This document shows positions 1 through 64,000 of a DNA stretch of 64,000 nt, one piece after another; position 1 is the stretch's first letter; the number at the start of each line of letters is the position of its first letter. The DNA lies in assembly GCA_002189035.1 (NCBI GenBank), contig NEEC01000004.1, positions 5,394,001 to 5,458,000 of the forward strand, written 5' to 3'. Made by a program: the position numbers and the translations under genes. The notes beneath the pieces are model-generated. The model made no database searches. It was given only the letters and a program-made list of their open reading frames with translations, and was not told the DNA's origin. The stretch is from Utricularia gibba. Its lineage: Eukaryota; Plantae; Magnoliophyta.

Positions 1-3000
1 GGTAAGAACAATTGGGATAACCGTGGTCGTGGTAGGGGACGTTGGTCCTATCGAGGGAGAGGTTCAGGGCGTTGGAATTCATCTAATGACGTGAAGGAGA
101 ATGCCTCCTTTCATCAGAACAGAGGACGTGGGAATTGGCGCGGAAGAGGTGGTCATGGCAAGCAAAATGGGGGCATTGATTCTAAGAAAAATAAGGCTAA
201 TGTAGAATGTTATACATGTCATAAGAAGGGCCATTACTCTTGGGAGTGTCATAATGCGGAAGAGCAGAATAATTTGCTTGTCGAACATACAGAGGAGACT
301 ACTGAATCACCTATTTTATTGATGGCTAAAAACGTGTCCAACGATGATATTGCAAGTTGGTACCTAGATTCTGGAGCCAGTAATCATATGACTGGGCACA
401 AGAGTTTGTTTTATACCCTTGAAGAAACGTATCGTGGCCTAGTTCATCTTGGAGATTCTACAAAGATCACTGTGAAGGGAAAAGGCGATGTTCTTTTTTC
501 TCTAACGGATGGCAGTCATAAATTAATTTCAGATGTTTGGTATGTTCCTGGTTTACGGTATAATATCTTGAGTCTTGGCCAGTTGTTGGAAAAAGGCTTT
601 ACAATGCTCTTAGAAAATCGACAGTTGCTGTTGATGGACATCAATAAGAAAGTCTTAGCATCCGTAAAGATGAAAGAAAACAGAATGTTTTCATTAGAGT
701 GTAACTCTGTTTTCCCAACATGTCTGAAAATATGTTATAGGCAAGAAGCTTGGACATGGCACCTACGGTTTGGACATATTAATTTCCAAAATTTGAGGAA
801 ACTTGGAAGCAACAAGATGGTCAAAGGTTTGCCTGTGATTTCACATCCAAACCAGATATGTGAAGGGTGTGTTCTTGGCAAACAAACTCGGACTGAAATT
901 CCAAAGGTGACATGGTCGCGTGCTACAAAACCTTTAGAGTTAATCCATGGAGACGTATGTGGACCGATCAAACCTCCCACGATCGGTCACAACAATTATT
1001 TTCTCCTGTTTGTTGATGATTTCAGCAGGAAAATGTGGATTTATTTCATGAAGAATAAATCGGAAGTCTATGGACTCTTCAAGGAATTTTTGACGATGGT
1101 TGAAAAACAGAGCGGCTTATCAGTCAAGTGCTTAAGAACAGATCGAGGAGGTGAATTTACTCCTAACAGTTTCATTGATTTTTGCAAGTCACTTGGGATA
1201 CACAAGTCTCTGACCGCAGCTAAGACACCACAACAAAACGGTGTTGTTGAGAGGAGGAATCGCGTCATTCTTGATATGGTGAGATGCCTTCTGAAAACCA
1301 AACAGATGCCCAAGGAGTTTTGGGGTGATGCTGCTGCCACATCAGTTTATATTTTGAATCGAACCCCATCCCGAAGTGTAGTGGGAATGACGCCGCAAGA
1401 AGCATGGAATGGAATTAAACCATCAGTTTCTCATATGAGAATTTTCGGATCCATTGCCTATGTACACCAACCGGATGATGAACGCACGAAACTGGACGAC
1501 AAAGCTCAAAAAATGGTGTTTATTGGCTATGATCAGACCTCAAAGACTTATCGCTTATTTGATCCTAAACTGAAAAAGGTTCGCTTGAGTAGGGATGTCA
1601 CTTTTGATGAATCTTCAAGCTGGGACTGGAAGTCTCTTTCAGACAATGATCCTTCATATAAGTCTTTTGATTTTAATTGGGAAATAGAAGGACGAGAGCC
1701 ATTGATGGATGATGCTGAAGCCATTAATCATCCTATCTCTCATGAAGAAGAAACAGAGTCTCCTGTGGATACGAGAGTTGAAAATCCATCAGTGGTGAAT
1801 AGAGGTCATAGATCAAGGAGACTTCCAAGCCGTTTTACTGATTTTGCCGTTGATCTACCGCCCTCGTTGTTACCCGAGACGAGCCATGATCTGTTACGTG
1901 AGGTTCAGAACTTTTCTCATTTCTGTCTTTTTGTTGAGACAGAGCCTCTGGACTTCTTTGAAGCTGAAAAATCCCCTGATTGGCGTACTGCAATGGATGA
2001 GGAAATCCATGCGATAGAGAAGAATCAAACTTGGAGTCTGGTGGAGAGGCCTTCTGATAAGACCGTCATAGGTGTAAAATGGGTCTATAAAGTGAAGCGG
2101 AAGGCAGATGGAAGTGTGGATCGATTGAAAGCAAGGTTGGTTGCCAAAGGGTACAAACAGAAAGCTGGGATTGATTATGATCAAGTATTTGCTCCAGTGG
2201 TGAGGATGGAGACAGTGAGGATTCTTCTTGCATTAGCAGCTCAACTTAAATGGTTTATTTGGCAGTTGGATGTTAAATCGGCTTTCTTGAATGGGATATT
2301 GGATGAAGAAGTGTTTGTGGAACAACCATTAGGATATATCAAGAAGGGAAATGAAGACAAAGTTTTGAAGTTACACAAATCCCTCTACGGGTTGAAACAA
2401 GCACCACGTGCTTGGAATCAGCGCATTGATGCATATCTCAAAGGCATGGAATTTATTCAATGTCCACATGAGCACTCCTTGTACATCCGACAGAAGAAGC
2501 TCACAGAAATGATGATCGTGTGTATCTATGTTGATGATTTATTAGTCACTGGAGGGAGTGAGTCTGAGATTGCAAAATTCAAGAAGAATATGAATGAAGA
2601 ATTCGAGATGACCGATGCTGGAAAAATGCATTTCTATTTGGGTATTGAAGTGAAGCAATCAGCCCAAGGAATTTTCATCACTCAAAAACGTATGGTGCAG
2701 AATTTGTTGGCAAAGTATCATATGGGTGACTGCAACTCGGTTGAGACCCCTTCAGAATTTAATCTGAAGTTGAGTTCCAATGATCCTTCGAAGGAAGTGG
2801 ATGTTACAGCCTTCAAAAGTTTAGTCGGCTCCTTACGGTATATAACCAGCACAAGGCCAGATATTTTATTTGCTGTAGGGTTAGTCTGCAGGTTTATGGA
2901 GAAACCCAGAGAGACCCATCTCAGAGCAGCCAAGCGGATCCTTCGATATCTGAAAGGAACATCAAATTTCGGGATATGGTATGGGGTTTCTGAACCTTTT

Positions 3001-3477
3001 GATCTTGTGGGTTTTAGTGACAGTGATTGGGCTGGAAATGTTGATGATTCCCGAAGTACAACTGGGTTTGCATTTTTTCTGGGTGAATCTGCAATTGTGT
3101 GGAATTCTAAGAAGCAACCCATCGTTACCTTGTCAACATGCGAGGCTGAGTACGTTGCTGCCAGTGCTTGTGTTTGTCACGCAATTTGGCTGAGGTATGT
3201 TCTTCAGAACCTCGGTTTGAAAGGTGAGAAGCCAACGGTGGTGCATATTGATAATAAATCCGCGATTGCTCTTGGTAAAAATCCTGTTTTCCATGCTCGT
3301 AGTAAGCATATTGGGACTCGGTTTCATTTCATTCGTGATTGTGTGAAAGATGGACAGATTGAATTGTGTTATGTTAAGAGTGATGATCAAATAGCAGATA
3401 TCTTCACTAAGCCTTTGAAGATTGGGGCTTTTCTGCGTTTGAGGAATCTGCTTGGAGTCAAGAAGCTTCTTGTTTAA
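1..3477 (+). CDS. Copia gag-pol polyprotein, frame open from base 1
   Basis: RG-rich gag, zinc knuckle CYTCHKKGHYSWEC, protease WYLDSGASNHMTG, WHLRFGH pre-integrase, integrase D,D,E (HGDVCGP/RTDRGGEF/NGVVERRN), RT YVDD, RNase H (FSDSDWAG...DIFTKPL). No stops or frameshifts. Confidence 0.97.
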   Translation, partial: GKNNWDNRGRGRGRWSYRGRGSGRWNSSNDVKENASFHQNRGRGNWRGRGGHGKQNGGIDSKKNKANVECYTCHKKGHYSWECHNAEEQNNLLVEHTEETTESPILLMAKNVSNDDIASWYLDSGASNHMTGHKSLFYTLEETYRGLVHLGDSTKITVKGKGDVLFSLTDGSHKLISDVWYVPGLRYNILSLGQLLEKGFTMLLENRQLLLMDINKKVLASVKMKENRMFSLECNSVFPTCLKICYRQEAWTWHLRFGHINFQNLRKLGSNKMVKGLPVISHPNQICEGCVLGKQTRTEIPKVTWSRATKPLELIHGDVCGPIKPPTIGHNNYFLLFVDDFSRKMWIYFMKNKSEVYGLFKEFLTMVEKQSGLSVKCLRTDRGGEFTPNSFIDFCKSLGIHKSLTAAKTPQQNGVVERRNRVILDMVRCLLKTKQMPKEFWGDAAATSVYILNRTPSRSVVGMTPQEAWNGIKPSVSHMRIFGSIAYVHQPDDERTKLDDKAQKMVFIGYDQTSKTYRLFDPKLKKVRLSRDVTFDESSSWDWKSLSDNDPSYKSFDFNWEIEGREPLMDDAEAINHPISHEEETESPVDTRVENPSVVNRGHRSRRLPSRFTDFAVDLPPSLLPETSHDLLREVQNFSHFCLFVETEPLDFFEAEKSPDWRTAMDEEIHAIEKNQTWSLVERPSDKTVIGVKWVYKVKRKADGSVDRLKARLVAKGYKQKAGIDYDQVFAPVVRMETVRILLALAAQLKWFIWQLDVKSAFLNGILDEEVFVEQPLGYIKKGNEDKVLKLHKSLYGLKQAPRAWNQRIDAYLKGMEFIQCPHEHSLYIRQKKLTEMMIVCIYVDDLLVTGGSESEIAKFKKNMNEEFEMTDAGKMHFYLGIEVKQSAQGIFITQKRMVQNLLAKYHMGDCNSVETPSEFNLKLSSNDPSKEVDVTAFKSLVGSLRYITSTRPDILFAVGLVCRFMEKPRETHLRAAKRILRYLKGTSNFGIWYGVSEPFDLVGFSDSDWAGNVDDSRSTTGFAFFLGESAIVWNSKKQPIVTLSTCEAEYVAASACVCHAIWLRYVLQNLGLKGEKPTVVHIDNKSAIALGKNPVFHARSKHIGTRFHFIRDCVKDGQIELCYVKSDDQIADIFTKPLKIGAFLRLRNLLGVKKLLV

Positions 3478-3484
3478 GGGAGGA
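3476..3484 (+). promoter_or_regulatory. Polypurine tract of the copia element
   Basis: AAGGGAGGA immediately before the TG of the LTR. Confidence 0.85.
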
Positions 3485-3742
3485 TGTTGAAGATACACAA
3501 GAAGACTTCTGCCGACTGATTGTTGGAAGTTAGTATGGTTATAGAATAATAGGTTGTTGTAACTGCTTGTAGCAGTTTTATGTTTTAGATAAGGATGATG
3601 AATTACTATTTAATGTAGACAACTCTAAGGTGGTTTAATAGAAAATACATTTTCTGGAGCAAGTGTTGTTTTCGTTGCTCTTACTCTGGTTTTGAAGTAT
3701 CTTGTTGTGTTCTTCTCTTCTGTTTTTACTCCTCATCCAACA
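3485..3742 (+). repeat. 3' LTR (258 bp)
   Basis: Starts TGTTG right after the PPT and ends CAACA (5-bp terminal inverted repeat). The following GACAT is the candidate TSD. The partner LTR is not visible. Confidence 0.8.
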
Positions 3743-5707
3743 GACATCTCATGGTGCCTAATCCACAAATATAAAGTATGTTCCGTACACATTATCAAAA
3801 TGAGAATAAAATTTAAAGCCTTCTAAAAAATTTCAAAAAAGGTTCCAAAAGGAAAAAAAAAAAAAATGTCTTGTTGTAATATTAGAAATTCAGTTGTAAC
3901 AGTACATAAATAATATTTTTACTCCTTGTATAAAAAAGAGAATTTGAGAATTATTCTGTATTTACTCTTTTTTGGACGATTCTTCTTCGTTTGTGAACAT
4001 CATCACCTTGAATTATTGCGTTCGGATTCGTCCCCGGCCCCTGGACACAATAACTTTCAGCATTGTGTTGGTCGCGAAAGAAAAGCAGGGTTATTTTGCA
4101 TCTTCATCCAGTGACGACCAACGATTTTCTTTCTTTTCCCGGCGAGAAACCATGTGGCAAAGCAGTATCATGATGGCTTGAATTGGTGTTAGTTGTTGCT
4201 TCTGAAACTGGGTTTTACTTGCCCCTATGATCCTCGGAAGCTTCCACTAGTGTGATCAAGAGGCTTGACATTGAGGGGCGATGAGGAGATGGGCATGAAC
4301 ACAGACGTATAATGAGATAGCAGTAGAAGGAACGTGGCTCGTCGTTAGCTGCAGTTATCAGATTGCGTTGCCTCTCGCAGTCCTCCACTGCATCGCGTTG
4401 TTAATGTCATTTATTACCACAGAATGAGTACCTCATGCACGTTAGCAATCTTAATTAACAACAGCGTTACGTAGAGTGGGCTACGTCATGTCGTTTTTAC
4501 GCTCGACCCTAAATAATGTGTTGTAATAATCCACAACCATATCATGGTAGTTTAATGCTCACAGATTCTGCTTCAAGCTATGACTAAACACCCTAGGGAA
4601 TCAACCAATCTCTAGCGCAGTTCTTCAACTTTCTCACACGCAGTTACCCGCTTGCCCACAGACTGCACATTTGGCACCAAGGATTCTGATTTCTGAACAG
4701 AAGAGATGTCATTCGGAACCCAATGACATCCCTCCTGCTCATCGGATCCTGAGCTTGAACACAAGATCTGTAGCGGGAGTGGCTAGGACATGAACAACCG
4801 CGGTGGTTGGGCGTAGGGCTGTAATAATCTGCGTGATCTCGGAGATGGGAAGAAGAAGACAAGGGTGAAGTTGCAAGGAATGCTAGGCGGTGGTGAGTGT
4901 AGGGTGATGGCCACTTGGAGGGAGACGCCTGGTCCCTGAATTTATTCACTGCGCACACCTTTTCAAACACGTCTGCATCCTTTCCCACCCCACCCAACCT
5001 AACCTCCAGCTACTTGCCCGATACACTGCAGCAGGATGCGCATTCTGGAATCGAAGGAGCTCCAAAATTACCCATTCATCGCGTCATCAATGGGATTCCA
5101 GGAAGAGATTTTAGGAACTCGGTTTTGTTCAGATACAGTAGGGTTGGTGAAGATGCTGGCTTTATGTCCCATCGTCGTCAGCAGTACATGACATCAGCAA
5201 CTTATTTTCCTTTTATTTATTTTTTTTAATTTCTGTATATTTTTAAATTAGGAGCCCTAAACCACCACAGGGATTTTTCTCAGATGCACGTGCCGAGGCC
5301 CAAATTGTATTGGGCTCTTTCGGCTTTGCATTGGGCTTAATTCACATTATACATAACTGCTCATGCCTAAAAGTGGATTTTGCACGGGAGGCCCGCCCAT
5401 TAATTCACCCTTCTTTTTATAGCATGTAAATCGAGGCAAATCCAGAATTCTAGTAATTATGGGCCGTTCAAAGAAAAAACTGAAAGTAGTGGGATCGCAT
5501 TGTAATTATTGGAAGATGGTGTCCCCAGGTTTGAATAGTGAACAAATCCTTCGTGTATGCTCAGATGAACAATCCCAAGAAACTGCAGATTGAATGAATG
5601 GCGCAGTGAAGGTAGAACGTAACTCCTACAAACCTCTGGCATTCCTTCATTGAATTCCAAATCTCTTCGCCTGCTGTGACTAAGTGTGAAACTGCTCTTC
5701 CCCTGTC

Positions 5708-5714
5708 TATATAA
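5708..5714 (+). promoter_or_regulatory. TATA box of the EC1 gene
   Basis: TATATAA about 50 bp upstream of ATG 5762. Confidence 0.55.
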
Positions 5715-5761
5715 GCAGCTTATCATCTAGTGGATCATGTAAAAAGCAAGCCTTGGAAACC

Positions 5762-6154
5762 ATGGATTCCACGTCCAAGCTACTTCCAGTTCTTATTGTT
5801 CTCTGCCTGTTTGCATCATCCAACACCGCAACGGGCAGGAGGCTCGATATGAAGCCACTGTCTTCGTTGTCGTCTCTGGCAGTCCGACTGAAGTTGGAGG
5901 AAGTGGAGGGATCATCTAATTGTTGGGACTCTCTGCTGCAACTCCAGTCCTGCACTGCTGAAGTCCTGCTGTTTTTCCTCAATGGTGAGACATATCTAGG
6001 GCCGGGTTGCTGCCGGGCAATCAAAGTGATCGAGCACGAGTGCTGGCCGTCCATGCTTGGTTCCCTTGGCTACACATCGGAGGAAGGAGATGTCCTACTT
6101 GGCTACTGTGATGCTAGCTCTGCTGTGCCGCCGCCACCGCCTAAGACTCACTGA
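5762..6154 (+). CDS. EC1: Egg cell-secreted protein 1 (EC1-like, prolamin-like/DUF784)
   Basis: Intronless. Signal peptide, LAVRLK motif, six-Cys pattern CWDSLLQLQSCTAEVLLFFLNGETYLGPGCCRAI..ECWPSMLGSLGYT.EEGDVL.GYC. Confidence 0.93.
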   Translation: MDSTSKLLPVLIVLCLFASSNTATGRRLDMKPLSSLSSLAVRLKLEEVEGSSNCWDSLLQLQSCTAEVLLFFLNGETYLGPGCCRAIKVIEHECWPSMLGSLGYTSEEGDVLLGYCDASSAVPPPPPKTH

Positions 6155-6317
6155 ACATCTCGCTCTAACATATTGTTGCACTGAAGTAACAGATGTGTAG
6201 TTTTCTAAATTTCTAATGTAATAAGCTTTTACCCCACGGTTCTTGATATTCTGAAGATCAAAGTGAACCAGTAAAACTTAACTTGCAACAGCATGAACTT
6301 CACAACAAAACTTCCCA

Positions 6318-9300
6318 TCACAGAACAGACATCAGGCTGCTTTTAAAACTACATATTCCCATGCGAGACTTGGGAGCAAGCTTGAGGTTGAAAATATCTT
6401 CAGAAGGAAGGTGGCCCGGTTCAATAAATCCGAGCAGCTTTGCAACAAGATATGCACTTCTTGTAGCATGATCGATGCTATCGGTTTTGCTCCATACCTG
6501 GTGAGCCAACTTTAGCCTTCTCACTTTGGTGTTGAGATCAATTCCCCACTCCAGAAAGAGGGACTCACGCTCTTGCTCTGAAAACTTCTTCGACATCTGA
6601 TGACTCAGCATTCGCCTCTCTTGACGTAGTGCACTGGCGCTGTTCTTCGTGGAAAATATATCAAATTACTGAGAGAAGGAGAAGCAAGTCTGATGACTAA
6701 CTTGCCTGGAAGAACGTGTTAGGCACCTTAGATTTGCTTTAGCTGTCACCCCACGAGGGGATTTATCTTCCAAGAACTTGATTCTCCTGATTTCCAGCTC
6801 CATGTATATGGCATCGGCAGGATCCCTCGGAAAAGCAAGAAAAAGTACGTTCTGTGTGCGAGTGATATATTGTAAACATGCCAAAGCTGAATTATTTCTC
6901 TCTGGAGTCTTTTGAACTCAATTGGCCAACTGGTAAGTCCTCTTAGCTCATCTTTGTTCGCAGATGCTTCCGTGACATTCAATGCTGTATGCTCACCCTC
7001 CTTCGATGAACCATCTTCTACCTGCACAAAAGATTCCAAGTAAGAGAAATGATACAAAAAGACAAGCAGGTTCTCTAGTTTCCTGTGTTGTGGTCATGAG
7101 CATTTAAAACCTTTGCATTTGGGGTGTTGATTTCACTGTCAAGTGTAATTTCTGGAAGCATTTGAAGGTACTTTCTTGATAAAATTTCCTCACAAGGAGC
7201 TTCTTCAGATACATGTATTTCAATTTGACCAATCTCAGTTTCTTTCTCAAATCTCTTGTATTCGCTCATTTTTAGAGGAGAAGCTGTTTCTCTGCTGATA
7301 CTTTCTGTGCAGCTTTTGCATCTGGTTAGCTTCAAGAATACACCATCCATCTTAAGCCGATGCCTTGAAGGCTGAATTTCCAGAGATGCAATATCAAGGT
7401 ATTGAATGGAGCTGTACTTTTTCCCATTCGGTGTACTGGTGCTCGATGAAGTTACACTTCCCTTCACTTCATCATCGTCCTTTAAGTCCGATTTCATCGA
7501 AGCAGAGTCTTTCATCGGAGGACTAAATTCAGGAAGGCTGTTGGTAACATGTGCTTCAGCATGAAATCTCGGAACTGAATATGAGAAACTAGATCCTGGG
7601 CGCCTTCATGGCTGATATAATGGAGCTCCCTGCACTCATCCATGGCGATGTGGTTGCTTTGCAGCTCAATCTCGTCACCAACAGGACCTGCACACTCATA
7701 GTCACTAGAATGTGGGCTGCTTATTAAAGCCCTTGGACCCGCAGTGATGCCTGAATGCCCCTCACTGTATAAAACTTTAGCAAAATGATCCTTGAGCTGC
7801 TCCTACAAAGCATAAAAGCCTCTAGATCCTGGATTTCGGAATCTGGAGATGCCTGCACTCTGATTTGTGGGTAGTCTCTGGGTTCCATCTGAAGAGATGA
7901 ATCCGCAAATTGATCAACAGAGGAGAATGGCTGGTACATGAATAGGATACGTATGAATGAATAATTACATACTTGCATTGCGGCTCTTGCATCTCCTTCC
8001 AGCATGTCCAGACATTCTTTGACTTGAGATTGCGCAATGTCTCTTTGCAGAATCAGAGCTTTGATCTCCTTCTCAAGCTGCATGGAATAAAATAAACGTC
8101 AAATAAACACTCTGATTGAAGAACACCCCACCACCTTCACTCAAAAAAAACTTGATTTCAAGAAACATTATGATCAGTTACCCTGTCGATTTGAGTGTCT
8201 TTCTTCTTGATTATAATGGCATTGCTCGACTGGCTGTTCCTTAGCTCACTTTCTAGCCTTGCAACCTCCTTCTTCAAACGCCTCACTACTGCCTTATCTT
8301 TGACAGTGACATTGACTTGCACGTTCGCTGACATTTTCATGGTGCATTGTGCAAAGAGAAGTGTGTCATGAGCTTCCTCGATGCAACTACGAGCAGGGCT
8401 CATTGTGCAGATGAGAGCTGTCCGAGCATTTTCTCTATGAGATATATGCAGAAACCCCATTAACACAGAATCTCTGGAAGGGAAGTGACTACAGTATTCC
8501 TTGCTGCAAGGAGATGTACATATAACCATTAACGACAAAAGCCACACAAATGCATTGTTTGTAAGGGAGGATACTACACTAGTTACCTCAGCATAGGTGT
8601 GTCTCCTTCTGAATGCGGCAAACCATGGTTCATTTGGGAGCAATCATCCACTGTCGTGTGCTCAATAGCAGCCAGATCAACGAAGTCCTGGGATGAGACT
8701 AAGTATTATAAGTATCAAAATCAGTAGCTCCTTAACTGTCATCCTACAATTGCTGTTACAAAGAAAGCATACCAAAGAAGCAGCAAGTGTACAGATGTTA
8801 TTTCCCTTGCCCCGGAGCACCTTTTCCGAGCTTTCAACTGTCTGCAAGATAAAGTGAATGAAATATGTATGTGCTGCAGCTGCAAGAAAATGATGTTGCG
8901 GGAGGTGGAGACAAGTACCAGTCTGATTATATGTTGGGACAGAGGGCTCGTTTCATTAACCAATGCTTCCCCATTCCATTTTTCCTCTAGAAAATCCGAG
9001 CAGCAATTGAAAACAGGGTTCTGTTGAAATTCTTCACTGCAACAGAGTTCGAAAAGACTTACCTAGAAAGCTTGAGACCAGCTGAGTTGCATGATCTCTC
9101 TCCCTCAGTGTTTCTTCTTTAAAAATCTCCACCATTTTTCCTTTCTGTATATTTGTTTTTCGTAGAGGTTATCAGTTGATGACAAAATCATCCTATCCAA
9201 CACGAATGAAAGAAGTAAAAATACCGCTGGATCCAATGCAGAGTCACATGATACCCCCAAGGCAGACAACTTCAGGACAAAGTCTCTTTCTGGATGCTGA

Positions 9301-10017
9301 AACATTAAGCATCATCAGAATACGCCAAATCAGTTCATGAACTGTATCATCATTCATTGAGACTCACCTTTTCTAGATAGTCATAAATATCAGCGATAGT
9401 ATACACAATAATCCCCTTCAAAGTGTAAGTCTTTCCGCTTCGTGGTTTCCCGTAGACGAAAATGTTTGCTGAAGAGGGTAAGAAGTAAGTCAGGATTTAG
9501 TGCAGCAACAGAGACAAAACAAGTGCCCTTACAGTTCACCCCATTGACGACTGAAAGGACAACATCCTTAACTCCTTGCTCGTAAACATCAAGTGTTGAG
9601 CAATCATCCCTAAACACCCTATCTGAGAAGAAGACGTCAGAATCAGTATCTTAAAATAGCACACCCTTATCGAAAGCAATTCCCTCTTCTAGTTTTTTAT
9701 CCATTCGTTTCATATGGGATCTTATGTTTCGGCACACACATCTGGAGACCCAAAGAGGTAAGCATCACAGTAGTATTGAAGAATCAAGCAATCGGTAAGA
9801 GAATTCCCTCACCAAATGTGTATGAAGTGGGATACATCGACTTCTCAGATGCAAGAAAACTGAAATTCTTGCAGAGTATAGTATTCTGATTGATGCATTC
9901 CCAATCCGAAACATCGTTGTTCGTAATTTCTTCATCGTTTAAGGGCCTTATCCTGACTGACACAAAAGCCTTTTCCTTGTTCCCTATCATCATCGCCCCT
10001 TCACTCTCCATGATCAT
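6318..10017 (-). CDS. Kinesin-7 (NACK/CENP-E-like) family protein with degenerate motor motifs and DUF3490-type tail; three apparent -1 frame breaks in the tail
   Basis: Exons by eye: 10017-9813, 9622-9533, 9468-9368, 9296-9225, 9144-9063, 8986-8919, 8841-8773, 8687-8587, 8503-8182, 8077-7973, 7888-~7111, ~7024-6706, 6639-6318. Diagnostic segments VSVRIRPLN, YPTSYTFDRVF, ARTALICTMSPARS, LKKEVARLESELR, EFKRLQREIIQLW, HRTYFFLLF, DAIYMELEIRR, WGIDLNTKVRRLKL. Confidence 0.88.
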
Positions 10018-11924
10018 GACAGAATCACGCCTTCCAAGTTTCTCAGGCGACCTCCGATCATCATCTTCTTGCAAGAAGGAATCAAAGAATCCTCGGAGGT
10101 GTTTAAGCACTTAAATCTTGGACTTCTACCGTTTCAACCATTTTGCACCGTGATTCGGAGGATACAAAAGGTCAATCTCGGATAACACAACACAAATAAC
10201 TGAAGACAGATTCGGTGCATGTGAGATGCCTGTCGGGATAAAAAAGTGTTCTTGAACAAGACCCATGGGAAAAAAGTCAATTCCTTTGATGGGGCTGATG
10301 TTTCTGGTGCGATGTCAAATCGGAGGCGACATCTGATTTGCACGGGAAACGGAAACCCAATTCCATTAAAGGACTAACACCAAAAAATCGTGCCTTTTTA
10401 TCATCTTTCAAGCAGTCAGGATCCTCCTCCCTACAAAATCCAGCCCCCGGAATGAATCTCCGTCAAAGATTCGTTTTTTTTTTATTTTCTAGAGAGTTAC
10501 GAATTATCATTTACCACCTCCCCGCTGATTTTCACCATTCCGATCATATCGGAGTTAATGGAGTTCAGGCAATCAGCTTCCATGCCTTTTCACTCCGAAA
10601 AGTAAAAAAAGGAAACATTTGGACAACGAACGCACGAAGATATTTCCGCAACCTGCCATAAATGATCATTAATTACACATTTAATATTCTCATAAAGTCC
10701 CATCATATATTTGGAAAATAATTATTTTTTATATTATCCTTAATTATACCACCACCAAAACAAAAACGAAACTGGGTGCTGACTTCAACTCAGTGGCAGG
10801 AGTGACTGCTGAGCCCGGACATGGTTTTGGCAAATTGCTGACGATTATAATTATATTAAATTTAATTCAATTATTATCATATATATTCATGATTGAAAAT
10901 GATAAAAACCCTAACTTTTTAAATATCAATTCCACCGATTTGGACGAATTATTCTTTTCCTTGTCTTAAAAATGACATCATTCAAGTTGATGAAATTAGA
11001 ATATTATGATTCTTTTTAATAGGATATGAAAGCTTGTTTAATATTAAAAAAAATTAATTACATGTTTATAATTATTGATATATAATACAATAGATAAATA
11101 TTCCATCACTTTTCTTATTTAATTATAAATATTTCTATCAAATACCATCAACAATACTTTGTATAAAACATATTCATATCTTTTCGAATCAATTATTTTA
11201 GTATAAATTAATTCCAACTATATTTAATACCATATACAATAAAAGGTACCACCAAAGTATAGCTGTATAGCTCTGTATGTGATGAAATCACGTCATTACC
11301 AACTGCCCTCATCTGTAAAAGACGACCGGCGAGAATCCACCGCATCCAGAACCCAGAAACACGATATACCGACAGAAAAGGGGCCCAGCCCAAGGCCTGA
11401 CCGAAGATCAACCAGGATGGACTCTTCCGTCACTCGCATCGGGTCTCCCTTAACTCCTTTAAGAAATGGGCTCTCTCCTGACAACTCCTATCCAACGGAA
11501 ATGATGGGCCACCCGCTGGATGAGAGAAGCAGAGCGCAGTTCAAGGCGGAAAGACACGCCGGGTGTTCTGTTCGTCTGTTCAGCTAACGCTAGTTGTTCA
11601 TCCGCCATAGTAACCTTTTCCTCCACGCAAACCTCCCCATCATAACTTTGTGCTGCTTAGTCTCAGCTTCTTGATTGTTGTTGCTGTTAGATTTTAGGAG
11701 TTTCTGAGGATATCCCACACTGGTAGCAAATGTGGAGGTTGTCTTCCTGGATGGAATTGGGTTCTGGGATGGTCTTATTATGGAGTATTCAAAGCAATCC
11801 AGTTTAGTTATACACAGTATATGATGTATTGTCCACCCCAGGGAGTACACACCATTACATGAGAACTGGGGTAGGCTACAACACCATCACCATTATTTCC
11901 TCCTGTCGAAAAAAGATGGGATTT

Positions 11925-13507
11925 TTAGAAGATCTGGCAAAGCAATCGAGGAGTGGGGATTGCGACGAGCCTCTGTGCTCTAGGGGCCGTCAGCCCAAAC
12001 ATGTCATTCATGTCCAGTTCACTTGGCTTCATACCCTCCGGCAACTCCCATGTGAAACAGTGAAGAAGATGCGCCACAGCCATTTCCAACGCATGGAGTC
12101 CAAGCTGCATCCCGGGGCAGGACCGCCGACCCGACCCGAACGGAATGAACTCGAAGTTACTGCCCTTGAAATCCGGGGCCGCCTCGCTGAAGAACCGCGA
12201 CGGTTTGAATTCGTTCGGATACTGCCATGCAGTTGGATCGCGCCCGATTGCCCAGGCGTTGATCATGACCCGAGCATTCTTCGGGATATGGTATCCCGAG
12301 ACCGTCGCCGGGGCGGCGGTTTCGTGGAGGAGGAGAGGAATTGGGGGGTGCAGACGGAGAACCTCCTTCAAAGCGCAGCGGAGATAGGAGAGCTTCTCGA
12401 GATCAGCCTCCTCCACTTTGCGCTCTAACCCCACAACGGCTTCTAGCTCTTGCTGAACTTTGCTCAAATCCTCTGGACTTCTTATTAGCTCTGCCATTGC
12501 CCATTCTATAGCAGAAGCAACAGTTTCAGTTCCCCCAAACATCACATCCTGAAAAAATGCCCAAGTTAATAATTATAATACGGATTAGGATTTTGGATCA
12601 TTTATTTCACATTTACCATGATAATTGCCTTGATGTTATCCCTCGTCAGCTTCAGTGATTCATCTTGCTCTGAAACCTTTGATTGGTCACCGTGAAAGGC
12701 GAGCAACTCATCCACCATGTCGGTTTCGATTTGGTTCTTGTTGGCCGTCTTCTCCTTCTCCAGATGTTCATCGATAATTCGATCGATGAACCCGTCGAGA
12801 GACTCGCGAGCTGCGACGAGTCTCCGGTTGAGACCTTGAGGATCAATCCACCCGGGAAGCGGGAAAAAATCAGCGAGATTGAAGGCACCGAAGAGCTTGG
12901 AAAACTCCTGCATAATTTTGATGAATTCATCTTGGCCCACGTCAGAAACGGACCCGAAAGCAGCCCGGTAGGTGATATTCATCGTCAACTTGAAAACCAG
13001 TTCGCCGACGTTGACGGCAGCGCCGGAGCTAAGAGCCACCGCACGAATCATGGCGTCGACCTCATCCTTGACGGAATCCCACGACTCCGCCCTCTTCCGA
13101 CTGAACAATTTAATCACGCAAATCTTACGCATCTGGCGCCAAAAGGGTCCGTAGTGAGCGAACGCCATATCAGCTCTATCGTAAGTCAAGTAGCGTATGG
13201 CGATATTCGCAGGCCGGTTGGAGAATATGTTGTCGTGGATCTGGAGGACCTGCCTGGCGGCGTCGGGGCTGGAGATGGTGACCATGTGGAGGAACCCGAT
13301 GCGGAGGTGGAACACGCCGCCGTATTTCTCGGCAAGCTTCGCAAGTCCCCGGTGCGTCAGCTGGTTCATCATGCCCATGTTTCCGATAACCGGCCATCCC
13401 CGCGGCCCCGGCGGGTAACGCTTGCGATGAAGTAGTATTCGAAGCACAAGGATTGTGAGAATGGCGAAGACGAAGGCGAGTATCAGAGATATTTCTTTCT
13501 CCTCCAT
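11925..13507 (-). CDS. F5H: Ferulate/coniferaldehyde 5-hydroxylase (CYP84A)
   Basis: Exons 13507-12617 and 12548-11925 with a 68-nt GT-AG intron. N-terminal TM, PPGPRGWP hinge, SNRPANIAIRYLTYDRADMAFAHYGP, GGTETVAS I-helix, heme motif PFGSGRRSCPG. Confidence 0.95.
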
Positions 13508-13814
13508 CTCCTCCTCCTGCACCACCACCAAACGTGGGCTATCTATCCATCCTCCCTAATGACGTGCTTCAGATATATACACACACACACAGTGAGAACG
13601 GGGGACGCCACCCCCCGGATGTCAACATTTCCAATTTTTTAATTCAATTTTGTCGTATTTAATAAAATATAATACGCACTCAATCCGTCCTTTTCCAAGT
13701 ATAAAGACCAAGGCAGAGAAGTCCCAACCCGACCCGTATACCCCTTTTCTTGGATAACCCGTTCTGACGTGGATGGACCCGCTCCCATCCACTCACCGTC
13801 ATTTCTTTGTAAGA

Positions 13815-13821
13815 GTTAGGT
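13815..13821 (-). promoter_or_regulatory. AC element / secondary-wall MYB-responsive element (ACCTAAC) upstream of F5H
   Basis: Plus-strand GTTAGGT about 310 bp upstream of the F5H ATG. A 7-mer can occur by chance. Confidence 0.35.
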
Positions 13822-16503
13822 AATCATCTCCGGACAGAAAAATTCAATATCAATGACACGTGTCTCGTCACGCCTCCATCTAAAAATACATTATTTATTT
13901 TACGGAAAAGGGGGTCCCGATCTCACCCACCCCCCGCCCCCTTAAATGTAGGGTTTGCAAGAATGAATGGTCGACACCACGTTTCGTCAGCGATAATAGT
14001 TTCCAATTTGAACTACAAATATTAATTACATTACACACAATGAATTCCCAAGTTTGAAAATGGTTTAATTTTAGGGTTTTCGGACATAAATAGAATAAAA
14101 AAAAAGTTAAAAGGGAGTGTTTTATTTTTAAAATTCCTCCACATAAAAAAAGGCCCTTTTCTAGTTCTTTGCACCATAAATGATTCAGGACAGGAAAGGG
14201 TCGCCTCAGATCCATAATATTAAACCTCAAGTGGCTGGCGGTACCCTCCATCTTATATTTATAAATAATACCTAAATTAAAAATATTATGATTCAAGGTA
14301 CAATTTACTAGTAAAAAAACACTTCATACAATATAATATTTACCTGATCATTCATTATATTTAATATCTTGGCACAATCCTAGAAACTCAAGGGTAATGA
14401 TTAGACACACACCAAACGTGATTTAGGTACAAGCATGTGGTTATGGAACTATATGTTATAACTTTTAGATGGTGGATAATTAAGATCACCTTCTAGTCAG
14501 AAGTGTCATTACCCACAATTGTTTTGAATGATATTGTCCATTTCGAACATCCAACCTTCACGGTTTTACATTTTCTTTTTTTAGAGAAAAGATTTCATGC
14601 AAGATTAGTATAATCCCTCTAATTAATCACATTTACTACTCCATCTATAACCAATGTTGTATGATTAACCATCACTAGTAGCTTGGCCTTACAATAAGTG
14701 ACTGCGGATCCGAAAGGGTTGAGTCAAACGTCGAATGGGCGGCACGCGTAATTCAATTTGTGTGTAAGAGAAGAGGGTGGCGGTTCCCACGGTCCGCCGG
14801 ACAAGGCCGGGTCCTTGTCTGAAACGTGACTTTCCGATGTGTTGTACTCTTTTTTCAAACATTGATCCAGTTTTCAGTGAACAAGCTTCCTTTTTAAAAT
14901 GCCTAAAAAACCCAATTGTTGCTTTCTTATCTGTTGAATAGATTGCCCATGCTTTTGTGAGATGAAACTTGAAGGAAAGGAGTACTAAATTTAACTCTAC
15001 TTTTAGAAACGTGTATTTAATTATATTCTGATTTTTTAGAATCATTCTAATTTTATTTTAAATTAGAAAGAGTAAATGTTAGGTGAGAATTGATGTTGAC
15101 TACAAACTTACAAATATGTGGCCAAATTTTTTATAAATAATTACAGTTGTTATATTTTAAAATAAATATTAATTTTTATTTTAAAAGAAGAAATTCAAAT
15201 AAAGTGTTAAAATTTTTTATAGTAAATGATTCTTGTCTGATAATAAAATTGATTTTTAAATATTTGTTAAAAAACCTTGTATTTGGGACGGGAGCCCACC
15301 CCAACATGACTTCTCGTCCAACAACACCAACCAGGTTTGGTAATTAAAATTCACAATTTCCAGAGAAAAAAAACACACATGTCGTGAGGGGGGACAAGAG
15401 ACCCTAAGTGCCCCATGTGCATCCTCGGGGGGCTGCCTTTTTGCCAAATATTATAAAGTTTTATTTACAAATCTGATTTTGTTTATCTAAAATTTCTAGG
15501 ATTTAAGGATGTCCTCAAGAAGACTGAATTTTGTAAGTTCACACCCAAAGCGGTGCCCCGTCACCACCAACACCAACGTCTCATTGGTGGGCCCGCAGGC
15601 CCCATTCACTTGGTTGACAAAAATGCAAATTTTTTTTCCTTTTTTTAATGATTGCTTAATTTCGACGACATTCCCGCGGGGGCTGACGTAATAAACAATT
15701 AAAAAAAAGATAAATAGGTTGTGAATGGGCCTAGCCCAATTCATTCGCATAGCAGGCATGGGCTTGCACTGCTTTTACCAATTCGAGGCCCAGTGGCCCG
15801 CAAGCGTTTCAGAAATTGATTAATGAATGAGAAATTAGGGGATGCGGGTCCCACACCTCAATCAGAAATTGATAATGGTAGGATTAAATACACAATGTGC
15901 ATGCAATGCCCCTAATGTAATTCCTTCCTACATTATGAGTTTAATTAATACCTGCCCGCTAGACATCTAATTTTAATTAATGGTGCTGCCCATGAAATTA
16001 AATATCCATTAAATACCACAAAATCGCAGCAGCGGGCAGGGGGTACGTAGCCTGGCGCCTCAAACTCACACAGGGGACAAGGGCACAATTTTGTAGGATT
16101 TATTAATTAAATAAACTAGAAAAAATAAAATGAACCTTTTTTTAAAAAGGGAATGAGTTGTGAGGCCGTGAATAAATTTGGAGAAACTATTAATTAATTT
16201 AGTGGTATTCCCAGGAGCTAGCAGCTAGCTACAGTATAATTTATTAATTAATTAATTAATTATTCAGCCTATTTTTTGAATATATAAATTATCCACGTAG
16301 CTACTGATTTTGATGAGAAATGGATGTTTTTCGAAATGAGAAAAGAAAAGTAAAAAGGAAATAGTCAACAAAGCGAACGCCAAGATTCTAAGCAAAATGA
16401 GTACTGTCTTCCGAATCAGTTACACCACTGCCAACAATTTACACCGGAACTGCGTTCCGCCGCCGTACCGGATTAACCACTCTCTTCGTTCCGGTTTCAT
16501 TGT

Positions 16504-17465
16504 TCAAAAGCTGGTAACCTTGGCAGCCTCCGTCTCCGTCTCCGTCTCTGTCTCTTTTTTGCGCCGCATCTCCATGACTTTGCGGTGGTTGTTTGAGTGA
16601 AGCTCGCTTGAGAAAGTGGGGCTACACGCCGGTCGGTACTCGGGCAGCAGGCGCCCCGATTTGTACCTCACCCCGCATGCATTGCAGAGGGTTTTAGAAC
16701 CCAGCGGCCCGGCCCGCCACTGTGGGGTCTTGGTCACGCCGCAATGACTACACCTCCTAGCTTGCACGGCGGCGCCAGAGTCCTCGGACGGTTTCCTTTT
16801 CTTCTTCTGAGATATAAAAGACGACGCCGATGACGACGAGGATGAGGATGAAGTGGCGGTTGACTCCGGGAACGAATGAGACAGCACGGGCCAGACGTGG
16901 CGGGGTCGTTTGGTTCGGGCCTTGGTTTGAACTCCGGAGACAAAACTGGGTTTGTCCTTGAGCGGAGACTCGGTAGAGGGGGGAGTTTGCAATGGTTTCG
17001 GTGGTAATTTTCCGGTGAGGGAGAAATCGGAAAATGAGTCCTCAACGAAATGGGAAAGCCATTCTAGACTCTCCAAGCTCTCCTCCTGAAGAAAAAGAAC
17101 AGTTTTTTGGGGGCTCCCCTTGCTAAAAAATGTTACTTTAAAGTAAACGAATTCAAAATTTCACTCACCGGCGGCATGAATACGCTGTCGGGAAGAGAAT
17201 TGTGCTCACTCTCGGACAAAATAGCATTGCTATGTTTCGGTTGTTTCTCTTGTGACAGTGGGGGAGGTTTGACGACGTTATCCTGCTGCACATTTTGGCC
17301 GGATTCTTCCAGTTTCTGCACCGGCTCTCCGGCATCGGACAACCAATGAGAGAAGTCCAACAACTCGTTGACGAACAAGTCATCCCCTGGGCCGCTGTAC
17401 GCCGATGCGGCGGCAGGGGTCTCCGTTTTACATAACCCACCGGGAGCTCCAAGCAAGCAGTCCAT
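16504..17465 (-). CDS. GATA: GATA transcription factor, subfamily I (GATA5/6/7-like)
   Basis: Exons 17465-17169 and 17085-16504. [12 protein letters not shown] and [13 protein letters not shown] motifs; zinc finger [35 protein letters not shown]. Confidence 0.95.
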
Positions 17466-19029
17466 TCCCTGCAAACAAAAACCCCACAATCGAAAACTTC
17501 AGATTCAGCCACAAAAACCCATTTTTCATGGCAAGAATCCACAGAAAAGAAAAGCGTTTGGGTTTGAAGAAAGGAAAGAGGCAGAGGAGGACCCACCTGT
17601 GTAGCAATGATAGAGAGGCTAAAGCAAAGAGCAGATAAAACAGGAGTTGGGAAAAAATTGTAGCGAGGTCGGTAATGCATTGAATGGGAGAGGAGTGGGA
17701 GATGGATTGAAAAACAGAGGTTTTAAAATCCGAATCCCTCAAATACCCCTAACATGACGCAGTCAGGAAGATAGAATCAGGGAAATAAAACCGTGAATCA
17801 GTTCAAAACACAAAAGAAAAAGGAAAGAAGAACAGCTAAATGGCAAGAGTAAAGTAAAGTTGTTGATAGCTGCATAGTCCAAATATCACTTGTAGTTATT
17901 GCACAAAATTAATATACAGCGGAGGTTGTACTCAGGCGAGTGGTTCACAGGGCAAACATATAATACTCCGGGCTCCCACCACACTTGAATGCAACGTTCA
18001 AGATACCCGTGCAAAGATTTAACTGTTTTCACCCCCTAGCCCTCATCCTTTTACCACCAAAGAAAATACAATATTTCATTTTTACACTTCACCTTAGCAT
18101 GTAAACTTTGAATCGGTGATGAACTTGAAGCGGCACATGCTCAATCTGATACGCCTTTTTCTGTTCTCGGGCGCTGAGCTCGTCACATGAGCTCTTGTGT
18201 TTGCTTCCGATGGTGCATCTGATGGAACGTAGCATGTAATAACAAAATAGCCTTCTTATCCTAAAAAGCTTTATTAAACATGACTGAATCTGGGAAGCAC
18301 CCTACATTCCTTGAATGTAGAAACTAGAAATCCAACGCATCAGCGGCAGCAATTGACATGGAACAGAGCAGGCCAAAAATGCACACCTACATTAATAGAT
18401 CCTTCACAGTCGATAGTGAGTGAAAGGTAAGTTCTATGCGTATAAATCTTTAGCCAAATACCAGGTCATATACATAACGAAGATAAAATTCAAATTTGAC
18501 GTATCAGGCTGAGGAACAGATTTGTACGCCAACCCTTATCAATGAAGAGCAAAACAAAGGTGGCCATTGAAGGCAAAGAGGTAGCGCTACTCCAAATGTT
18601 GGCACACAAGAATATTTTGCGAAAAAAAAAACACAAGGCAACCTCACCTAAACTAGAAGAAGAGCGCAGAACCAGAAAGCAGGAGGTGATGCATCATGTA
18701 CCATTGCAATCGAGACTTTGCAACATGAAAGAAAAGCATCGTTCAACATACAAAAGTGCCTTGTTTAACGTTAAAAAACGTTCTGAAGCATTTTAACAAA
18801 CACATAAGCTGCAATCCTCTCCACCATCTTTAATCATTAAAGCCTACAAAAGAATCCCAGAAAGGGCTACCCGGGACCCCAGACGTAATGTGGAAAATGG
18901 TCTTCCGTTGAGGCAATCGCAACAATTACCCTGAATACAGCGAATGATTATACACAACATAATAAGAATGTGACTTAATTTGATAGCAGGGATGGCCGGC
19001 TGAGAGACTGAAAGATTCTCACTTTCTGC

Positions 19030-19124
19030 AAATGGTCAGAATGTACTGCAAAGAAGTTGCGCCTGTGCTGATATGACATGTTACGATATTCTCGTATTGC
19101 TAAATTGCAGGATCATCACCATTT
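19030..19124 (-). ncRNA. Candidate box C/D snoRNA
   Basis: Minus strand reads AAATG-GTGATGA(C box)...CTGA(D box)-CCATTT, about 95 nt, with complementary terminal arms. It lies just downstream of a site-II-rich promoter. Target not established. Confidence 0.45.
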
Positions 19125-19306
19125 CTTCCGGCACAAGAGCATTTAGCGGGATGTTCCGGAGGAAAAATCTGATCTCACGCCACCGGATAGTGGAGCACAT
19201 TCCCGCGCTCTCATTGGAGCAAAGAAGCTCCCAATGCCGTCACATTTTTTTTATAAATAAAATAGTTAAATATCCTGTGAAAAAAAAAAGAAATTTCTGT
19301 AGAAAA

Positions 19307-19383
19307 TGGGCCGTGGATTACTCAAATAATGGGCCACGATACAGCCCAAATCCACTCTCAAAAACCCGTTCCTCATTGGCCCA
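19307..19383. promoter_or_regulatory. Cluster of four TCP site II elements (TGGGCY)
   Basis: TGGGCC 19307-19312, TGGGCC 19330-19335, AGCCCA 19343-19348, GGCCCA 19378-19383. Confidence 0.6.
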
Positions 19384-19472
19384 CTTTGACTACCAAATTT
19401 GATTAGAGACTGCTAATTTTCCAGCATAGCCTATTAATTACCAGCCGAATAGTCGTCCTAGCAGAGAGTAGA

Positions 19473-19496
19473 TTAGGGTTAGGGTTAGGGTTAGGG
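19473..19496 (+). repeat. Interstitial (TTAGGG)4 telomere-like array
   Basis: Four perfect TTAGGG units followed by TAGG. Confidence 0.9.
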
Positions 19497-19841
19497 TAGG
19501 TTCCAACTCGTAGGCACATCAAACTGAAATACATGAATTATGTTGAAAAAAACAGTTACTATAATATTGGTGTGACTGGAAAAATGGGTTATTTACGTGC
19601 TTATTCCGGCAGGTTAGTTCCATGGGGTGGACTTCTCAGACGAGCTGAGGCGGAGGAGGCCATAGGGCCTGGTTTATTTCCTGTGTTGAATGATCAGACT
19701 ACTAGCAGGATCACCCACTGCTGTGTTTCTACATTCTCTTGCACTTTTGAATAAACAACATGATAATCCAGTAGAATGCATAGCTGATCCCATCCCAAGC
19801 AATTATATGAAGAAGACAGCTTTATCAATGGAGGAGCCCCA

Positions 19842-20849
19842 CCAGTGGTGATATTGAGCTAGCCCCTAAACCAAGCCTTAGCCCCCATCCCTAGAGTTGG
19901 GCTCATGGAATCAAAAGTTCCAGAGTTGCCCAGCTTTATTACATCATCCCCATTAACAGAAAGTCAAACCCCATCTTCCCACAGTGTACTAGAGAAGAGC
20001 CTGTGGATCCAAATGGGTCTACCGTAGAATAGCTCGGGTTACAGTGAATCCATTTCAATGGTAGATTGGATCCCTTGGTGTTCATGACAGACACAGTCAA
20101 ACATACACATGCCCTAAAGTTTTACGGGGTTTGACAGAAAAATAAGTTAGACCGTGGACTATCCCCTAGCGAAGAAGGTCTTGGATTAGGATAGAGGTTA
20201 GAGGAGACGCAACTGACTTCCATTGGTTTGGCTTAGACGTCTGGTTTTGGTATTAGGGATTCCAAGGTTTGGGGGTGATGGAACGCAGTCGTGATCAAAT
20301 ACCCCTATCACCCCGCTTATTAGAATATACAGAAGAAACCGAGAGGTCAACACCGGAAACACACAAAGGAGGGCGTTTGGATTCCTGCAAGTGGTCATCT
20401 CTTATTACATGCATAATGGATTTGCATTATCAGTATATAATTCACATGCTAAAAGTACTTGAATCAGGTTCTTGATCCAATTTCTTGTTTTCCCATTTGT
20501 TGAAAACACGGTTCTAAGTCCTGGTTTAGGTTCTGAAGGCAGCCCCCAGGTCTCGGGTAACATTCATCTATCTTCGCAGAGGTGTTATGGGGGAGGACAA
20601 GATCCAAACTTTGATCCCTCACCGTTCATTTTGAAACCAATCAACAGACACCAGTGTAATACTCTCCCTCATGCAACCCCATCTTGACAACTTCATTACA
20701 AAAAAATGAATAAAAACCAGTGGTGGAAATGGAACTAGTCCCCTACACAAGCGTAGCCCCATCCTATAGAATAGATAGCTCATGGAATCAAAGTTTAGTT
20801 GCCCTACTTTGTTTCTTAATCTAAAATTACTAAAGTCAACACCCCTTCT
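19842..20849. repeat. Pair of degenerate direct repeats (~19842-19978 and ~20717-20849), possible transposon relic
   Basis: Collinear shared cores CCAGTGGTG, GCTCATGGAATCAAA (15/15), AGTTGCCC, AAGTCAA. Confidence 0.55.
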
Positions 20850-22621
20850 CACTTCTTGATTCTGCATATCACTCCTTCTCCCCCGAAGAAACATCAGGGT
20901 TGCAATTCTTGCTCTCTGTTCATCTGCGAATTGTACCCTTATCCCCGACTGTTATCAGCAGTTGCAAGCGGGGGTTTGGTTTGACACAAAAGTTGCAGTA
21001 TAGTAAATCAGACCATGGAGTGTGCCCTAGTGGAGATCCTCTCCATTAGGGCAAGAGCTTAGAGTAGATGAATGGGAACCAAATGATTTCTAGTGCTGTA
21101 GTTTAGACATCTGCATTTGATCCTATTGTAAGAAAAAAAACAATATCATAGTGTTAGTGGGGTTCTCCTTCTAATTTATGTAGCATGTAGTTTAAAATGG
21201 ATAAGATTACACTCCTATTATTGTAATAACATAACTCTCTTTCAAATTTGAATCTCTTTCAAAAACTATGAAAAATAATTTTCAACTAGAAATTACTGGG
21301 AACATGTTATACTTTTGTAAACAAACGCTTCAAAATAATTTTATAAATCATATAATATTTCCTGGAAATATTTCTTATTTTTAACCCAATTTATGTTTTC
21401 ATAAGGAAAAAAAAGTTAAAATGTGATGAAATATTGATATGAAATTGTATTCTCAAGTCTGAATTATGAAATGGGCAAAAATGTAACTTCCCCACCTATC
21501 ACAGTACTTGCTGGCAGGGCGGCGGGGAGACCGCGGATGGGCAATTAATGGGACTCCACGGGCGTTCAAGTATTGGGTGGGAAGAAATGACTAAATCACC
21601 CTCCCCAGTTGGATACTATATTCAACTGCATAATTAAAAGCGTCATTACGAGAATGGTCCCCATGCAAAATCACTTAATCAGGAACATAATTGAGATCTC
21701 ATCTCCTTCACACAAGTCGTCTCCTTCTCCTTCTTCATTGTAATAATAATTAAATAATTCCCTGAATTATTGTTTTAACCCCAAACTTCCTATTTAATTG
21801 CCGCAAATTATGTTGTAGGTTGGAGTTACTGTTTATATTATTATTATTATTATTAAATTACTATTTTCAGTTACCTTTAAATATTGAATGTTCATATCAT
21901 TAGAAAAAATAGATTATTATAATATATACAGCTCCATTACTATCGCTTTCCGAACCCGGGGGTGAATTCAAACTCCATTGGTGTGGGTGACCCGACCCGG
22001 ATGGTGTGGGGCCGACACGTGAGATGGGAGTGGTAGTTGTTCATGATGAGGAGGAGGAAGAGTAACTAGGAGAGAGGTTTTGAAAGAAAAAAAAAAAGAG
22101 AGGAGTAAAGGATTTAAGCTTTGGAAGCAAAGGAACAGTTGCTTTTTGTAAGAACGATGGCGGCGGCGCAGAGCTCGTCTCTTTTAATGCTCCACACCTC
22201 CAATTCAAGAAGCTTCTGAGGGAAAAGAAAAGATGAAGCCCACTTTCGATCTCATTTAAATCCTCCCCTGGTTGCTGTTTCAAAGGAAAAGGAATCTGTT
22301 TCTTTTTCTGATTTTCAGAAACCGCGCGAGGTTGCGTTTGCTCTATTGCAGCCTGTACGGCTTCTCCTCATTCATTCGCAATTCAGAGCTTGTCTGTCTC
22401 CAACCCCATAATTCAAGAATCCCCGAAACAGTACCTGGAGGAAGAATTAAACGCCCGCATGCATTATTTTTCTTTTCTCCTCGGTTCATCATCTTCCCTC
22501 TCTTCTTTTCTACTTGTTTTGGTGGTTGTTTTGCAGCTAGAGTAGATTGTCGGTTCACAATTAATATCTACTAGAAACAAAAGCCCGATTTGAATTTCAA
22601 TTCAGAAATCCCAAAAAAGGG

Positions 22622-23983
22622 ATGGCCGGGTTTTTCTCGCTCTGCACCGGCGGAGGAGGAGCTGCGACCGCTGATCATGAGACCAGTGGCCATAACAACA
22701 ACACCAACAACAACGGAGAGATGAATCCGGAGAGCTGGTTTCTCTACAGGAATGAGGAGAATCCGTACAAAAGTTTCGAGCTTTGGCAACCGCAGCCGCA
22801 GCCGCAGCCTCAGGCTGAGAACTTCTTACAACGGGGTACTACTCTTCAGGATCTCTACGCTTCTGCTGGGGGGCTTGCAGTGGGTCCAGGAAGCGGGGGG
22901 TTCAGTATCTCCGGCGATCATTCTCCGAGATCGGGGTTTTTGATGATGAGGAGCAGCGGCGGGGTGGGATCAGTTGTCAGGATTGTGGGAATCAGGCGAA
23001 GAAGGATTGCTCGCACATGAGGTGTAGGACTTGTTGTAAGAGCAGAGGATTTCAGTGCTCCACCCATGTTAAGAGTACTTGGGTCCCGGCGGCGGTCCGA
23101 CGAGAGCGGCAACAGAGAATCGCGACGCTGCAGCAGCAGAATCAAAATCAAGAGCAGCGGCGAGAACGGGAGATCCCTCCCGGGGTTAAAGAGAACGGGA
23201 AAAGGCAAAGGGCTGAAGACACGAGCCCTGAGCATAACAACAACTCCCTTGTCTGCACTCGGATCGTTACATCCATGACAGGTGAATAAAAGGTTTCGCA
23301 TCTTGCACAGTAAAACCCTTTTGAAGCTTATTTGTTCTTCTTCTATCTTTGTCCTTTACACCAATGCTCGTTTTCTGTTCCTGACAAAAAAAAAATATAT
23401 TGTCAAGGATTGCACCCTATCTCCTTCCCTAGTTCCCAGTTACTACAACACTACTGGAGTTTTTTTTCCTTCCCTATCTTCAAACTCCATAGCTGAATCA
23501 GTTTCAGGAACCCTAGTGTCCATAGTTCATAGCCTTGTCTATGTGTCAGGGATTCAACTTCTCATGTTATTGCACACTTTCGTAGGGTTGGAGCTCGGGA
23601 CATTCCCATCGGAGGTAAGTTCGGAGGCCGTTTTCCGGTGCGTCCGTGTCACAACGTCCGATGACGGTGAAGATAAGTTAGGTTACCAAACAGCGGTTAA
23701 CATCTGTGGGCATGTCTTCAAGGGGATCCTGTACAATCAAGGAGTAGATAACCAGCAATACATGGCCGGTGATACTTCATCCGGCGGCGGGGGCAGTGTC
23801 ACCGCCAGCGGCGCTCAACAGCAACAACTCAATCTGATCACCGGAGGAGCCGGCACTGCTACATCTGACCCCAACACCTCGACCACACCCGGTACTTCCC
23901 CTTTCCTCGATCCTTCTCTATATCCACCTCCCATCAACAGCTTCATGGCTGGTAACCAATTCTTCCCGGCTTCAAGATCCTGA
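22622..23983 (+). CDS. SRS: SHI/STY (SRS) family transcription factor
   Basis: Exons 22622-23281 and 23586-23983. RING-like finger [40 protein letters not shown] and IXGH domain ([13 protein letters not shown]). Needs one extra G in GGGG 22961-22964. Confidence 0.93.
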
Positions 23984-25070
23984 GAACAACCGACACCAGA
24001 TAATCTACTTTAACCTTCTTATTACCATTCATTTTTTACCATGTACTCCACAGTAAAATCCAAGGTGAGGTTATAAGGCGTTTAAAGTAGAACAATGTGG
24101 ACACGCACTGATTTGGATGAAGCCCTTTAGATTATTTTTGAGTTGAATGCAGGAGCTGCATTGATTATTCTCATTTACATATCCCACATGAAGCTTCTTT
24201 GCTTACAGCAATGGCTGCCCCCTCCCCCACTTTATTTATTCTCTGCAGCAGAAAAAAAAAATGTTCTTAATTTCCCTCTCAAAAAGCCTTGAATGACGCG
24301 ACGAGATTGAAGAGATGAGCAGCTGCAGCTGCCCCTTTTAAGTCCTTTCATTCTTTTCGCTTGCCCCTTCTCAAACACGCGCACGCACAACCCTTTTCAC
24401 GTGCGTGCGCCAACCTCGGAGATGGGAAACAAATCAAACACTGTGAGGCAATCGAGAATGATATACTGAAAATTGAAATATATTAGAGAATATAATTTTT
24501 ATTTTTAATTTAAATAAACAACAGAGAATTGAAGGGTTATCATATCAAATGAATTGGGGAATGCAACATGGGAAACACAATTATGTTATGAATTTTGTTG
24601 GTAACTCAAATCAAAGTTACCAAATATACATTGAAATTAAGGATGAGATGAATGTAAATGATTATGCGTAAAACCCTTCAAGTGTAATGTATCATGTGAG
24701 CAACAATGTTTTAAAATTGGGTCGAATTCATCTATGATTTACTTATGCTTTTGAGTTAATAATGAGTTAAGTTGAGTTTAATATATTAGAAACAGGATAA
24801 AAACGAAATAATATAAGATTAAGTGATAAAACAGATTTATTGTATTTTTAATGTTTAAAAAATAGTTTATTGAATCTAAAAAAGTAATTTTTCAGTTTGG
24901 GCCGTAGTTAACTAAAATCTGGAACGTAGGTATGTTTTTAACGTGTTCCTCCCAGTTTGGACTCTATTTATAGGTTCGTTTACATTGGGCCCACATATCC
25001 GATAAGCAACAACTCAAATCGCGCCGTAAAGGCCCAATAGCACACGGTTTGTGGGCGGCCCTGTTGAATT

Positions 25071-26495
25071 TCATCCATCTTCAACAGAAGAATCTGCGGC
25101 CTTCTCCGCTTTGGCTTGATCCTCCTCCTCCACCTGATTCCTCCTCCGCATAATAAATTCAACCAGATCTTGAAGCGCCGCATCGGGATCATCGCTCTTG
25201 AGAAGCTGCTCTGCTGCTTCAGCTGGAGTCACATCGACACTGCGCACCAACCCAGCGATCTCTTTAAAACGAGGATGATCCCTGATCCCAAGATAGTTCA
25301 TAGCCAACACTTGGAATCCGCCGGCCCTGCAATACGACATGTTTATGTGCACGTCCATGCGCCCCGGTCGGAGCAATGCTGGGTCCAGCTTCTCGATGTG
25401 GTTTGTGGTGAAGATTATGATCCTTTCGGCGCCACAGGTGGACCATAAGCCATCCACCAAGTTGAGCAAACCAGATAGTGTAACTTTGCTTTCTTCAGAA
25501 TCGGTGCCCTTAGCTTCGCGGGTGGGACTTGAGTTTGCTCGATTGGCTAACTTCTTCTGCAGATCGATTGTGCAATCGATGTCTTCCACTACTAAAATAG
25601 ACTTGTTATCTGTGTCCATTAGCAGCCTTCTCAGATCAGAGTTGTTCTTCACTTGAGACAACTCCAGATCATAAACATCGAAGTTTAAGTAGTTAGCCAT
25701 CGCAGCGATTAAGCTGGATTTTCCAGTGCCCGGAGGGCCGTACAGTAGATATCCTCTTTTCCAAGCTTTTCCCACTTTCTTGTAATACTCTTTTCTTCTC
25801 ACGAAACGGTCAAGATCCTTCAAGATCCTATCTTTTTCGTCAGGCTCCATCGCCAGAGTATCGAATGTAGCAGGGTGATCAAATGCCACCCCTTGCCAGT
25901 AACAATCATCAGGGGTAAAAATCTGAAGTTTTTTATTCTGAATTTTGATGTTCTCGGCCGAATTCAAGATGTGGGGTAGGTAAGAATCGAACACTAGTTT
26001 TCTGTTCTTCTTCTTGAAAGTGAGCTCGAAGGATTTTACCTCAGATTTCGTGGCCGATCGGTGAAAGTAGTATCCGGGATCATGTTCAACTTGGGTGGAA
26101 ACAAAGACCCACTTAAATGTTTCCCCTTGGAATAAATCCACTACTTCTCCGCCGGGCTCCATGGCGGTGTTGAAGTCCTTGCCATTCTCCCATCGGCTGA
26201 TTTTCACGCGGCGAGCGCTGGGGCCAATTTTGGGGCCGAGATAGGTCGCCGCCGCCTCGTAGACTTCGTTTGTAACTAAGCCCTCGTGCTCCTTAATCAC
26301 GAGGGTCAAATCTTTGGAATATCGGCTGAAGAAGCCGCGAGTGGTGGAAATAACGTAGTTTCGGAACTCTGAGGGGAGAAATTCATTGGCTACGCTGCGG
26401 ATAACAACGGCGGTGGCCGCGAATGTGCCAGCGGCGGAGATGATAGTCTTTACGGTGGCGAAGCTGGAGGATGGGTTATCCGAAATGCGAGACAT
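25071..26495 (-). CDS. BCS1-like plant AAA-ATPase (intronless)
   Basis: AAA-associated N-domain, FDHPATFDTLAM, Walker A GPPGTGKSS, Walker B VVEDID, LDPALLRPGRMDVHI. Confidence 0.95.
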   Translation of the reverse strand: MSRISDNPSSSFATVKTIISAAGTFAATAVVIRSVANEFLPSEFRNYVISTTRGFFSRYSKDLTLVIKEHEGLVTNEVYEAAATYLGPKIGPSARRVKISRWENGKDFNTAMEPGGEVVDLFQGETFKWVFVSTQVEHDPGYYFHRSATKSEVKSFELTFKKKNRKLVFDSYLPHILNSAENIKIQNKKLQIFTPDDCYWQGVAFDHPATFDTLAMEPDEKDRILKDLDRFVRRKEYYKKVGKAWKRGYLLYGPPGTGKSSLIAAMANYLNFDVYDLELSQVKNNSDLRRLLMDTDNKSILVVEDIDCTIDLQKKLANRANSSPTREAKGTDSEESKVTLSGLLNLVDGLWSTCGAERIIIFTTNHIEKLDPALLRPGRMDVHINMSYCRAGGFQVLAMNYLGIRDHPRFKEIAGLVRSVDVTPAEAAEQLLKSDDPDAALQDLVEFIMRRRNQVEEEDQAKAEKAADSSVEDG

Positions 26496-27140
26496 ACCCC
26501 AACCTTGTATCAAAACACAGATGCCCCAGGGGTATAAATAGAAATACAAATACAAATACGCAAACTTGGAGCCCAAGGTTCCTCCTACTGGAGGAGCAAG
26601 AGGACCATCAGAAACGCGGCTTGGACCTTTCAGTCAGCGAAGGCAACGAAGAAGATTCAACCCCGTGTTTTAGAAATTTCAAGATGTGCCCCTCCTGCTT
26701 TTCGAAATCACAAATGCGCCCCTTCTAGAATTACGGAAAATTGAAAAATCAACCCAAGATGGAGAGGGGGCTTCCACGAGGCAAGGAAAACATAAACAAA
26801 ATTTAATATTTAAAAATGGATTCTTCAATTTAATTATGATTTTTATTTAAATTATTTTTATAATAAAATAAATTGGTATGTTTACTTTTATTTATTATAA
26901 CATATAAATTTAAAAATGTTTTTCCGGAGTAATTCTTGATTCTTCCATATTCAAAAGGATCATCGCCATTCATTCTTCTCGGATCCATCGCTCTGCTCCG
27001 AGCCGGCCACGTGCCACACATCATCCCAAGTCAAATGTGGGATACAGCTATCCGTTTTCAGCAGGCCTTTTCGTCGAACACCTTCTGTGCTCAATCATTT
27101 GCTGCTTGCTGTTTCCTTTTCTTCACCCGAAGCCACTTCC

Positions 27141-28452
27141 ATGGATTTGCCGGATGTATTCCACATGAATGGAGGCCGAGGAACCACCAGTTACTCCCAG
27201 AACTCTTCCCTTCAGGTCGCACCTGGACCCAAGTTAGAGTTTCTTTTTTAGTTATGCTTCTTTGCTTGGGTTGAGCTGATCAAGCTACCCACTCTTCAGA
27301 GGAAGACTGTGGACAGAGTGATTCACGTAGCATCAGAGGCTTTAACTCGGATATATTTGTCAATGGGGCCAAAGAGGAGCTTAACGATGGCGGATCTGGG
27401 GTGCTCCTCAGGCCCCAACACGTTATCGGGGATCAAGAGGCTGTTAGAAACCATCCAGAAAGCAAGCGCGAGTGTCATGCAACCAGCCCCGGAATGCATA
27501 GTCTACTTGAACGATCTATTTACTAATGATTTCAATACCCTGTTTCGAGATCTGCCTGAGTTTTTCCAGGAGCTACGAGGAAACGATCTCCGGGTCTACG
27601 TCGGAGCTTATCCCGGTACCTTCTACGGCCGGCTTTTCCCGGATAAATGCCTCAGCTTCGTTTACTCCTTCAACAGCCTGCACTGGCTGTCAAAGGTGAT
27701 CTTCCCGAACCATGCTTGAATTTGATCCACTTGATTGGTTCATCGAAGAAAAAGAAAACTAATTTTTTTCATTAAGGATGCAGATTCCTCCTGGAATTTA
27801 TGATGAAAATGGCTTTTCCCTAAACAAAAACAGCATATACATATCCGAGAGAAGCTCCCCGCTGGTATCCCAAGCTTATTACAGACAGTTCAAGGAGGAT
27901 TTCTCGCTGTTCTTGCGATCACGGTCTGAAGAAGTGATTCCAGGCGGGAAAATGGTGCTCATGTTCCTCGGTAGAACTGGCCCTCGGCACTCCAGCAACG
28001 AGAGTACATTCTTCTGGGAGATTCTCTACCAGGCGTTTTCCGTCCTTGTTTCCCAGGTATGCTTCCTTGTAACTGAAATTAAAAACAAAAGCCCAGATAA
28101 TCGAGGTGTTTGGTACTAGGGTGAGATTCCTGCGGATAAACTAGAATCCTATGACGTCCATTTCTACGCACCATCTCTGGAGGAGGTGGAGGAGGAAGTG
28201 AGAAAAGAGGGGTCCTTCGAAATGGAGCTGATGGAGGTGTTTGAGGTGGAGAAGGACGCCGGAAACTGCCCTAGCTACGGCGCCGCCGTTGCCGGAGCTG
28301 TGAGGTCCATTCAAGAATCAATGATCTCACATCATTTTGGCGATGCAATATTGGATAAAGTGTTCGAAAATTTCGGGAGATTAGTTGACGAAGAACTATC
28401 CACGCGACATGTCCAAACCCCCACGGCGGTCATCGTTCTCACCAGACTTTGA
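27141..28452 (+). CDS. SABATH carboxyl methyltransferase (resembles the CLAMT/At4g36470 clade)
   Basis: Exons 27141-27215, 27300-27695, 27784-28056, 28120-28452. FHMNGG.G.TSY, ADLGCSSGPNTL, NDLFTNDFN, PGTFYGRLFP, SLHWLS, SYDVHFYAPS. Confidence 0.92.
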
Positions 28453-29407
28453 CAGGAACAAGAAAACGGGAGGAGGAAGAAGTGACGCCATTGTCATCGG
28501 ATGTCTTTTAATTTTTTTATCTTTTTTGAAAAATACTTTTTAAGAAAAAAAAAAAATCACTTCAAAAGGCGTTGTAATCACGGTATATGAGCCTATAATT
28601 GTTTCAAACAATGGGCCAGAGCGCTTTTATAATGGGCTTTCTCTTGGGCTTGGCCTCAATCACAAACAACCCATTTTGATGATTCTCGTCCCAGGGGGGG
28701 CGGAGTTTTCGTTTGATTTTAGAAAATCTTTATAATATTTTGAGGCAATTATTTAAATCATGAATTTTGAATCCAGTAATTTCCTTTGGGATAATTATAA
28801 TCTGGTTTAAAAATATAATCTGGGAGCGAATTTGTAATTTTGCACTCTTACTAAACCACATTGAAATGTAAATTTGGCGTCCGTTGGTACACTGCAAGCT
28901 TTTTTCACACGTACGGTGTTACTCTCACTCTTCACGCCACACTCGGTCTCTCAAACTTCGGCACAGAGCTTCCGGCGATCGCCATCGGTATGTCGTTTTT
29001 CTCAGTGCTTCTTATTCATACAGTAGTGCATTTCTCCTGTGACGAATGCCTACTAGTTTTTCAATTGGAAGTTACTGATTTAAGGTTTGAGTTTGTTGCA
29101 TTTGTTTGATGTTTTTGTGCGGTTACCTTTGTATTCACGATTCGTTTAGGGCTTTAGTTTTACCGTATGATCATTGCTCGATATGATTCTATTGAATAGT
29201 CTGTGTTTGTATTTGCTTTGTTTCTGACTTGTGCGTCTGGGCATTTTTTTTCTTGTAAAGTGTGCGGAGTATTGCTGGCTTCGAGTTAGTGTTTTAATCA
29301 TTGCAACTTCGGTGATTTTTTTTCGGCACTTGTTTAATCTGGTGACTCGCTTTTGCTCCACCCCCGTGTGTTTTCTTACTGTGATAAATTGGCATATTTG
29401 AGAAGGT

Positions 29408-31572
29408 ATGAGTTCGAAAAGAGGTGATGGGAGTTCTTACAACAGTGGAAGAGGCACATCAGGTATCACCAACCCCACCAGCAATCACCTGCAACAAGAT
29501 TTCTCGGCTATGGATTTGCAGTCTTCTGATGGATGGGAGGTGTCTGGAAGGAAGAATAAGAACAAGAATGTGAGTGGTTCACAGCAATGGATTTCCCAGG
29601 GTTCTAACCCTAAAGCATGGGGTCATTCTGATACGGTCCAGAAATTAGGAATGCATAATCCTGGAGGCTCGGGAGAGGAGGTTGCACTCAAGCATCTCCT
29701 GTTGTGCAGTATGCTGATCCTAGTAAAGCTGCTGGAAGAGGGCGTCCTGCCACTGTTGGGCCAGTTCCCGTAATCTCTGCTCCTCTCAGCAAGGGATGGA
29801 ACTGGGCTGCTAAAACAGCTGCTTCTAAAGGAAATAACCATCCAGTGCAGAATGCTGATGATGGGGCACCGAAGTTCGATGACCCTGATGATGGAGAAGA
29901 ATCGGATGCTCTGACTGATACAGATGATGATCTTCTCAGTGACGAATTTGACTCCGATGGGAGCCCTAAAAGCCATGAAGCTAGGAAGCAGAACCGGTGG
30001 TTTAGGGATTTCTTCAAGTGCCTTGATGATTTTACAGTTGATCAAATCAATGACTCTGAGAGGAAATGGCATTGCCCTGCTTGTAAAGGTGGACCCGGAG
30101 CTATAGACTGGTATCGTGGGCTGATGCCACTTATTACCCATGCAAAGACAAAGAGATCGAAAAGAGCAAAGCTCCACCGGGAATTTGCAGGTCTTCTTGA
30201 AGAAGAGCTTAAATTAAGGGGACATCAGCAGTTCCAGCCGGTGAGATGTTTGGAAAGTGGAAAGGCCTAGAGGAAAGAGCTGACAGAGAGATAGTTTGGC
30301 CACCAATGGTGATAGTGATGAATACCCGACTTGAGAAGGACGAAAATGATATGGTTAACAATCACTTGATCATTTTCTGCAGTTAATCTTATTTTAGTCT
30401 TTTGACTTTTCTTTTTCTGAAAATTCTTGTAGTGGATAGGCATGGGAAATACGGAGCTACTGGACTACTTCAGTTCATATGCAGCATCTCGGGCCAAGCA
30501 CTCTTATGGACCTATGGGCCATCGTGGAATGAGCGTGTTGATTTTTGAAGCTTCAGCGGTCGGGTATGCTGAAGCTGAAAGGCTAAGCAAACATTTCGAA
30601 GATACAGGTCGAGATAGGCATGCTTGGGAAAGAATCAAGAGGCCCACGTACTCTAGTGGCCAACGCCAGCTCTATGGATACATGGCTGAGCAAAGAGATT
30701 TGGAAATATTCAACAGGCACTCAGCAGGTGTGGTGTGTTTTTGTGAATTTTTTTTGACGATTGCTGATGGTAGCATTAGTTTTCTCAAGGTCTGAAACGC
30801 TGTAGGTAAATCTAAATTGAAGTATGATATGAGGTCATATCAAGAAATGGTTGTTAACCAAATGAAGCAGATGAGTGAAGATAATCAAAAACTTATCTGG
30901 TACAAATCCAAGGCGAAGAAGGAACAAATGAGCAAACTGGCAGCAGAAAGTACAATGGGAGCAATGAGTGAGAAGCTACGGCAGGCAGCTGAGGAGAACC
31001 GTATCGTGAAACTGAGATCACAGAAACACCATGAGCAGAACAAACAAGAGGTATGCTACAAATTTTATTAGGGAATTTATCAACCCCACTTCATTGCAAA
31101 CTGCATTCTTTGTCATTTGGATGCAGATGGATTTCCAAGAGGAGTTCTTCACGGAGCAAATCCAGAAGCTGTACGAATCCAGGAACGCAAAAGAGGGAGT
31201 ACTGGAAAAAAGCCTACAAATTGAACGTGACAAAGTTTTCCTCTCCGAATCAACCGCATCTTCCGCTGAGGAGCGTCAAGTCAAGTAACAATTCTCACTC
31301 CCCCCCGATTGCTTCCTCGAGATCCCCGTCACGACCTTTGTTTCCTCTCATCCAGGGAACGAGAAATCGCCAAGTTCATTCAAATGCAGAACGACAGGGT
31401 GGATGAGTACCGTAGGAAGAAGGAAAAACTCATCAAGGCTCAAGAAGAGCGTAAGCTCGAGATGCAGCGGCGCCATCACGAAGAAATGATGTCTCTTGAG
31501 AAGCAGTTGGACGAGGAGTTCACGAAGCTGATCGAGGAATACAGCCCTCCCCAAGACCAGACCACTACTTGA
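29408..31572 (+). CDS. SGS3: Suppressor of gene silencing 3 (zf-XS, XS, coiled coil), with two apparent -1 frame breaks in exon 1
   Basis: Exons 29408-30353, 30433-30727, 30806-31050, 31127-31284, 31356-31572. [60 protein letters not shown]. Confidence 0.92.
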
Positions 31573-32914
31573 ACCAGTCACTGGAAGAAGCTTCCACATG
31601 GATCAACTTTTTGAACAGCAGCTTCTCATCGGTTGCTTGTTTTTGCTACACCCCCCATTGGCTCCAACTGTCTCATCTTTCCATTTTGGCTAGTGTGATG
31701 TTAGAAGGCTGTTGCATTGTCCTCAACAGCCGACCGGTCCGGTTCAATTCTGTCGAAAGAGGACACCTTTTTTGTAATGAAAAGTAGGGGACACGTGGCA
31801 GGTTTTGGGGTGGATAACACGGTGGCACTGGTTCAACGAAGTGGTCCAAGCATCTTCTTCTCCGATCCCTATCCCGATTCATTCTCACCCACAAAAGCTG
31901 TATACCAAGATTGGGCAGGTTACCGGACAATTATGCCCCTTTCACCGGATGATCCGGTTGCAGCCACAGAAAGGTAGAGGTTTTATCACACAGTTCCGGT
32001 TTCTTCTCCGTTGGGTGCCGAATCCGGAGGTCTTATTTTCTGCACTTTTTCTTTTTATCCGTTTTGTTTTGTCTTTTTTATTTCTTTCTTCCAAATTGAA
32101 AATTCCTGTCCACAAATCATTTTTTTCCGTTTTATTCAATCCACCTTTTCATCATTTTGCCATTCGGCTTCAGTACATACAAGTTTCGTTGCGTGACGTA
32201 TGTTCAATAAAGGTTGCTGTTTTTTAACATCTGGGTATTCCTGATCCGGAGTTGGATCAAAATTTCGGGTACTTTTTTTATCTCCTTGGGTTTTAGGTGG
32301 GTGTTTTTTGTACGAATTTGGATTTGTAGCTGAGGATTTCGCTTTTGTTTTCGTTGGTGATCGCGATCTGTTTGTCTCTTGTTTTGCTGATTGTTCTTGA
32401 TTCGTTCGGATGAGATCCGGGTCTTCTGTTATCTGGTTTTTGCTTGGGGAGAAATGGGGCATGATCTGAATTTTAATAGATCCATTGAATTCTAAGTTTA
32501 GCCATAAAAGCTACGTGAATGAACGAATCTTGGTAGATTTGCTATACTCGATTGATGAGCCGTTTTTCGATCATTCAGTTTTTCGCCATGGGGTTTCTAT
32601 GGGGTTTTCTTTTTTGTTTTCTATTCATTGGGTTGCCATCGTTTTTCAAAATCATGGGACTTGGAAAATCTGGTGTTTGGATTTGGAGGGTAATTGGTTA
32701 TGGTCAATGTCCGCATTTATTTTGGTAGGAGTGGAAGTTTAATGTCATTCCTGGTTATGATTGCGTGATGATGATTTCAGTAGGTATCTTGACCTATGAT
32801 TTTGGTGTTATTTATTTATTTATTTTTGTAACATTGGGCTAGAGATTGATGGAGTTTTTTTTTTTAAAAAAAAAAATGTAGCTTTGAAAGTGGCTACACT
32901 GTGCTGGAACTCTG

Positions 32915-35479
32915 ATGGTGTGTAAGAAAAGGCTGGAATTTGGGTTCATAGGCTATGGAACTCCAATGGTTCCCAGGGCTCCGAGATCGATGAGGGTAAT
33001 TTCGTGTTTTCAGTGCATGCTGGTGTTATTCTCTCATTTTAAAAATGACCACATCTATCCACAGAGAAAAAAATCAGGGGAAGACGAAAAGCTTCGTGCT
33101 TTTGAACTCCTTGCATCTGTTGCTGGAAAATTGCTGGAAGAGAGTGAAGGCTCTGCATCCAGCAATGCTGCTGAAATAAAACTTAATCTCGTGGGGGCAA
33201 TGAGAAGGAGATACCTAATATTGGTAAGGCTAGTTTCAAGTGTGAGAACGTTGATCGTGGAAGTTGTGATGAGAGTGTGTTTTTTCCTGAAACTTCCATT
33301 CAGGATCACTCTTATTCGCCTATAGTATCTGGCACCTCTGAGAAACTTGACAGTGACATGAAATTAGGAGTAAGGGAGGGGAAGAGCTCAAAAAACATTG
33401 ATATTAGTAACACAATTGGCCCTTTATATATCGACGAGCAGTTGCATCTTAAAGAAGAGTATGGATCTGAAGTGCGTTTGGCAGATGTAAAGGGTGAGAT
33501 AGAGGATCTGTCTGTAGCCAATGGACTGGCATTAAAGGATCACGTTGAGGGTTTTGTTACTAGCTCACTTAACTCTGAAAGTAGTGTACAGCTCCCATTG
33601 TACCGGGAACTCTTTCCTTGTGGTTTGCTTCAGAAGCACAGGAATAATGTAAAGCTAGGGATTAGGGATGATGACGAAAATTTTCCAGGGTTTAACAAAC
33701 GTTTCATTCAGAGGACTTTTAGGCCACAACCACGCACCGGACATCGTAGAGTAAGAAAGATGATGACATCTAGATACTGGAAAACAGCTCCAAAAATGAA
33801 GGATTGTGAAAGACTTTACACCACCACCAGTAAGTGGTTGTCAAGCTTCTATATATGCTTTTGATGTATTTTCGAATTTCTTTGTAGCCTGTTCAATTGT
33901 CCATCTTTATTGATATTAGTTATCTAGCTTCAGGTCAGGGAATGAACTCCTTCTACAAATGCAGAAGGAGCGTTTATTCACGAGAAAGATTTCAAAGAGC
34001 ACCTATTAAGAAGAGAGGGTTGTCTGATCACAGGTTTTCTGTTGCATTTGAATGCCAAGACAACAGCAGCAGTGTCTCGAAAATTCCTGGGAAAGGTATA
34101 GTGGAAATAATAACTGATAGTTTGTGATCTTTGGTGGAGATCACTGATTTTGTTCGGCCATTGTTCCGTGTAGTGGGTGATGGTTCTTCCACTTACATGA
34201 AAGTTCACTCAAAATCTAAGGAGCGTCATGGTACAACTTTCTTCCCACAGTCTGTTCCTAGTTTTGTGAGCTCTTGGAGGGTATTCTTATGCAGTTTCTT
34301 CTCGTTTCAGTGGCAGTTAGTATTAAGTCCTTTAAGGTGCCGGAACTCTATTTTGAAGTCCCTGAAAGTGCAACAGTGGGTTCCTTGAAGGTTGTCATTC
34401 AGAGAAAAATCAGTTTCAAGTTATGCAGATCCAAATAGCATTTAACTAAGCCATCTTTCTGCAGAGAACGGTATTGGAGGAAGTGACTGCAATTCTCGGT
34501 CGTGGCATACGCGTTGGAATAGTTTTTCAGGGAAAAAACATCAGAGATGACAACAGAACTCTGCTGCAGGTAGGAATTTCTCAGTATAGCGACCTTGACA
34601 ATCTGGGTTTTACGTTAGAGCCAAGCCTTGCTCACCTCCCTGCAAATCCTAAACCAGAACCTGATTCAGTGTACGTGATGCTACTTATTCAGAAATTCAA
34701 AAGTATGATCTTGACTTCTCCGATGAGCCATTTTAGGAATTGATAACTTTGTGAAATCAACAGGTCTCCTGCCACTCCAGTGATTGGTGATTCAGACCCT
34801 ATCAAACAGGACAGTGTGGCCAACAAGGAGCTTATGTCATCTTTCTCTAATCTAAGGCCCGCTGATGATAATGATATGTCAATCGATGGAACAGTTCCTC
34901 AGAGCATGGCATTGGTCCCTGTCGCTGATGCTCTTGCACCAGTTCTTATAAACCAGAAAGCGAAACCGAAACGCAGTGAGGTTGCACCGAGAAGGACTAG
35001 GAGGCCGTTCTCTGTTGCAGAGGTGGAAGCATTGGTTGAAGCAGTTGAACAACTGGGAACAGGGAGGTAAGACATGAAAGAACCTAAGCTGAAGTCCTCT
35101 AGGAAGCAAATCCATGATTTCATACGAATCTCAGGTGGCGTGACGTTAAAATGCGTGCTTTTGAGAATGCAGATCACAGAACTTATGTTGATCTGAAGGT
35201 ATGAACCATCATGCTACACCACGCATACCTTCAAACAAATAAGACAACCTTCTGTTTCTAAACTTTGGTCCGTTTGCGCAGGATAAGTGGAAAACATTGG
35301 TTCACACAGCCAGCATTTCCCCGCAGCAGAGAAGAGGGGAGCCTGTTCCGCATGAACTGTTAAATCGTGTTCTTTCTGCACACTCCTACTGGTCGCACCA
35401 TCAGTCCAAGCATGGGAAGCTGCAAGCCCTCGAGCCTCCGAGGATAGCGGATATACAAGAGGCTGCTGCAGGCGCATGA
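32915..35479 (+). CDS. TRP: Telomere repeat-binding protein (TRP/TRFL group I; ubiquitin-like plus telobox Myb with extension)
   Basis: VPRAPRS and AFELLASVAGKLLEESE N-terminal motifs, IKSFKVPELYFEVPESATVGSLK, RRTRRPFSVAEVEALVEAVEQLGTGR-WRDVK-RTYVDLK-DKWKTLVHTASISPQQRRGEPVP. One G missing in the run at 33193-33197. Confidence 0.93.
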
Positions 35480-35803
35480 TGGATCTAGGAGTTCAGTTCT
35501 TCTCTTGTTCATTAGATATATATGATGAATACATACACTCCAGAAGTGCACATAGGCTGTGAATTATCGATTATCTGCTGATTCTTAGCATTAACTTCTT
35601 GTATAATTTTGTGGTTATGAAAGAATTTTTTTATCTGAAACCAAGTGTCTTTCCTAACATACTGCAATCTAGCACACATCAAAATCAGGTATATTCACAT
35701 GAAACACAGCATACAAGGTGCATCTGCACCATTGAAACACAGGACTCCTTCCCATTGGCTTAAGCTTGTAGATCTCAACATGGAGCCAATGCCACCATCA
35801 TCT

Positions 35804-36934
35804 TCAATACTCAGAGGCCCATCCATTAAATCTTCCAGATCTGGATCTTGCAGCAGCATTCCTCGGACTAATTCTGTAATCCAGATTGGAGGTGGAAGTA
35901 GATGACTCCCCTCTTCTAAACCCGAAACATGTGAATAAACCATTGAAAAAACCCCTCAGTCCACTTCTGTCCCTTGATATGCTGCTGTTACCTCCAGCAC
36001 CCCATGAAATCCTTCTAGGCGCACCCCCATTGCTGTTGAATGCACCATCCATTTCTGTGTAAACTAACGGGAATTCCCTCTCACCACCCCTCCTACCTCC
36101 TAAAAATCTTCCCACAGCAAAGCCCCCGCCAGGTAACCTCCATATGGTCAATCCAACCATCTCATCACCTTCACCTCTATTCAAATTTCTGATAACATCT
36201 CCCCCATCATTATCGGATGGCAACTCATGTCTGCAGACAGGGCAGGAATTCCTCAAAGAAAGCCAAGGAAAAATACAATCTTGGTGGTATAAATGTTTAC
36301 ATGGCATTTCCGTTGCCTCAGTTCCCAATTCAAAAGCGTCCTTACAGACAGCGCAGTGGGAATCAATTGCAATATGGTGCTCAGCAATCTCAATATTAGG
36401 CAATGATGCAATAGCTGCCTTGGACGCAGGGGGATGATGATCACCTCTTCCAATCCCATTCGCTTCAATGTGCGAAAGCTGATCCAATAATCGCTCAAAT
36501 CCGGACCCAAGTAAGAACTCAGACATGGCTGCAGGCAGCGGCCGTAGACCTGACCCCGCCCCATCATCATAAAACAATTCAAAACCACTGCCCACCTCCG
36601 CAGCCCCACCACCGCTGTCCCCTTGCCTCCGTAGAACGATGACTGGATTAAACGCAGTCCTGTCGACACCATTCCTGCGGCTTCTCCTAAGCATGGGGCT
36701 GGATCCAGAACCAGAACTTGACCCCGAACCCGCGAGAGGTACCGAATCGGATTCCGGAGACGTATACATCGCAGCACCCATAACGCGGCGTCTTCTGGAA
36801 TCGGGAAGCGAATTCCGGTGAGACCCATCCAGCTCCTCCACGAATCCGCCCCCACATTCCGGGCAAACAATGATTTCCTGTCTCCAAACCCTAACGAATC
36901 GATTGCATCTGTAACACCAATACGTCGACGACAT
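35804..36934 (-). CDS. RDUF: RING-H2 E3 ligase with zinc ribbon and DUF1117 (RDUF/RHC2A-like)
   Basis: YWCYRC...CPECGGGFVEEL, PPASKAAI, CAVCKDAF..PCKHLYHQDCIFPWLSLRNSCPVCR, GLTIWRLPGGGFAVGRF; intronless. Confidence 0.93.
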   Translation of the reverse strand: MSSTYWCYRCNRFVRVWRQEIIVCPECGGGFVEELDGSHRNSLPDSRRRRVMGAAMYTSPESDSVPLAGSGSSSGSGSSPMLRRSRRNGVDRTAFNPVIVLRRQGDSGGGAAEVGSGFELFYDDGAGSGLRPLPAAMSEFLLGSGFERLLDQLSHIEANGIGRGDHHPPASKAAIASLPNIEIAEHHIAIDSHCAVCKDAFELGTEATEMPCKHLYHQDCIFPWLSLRNSCPVCRHELPSDNDGGDVIRNLNRGEGDEMVGLTIWRLPGGGFAVGRFLGGRRGGEREFPLVYTEMDGAFNSNGGAPRRISWGAGGNSSISRDRSGLRGFFNGLFTCFGFRRGESSTSTSNLDYRISPRNAAARSRSGRFNGWASEY

Positions 36935-38426
36935 CCAGATGCAATCAAATGCACAACTGTTCGTCGACTGTTTATCTTGAGAAATCTAACAAAAACGAGA
37001 AAAATTCTTTCGGAGGGTCATCCCCATCCATCCCTCACCCCCACTCCACCCAGTTGGGCGGCAATTGTAAATATGGTTAACTACAGGGACCAAAAAGTCG
37101 GCGTGCAATAAAGGCCCCTCGTAACTCTTTGTGTATCCGACAATCGGCGCCAAGTGGCTGAGCCCAATGGGTCGTCCTCCTTGTTTGGGCCACGTGGCCT
37201 GATCCACTTGTCCGTGAACCGGACCCACCAAGCCAGGCCCAGAACCACCGTTGCCGTACAGAAACCAGCCTCCAGTCGTCAGCTGTTAGCCCAAGAGAAT
37301 CTGGATTCTGGAGCATCTTCTTGGAAAAGTAGTATGTATTATGCTCTGGAGCGCCGCCGTTTCTGCGATGAAACACAAGCCTACTGAAACCATGACGGAA
37401 AACTGCGTAGATCGTCGTTTTGCAATGGGGTTTTGTCGGCCGGATTGCGATGGGGTGCTCTCCCAGTTAGGGAGTGATGCTCGGTGGGTAGGAATATCGG
37501 TGAAGGCAGGCCAACAACCAGATACATTTTCCTTGCCGGCCACCTAACTCAGACTACACACGACTTGCAATCGCATCTCTCGTAAACCACGTCATCGGAT
37601 ACATCAATGTCTGTCAATCATTCTAACACAATGAAAGTAATGGGGAACGAGAGCGATCATCAGGAATGATTGATGATGTGTTTGGTGAACTGCAGAATGA
37701 GTGCTATTAGAGGAAGGTACTAACCCTCAAGATCTTGTAGTGGAAAGTTCCGGTCAGTTGGTCCTTGGGAGAAGAAGACGATCCTAGATCTGGGTTTTAG
37801 GGGATGATTAGGTAGGATTTCCATCAGGAAATACATGACTGTAGAATTAATGCAGAAACAAAATACACTTCGTACCTTTGGGCCATCACTTGTCGTCAAT
37901 AATTCCCAACAAAAATAATCACCTTATCTGTGGTATCCATGGCGATCAGAACTTTTAAAGGACACGTATGAAACCTAAATCGGAATAAAATAGCGGCGCA
38001 TTAAGTAAAGTAAATACGTTATCATTACAGATCGATGATGAGACAGTCTTCAGTTTTATATCTGGTGGTTGTCAACTTTCATTTGACTTTGACCTGTTCA
38101 AATATCTCGATATGTAGGTGAACTTCCCTCCAACTGTTGCCGCGTTTTGGTCTGGAGACAGTTGAGGGGAGTGACCGAGTTCATCAATTAATGTGATTCA
38201 CTGATCTTCTGGATTCGAGGTGAATTAGGTCACCCCCCGCGTAGGACCCCCCAAACCAAATAAAAATCCAATCTTTGAAGAATTCGCGTAGCTTTCCGGC
38301 TGTGTCCAATGAACCCTTTAAAGAGGGTCTTCTTTTCCTAATATAAATATGCAGGAGCTCACCAGCAGGACCTTGGAAGAAGCCAGCATTCCTCAGGCTT
38401 CCTTTTGCTTTTCTGGATTCTTAATA

Positions 38427-39985
38427 ATGATGGGGTCTGTGGTGGCAGAGTTAGAAGGCACCCTCCTGAGGGATCCCAGTGTTTTTTCATACTTCATGTT
38501 GGTCGCTTTTGAGGCGTCTGGGCTGCTGAGATTCGTGCTCTTGCTGCTTCTATGGCCTCTGATTCGCTTACTCGAAGCTTGCGGCAGAGGAGACGATGGA
38601 ATCAGACTAACCATCTTCGTGGCTACCGCGGGTGTTCCTTTTACGGAGGTTGAGAGAGTTTCCAATGCTGTCTTGACGAAGTTTCTGTACGATGACATTG
38701 AAATGGAGGCGTGGAGATTCTTCAGTTCTTACAAGCGCCGCGTCGTTGTAACCAAGATGCCGAGAGTTATGGTTGAGAGGTTTGTGAAGGAGCATTTGAG
38801 CGCAGATTATGTGGTTGGTAGTGAACTTGGAGTTAATCGATTTGGGTTTCTTACTGGGTTTGTCGAGAAGGAGTTCTCTTCTATTTCTGGGAAAGTTTCG
38901 GATTTGTTTAAAGATGAAGAGCCCAGTTTGGGCATGGGGAGGTCCGGCTATGGCGGATCTCTCTTTCTCAACCTCTGTAAAGTACAACTTCCTTCTTTCA
39001 GTTCTGAATTTCGCTTTGTCTTTTTCAAAGAAACTGATTTTCAACTGTTGGCATTTGACAGGAAAAAGTAAATCCCCCATTCGCAGTTCAGAATTCAGTG
39101 GCTGACGACCAAATCGTGAAGCCATTGCCGGTGATTTTCCACGACGGCCGTCTCGTGAAGCGGCCGACTCCGGCAATGGCGCTTTTAATCCTTCTCTGGC
39201 TTCCAATCGGAGTTGTGGTCGCGGCGGGCCGCATAATTCTCGGGCTGCTTCTACCCATGAATGCTCTCCCCGTCCTCGTTCCGTTAATGGGTGGGAAGTT
39301 AGTAGTGAAAGGAACACCTCTGCCGCCGTGCGCGCCGGGGAATCCAGGGTTTCTCTTCGTGTGCACCCACAGAACGCTACTCGACCCGGTGGTTCTTTCC
39401 TACGTTCTTCGACGGCGAATCCCCGCGGTGACATACTCCCTATCCAGGTTCTCGGAGATTCTGGCTCCGATCCCGACGATACGCCTAACCAGAGTCAAGG
39501 AAATCGACGCCGAGACAATTCGAAAAGAGCTAGAAAGAGGTGACCTCGTCGTCTGCCCTGAAGGAACAACCTGCAGAGAGCCATTCCTCCTAAGATTCAG
39601 CGCCCTGTTCGCAGAACTCACAGACAGAATAGTCCCCGTCGCCATCAACAACCGCGCCTCATTCTTCCACGGCACGACGGCGCGTGGGTGGAAAGCACTG
39701 GACGCCATCTTCTTCTTCATGAACCCAAACCCCGCTTACGAAGTCACATTCCTGAACCAGTTGCCCGTCGAAGCCACCTGCGCTTCAGGGAAATCCCCAC
39801 ACGAGGTGGCGAACGCCGTCCAAAAGATACTCGCGGGAACATTAGGTTTCCAGTGCACAAACCTAACAAGGAAAGACAAGTACCGCATCCTCGCCGGCAA
39901 CGACGGTACCGTCGGGCGGAAAAGCATCACGTGCAAAGACGTGGCGACGGCGATGAAGAAGACGATTGGTTGCTTCCGACAATAG
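38427..39985 (+). CDS. GPAT5: Glycerol-3-phosphate acyltransferase (GPAT5/7 suberin clade)
   Basis: Exons 38427-38981 and 39062-39985. ELEGTLL (phosphatase-inactive HAD-like motif), [36 protein letters not shown]. Confidence 0.93.
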
Positions 39986-40353
39986 CTGTAAATTGGTTAT
40001 AAAAAATCAGTGGGTGCCTACAATTTTTTTTGTTATATGATTTTAATGTCCGTTCTGGTCCCTATTCCATTTGCTTGTATCCAACATTTCCTTTCCACGA
40101 ATATACATACAATTAATTGATGCTTTTCATTCTTCACATCAAAATCACATAGGTTTTGTGCATCTGGGTATGTCGCCAGCTGCCCTTTTCATGCTCATAT
40201 TTCTTGATTGGAGGCCCCTTTGTCTTATTCCCATTCCCAGTCCACCACATTAATTATTTTTTCTTTTAAAATTCAGGTATGAAGCCATTTGCGTTTAATT
40301 ATTGGTTTGGAGGCAATAATTATTGAGTTTAATTATTGGGAGCATTATTATTA

Positions 40354-40606
40354 GGACTTGTTTGGTTGATGTGTTTTAGTTATTAGTGGGTTTAGATTAT
40401 TTGGGTTTAATTAAATCTAAATATGTAGGTATAAAAATACTCATATCCTTACTTGGGTATATATATATCCATATATGATTATATTATATGGGTATGTATA
40501 AAATGATTATTATACTCATGTATAAAGTATAATTATACCCACATACCAAACAACATAATTTTAGTAAATCTATCATAAACCAAACTTATACCCTCATATC
40601 AAACAA
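40354..40606. mobile_element. Possible degenerate Tourist-like MITE
   Basis: TTA|GGACTTGTTTGGTTG at the left, CATATCAAACAAC at the right, AT-rich interior with GGGTAT/ATACCC inverted symmetry. TIR match is imperfect. Confidence 0.3.
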
Positions 40607-41949
40607 CTAATTAGAGTTTTTGTGGGGGAGTTTTGCTATGTTGCCACCCCATCTCTTGACCACAGAAAAATGCTGACTTCCGGACAAAGGCCCAAGTGTG
40701 TGGGTTGTGGGAAGTGCCCTGACCGCTTGCCGGGAGAGCAGGTTGAGGTTACACGTAGGATCGAGTGTCGGGCGAGGCCAAGTGTGGTCGGGATGAGGAT
40801 AGATCCGATGCACCACCACTTTTATCTCTACGTTATATACTCTGTATGTGGGTATGACTGGTTTTATTTGTTATATAGTATGATCAAAATTTTACACGTA
40901 TAATGATCATTTTTTTCTTATATTTAAAATACAGTGATCATTTTTGTAATATATACCAATGGATAAGGAGAAAGCCATTGTCGAGCACTTTGATTTGGTG
41001 ATGATGATTCCCACATTGCACACATGCCTTTCCTTTTCGATGGCTGGTTGCATGTCATGAGGATGGATCACACAATTGCAGAATGCGGGGCTTAGTCTGA
41101 TTAAGAATGGACAGGGAATGTATGTAAATAGAATAAATTTTTTCTTTAATTTGATACTATATTTCATTTTTAAAAATATAAAATGTAAAATTATGATGAT
41201 TAAATATTAGGATAGTGAAATGTGTTTTATAGATAAATTTGATATCAATTATGAACTATATAAAAAAAATAAATAAAATTATCATATAAATTGCATATGA
41301 TAATTTTTTCTCAAAAATAAAAAATATTGATGAGCCTTAAATCGATATATGTAGCGTGGAGGTGCGTTTGGAAGGTACTCTTCAATCTCTGATTAAATCG
41401 ATCACTCTCCAGTGAAATACATCAAAAATGGTACCAAAGAAGGATCTTGACAACGAACGACAAATTGATAAATGTTAGAATTCGATTTGATCGATCTCTT
41501 TTATAAATATAAGGAAATCTGAGAAATAAGAGATTGGACTTTAAACATTCTTACTTGTACCTCTCTTGTTCTCATTGTTAGTGAAACCATTTTTTTGGTG
41601 AAATTCAACAATTCTGCAATTTTTCTGTTTTACGACAATTTCCATGATCCATGTGACTTTGCATTTTTCTTGCTCTCGCCATCATCTTAAAATCTGCATA
41701 TCCCAAACCGGATCCCGCCAAGCTCTATTCGCGATCGACATCCGGTTAAAACTAATCAGACCAATTTTCGATCTTAACAAATATAAAATTTTATAAATTG
41801 AATATTTAAAATAAATAATAGAAAGGATGGTGCACAAATCACAATGGGAACAAGGGCCGGGCCGGCCCAAAGATAACTATGTGCAACGAGGGAAGCTTTT
41901 ACAAGGAAAGGGGAGGGACACGACCCATGGTATGGTACGGAAGATGAGT

Positions 41950-43780
41950 TCATTCGAATCTGTACAGGCAGCTACCATCATCGCTTCTCGCGGTGGGATC
42001 GAAATTGGCGGCTACGGGATCGGTGCAACCTTCCGGCACCGGAACCTGGACCTGTTGAGCAGCCTTACCTACACCGGGAACCGCAAGAGGTTACCGTTTC
42101 CGTTGCTGCGTCGAAAATATGGAAGGCGGATAAGCTGAACTAACCGTAGAAGGTTCCCCTCTCGATGGCGTCCTTGTTGGCGTCTCCTAGAGCAGCTTCG
42201 CTCAGATACTGGTCGGCGAGCTGGACCCGTTTCACATTCTCCTGCTCCTGCACCAGCATGTTGCCGTATTCCAGAAGCTTCTCCAGCGTCATCTGCGGCT
42301 GATTAAATGTCGGCGGCCCTTCCCTCGAGTTCACGAGCTTTTTCCCGATGCTATCGACGCCGACCTCGGCGACCCATTTTCTCACCTCGTCGTCGTATAC
42401 TCTTGCTCTCAGGGCGCCGAAGAAATCTGTGAATTAACTGCTTTGTTATTCAATTGAAACGGCGGGCGAATCAATGGGAAGATGGGAAGAATGGGGTCAC
42501 CGATAGATTGGCCGGGGAAGGTGTCGACGAGGGTGATAATGGCGGATTCCGGAATATTGTCCGATCGGAAAATTCCCGTGCAAACTCCGATTCTGTCTTC
42601 TCTGGTAGGCGCCCAATAGAATTTCTCCATACGTCCGTCGCGGATGAGTGGAGCGTAGAGGGTGGAGAAATCGTTGCCGGTGACGATGATCGGGACCCTG
42701 GGATTCTCCTCCTTGTTGTACATTCCGGGGAGCTGCACGTTTGTCGGATTATCCGCTATATTCATCAGTGTAGCGTTCACCATCTGGTTATTCACCGTAT
42801 ACTGTGTTGTGCCGCCGAGGCGCCCCGCGCCGGCGTCGAGATCATTGATAAAGAGACAGCACATTTTCCCTTTCTTGATTATATCCGCCGCCTCCCTGTA
42901 CCTCTGCCTTATCAGCTTCGCCGGCTCGCCGGCGTTGCCGCTCTCCAATTCTCCAGCGCTCATCATGATTGGGCTAGAGGTCCCAGTTCAGTAACACAAC
43001 AAATTCAGTTCTTGAATTTCCAGAATTTGAATCAGAACAGCAGGAACGGAAGAGTGTACTCACTTGATCCCCATCTTGGAAAAAACAAGCTCACATTGGA
43101 ATGACTTTCCCTGTCCTTTGCCTCCCCAGATACCCAGAATGAGGGGGACCTGTCAAAAGAAAGGAGCATTACAATCCCAGAGAAGCTTTGGCACATCACT
43201 CCGCCCCCCATGACTGTAAAAACATCAACCTTGATGTTGGGCAAGCTCATGTAGTTCTTGGAAATATGAACAACGAGTTTATCCAAGAAAGCAGGGGCTA
43301 TGTAGTAACCACTCATCATGTTATCCATCTTGTATTCACGGAGACCTTGGCTGATGTACTCATAGGAGCTGAGGATGGCATCGTGAGTTCCCGTTCCCGT
43401 CGGCCCTTGAAAGATCGAATCCACCATGCCGTATCCTCTGCCGATATCCTGCTGATCATCAGAGATGTCGGTTACAAGCCCCTTCCATCTATCCGTATCC
43501 GTCTGCTTATCCTCATCGCCCTCCGGAACCGCCTCCGCCACCACCCTGAACCCGCCTGAGGCGCTTTTCGGCGCGCATCCGAAGCTCAGGTTCCTGAGAC
43601 TGCTACCCAGAAAGGATGATGGACTGCGCAAGGCTACCAAACCGGATCCATTTTGCTTCAACTACATCAAGATACTGCTGGTATGAAAGTCTGGTGACTT
43701 TTAAAGCAAAAGAAATAAAAGGACCGCAGCCTTACCGCTACCCAGTTGACAACTCCGATGGTTGAGACGGCGGTCGGCAT
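41950..43780 (-). CDS. RCA: Rubisco activase (alpha form with redox C-terminal extension)
   Basis: Exons 43780-43736, 43661-43230, 43149-43064, 42973-42501, 42426-42145, 42068-41950. Walker [35 protein letters not shown], extension [21 protein letters not shown]. Confidence 0.97.
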
Positions 43781-44044
43781 TCTATCTGGAATTGGGTTAT
43801 CCGATCCAGTTGGAAGATGAAGTAACAAGAAGGCAAGGTTTGTGGTGGATATAACCGTGGAACGCAGTGTGGCCACACAATACGGATTGAAAGGATATTG
43901 CACACTTTTCGGCCATATCCAATTGAGGACATGGAGTGGGCCCTGCTTAACAAAAAGATAGGGTGGGCCCAATCTCTTGTCGGAAGCCCACATCTGCAGT
44001 GAGGGCGCAGCCCAACACCACCCATTCGATTCTGAGCGCTCATT

Positions 44045-44054
44045 GTCACGTGAC
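44045..44054. promoter_or_regulatory. Palindromic G-box (GTCACGTGAC) in the RCA/JMJ divergent promoter
   Basis: CACGTG core about 265 bp upstream of the RCA ATG; G-boxes are typical of light-regulated promoters. Confidence 0.45.
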
Positions 44055-45038
44055 CGCCGTTCTTTAATTGACCGAAAGACGAGAAAGCAATTATCCGGAC
44101 AGCTGATGCCCATACACTGTTTCATCTGTCCCCACAGAAATGCGCTATTTTATTGTGATTAATTTTTTATTTAATTACATTAATTCCAGGGGTTAATCTT
44201 TTGTAGTTTTTTTTCAATGGAAAATTGATCTATTGCAGTTAGAAATTTGTAATGTTGGTTGGGGTTAGGGGAGGTGGTTTAGAGGAGGGGAGAAGGCGCA
44301 CGTGGTTTTGAGGGAAAACCATCGTAACTGTAACTGTGGGAATTTCGTGCGGAGAGATAATGGGAAACATGGGGTGCCCCTGGTTTTGGACGTTTTCTTA
44401 AGGGTAGCTAAAAAAGAAGTGTCTTGCTTTACTTACAGGATTGTTTGGTACTGCATGGTTAGAGATGGAAATTTTCTAGGGTGTGTGGTCTCTGGCCCTT
44501 ACATGATGTATAAGTGCTTAACGTGGGATTTTTCATGACTTGATCTGGATATTGGGCATCGTGTGTTTTGTTGTACGTTGCTTTGATACGTTTATTGTGA
44601 TGCTGTTGCCAAAAAGTCAAATTTGTGGGGGAAAAACTTAGGGTTCGTCTCTGATCTAGTAGTGTTCAGTGTTCACACCCTTTCTAAGCGTTGACCATTT
44701 GGTTATGATTTTCAGGATATCTGGATGCAGTGATTTACCAGCATTGAGAGGCAGAAGATCAATGACACTATCTTGATTGATTGTAGGTTTTCGAGTCAGT
44801 TTTTTGTATCGTAATTGTGGTTGATCTGCTTTCATACGCTATCTGATCTGCCTATGAAGTTGCTGATTCGTTTTACGAGTGTGTCTGTGACGTTTTTTAT
44901 GAGATGCATGGAGCAAAAATTTTATGTGTTTATTTTGTTGATCATTGGATAATTCCACCTGAGATCTCTTGTTATTGTTTTGGTTAAATTTGGCTCTTGA
45001 CACCTGTTATTTCTACCTTGGTTTTAATGTCAGTGAAG

Positions 45039-48803
<3,765 letters not shown>

Positions 48804-49560
48804 CAACGACTCCAGATAGTATTCATGTTCATGCTGATTCTCTTGAGATAATTCCTTCCACCTCCTGATGAGATGTTTGAATCTGCAGCATTTTCTACAT
48901 TTAAAGAGCTGTACACTGTAGACTACTACTTTTTTTTTTTTCCCTTTTAGTGAGGTATGGGCACACACAAATGAAGGTAATTCTCAAAAGTGAAAGGTAG
49001 AAGAGTTTTCAGGAACAATGAATGATGTCTTCAGTGAGACAAAAGAACCAGGAAAACCTTCGGCCTGAGGTCGTGGGCCTTTCTAAAAAATGACACAAAG
49101 GCTGCTGAGTAATTAAGTGGGCTCTGATTGGCCCTTTTACGTAGGAGCATCCGCCCAAATAAACACATGGCCCTACCCAGCCCAGTAGATATGATGGGGG
49201 CTGGTACACCGGATTTGAAAGCTTCTCCCCGGTTTTGATGTCATCGACGATATTGCGATGTGTTGAACTTCCAATTTTCAAGTTTTTGATCAGTTTTTCT
49301 TTTTTTCAACTTGAGTAGCGGTTTTTTTTTTTCTAAAGGAGCAGTGATTTCAGTGTGAACAGAAACGTTCACGCCCGTTTCCAAGACGACCGTCGGAAGA
49401 CAACTCAGCGAAAAAGACGAAGGTGGTTATTCTCTTGTTTCTGTTTTGTGTAAGGAGATTGGGGTGAAGGTGCAGAAGGGTTCTGGAGAACCGCCCTGGT
49501 TTTTCAGCCGTCGGGATTTTCTAGCGAGCTTCTTGAATTGTCCCTAGGCGTGGAATTACA

Positions 49561-50795
49561 ATGCTGAAATTCTGGGTGTAGGGGCTTCATTTGTTTCGTG
49601 TTGCTACGTTACATGCTTTCATTATGTAGGCTTCAGATGTGCCTGTTGGTTTTCAGCGTTCGGAAGAAGCTTATGTTACGCTTTTGTATGGAGATGAATT
49701 TATGCTCGGAGTACGGGTTCTGGGAAAGTCCGTTCGGGATTCGGGCTCCGAAAAGGATGCGGTTGCTCTGACTTCCGATGGAGTTTCCGATTATGCTAAA
49801 AAGTTGCTTCAGGAATCAGGTACTCTTATGAGTATTCGTCATTTGCGTATTCGTCATCATGTTCCCATATGTTGCTTTTTTTTTCATCAGATTCGAGCTC
49901 TTTGATCATACTAATTACCTATACCATAAGCTGACAACTGGTGGTTGGCGGGTGAGCTCCTTTGCCAATGGCTCCAATCGACAAGTATGCTGCGTCTGCT
50001 ACTTTGTTTTAGCTTGTGAAAACATTCTTCATACCATTTGATGTTGTATTTCCTCGATTGTTATCATTGTTAGGTCCTTATCTGCATCTATGTATCAAAA
50101 TGCAGCTTGCAGATGGAGCTCAGATTAAGATCCCCATTTTTCTTGGGGCAGTGTTAGTGGCTGTTTGTTTCATGACCGTTCTAGTGTCCCTTGTACTGTC
50201 CCTTATAATTGTTCCCCGGCAACTCATGCCATGGACTGGCTTTCTCCTCTTGTATGAATGGACATACATACATTTCTCCCTTCTCTTCGGAACTTACTTG
50301 CATGATGTCCGGCAGTGGGGAAAGCACATGGCGAACAGGAGCGCCTTCACGGCCTGAATCTTCAGATTATGACTCTGGGAAGGGTATATCTACCCACTAC
50401 TAAAACCCATGTTGACTGTCGTATCTAATGCATGAATATCCATTCATTCAGGCGTACGTCATTTCTCATCTTGTGATTCGGCTGCATGCTATTACGGGTG
50501 GGGATGGCATCTCTCGCCATTGTGGTTCCTCTTTTCCCTTCTCTAATGGGATTTAATGCAGTATTTGTAAGGTAATCTTTTACTTTCTATCATCATCTTA
50601 TGAGATTTGATTCGGATACATCCTGCGAACCAACATGTGTCCCACATATTGAGCATGGTTGACAGGCTAGGCATGATGGTAACAGGAGGCGTCGTCTTCG
50701 CTTCCTTCTTGGCCTACAAATCGGATTACCTTTCAATCCGAGCATTTTTTTGCGGGGCCGGAGTTTGCTGTGCTGGCTTTAGCCTCTCCGTGTAG
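49561..50795 (+). pseudogene. IPUT1: IPUT1/PGSIP6 (GT8 IPC glucuronosyltransferase) pseudogene
   Basis: SEEAYVTLLYGDEFMLGVRVLGKS and TM tail IVPRQLMPWTG..YEWT / RLGMMV are recognisable. In-frame TAG at 49579 and 49627, catalytic exons absent, further frameshifts near 50340 and 50500. Confidence 0.85.
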
Positions 50796-50822
50796 CCCTC
50801 ACAAGAGACTGGCCCCATGCTT

Positions 50823-50914
50823 GTGCTGATCCCTGCCCATCTCAATACCGCTACGAGGAATGCAATACCATAGCTGCAAATCCAGGTGCTGATCCCTGTC
50901 CATCTCAGACCGCT
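50823..50914 (+). repeat. ~30-bp direct repeat pair
   Basis: GTGCTGATCCCTGCCCATCTCAATACCGCT (50823) vs GTGCTGATCCCTGTCCATCTCAGACCGCT (50886). Confidence 0.8.
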
Positions 50915-52151
50915 TGTTCTCCATCACCAAAACGTGTCATTATCCAGAAGTTAAAGCGTTTTGTTACCTTCTAATCAGTGATCAGTGGTGGGTCTTAGTT
51001 TGAGATAAGAGCAAGCCAGCTTACGTTCTCTAATTCAGCTTGTAGCTACGCAATGATGAAGCCCACTTGCAGCCCTTTTCCTCCATGTCTGCATAGGTGT
51101 GTTTTGCTCAGTTTATGGGATACCCTTTGTCACCCTCGAGGTACACTGTCGCACAAACTCGAGGGAGATGACAAGAAGAAAGAACCGTATCAGAAAGAAG
51201 ATGCAACAGTTGCAGAGCCCGTATCAGTGCTACTTCCAGGAAGTACCAACTGCTGTCACGTAGATGAATCATCCTTTTGAGCCGCTGGGGGCCATGAGGT
51301 TGCTTGCCTCTCCTCCCATGTGCACTACTTGATGAAGGCAGGGTCTTGTCCATGAGTCCAACATCTAATGTGACCTTTTTTTATCCCTCTGATCACGGCG
51401 AAGTAGTCTCCAATCTGAATGATTTTCAACTTAGAAAAAAAATTCATAAAATTTAAACTAACAATCAAAGAATTTGCTTAAACTAATTTTTTTTATTCTA
51501 ATAATGTGGGTTCCGGAGTTCGTGGATTCCGCTCAGGAGTTAAAAATGTGGGGGACCGTGAACTGTCCAAGCGTCGACCTGGAGTAAAAGCTTTGACTGT
51601 AGCATTTTTCTCAGCCATAAATAATATTAATTAATATTACTACTATTTTTTATCATAAAAATACTTAACTTCAATTTCATTCAATTATTCAATTTATAAG
51701 TCGTCTGTATTTTAAATAGTATCAGATTGCAAATTACTAGTATTAATATTAGGAAATGTACTTTTTTTAATACGTAGTAATCAGCAGCGTCATTGGTTGA
51801 TATTGTTGTGCGACTGCAGGGCAGAATTTGAATTCAATTGTGCACTGCGGGGACCGATTTAATGGCTTGAAAATGGAACGAAGCGGTTAATCTTTCAAAG
51901 TGACAATTTGATATTTTGATTCTGAATCAAGAATTTGTGGGCGTGAGAGCGTCGAGGCTGGTAAAACGAGACGTGGCGGAGTATCATGCACTGGACATAT
52001 TCCGTACCCTACGTAATGGCCCACGCAGACGAAGGCGCCCCCACGAATATTCCTTCGGAGATGCTGTTCCCTAACAACGTGCTCTCCCTCTCTATATAAC
52101 GGGGTTTATCCCTCTGAATCCGACGAATCGAATAGACGATCCAGAAATCAA

Positions 52152-53053
52152 ATGCTCGACTGCGGAACCCTAGAGAAGGACTACAGACTGTGCGAAGAGC
52201 TCGGCCGCGGTCGCTTCGGCGTCGTCTACCGGTGCTACTCCTTCGCGGCCGAAGATTTCTTCGCCTGCAAGTCTATCCACAAGCCTTCGCTCTCATCGGA
52301 TCCCGTCGATCGCCAGTGCGTCGACACGGAGCCTAAGATCTTGAGTTTGCTCACAGGTTGCCCGAATGTTCTGAACCTCCATGCCTTGTATGAGAACGAC
52401 GAGTACGTTCACATAGTCACAGATCTCTGCGACGGAGGCGATTTGTACGATCGTCTCTCCTGCGGCGAGCGCTTCTCCGAGGCCGAAGCCGCCGCGGTTT
52501 TCAAGCAAGTGATGGTCGCAATTGCTTGTTGCCACCGTCTAGGAGTGGCGCACCGGGATATCAAACCGGATAATATCTTGTTTGATTCCAGGGGAAGGGT
52601 GAAATTAGGTGATTTCGGATCCGCGGAACTGTTTGGTGTTACGGAGATAACTGGAATCGTAGGAACGCCGTACTACGTGGCTCCCGAGGTGTTGATGGGA
52701 TACGAATACAACGAGAAAGTTGATGTTTGGAGTGCCGGCGTGATTTTGTACATTATGCTCGCCGGTGTTGCTCCTTTTTACGGAGAGGGGCCGGCGGAGA
52801 TATTCCAGGATGTTCTCCGTGGAACTCTGAGATTTCCACCAAAGATTTTCAGATCTGTATCGCCTGAGGCTAAGGATCTGTTGAGAAAAATGATCTGTAG
52901 AGACGTATCCCGTAGACTCTCTGCAGAGCAAGTTCTCAGTAAGTGTTCAGTTCTTCAATTCTCTTCCTCCATGTCTGCTGTCCTCTGTTCTCAAAACTTG
53001 GAGCTCAATTTTCAGGGCATCCATGGCTGACATCAATGCCCCAAGCAGCATAA
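52152..53053 (+). CDS. PPCK: Phosphoenolpyruvate carboxylase kinase
   Basis: Minimal Ca-independent kinase (ELGRGRFG, HRDIKPDN, DFG, GTPYYVAPE) with a single intron 52939-53015 near the C-terminus, ending RHPWLTSMPQAA*. Confidence 0.93.
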
Positions 53054-53810
53054 AGCAAGTGGATATTATCCGGAAGCAAATGAAACAACAACAACCAACC
53101 AACACGTGGAGCAGGACGCGTCTGGGGAGGAATCGTGTGAAGGAAGACAGGAACGAGCTCTGAGTCGCTGGGGTGGGTCTGCTTTCGGATGTACGGTCGA
53201 GATCATGTTTTGCCGATGGGAAAATAAATAAATAATAGTAAAAATAGGCGTTGGGTACGGTAGTATAGTTTCCTTCCGTCTCATCATGCTTTTTTTTTTC
53301 ATACTGACGTTCAACCCAGCATATGGAGTGTGTTTTAAAGCTTGATGTGTGTGTTTTGAATAATTATGATATATTAATTATGGGGGAAAAAGGTCGTTAT
53401 ATAATTGCAACGACTTATGTAAACATAGGGGCCCACTTCGCCCGTACTTCAGATGTTTCTAGAATTAGGCGGTTCGAACGTTAACACGAACTGACACCTC
53501 TAAACCAGGACTTTTTACGTTTTGAATTTTCAAAAGGATCCACCATTGAATGTTGAATATTGATAGTAGTAGAGAGCTAGTGAGCGTACACATTACTATT
53601 TCTTATTCCCTAGTGGGCTGGGAGGTGAACACCGAGAGGAGACATGAACATGGGCTGGATCGCGTGGGCCTGTGGAGAGTATGTTCATGGGCCGACTATA
53701 ACCTTTATACTGATATATTTTTTGAGCAGGGGGTTCAACAACTGGTTGATATTTCCCACGCACCGTTGTGATCAGATAACGTTTTTAGTACACTCCGCCG
53801 GCGTTTAACC

Positions 53811-55130
53811 ATGCTCGCCATCACCCCCCATATCTACCACCGTGCGCCGCCGTTAACGAGGTTCAAGCCGCCCAAGGTATTCTACGTATCAGCCCTCATT
53901 ATTCCTCCTTCCTCCTCCTCCTCCGCGTCTACGCAGAAGCAACAGCAGCAACTATATCAGCCTTTCCGGCGGCCGGCTCAACCTCTGCCCACCCGCTTCC
54001 GCTCCCTCGACACCAATGAAAAGATCGAGATTCTCGCCAGTAGATTAGGATCCTGGTTCGATTACGCTCCTGTGATTCCGTTGCTTCTTCAAGAAGGATT
54101 CATTTCAACCGCAATCGAAGAATTGACCGGAATCCCATCCGTCGAGCAGAACCGACTCGTCGTCGCGGCTCAGGTGCGCGAATCTCTAATTGAATTGGTC
54201 GAAGACGAAATCGTTTCGTTTTTTGACTCCCCTGGGTCGCCTGATATTCTGTACGAAATCCGAATCCTCAACACACCACAGCGCGCCGCCGCCGCGCGCT
54301 TCATTATATCGAATGAGTTCGAAGGGAAGCAATCTGCTGAATTGGCAAAATCGATGAAAGATTTCCCGCGAAGGTATGGTGACAGAGGGTGGGAGTGCTT
54401 TGATGCGGATTTGCCAGGTGATTGCTTGGCGTTCATGTATTACAGACAGGCCCAGGAGTACAAATCGGCGTCTTCGCTGGAGCTTAGCAAGGCAGCTCTG
54501 GAGAAAGCGTTGAAGGTGGTAGGCAGCGACAGAGCAAGGGAGAAAGTGATGGACGATTTGCTGGGTAGAGATGGGGGAGGGACGAACGACTTTGGCTCGG
54601 CTGATTCAGTGAGAGTTCCGATAGTTAGAATGGCCTACGGAGAGGTTGCAGAATCAAGCATAGTGGTAGTTTTTCCAGTCTGCCGGGCGGAGATGAGAGA
54701 GCTTGAGGTTGAGGATGCACCGTGGGAATGTGGAATGGGAGGGGAGTTTGGTGTGGTACAGGCAGAGAAGGGGTGGAGCCGTTGGGTGGTGCTGCCTGGG
54801 TGGGCGCCAGTAGCCGACTTGAAGAGAGGGGGTGTAGCCATAGCCTTTCCAAATGCCAGAGGAGTTCTGCCATGGAGGAACAGGAAGAGAGGTTTGGGTG
54901 AGGAGATTCTAGTTGTAGCAGATAGGAGCAGGAAAGAAGTGGAACTGGATGATCAGTTTTACCTGGTGGTGAGCAGCGGCAGCGTTGCTGGAGAAGCTCT
55001 GAAAGTCGAGAGAGGAGCAAAACTGAAGGAAATGGGAGTCAAGGTGAGCCTTGGCACTGTAGTTCTGGTTGTTCGGCCACCAAGAGAGGAACTGGATGAA
55101 CAAATAAGCACCATTGAAGACTGGGAATGA
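53811..55130 (+). CDS. RAF1: Rubisco accumulation factor 1, chloroplastic
   Basis: Transit peptide, QQLYQPFRRP, YGDRGWECFD..LPGDCLAF, VPIVRMAYGEVAE, WVVLPGWAPV, LGTVVLVVRPP; intronless. Confidence 0.92.
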   Translation: MLAITPHIYHRAPPLTRFKPPKVFYVSALIIPPSSSSSASTQKQQQQLYQPFRRPAQPLPTRFRSLDTNEKIEILASRLGSWFDYAPVIPLLLQEGFISTAIEELTGIPSVEQNRLVVAAQVRESLIELVEDEIVSFFDSPGSPDILYEIRILNTPQRAAAARFIISNEFEGKQSAELAKSMKDFPRRYGDRGWECFDADLPGDCLAFMYYRQAQEYKSASSLELSKAALEKALKVVGSDRAREKVMDDLLGRDGGGTNDFGSADSVRVPIVRMAYGEVAESSIVVVFPVCRAEMRELEVEDAPWECGMGGEFGVVQAEKGWSRWVVLPGWAPVADLKRGGVAIAFPNARGVLPWRNRKRGLGEEILVVADRSRKEVELDDQFYLVVSSGSVAGEALKVERGAKLKEMGVKVSLGTVVLVVRPPREELDEQISTIEDWE

Positions 55131-55726
55131 AACCCTGAGCCACCCTCCATTAACAACTGCAAATGACTCTATGGTAACGTTTGTAATACCACACAACTGC
55201 TTTATCCATCACTCAAGCATTGCAGACAAACATTCAGTGGAATTAACCAAGCCATTGTCAACATTCCCCTTCGCCACCGGCTTCAACAGACTGCAAAGAA
55301 GGCAAGACATCAACCCCATTTCTCTTAAAAAAAAAACCAAATATAGCCTGTTGAAGCCCCAACCAAATTAGAATTCAGAGGCATATCTCGATTTACCATT
55401 CTGACCTCCTGAAACTGCCATCTCCCAAAGAGAGGAGAGCTAACTTACGGTACCCTTAGCTTGTAATTTGAATTTGTGAATTTAATTAATAATAACTGTT
55501 GTAGACAGGGTTGCATGACTTCATTTGCCAATCTCCTTGAATCTTGATCCATCGACTGACTCCTTCAGAGCAGTTGTTGTTTTTCTCCTCCATAAAGAAG
55601 ATGAATATGGAGGAAGGGTATCTTTTCTCTACATGAGCAAGAGACGGGCGTCGATCAGCATACGTGTGTTGGGAACACTGAGCAAGACATCTTCGCCGTC
55701 GCTGTTCCTTTTTTCTTGCGAGAAAT

Positions 55727-56528
55727 ATGTCGGACTGGCGGTGGACCACCGGAGTTGAGCCACCTTCTTCCTCGTCAAACACCGATCCAGGCATATCCAT
55801 GACCCAAGTTCTCGGGGCTGGGAACCCCCCCTTCTCTTCAACCATCATCAGGAACCAAGAAGAAGAAACAGGGGATCCAAGAAGAAGTCCCAAACGGTTG
55901 AAGAGGAAGGAGACAGGGGACGATGACAGAGACAACAGCGAGGACCCGAAAATGGGAACCACGTTCCGCGGTGAAGGGCGGCTGCCGGGATCCAACAACA
56001 AGCCCAAACCACCGATTTCCGACCCGAGGGACATCCACAACGTGCTCTGCGGCCACTTTTTGGACTTCGCCCCCGGAACAGACATCTTTGAATCAATATC
56101 ACAGTACGCTAGAAGAATACAAAAGGGCGTTCATGTTCTCAGCGCCCACGGAACAATCTCCTATATTGCAATCCATCAGATATCGCCTCCTGGCACCGTC
56201 CGGACTTTTCGAGGCCTTTATGATATCCTTTCACTCACCGGAACTTTTCTTCCGCATTATGCTACAGGTTGTATATTTAAAACGCTAACCGTTTCGCATG
56301 ACGTTGCTTTTCACATCCCTTTCTTTTATAGGTTGCTATCCCGACTTGACTGCGCAATTGGCAGCCGGACAGGGCACGGTGGTGGGCGGCAGAGTGCTGG
56401 CACCTCTGATAGCAGGTGGACCAGTCAGGGTGATCGCTTCAGCGTTTGCCAAAGTCACCTACGAGCGTCTTCCGATGGAGAACCCACCGCACTTGGAACC
56501 TACGAGCAGTATGCAGAATCCCAGATAA
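55727..56528 (+). CDS. AHL: Divergent clade-A AT-hook motif nuclear-localized (AHL/PPC) protein
   Basis: [16 protein letters not shown] domain ([41 protein letters not shown]). Intron 56268-56331. Confidence 0.85.
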
Positions 56529-57453
56529 GCAAGGAATCCATTCCATGAGACCATTTCCACAATTAATTCCACCCCTGGCTCAAAACCATTCTGAACAGCA
56601 GCAAGAAAATCGACCTTTCTCCTTGTCAAACAAGCCACCGCTTGAAAGAATAACACCATTGGGTTGCAAATCTCTATGATGGCAAAACTTAGCATCATGA
56701 TCGGAGCGTTCATCAGTGAATCAAAACGGCATCTAGGTGTGGTGTGCTGCAATTAAAAACTCAAGCATACTCCAAAGGGGCCAATCCATTCCCAGCTGAC
56801 CTGCAAATTGATTTATTACAAATGCCAACCCCATTAGATACGAATAAGTTCGTTGTAAAACTACTATACAGTTATTTTGAGTAAAAGAAAAAGGAAATCA
56901 TGTAAGAATGACATATGCATTGCAATGAAAAAAGATGAAAAATTTCTCATTGGTGCTTATTGGATTTCCATTGAACCATTTTGTCAAACACCTGATATAC
57001 AAAGAAGCTCATGATGAATGATCTCAAATTTTATTGTTGATCATCCAAGCCAAACCTGCAAATCAGAAGATATACAACAACAATTAGCACCACTAAATCT
57101 AAATCAAAATTCCCCCAGGGGAAAGAGGAGCATTCATGGAACATTTTCCTTTCATACTAAAGAAAGAGGGTCAAACATATACATTTTTGGATTTGGAACT
57201 CCATTCTTTTCCCATTCATTCATAAAAATGGGGATCAGTTCTGTGAACAGTGAAGGTTGAAGGGGACCGGCGTTAAGAAATTCCAAGTAAATGCAGCGCA
57301 GTCAGTCTATCGACCAACCACACCCCGGCCGCCAATTCACTGACTATTTCCACGCACGCTTTGCCGCCCCTCGAGTGATCTCTCTCTATATTTTCCTTCG
57401 CACACATCTACACCTGCATTTTGTAGGACTACCACCAGAGCACTCGATCGTTC

Positions 57454-57681
57454 ATGGCCGCTGCGATTCCTAAGCCATGCCTCCTTCTACTCACATTTCT
57501 CGCGATATCGGCGTCGGAGTCAAACTCCGCAGCCATGCGCCGTGGCGAATTGCCTCTACACGTGGACAAAACCCTCCTTATGCAAGTTCTTCCTAGGGGT
57601 TCGGTGCCCGCGTCAATCTCCAATCCTTGCACCTTCATCCCCCGCCGGAAACCGCCCACCGTGCCACGTCCGCCGTGCTAA
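57454..57681 (+). CDS. CTNIP: CTNIP/SCREW-type secreted phytocytokine precursor
   Basis: 75 aa with a signal peptide; C-terminal LPRGSVPASISNPCTFIP...C with two Cys. Confidence 0.75.
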   Translation: MAAAIPKPCLLLLTFLAISASESNSAAMRRGELPLHVDKTLLMQVLPRGSVPASISNPCTFIPRRKPPTVPRPPC

Positions 57682-59492
57682 CCGCCTTCCGCCTTCCTGC
57701 GGGGGTGCCCAGAAGAAATTCCCCCGGACTTGAGTTGGCCGACTGTCTACTCTCCTAAACCTTCATTTACATTTGTTTTATTTTTTAATAATCGTAAATG
57801 AAATTACACGCGCAACGCCTTTTTTTGTCGGATCGAAGTTAAATGGGCTGCCACAGTTTGGGCCTACCATCATGGGCTTTCTCCACGTGTAACCCAAGAT
57901 ATATATTTGTCCTTTTTCTTAATTTTTGAAAAGCAAAAATTGTGGGAAATGCAATATATTGAGTTTGTGTGTAGCAGAATTGAGAGAGGGGTGGGCAGAA
58001 GGCATGACATGGATTTTAAAGCTAGTTCCATCGCACTCACACGTTGATGTGATGGATAACATCAATCAAAAGTGGATTCAATTCATGCTATGCTCTGTCT
58101 ATTTAAATTTGTAATAAAATTGTATTTTTTTTAAAAAAATATTGTGAGGAGAGCGACCGTCCTTGTAGTAATTTGGACATGGGGGGTGCTGCTCCTTTTT
58201 TCATTCATATCCCAATCATTGAAGCTTTTTACCCGAACTCGGAAGCGAAGCGACAAGAGTAATTAAAGAGTGGTACTGGTACGGCTCTGCCTGCCACTTG
58301 CCAATGCAAGAGAAGAGATGAGATGAGGTGAGATGATTGACACACAGAAAAGAAAGAAGATTCTGCCGATGACCTTTATTTTTGCAGGCCACCACCTCCT
58401 CCTCCACGATGTTCCGACTCTGCTCTTTCCGCACACCCCCACAAGGAGTACTATCTCAGAGTGAATGCTCCCCTCCCCACCACTTTGTATTTATTTTCAG
58501 ATGTCATCATTCCAACTTGCCATACTTTAGATGCCTGTGGTTGTTGGAATTCACCCTGTGAAACTGAGGGTGATGTAGGACAGTCTAATGCAGTTGAAAT
58601 TTCACCCATATCAGGATTCACTGAATCATGTCGTTATGTTAGAACACCTACCATATACTCTTGTAGCAAATTTTGCCCACAGCTTATGCTTAAAATAAGG
58701 AGAGCTGGGTGGGGCGGGGCAAAGAGGGGGGGCATGGGACTCGGTCGGAGTAGGGACCGTGGGCTCAAAGTCCAAGGCACTGCGGTGTTTATCTTGGATT
58801 AAAATTTTTAGGGGGGTTGGTGCAGAGTTCGCAGACGCAATGCATCAGCTTTTTTTCTGTGGAGATTGCTCACAATTGCTAATAAAAAAATGGTTTCCTG
58901 CAACCACTGTCTCCTCTTGTCCTCCCCAGATTCGATTCTCTCTTCCTCCACTCGTTGATGCCGATCATTCACACCCAAGGTTTTTCTCTAATCCCGAGTC
59001 TGTTTTCAACCTCTTCACATTGGTAGTAAACATGAATCCATGGTATCATGTGTAATCAGTCATCCCGTGTGGAGTTCATAGAAAGAAAAAAAAAAAAAAA
59101 AACTCACAGGAGTAAGGACTATTGCTAAACAAAATTTACGAGTGATGTAGTTTCCCAGTTCGATCCCTCTCTTTACCTAAACAAAACTTCCTTTTAAAGG
59201 TGAAGACTTTTCTGAATTGTTCATAGTAATCCTACCATTGGTCATCAATATCTGCATGTATGAGATAAAGGGTGTTTTGTAGCATAAAAACAACAGGTTG
59301 AAGGGAAACTTTGGTTTCATTTGCAGAGCCATCTTATTGATAGATAGCTTTCACTGGTCAAAGTTATACAAATGGGGAAGGTGAGAGATATTTATCAGAG
59401 AGAGGGGGACTCAGTGTGTGTATTGTGTGTGTGAATTTTGGTGTATAAAAGGAGTGGTCTGCAACAGCACCTGATCCAGAAGCAGATGCAAG

Positions 59493-60584
59493 ATGCAGAT
59501 GCAGCAGCCCAGGATTCCACCAACAGCAGCAGCAGCTTACTATCACACCAACAACATCACCACTGATCACATTCAGCAGGTTCTTCTTCTTCCTCTTCTT
59601 CTCCCTCTTTTTCCACCAGCTTTTCTTGTTTTCAGAAGACTTTTTTTGGTAGTATTCCTTCAAAAGAATACTTTACTGGTTTTCGATTGCTTTTTTTAAA
59701 AAAAAAAAATGTTTCTTTCTTATGAACAAGTTCCATGTCTCTTCATTAAGGATGTGTTCTCTTTCTGTTACTTTTTTTCTGACCTGCCCTCAAAATTTCA
59801 ACATTCCTTTTGTCACCCATAACTTTAAAATCTTCTCGGCTTATGACATCCATTGATCATGAAAGCTTAAAAAGAATAGGCAATGAACAGTAGAAAACAG
59901 GTAAGATCTTAATGCTTCAAAGGTGTTGCCTTGTGCAGTACCTAGATGAAAACAAGTCACTGATTCTCAAGATTGTGGAGAGCCAGAACTCTGGAAAGCT
60001 GAGTGAGTGTGCAGAGTAAGCTCTCAATCGTCTAGGGTTTTGTGGCTGAACTTGGTTTTTGAGAGAAGGGTTTGTGATAATTTTTGCCGTAGGAACCAGG
60101 CGAGGCTTCAAAGCAACTTGATGTACCTGGCCGCCATTGCTGACTCTCAACCTCACCTTCCTGCCATGCATTCTCAGGTATATTAATATTTTCAGGTACA
60201 CATCCTGTGGAGCCTTAACTCTCTCCCATTCCTGAGCAGTACGCGGGCGGTGGAATGTTGCAGCAGCCGGGCGCCCAATATCTGCAGCACCAGCAGGCGC
60301 AACAAATGGCTCCGCAGTCACTGATGGCGACCGCTCGCTCCTCCATGTTGTACGGGGAGCCGCCGTATCCGCCTTTGCAGCAGCAGCCGGTCCCTAGCCA
60401 GCTGGGAATGAACTCCGGTGGCAGCAATGGCCTGATGCTGCAAGGCGAGCCACTCTCCGGCGCTGGCGGGTTCCCTGATTTCGGCCGGGGCTTCCTCGGG
60501 ATGAAGCAGGAGTTCGTGAACGGGATGTCAATCGACGGCAGCGGCGACGGCGGTGAGAGCCTTTACCTAAAAACCGCGGACTAG
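59493..60584 (+). CDS. GIF1: GRF-interacting factor 1 / ANGUSTIFOLIA3
   Basis: Exons 59493-59579, 59939-60015, 60093-60177, 60240-60584. SNH domain ITTDHIQQYLDENKSLILKIVESQNSGKLSECAENQARLQSNLMYLAAIADSQP; ends LYLK. Confidence 0.95.
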
Positions 60585-60817
60585 CTGTTCGATGAAATTA
60601 CTGTTTGAAACACTGGTGCTGATTATGTTCTTAAGCTAGGAAACCCTCATCCTTAATGATGTATAAATCATTAGGACTTTTCCTTCATTGTCTACTTGGG
60701 TCGGATCCCATTATTGGGCCCGGCCTCCTAACCGGCCCATCATTATTACAAAATCGAAGCGTCCTCGTCAGCTTTTTTTTTCCTATTAAATAATAATAAT
60801 ATATTCAAAATGCATGA

Positions 60818-61834
60818 CTATACCAATACCACTTGCTCCTCCGACGGGAGTAGATCGGACCTGAGAGGAGCGAAATACGCAGACAGCAGAGCAGCCAACG
60901 AGGACTTGCCGATGATGCTCTCACTGCGATGCCCTTTGCAGACGAAGTAGGTGATGGTCTGGCCGACGAGGCCGAAGAGCGTAGAAGTCGAAAGCAAGAT
61001 CAAGCAAATCACACCAATTCCGATCCTCCTCCCAATTCCGGCACATCCGAAAGCCACAAGGAAGTTGAAAGCATGCTCTATCCCGAAGAGGCTGAGGCCT
61101 AAAATGAGGAACACCTCGCTTGCGATCCCCTTCGTCTTCCCCTTTGTCAGAATCTGGGTTTTAGTCACTGCGTTCACTCCACTGGTTTCCTCTAACACAG
61201 ACACCACACTTGCTAGATGCCAGAGTATGGTGATGTAAAAGTATCCTGATAAGTAGAGGAATGGGAATCCAAAGAGGAGGACTTTCCCCATGATGGGCTT
61301 CGACCAGAAGGGGACGACTCCCAGGATCAGAGCCACGAGGGCCACCATGTCATAAGCAAAAACAATGATGAAGCTCCGCAGAAAAGTATGTAGGAGGCGT
61401 TTCCCCACCTTGGGGACGACGTTCTTGCCCTTCACGAGGGGTATGTGGTATCCCGCATAGATACAAGCGACTGCGGAAATTGGGAAGAGGGCAAGGAGGA
61501 TGAAGAGCAGCCAGTGGGAAATTTTGAAGAAGATGAAAGCTGCCCATATTGTTGTCAACATGTTGGATATTCTTGTGTGGAGCTGAGTTCCTTGGGGAGC
61601 TGCATCAAGCATACACTGGTTATGGGCTATCTCCCTGAACATGATCTCACTTATCTCGATCTGTGCTAAGTAGAGAACGCAAAGAGGCAGGACAATGAAC
61701 AGTGAAATCTGTAAGAGAACACTTCTCCTGTGTAACACTACGGAGTCTATGATGCAGGCTTCGTGCTGTATGTCCAACAGACAAAGAAACAGAGTCTCTG
61801 GCTCGTCGCCTCCTTCCATACTCTCTAATGACAT
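60818..61834 (-). CDS. Multi-pass membrane protein of an uncharacterised plant family (At5g44860/At4g19950-like), divergent
   Basis: Intronless, several TM helices; VVPKVGKRLL.TF, LWHLASVVSVLE, LFGLVGQTITYFVCK, KSSLA motifs. Confidence 0.75.
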   Translation of the reverse strand: MSLESMEGGDEPETLFLCLLDIQHEACIIDSVVLHRRSVLLQISLFIVLPLCVLYLAQIEISEIMFREIAHNQCMLDAAPQGTQLHTRISNMLTTIWAAFIFFKISHWLLFILLALFPISAVACIYAGYHIPLVKGKNVVPKVGKRLLHTFLRSFIIVFAYDMVALVALILGVVPFWSKPIMGKVLLFGFPFLYLSGYFYITILWHLASVVSVLEETSGVNAVTKTQILTKGKTKGIASEVFLILGLSLFGIEHAFNFLVAFGCAGIGRRIGIGVICLILLSTSTLFGLVGQTITYFVCKGHRSESIIGKSSLAALLSAYFAPLRSDLLPSEEQVVLV

Positions 61835-62125
61835 CCAAAGAAGTGATTCTCCAGTTTAAAACGCAAAGTGCAGCGAAGCTGACTTCTTTTAAGGAGCATA
61901 AAGAGTAGCTAATTCTGTTGGCCATACCTCAGCTATAGAGCCTTACCCACGCTACTCTGAAATGTATGAGGCTATTGGATGACTACTCAATTATTACTCA
62001 TTTCAAGTCAACTGTTGTACACCAGTACACACTCCTACGCCCAAAAGAATTTTGGCCAACGAGAGAAGAGGTAAGCCATTCAACAGGCATGAACTCTGTA
62101 TTAAAGTTTACTTGTACATAGACAA

Positions 62126-64000
62126 TCACAAGTCTATGTATATCACAAGTGGTTCATTTCCCTGTTCAACAACAAAGGTCTTGAGCACCTTCCCAGTCGG
62201 GAGATCAACACGTGCTTCATATGATCCAAGGAATCCCCGAAAGGCAACCTGGCCTTCTTCGTCAGAGCATCCTTGAATATGAGTAGACCATTCCTTTTTC
62301 AGGGCGATGAGTCTTCTACCAGCTTCGTTGATATCTCCTTCAGCGTTCACTAGGTGAGCATTTTGCCTGCTCATGCACAACTCCCAGAATCCCCACAGCA
62401 CGACACCGCCAACAGCAGGGTGTGCAAAAGATTCACGGAGCATAACTTCAAGATCATCAGCTCTTATGTATTCATTGTCTGAAGCAACATCAAGCTCTGT
62501 GAACCAGATCGGAAGGCCAAGAGTAGATAATTTATCCAGTGCAGAGCATACTATGGAGCCAATTGGAGAGCTTGTATGCCCCTGTATACCTATTCCTCCA
62601 ACTGGCGCACCCTGTCCTTGCAGGCTTAGAATATGCTCAGTGTACTTCTCAGGTGATGATCTTGCGTCAAATCCATCCTCGATATTGTAATCGTTCACGA
62701 AAAGTGTTGCCGAGGGGTCCATCACACTTGCCCTCTTGAACATGGTAGCCCTGATTTCATCTCCGAGATGATCTTTGAAGAAGGAACCATGCAGCATCTC
62801 ATTGTTTACATCATAGTGCTTGAAATTTCCCGTGTACTTGGTAAGCAGGCTACTTAACCGGTTTTCGACTGCTGACATCATGTCGTTTTTGTTCAAACTA
62901 CGCACCCATGAAGGAACAGCTGATTCCACCTCCCAGAAGATGCAGTGGCCCCTAAGTTGAATGCCATGCGCGTTGCACAACTTCAACAAGTCATCAGCAT
63001 CTCTGTAATTCAAGTTCCCCTGCTGTGGCTCTGTCCAATACCATTTCAACTCGTTTTCAAATACTCCCCAGTTGAATGTCTTGGTGAAAAACTCGACATT
63101 CTCTTCATTATCTATGTAAGTCCTGTTAATGCATGACCCGATTGGGAAACTACTTTGAGTTTGCCTAATCTTCAATGAAATTCCCAGCAGTTTGGTGGGA
63201 TCAGGCGCTCTCAGCTTCAAGATAACATCACGCTTCCTTATCTGCAACATGTAAAGCTAAGAACTTGAGCTACTCTTAACGCATACAACGAGCAAAATCA
63301 AAATCATACCATGTTGATCTGCTTTGTTAGTTTTCGGTATCTCAGGCGTCGATCAACAGGAAAGATTTGAAGGCCAGCAAGCATTAAGTCAACACCAGGA
63401 TCAGGGCCCTGCGCATAGACCATTATCTTTGATGGTAGCTTCTCAATCCTGAAGGATCCCCCAATCTCATGCCATCTTCCATCATTACCACACTCAACTT
63501 GACCTCCATTGACCCATTGAGAATCAACATCCAGAGCAATATTAATGTTTTGAGCTCTCGTTGCCTGATTTCCAATCCGAACCCATGCAGACACTTGATA
63601 TGTCAAGTAAGGTTTCACCTTTTCAGTGATCATCTGAGCAGGGCCCATCCACGTCTGTGTACGATGTGTTACGAGTATGTAACGACCACTTAAAGGTTCA
63701 AGGACTCCGAGGGAATCTCTAGCCATCGGAGGAGCAACATGTGGGGAACCGCTTTGAGCACTAAGAGTGCAATCTCCCAAGGGGAACCATCCATTTGTTC
63801 CATCATAGAGATCGGAGTTAACAATGATATTGACACCAAAATCAACATTCTGGGGCCAAAGAGAAAGAGCAAGCATATCTCTTGATTAAATAAATCAAAG
63901 GATTATTCACTTTCATACAGGGTATAAGGCAACCATCTAACTATGTACCTCTGTGCCTGGGGGAGGCGGTGGAGGAACCTTTGCTGCGTGCTTTATGATG
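62126..64000 (-). CDS. XYN1: GH10 endo-1,4-beta-xylanase with CBM22 module(s), 5' part outside the window
   Basis: Exons >64000-63949, 63849-63310, 63241-62126. WVNGGQVE, GGSFRIEK, FENELKWYWTE, acid/base YDVNNEM, nucleophile WFTELDV. Confidence 0.95.

Follow-up and report, generated by a model that had tools for sequence, protein, structure and literature searches.

A kinesin-7 gene of Utricularia gibba with a degenerate motor domain and a history of purifying selection

The motor domain of a kinesin-7 (KIN7) gene of the bladderwort Utricularia gibba has lost the constraint that is specific to kinesins. Judged from its pattern of codon substitution, the whole gene, including the former motor, has been kept as a spliced open reading frame (ORF) under purifying selection for nearly all of the time since the split from the Sesamum lineage. 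The gene lies on the minus strand of the 64,000-nt stretch of DNA that we analyzed (the window; positions 5,394,001–5,458,000 of contig NEEC01000004.1). We lean, with slightly better than even confidence, toward the reading that this is a dead-motor KIN7 maintained by selection, that three frame breaks in its tail exons are assembly errors, and that the gene is probably intact.

Gene structure and phylogenetic placement

The first-pass annotation of this DNA had proposed nine motor exons joined in frame through GT-AG introns with no stop, and splicing bears this out: the nine minus-strand exons of this Lentibulariaceae KIN7 motor (10017–8182), with GT donors and AG acceptors throughout, join into 1110 nt, or 370 stop-free codons. 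Exon 1 (9813–10017) begins with the start codon at 10017–10015, encodes the N-terminal part of the motor, and is 62–64% identical to exon 1 of Sesamum and Paulownia. Exon 2 (9533–9622) has the same length, 90 nt, in all relatives. Exon 5 occupies 9063–9144; the remaining motor exons are described below with the motifs that they carry. Four tail exons follow on the same strand. Exon 10 (7973–8077) encodes a coiled coil, LEKEIKALILQRDIAQSQVK, and measures 105 nt, as in relatives; exon 11 (7111–7888) encodes a variable stalk; exon 12 (6706–7021) encodes the first part of DUF3490; and exon 13 (6318–6639) encodes the remainder, with its stop codon (6320–6318) at the conserved position. The lengths and phases of the 13 exons match those of orthologues, apart from in-frame differences within the motor, and all 12 introns have usable splice sites.

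Homology to kinesin-7 is beyond chance: BLASTP aligns the gene product to the Sesamum alatum KIN7 orthologue with E=1e-119 and 50% identity across 396 columns. Exon 9 alone matches the Pfam Kinesin model (E=7.8e-7, 28.8 bits, just below the gathering cut-off of 29.3). The earlier proposal that the coiled coil and DUF3490 tail are kept also holds, since sequence is conserved in the neck and in exon 10 (ω 0.18) and Pfam DUF3490 matches both tail exons that encode it (E=1.3e-28 for exon 13 and 4.1e-12 for exon 12).

In the tree the bladderwort gene falls inside KIN7 clade A, a core-Lamiales paralogue, with support of 100/100, and a grouping with clade B is rejected (AU p=1e-7). Its terminal branch is about 1.0–1.1 residue changes per site, compared with a median of 0.06–0.16. 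On this sequence evidence, the gene is the Lentibulariaceae orthologue of the core-Lamiales paralogue clade A, a group characterized by a motor, a neck coiled coil and a DUF3490 tail. Comparison with the clade-A loci of Sesamum and Paulownia detected no synteny, as the B-box and EamA genes that flank those loci are absent from the window; the missing synteny neither helps nor refutes orthology. A search with a tail exon against a set of 5.8 billion proteins gave no match from Lentibulariaceae relatives in its length band, and a metagenome scan for them gave none. Neither a transcript nor a protein of the locus itself came to light, and three proteins encoded next to it had no match in exact look-ups.

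NCBI names the clade-A relatives KIN-7E/F/G/H, and the nearest named genes are those of Sesamum and Paulownia. With the plant KIN7 proteins that carry DUF3490 (the NACK1/HINKEL and NACK2/TETRASPORE group), the bladderwort gene shares N-terminal motor homology, a neck coiled coil, a long variable stalk and the C-terminal DUF3490. It differs from them in having other sequence at every nucleotide-sensing and microtubule-binding motif and in lacking two core segments; the likeness does not imply NACK orthology. NACK1/2 activate the NPK1/ANP MAPKKK cascade at the phragmoplast (PMC12804373).

Replacement of the motor motifs

Alignments with 31 relatives and with 121 canonical KIN7 motors bear out the family states of the motor motifs (GQTSSGKT, N..SSRSH, DLAGSER and HIPYRDSKLT). 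The P-loop, in exon 3 (9368–9468), reads YGKPRSGKT at 9428–9454. The first-pass annotation had the motif right, but placed it at 9428–9451; the family state GQTSSGKT is lost, replaced by GKPRSGKT, and the Walker skeleton GxxxxGKT survives. Exon 4 (9225–9296) is 72 nt long here and 114 nt in every relative with a mapped gene structure, so that 14 codons of the EIYNE..RDLL..LRLLDD segment are missing in frame; LSALGVSCDSALDPA (9225–9269) stands at the place of the EIYNE..RDLL segment, as had been described. Exon 6 (8919–8986) carries a degenerate switch I, NETSPLSQH (8931–8957), without the Arg and Ser of the family motif, and here motif and position agree with the earlier report. Exon 7 (8773–8841) is 69 nt rather than 66 nt, a gain of one codon.

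Switch II, in exon 8 (8587–8687), reads DLAAIEH in place of DLAGSER; this motif had been recognized correctly, with coordinates of 8661–8678 that we correct to 8658–8678. Its Asp and Glu are still present. The L11/α4 region of the same exon is rewritten: the exon is 24 nt short (101 vs 125 nt), eight L11 residues are gone, and α4 is replaced by a proline-containing stretch. The first-pass annotation had mentioned neither this shortening nor the surviving Walker skeleton. Exon 9 (8182–8503; 322 vs 337 nt) encodes loop 12 (L12), the C-terminus of the motor, and the neck coiled coil with a conserved ARLESELR. Here the family L12 sequence HIPYRDSKLT has become HFPSRDSVLM, confirming the degenerate HFPSRDSVL previously noted at 8461–8487. 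The motor indels relative to orthologues (−3, −42, +3, −24 and −15 nt) are all in frame (5/5).

We defined as invariant those motor columns that are at least 98% identical among the 121 canonical KIN7 motors (108 columns). In the bladderwort gene a further 8 of these are deleted beyond the 48 of 100 that are changed, and the changed fraction is equal to that at variable columns (81/161). On the bladderwort branch, invariant sites have an ω of 0.23 and variable sites one of 0.30; in canonical relatives the invariant sites have an ω of about 0.001. Kinesin-specific constraint is thus gone in the former motor.

Kinesin ATPase activity and motility require a salt bridge between the switch I Arg and the switch II Glu, together with the switch II Gly. 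Because the switch I Arg and Ser, the switch II Gly, L11/α4 and L12 are replaced or deleted, the bladderwort motor is predicted to be unable to act as a kinesin ATPase or to bind microtubules in the canonical manner. A motor that still works, its long branch due to nothing more than fast substitution in the bladderwort family, would account for the surviving Walker GxxxxGKT and switch II Asp and Glu, and for a motor ω (0.25) that does not differ significantly from that of canonical clade-A genes (0.20; p=0.41). It would not account for the changes and deletions at invariant positions, nor for an ω of 0.23 at sites where canonical genes show about 0.001, nor for the combined loss of the switch I Arg, the switch II Gly, eight L11 residues, α4 (where prolines now stand), L12 and 14 residues around EIYNE/RDLL. 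The site-class test rules this explanation out, and we consider a working motor highly improbable.

Selection on the branch and the tail frame breaks

A comparison of dN/dS between motor and tail had been proposed by the first-pass annotation. We used a home-made GY94/F3x4 branch model with 9–10 taxa, in which ω on the bladderwort branch is 0.25–0.26 for the motor and 0.31 for the tail, values made imprecise by a dS on this branch of about 1.0–1.1, near saturation. On a single unsplit branch, moreover, a steady ω of about 0.25 is indistinguishable from a constraint that was strong early on and relaxed late. Neutrality (ω=1) is rejected (2ΔlnL about 71, p about 3e-17), with p~1e-17 in both motor and tail. 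A model-free NG86 count gives pS of 0.59–0.67 and pN of 0.24–0.25, a 2.4–2.7-fold difference. In a drift simulation, the 41–48% residue change requires d of about 0.25–0.3, at which the probability that the motor remains stop-free is <1/2000.

These results bear on the possibility that the locus is a long-decayed pseudogene, a redundant duplicate that drifted neutrally and retained an open motor frame by chance. The degenerate motifs, the two deletions in the motor core, the three frame breaks and the long terminal branch are what such decay might leave behind. The codon models rule it out, however, as do the stop-free simulation and the raw pS/pN counts. In the same direction, none of the five motor indels breaks the frame and no splice site has been lost; we assign long neutral decay only a very small probability. 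A very long branch in the bladderwort family is mostly an effect of lineage rate and not of decay, a point to bear in mind in annotation. The core of the first-pass proposal, that the gene was retained with a catalytically dead motor and is no decayed pseudogene, is accordingly upheld by the ω values of 0.25 and 0.31, the raw counts, the drift test and the pattern in Lamiaceae and Striga described below; what is doubtful is intactness today, given three 1-nt gaps in the tail.

Those three frame breaks, which according to the first-pass annotation would weaken its reading if real, are present in this assembly. Exon 11 contains two single-base deficits and is stop-free when the frames are followed. 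The first (fs1) is a base missing at 7792–7791 (TCA-AG-GAT), where the homopolymer context is not clear, and the second is a base missing at 7598–7597 (GCC-CA-GGA), at a C run. In exon 12 a base is missing at 6824/6823, where GGGG is read as GGG ahead of an invariant Asp codon. A 56-nt cryptic intron that would rescue fs1 was rejected, as it is too short and the codons that it would skip are conserved. The donor of the last intron, at 6705–6704 next to exon 12, is GC (AG/GCAAGT), where orthologues have GT.

The tail breaks are probably assembly consensus errors, since each is one base short and two lie clearly at a G/C run, and the gene is in that case probably intact. All three are −1, and none (0/3) falls at A/T runs, the more frequent kind. 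The window holds a conserved SHI/STY gene that likewise has a −1 break in a G run (22961–22964), and no nonsense substitution occurs anywhere in the 2625 nt of coding sequence.

The alternative is that the gene shared the same selected history and died very recently. The 1-nt deletions would then be real, and the locus would be a young pseudogene or would at most encode a shortened protein of about 460 residues (former motor and neck) without DUF3490. We give this an appreciable chance, although short of even. In its favor, break density in the kinesin gene (3 per 2.6 kb) exceeds that in the other coding stretches of the window (1 per 14.2 kb; Fisher p=0.013), an excess if all of the breaks were errors. 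The GT-to-GC donor change is an extra blemish, clade-A copies look damaged elsewhere (in Paulownia and Sesamum), and three frameshifts without a stop are compatible with a neutral phase of d about 0.01. Against it stand the features just listed, namely the uniform −1 lesions with two at G/C runs, the absence of nonsense changes and the similar break in the SHI/STY gene. The segments downstream of each break also have ω of 0.22–0.38, each below 1, so that any death of the gene would fall in roughly the last 1–5% of the branch.

Elsewhere in the window, what had looked like breaks in GPAT, RCA, DUF702 (a second site) and AHL/PCC proved to be introns. We also scanned the whole window for pairs of ORFs that merge on a change of ±1 base at homopolymers, but the result was too noisy to be of use. 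For annotation, frame breaks in this assembly should not be read as pseudogenization without a check of the reads.

Clade-A relatives and non-catalytic kinesins

Clade-A genes of Lamiaceae and Orobanchaceae resemble the bladderwort gene in having P-loop, switch I, switch II and L12 motifs whose degeneration differs from lineage to lineage (GE[TR]SSGKT, NELSPQSH, DLAASEY, DLAGTQR, PYGDSKLT). Examples are Salvia miltiorrhiza 'KIN-7J' (P0194), a Perilla-like transcript (P0189), Striga hermonthica (P0206) and Orobanche (P0171). Their ORFs are full-length, with ω of 0.27–0.29 in Lamiaceae and 0.23 in Striga, and a spliced mRNA of one Lamiaceae copy, with an uninterrupted 949-codon ORF, is present in a 3066-nt Logan contig. 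They differ from the bladderwort gene in degree: 10–20 of the 108 invariant columns differ, as against 48 changed and 8 deleted, and, unlike it, they have neither core deletions nor frame breaks. The motif substitutions differ from family to family, so that the losses look independent.

Two further observations concern clade-A gene models. The Paulownia copy has a 1-nt deletion that is masked by an annotated 29-nt intron, and several Sesamum models are fragments.

The idea of an inactive KIN7 is already present in annotation, where a Primulina tabacum protein (P0198) bears the database label 'putative inactive kinesin-like protein KIN-7B'. That protein sits in a different (Gesneriaceae) branch; its N-terminal motor is replaced by unrelated-looking sequence, and its switch II and L12 are canonical. 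This has the look of a faulty gene model or a frameshift, unlike the bladderwort pattern.

Kinesin relatives that keep an ATPase-incompetent kinesin fold for binding or scaffolding include KIF26A/B, Costal2, yeast Vik1/Cik1 and plant KAC1/2. These belong to unrelated kinesin families, not to plant kinesin-7, and are not known to have arisen repeatedly in one paralogue clade. Non-catalytic motor relatives are known from animals and yeast, and in the literature searched we found no retained dead-motor kinesin-7 in plants.

If the bladderwort gene is indeed a dead-motor KIN7 maintained by selection, the function under selection would reside in the coiled coil and the DUF3490 tail, and what was once the motor may persist as a constrained, non-enzymatic N-terminal domain. 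It could, for example, dimerize with a canonical KIN7 or provide a scaffold for that kinesin, its cargo or its kinase; the decoy role put forward in the first-pass annotation, or a dominant-negative one, is likewise hypothetical.

We judge the chances about evenly balanced that, after the core-Lamiales duplication, clade A gave rise to pseudo-kinesins maintained by selection on at least three independent occasions (in Lamiaceae, parasitic Orobanchaceae and Lentibulariaceae), with the bladderwort gene the most extreme, while its sister clade B kept every motif. If so, clade-A function would rest on the coiled coil and the DUF3490 tail, with motility dispensable, for instance as a regulatory or heterodimer partner of a canonical KIN7 or as a kinase scaffold. 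A clade that tolerates or favors motor death under selection in three families would reveal, in a natural experiment, what the stalk and the DUF3490 tail do without motility, and this could be pursued in species with genomes and transformation systems (Salvia, Perilla and Striga).

Structure and placement of the kinesin-7 gene

The kinesin-7 (KIN7) gene lies on the minus strand of the window. Its kinesin homology is beyond doubt (BLASTP E = 1e-119), and the initial observation is confirmed. Nine motor exons (exon 1, 10017–9813; exon 2, 9622–9533; exon 3, 9468–9368; exon 4, 9296–9225; exon 5, 9144–9063; exon 6, 8986–8919; exon 7, 8841–8773; exon 8, 8687–8587; exon 9, 8503–8182) join in frame through GT donors and AG acceptors, as the first-pass annotation had reported, and splice to a stop-free 1110 nt (370 codons). 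Four tail exons on the same strand (exon 10, 8077–7973; exon 11, 7888–7111; exon 12, 7021–6706; exon 13, 6639–6321, with the stop codon at 6320–6318 in the conserved position) were set by tblastn with three relatives, and their junctions were checked by hand. Pfam DUF3490 matches exon 13 (1.3e-28) and exon 12 (4.1e-12). The 13 exons and their phases agree with those of the orthologues, and splice sites are usable in 12 of 12 introns.

The last exon, used in a representative search, and its best full-length match, used in a second one, both lead to Lamiales KIN7 proteins named KIN-7E/F/G/H by NCBI. Trees of 61 rows (quick) and 27 rows (careful) both contain two sister clades, A and B, within core Lamiales. 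The U. gibba gene falls in clade A (support 100/100) with Sesamum, Paulownia, Erythranthe, Rehmannia, Orobanchaceae and Lamiaceae, Sesamum being closest (93/85); by descent it is a plant kinesin-7. Forced placement in clade B was rejected (AU p = 1e-7). The terminal branch is 1.0–1.1 changes per site long, against a median of 0.06–0.16. No second KIN7 copy was found within the window, and no flanking genes are shared between this locus and the Sesamum or Paulownia loci. Tail-to-tail with the kinesin, ~165 nt from its stop codon, lies a small Cys-rich ORF (5762–6154, plus strand; 130 residues) whose start resembles a signal peptide and which we take to resemble an EC1/prolamin-like secreted protein.

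Residue change and selection in the motor and tail

Compared with 31 relatives and with 121 KIN7 proteins carrying canonical motifs, the gene lacks the features that define an active motor (canonical P-loop, switches and L11–L12 motifs). The P-loop is GKPRSGKT (family GQTSSGKT), which still contains the bare Walker pattern GxxxxGKT; switch I is SPLSQ (SSRSH), switch II is DLAAIEH (DLAGSER) and L12 is HFPSRDSVLM (HIPYRDSKLT). L11 is 8 residues short, and a proline-containing stretch stands in place of alpha4. The substitutions noted earlier are all at the places claimed, with two small slips in their coordinates, and the shortening of the exon 4 segment is real (72 nt, versus 114 nt in all relatives mapped). 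Of 100 columns at least 98% invariant among the 121 canonical motors, 48 are changed in the gene, and 8 further such columns are deleted; changes affect 35 of 94 columns conserved at 90–98% and 81 of 161 variable columns.

For nine relatives we placed the exact coding sequence on its locus, and we then fitted a GY94-type codon model of our own making (F3x4, branch-specific dN/dS, fixed topology; not PAML). Motor dN/dS (omega) was 0.16–0.17 in clade B, 0.20 in canonical clade A, 0.27–0.29 in Lamiaceae clade A and 0.23 in Striga clade A; the corresponding tail values were 0.25, 0.52, 0.32–0.35 and 0.16. On the U. gibba branch omega was 0.25–0.26 in the motor and 0.31 in the tail, neither near 1, and omega = 1 was rejected for both alike (2dlnL ~71, p ~3e-17). 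With dS ~1.0–1.1 (near saturation) and dN ~0.3, the branch length is mostly a lineage rate effect. Model-free counts against Sesamum and Paulownia agree (pS 0.59–0.67, pN 0.24–0.25). No Lentibulariaceae relative that would split the branch was found in protein-set and metagenome searches.

Measured against orthologues, the motor has five indels (−3, −42, +3, −24 and −15 nt), and all of them keep the frame. In a neutral-drift simulation, the observed 41–48% residue change required d ~0.25–0.3, at which the motor was stop-free in 0 of 2000 runs; even at d = 0.05 just 13% were stop-free. Together with the low omega and the usable splice sites, these results indicate that selection guarded the reading frame while the residues changed. 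For nearly all its history, then, the gene was retained rather than decaying as a pseudogene, as had been proposed from its intact motor frame and splice sites, and it shows the selection expected of a pseudoenzyme.

Constraint of the kinesin-specific kind is lost. Sites invariant in canonical relatives (background omega ~0.001) have omega 0.23 on this branch, and variable sites 0.30. Free drift of the invariant sites would take no less than roughly a quarter of the branch, which conflicts with a stop-free frame unless nonsense mutations were purged. The gene therefore existed for a long time as a protein that was translated and selected although its motor was dead.

Frame breaks in the tail

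The three tail frame breaks reported earlier are present in the assembly; there are exactly three, each short of one base. The first (7792/7791, exon 11) reads TCA-AG-GAT, where orthologues have GAG or GGG ahead of GAT; the second (7598/7597) reads GCC-CA-GGA, at a C run; the third (6824/6823) reads GGG-AT, an invariant Asp codon minus its G, with GGGG read as GGG. When the frames are followed, 1515 nt of tail are stop-free, and the segments 3' of each break have omega of 0.22–0.38, all below 1.

We lean towards assembly errors. If the lesions are real, the neutral phase would be short (d ~0.01, at most ~0.05). Such a history sits poorly with breaks that are all −1 and that spare the A/T runs, though these are commoner, two of the three lying clearly at G/C runs, with the absence of stops, and with the constraint remaining 3' of the breaks. 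It gains from the first break, which is not clearly within a homopolymer, and from the last-intron donor, which is GC in a strong context (AG-GCAAGT) but GT in Sesamum and Paulownia. It gains as well from a local excess in the kinesin, where 3 breaks fall in 2.6 kb; the other coding stretches of the window have 1 in 14.2 kb (Fisher p = 0.013, a comparison biased by control stretches picked as open frames).

The single break elsewhere is in a conserved SHI/STY gene (22620–23980, plus strand), whose N-terminus (MAGFFSL...MMRSSGG) and DUF702 zinc-finger domain (Pfam 1.6e-34) are in different frames. The switch occurs inside GGGG at 22961–22964, and adding one G unites both parts; like the kinesin G/C-run breaks, it is a −1 in a G/C homopolymer. 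Unbroken in the window are a P450, Rubisco activase, an AHL/PCC gene, Raf1, an AAA ATPase, a RING gene, GH10 and a Copia element. The Copia-type polyprotein ORF (91–3477, plus strand; 1128 residues; gag-pre-integrase, rve and RVT_2) is apparently a young retrotransposon copy. Two Rubisco-maintenance genes lie less than 12 kb apart: Rubisco activase (42143–44149, minus strand), whose aligned stretches are of high identity to solved activases (4w5w and 3t15), and Rubisco accumulation factor 1 (53811–55130, plus strand), a single exon with all three Pfam domains.

Other clade-A copies also look damaged, which again favors real lesions. In Paulownia fortunei Pfo_018628 (GCA_019321725.1, locus L001:13616–13645), a 29-nt annotated 'intron' masks the loss of 1 nt from motor exon 9 (TTN-PK.. 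versus TTNAQVNV), which may be an error of the assembly or true damage to that copy. Several Sesamum models (P0002, P0003, P0154, P0172 and P0192) are truncated or split, with the motor absent or separate, and the models of S. alatum, S. calycinum and S. radiatum are complete in length; this points to model problems or to real damage in some species.

Motor degeneration within clade A

Clade-A proteins of Salvia, Perilla, Phlomoides, Orobanche, Castilleja and Striga differ at 10–20 of 108 invariant motor columns, those of Sesamum, Paulownia and Erythranthe at 1–3. Full-length annotated proteins with degenerate motifs occur in Lamiaceae and Orobanchaceae (P0185, P0189, P0194, P0221, P0230, P0231, P0240, P0164, P0171, P0186, P0203 and P0206), and their clade-B paralogues have canonical motifs. 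The variants are lineage-specific: GE[TR]SSGKT, GQKSSGKT and GQTSTGKT in the P-loop; NELSPQSH, NELGTQSH and SSGTH in switch I; DLAASEY, DL[AF]GTQR and DLAGNER in switch II; PYGDSKLT and PYKNSKLT in L12. These differing substitutions, with the canonical motifs of Sesamum, Paulownia and Erythranthe, argue for at least three independent motif losses. Between Salvia and Perilla, motor dN/dS is 0.26 in clade A versus 0.12 for the clade-B pair at equal dS, and omega = 1 is rejected for Lamiaceae clade A (p = 1e-20) and Striga (p = 1e-18). One clade-A member with degenerate motifs has an uninterrupted 949-codon ORF in a 3066-nt contig of the Logan collection; genomic genes have 11–12 introns, so the contig is spliced mRNA.

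Non-catalytic kinesin relatives are a known kind, and the database label 'putative inactive KIN-7B' already exists; the literature searched yielded no description of a plant kinesin-7 clade with dead motors. Selection most plausibly acts on the neck and stalk coiled coil and on the DUF3490 tail, and the former motor would persist as an N-terminal domain that is folded or at least tolerated. That domain may dimerize with canonical KIN7 or its partners, sequester them or act as their scaffold. NACK-type kinesin-7 proteins activate the NPK1/ANP MAPKKK cascade (PMC12804373). A dominant-negative action by analogy with NACK, as suggested earlier, is a reasonable possibility, and any NACK-like function of this subclade is putative. 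The U. gibba gene is more interesting within a recurrent, clade-wide pattern than as a lone locus.
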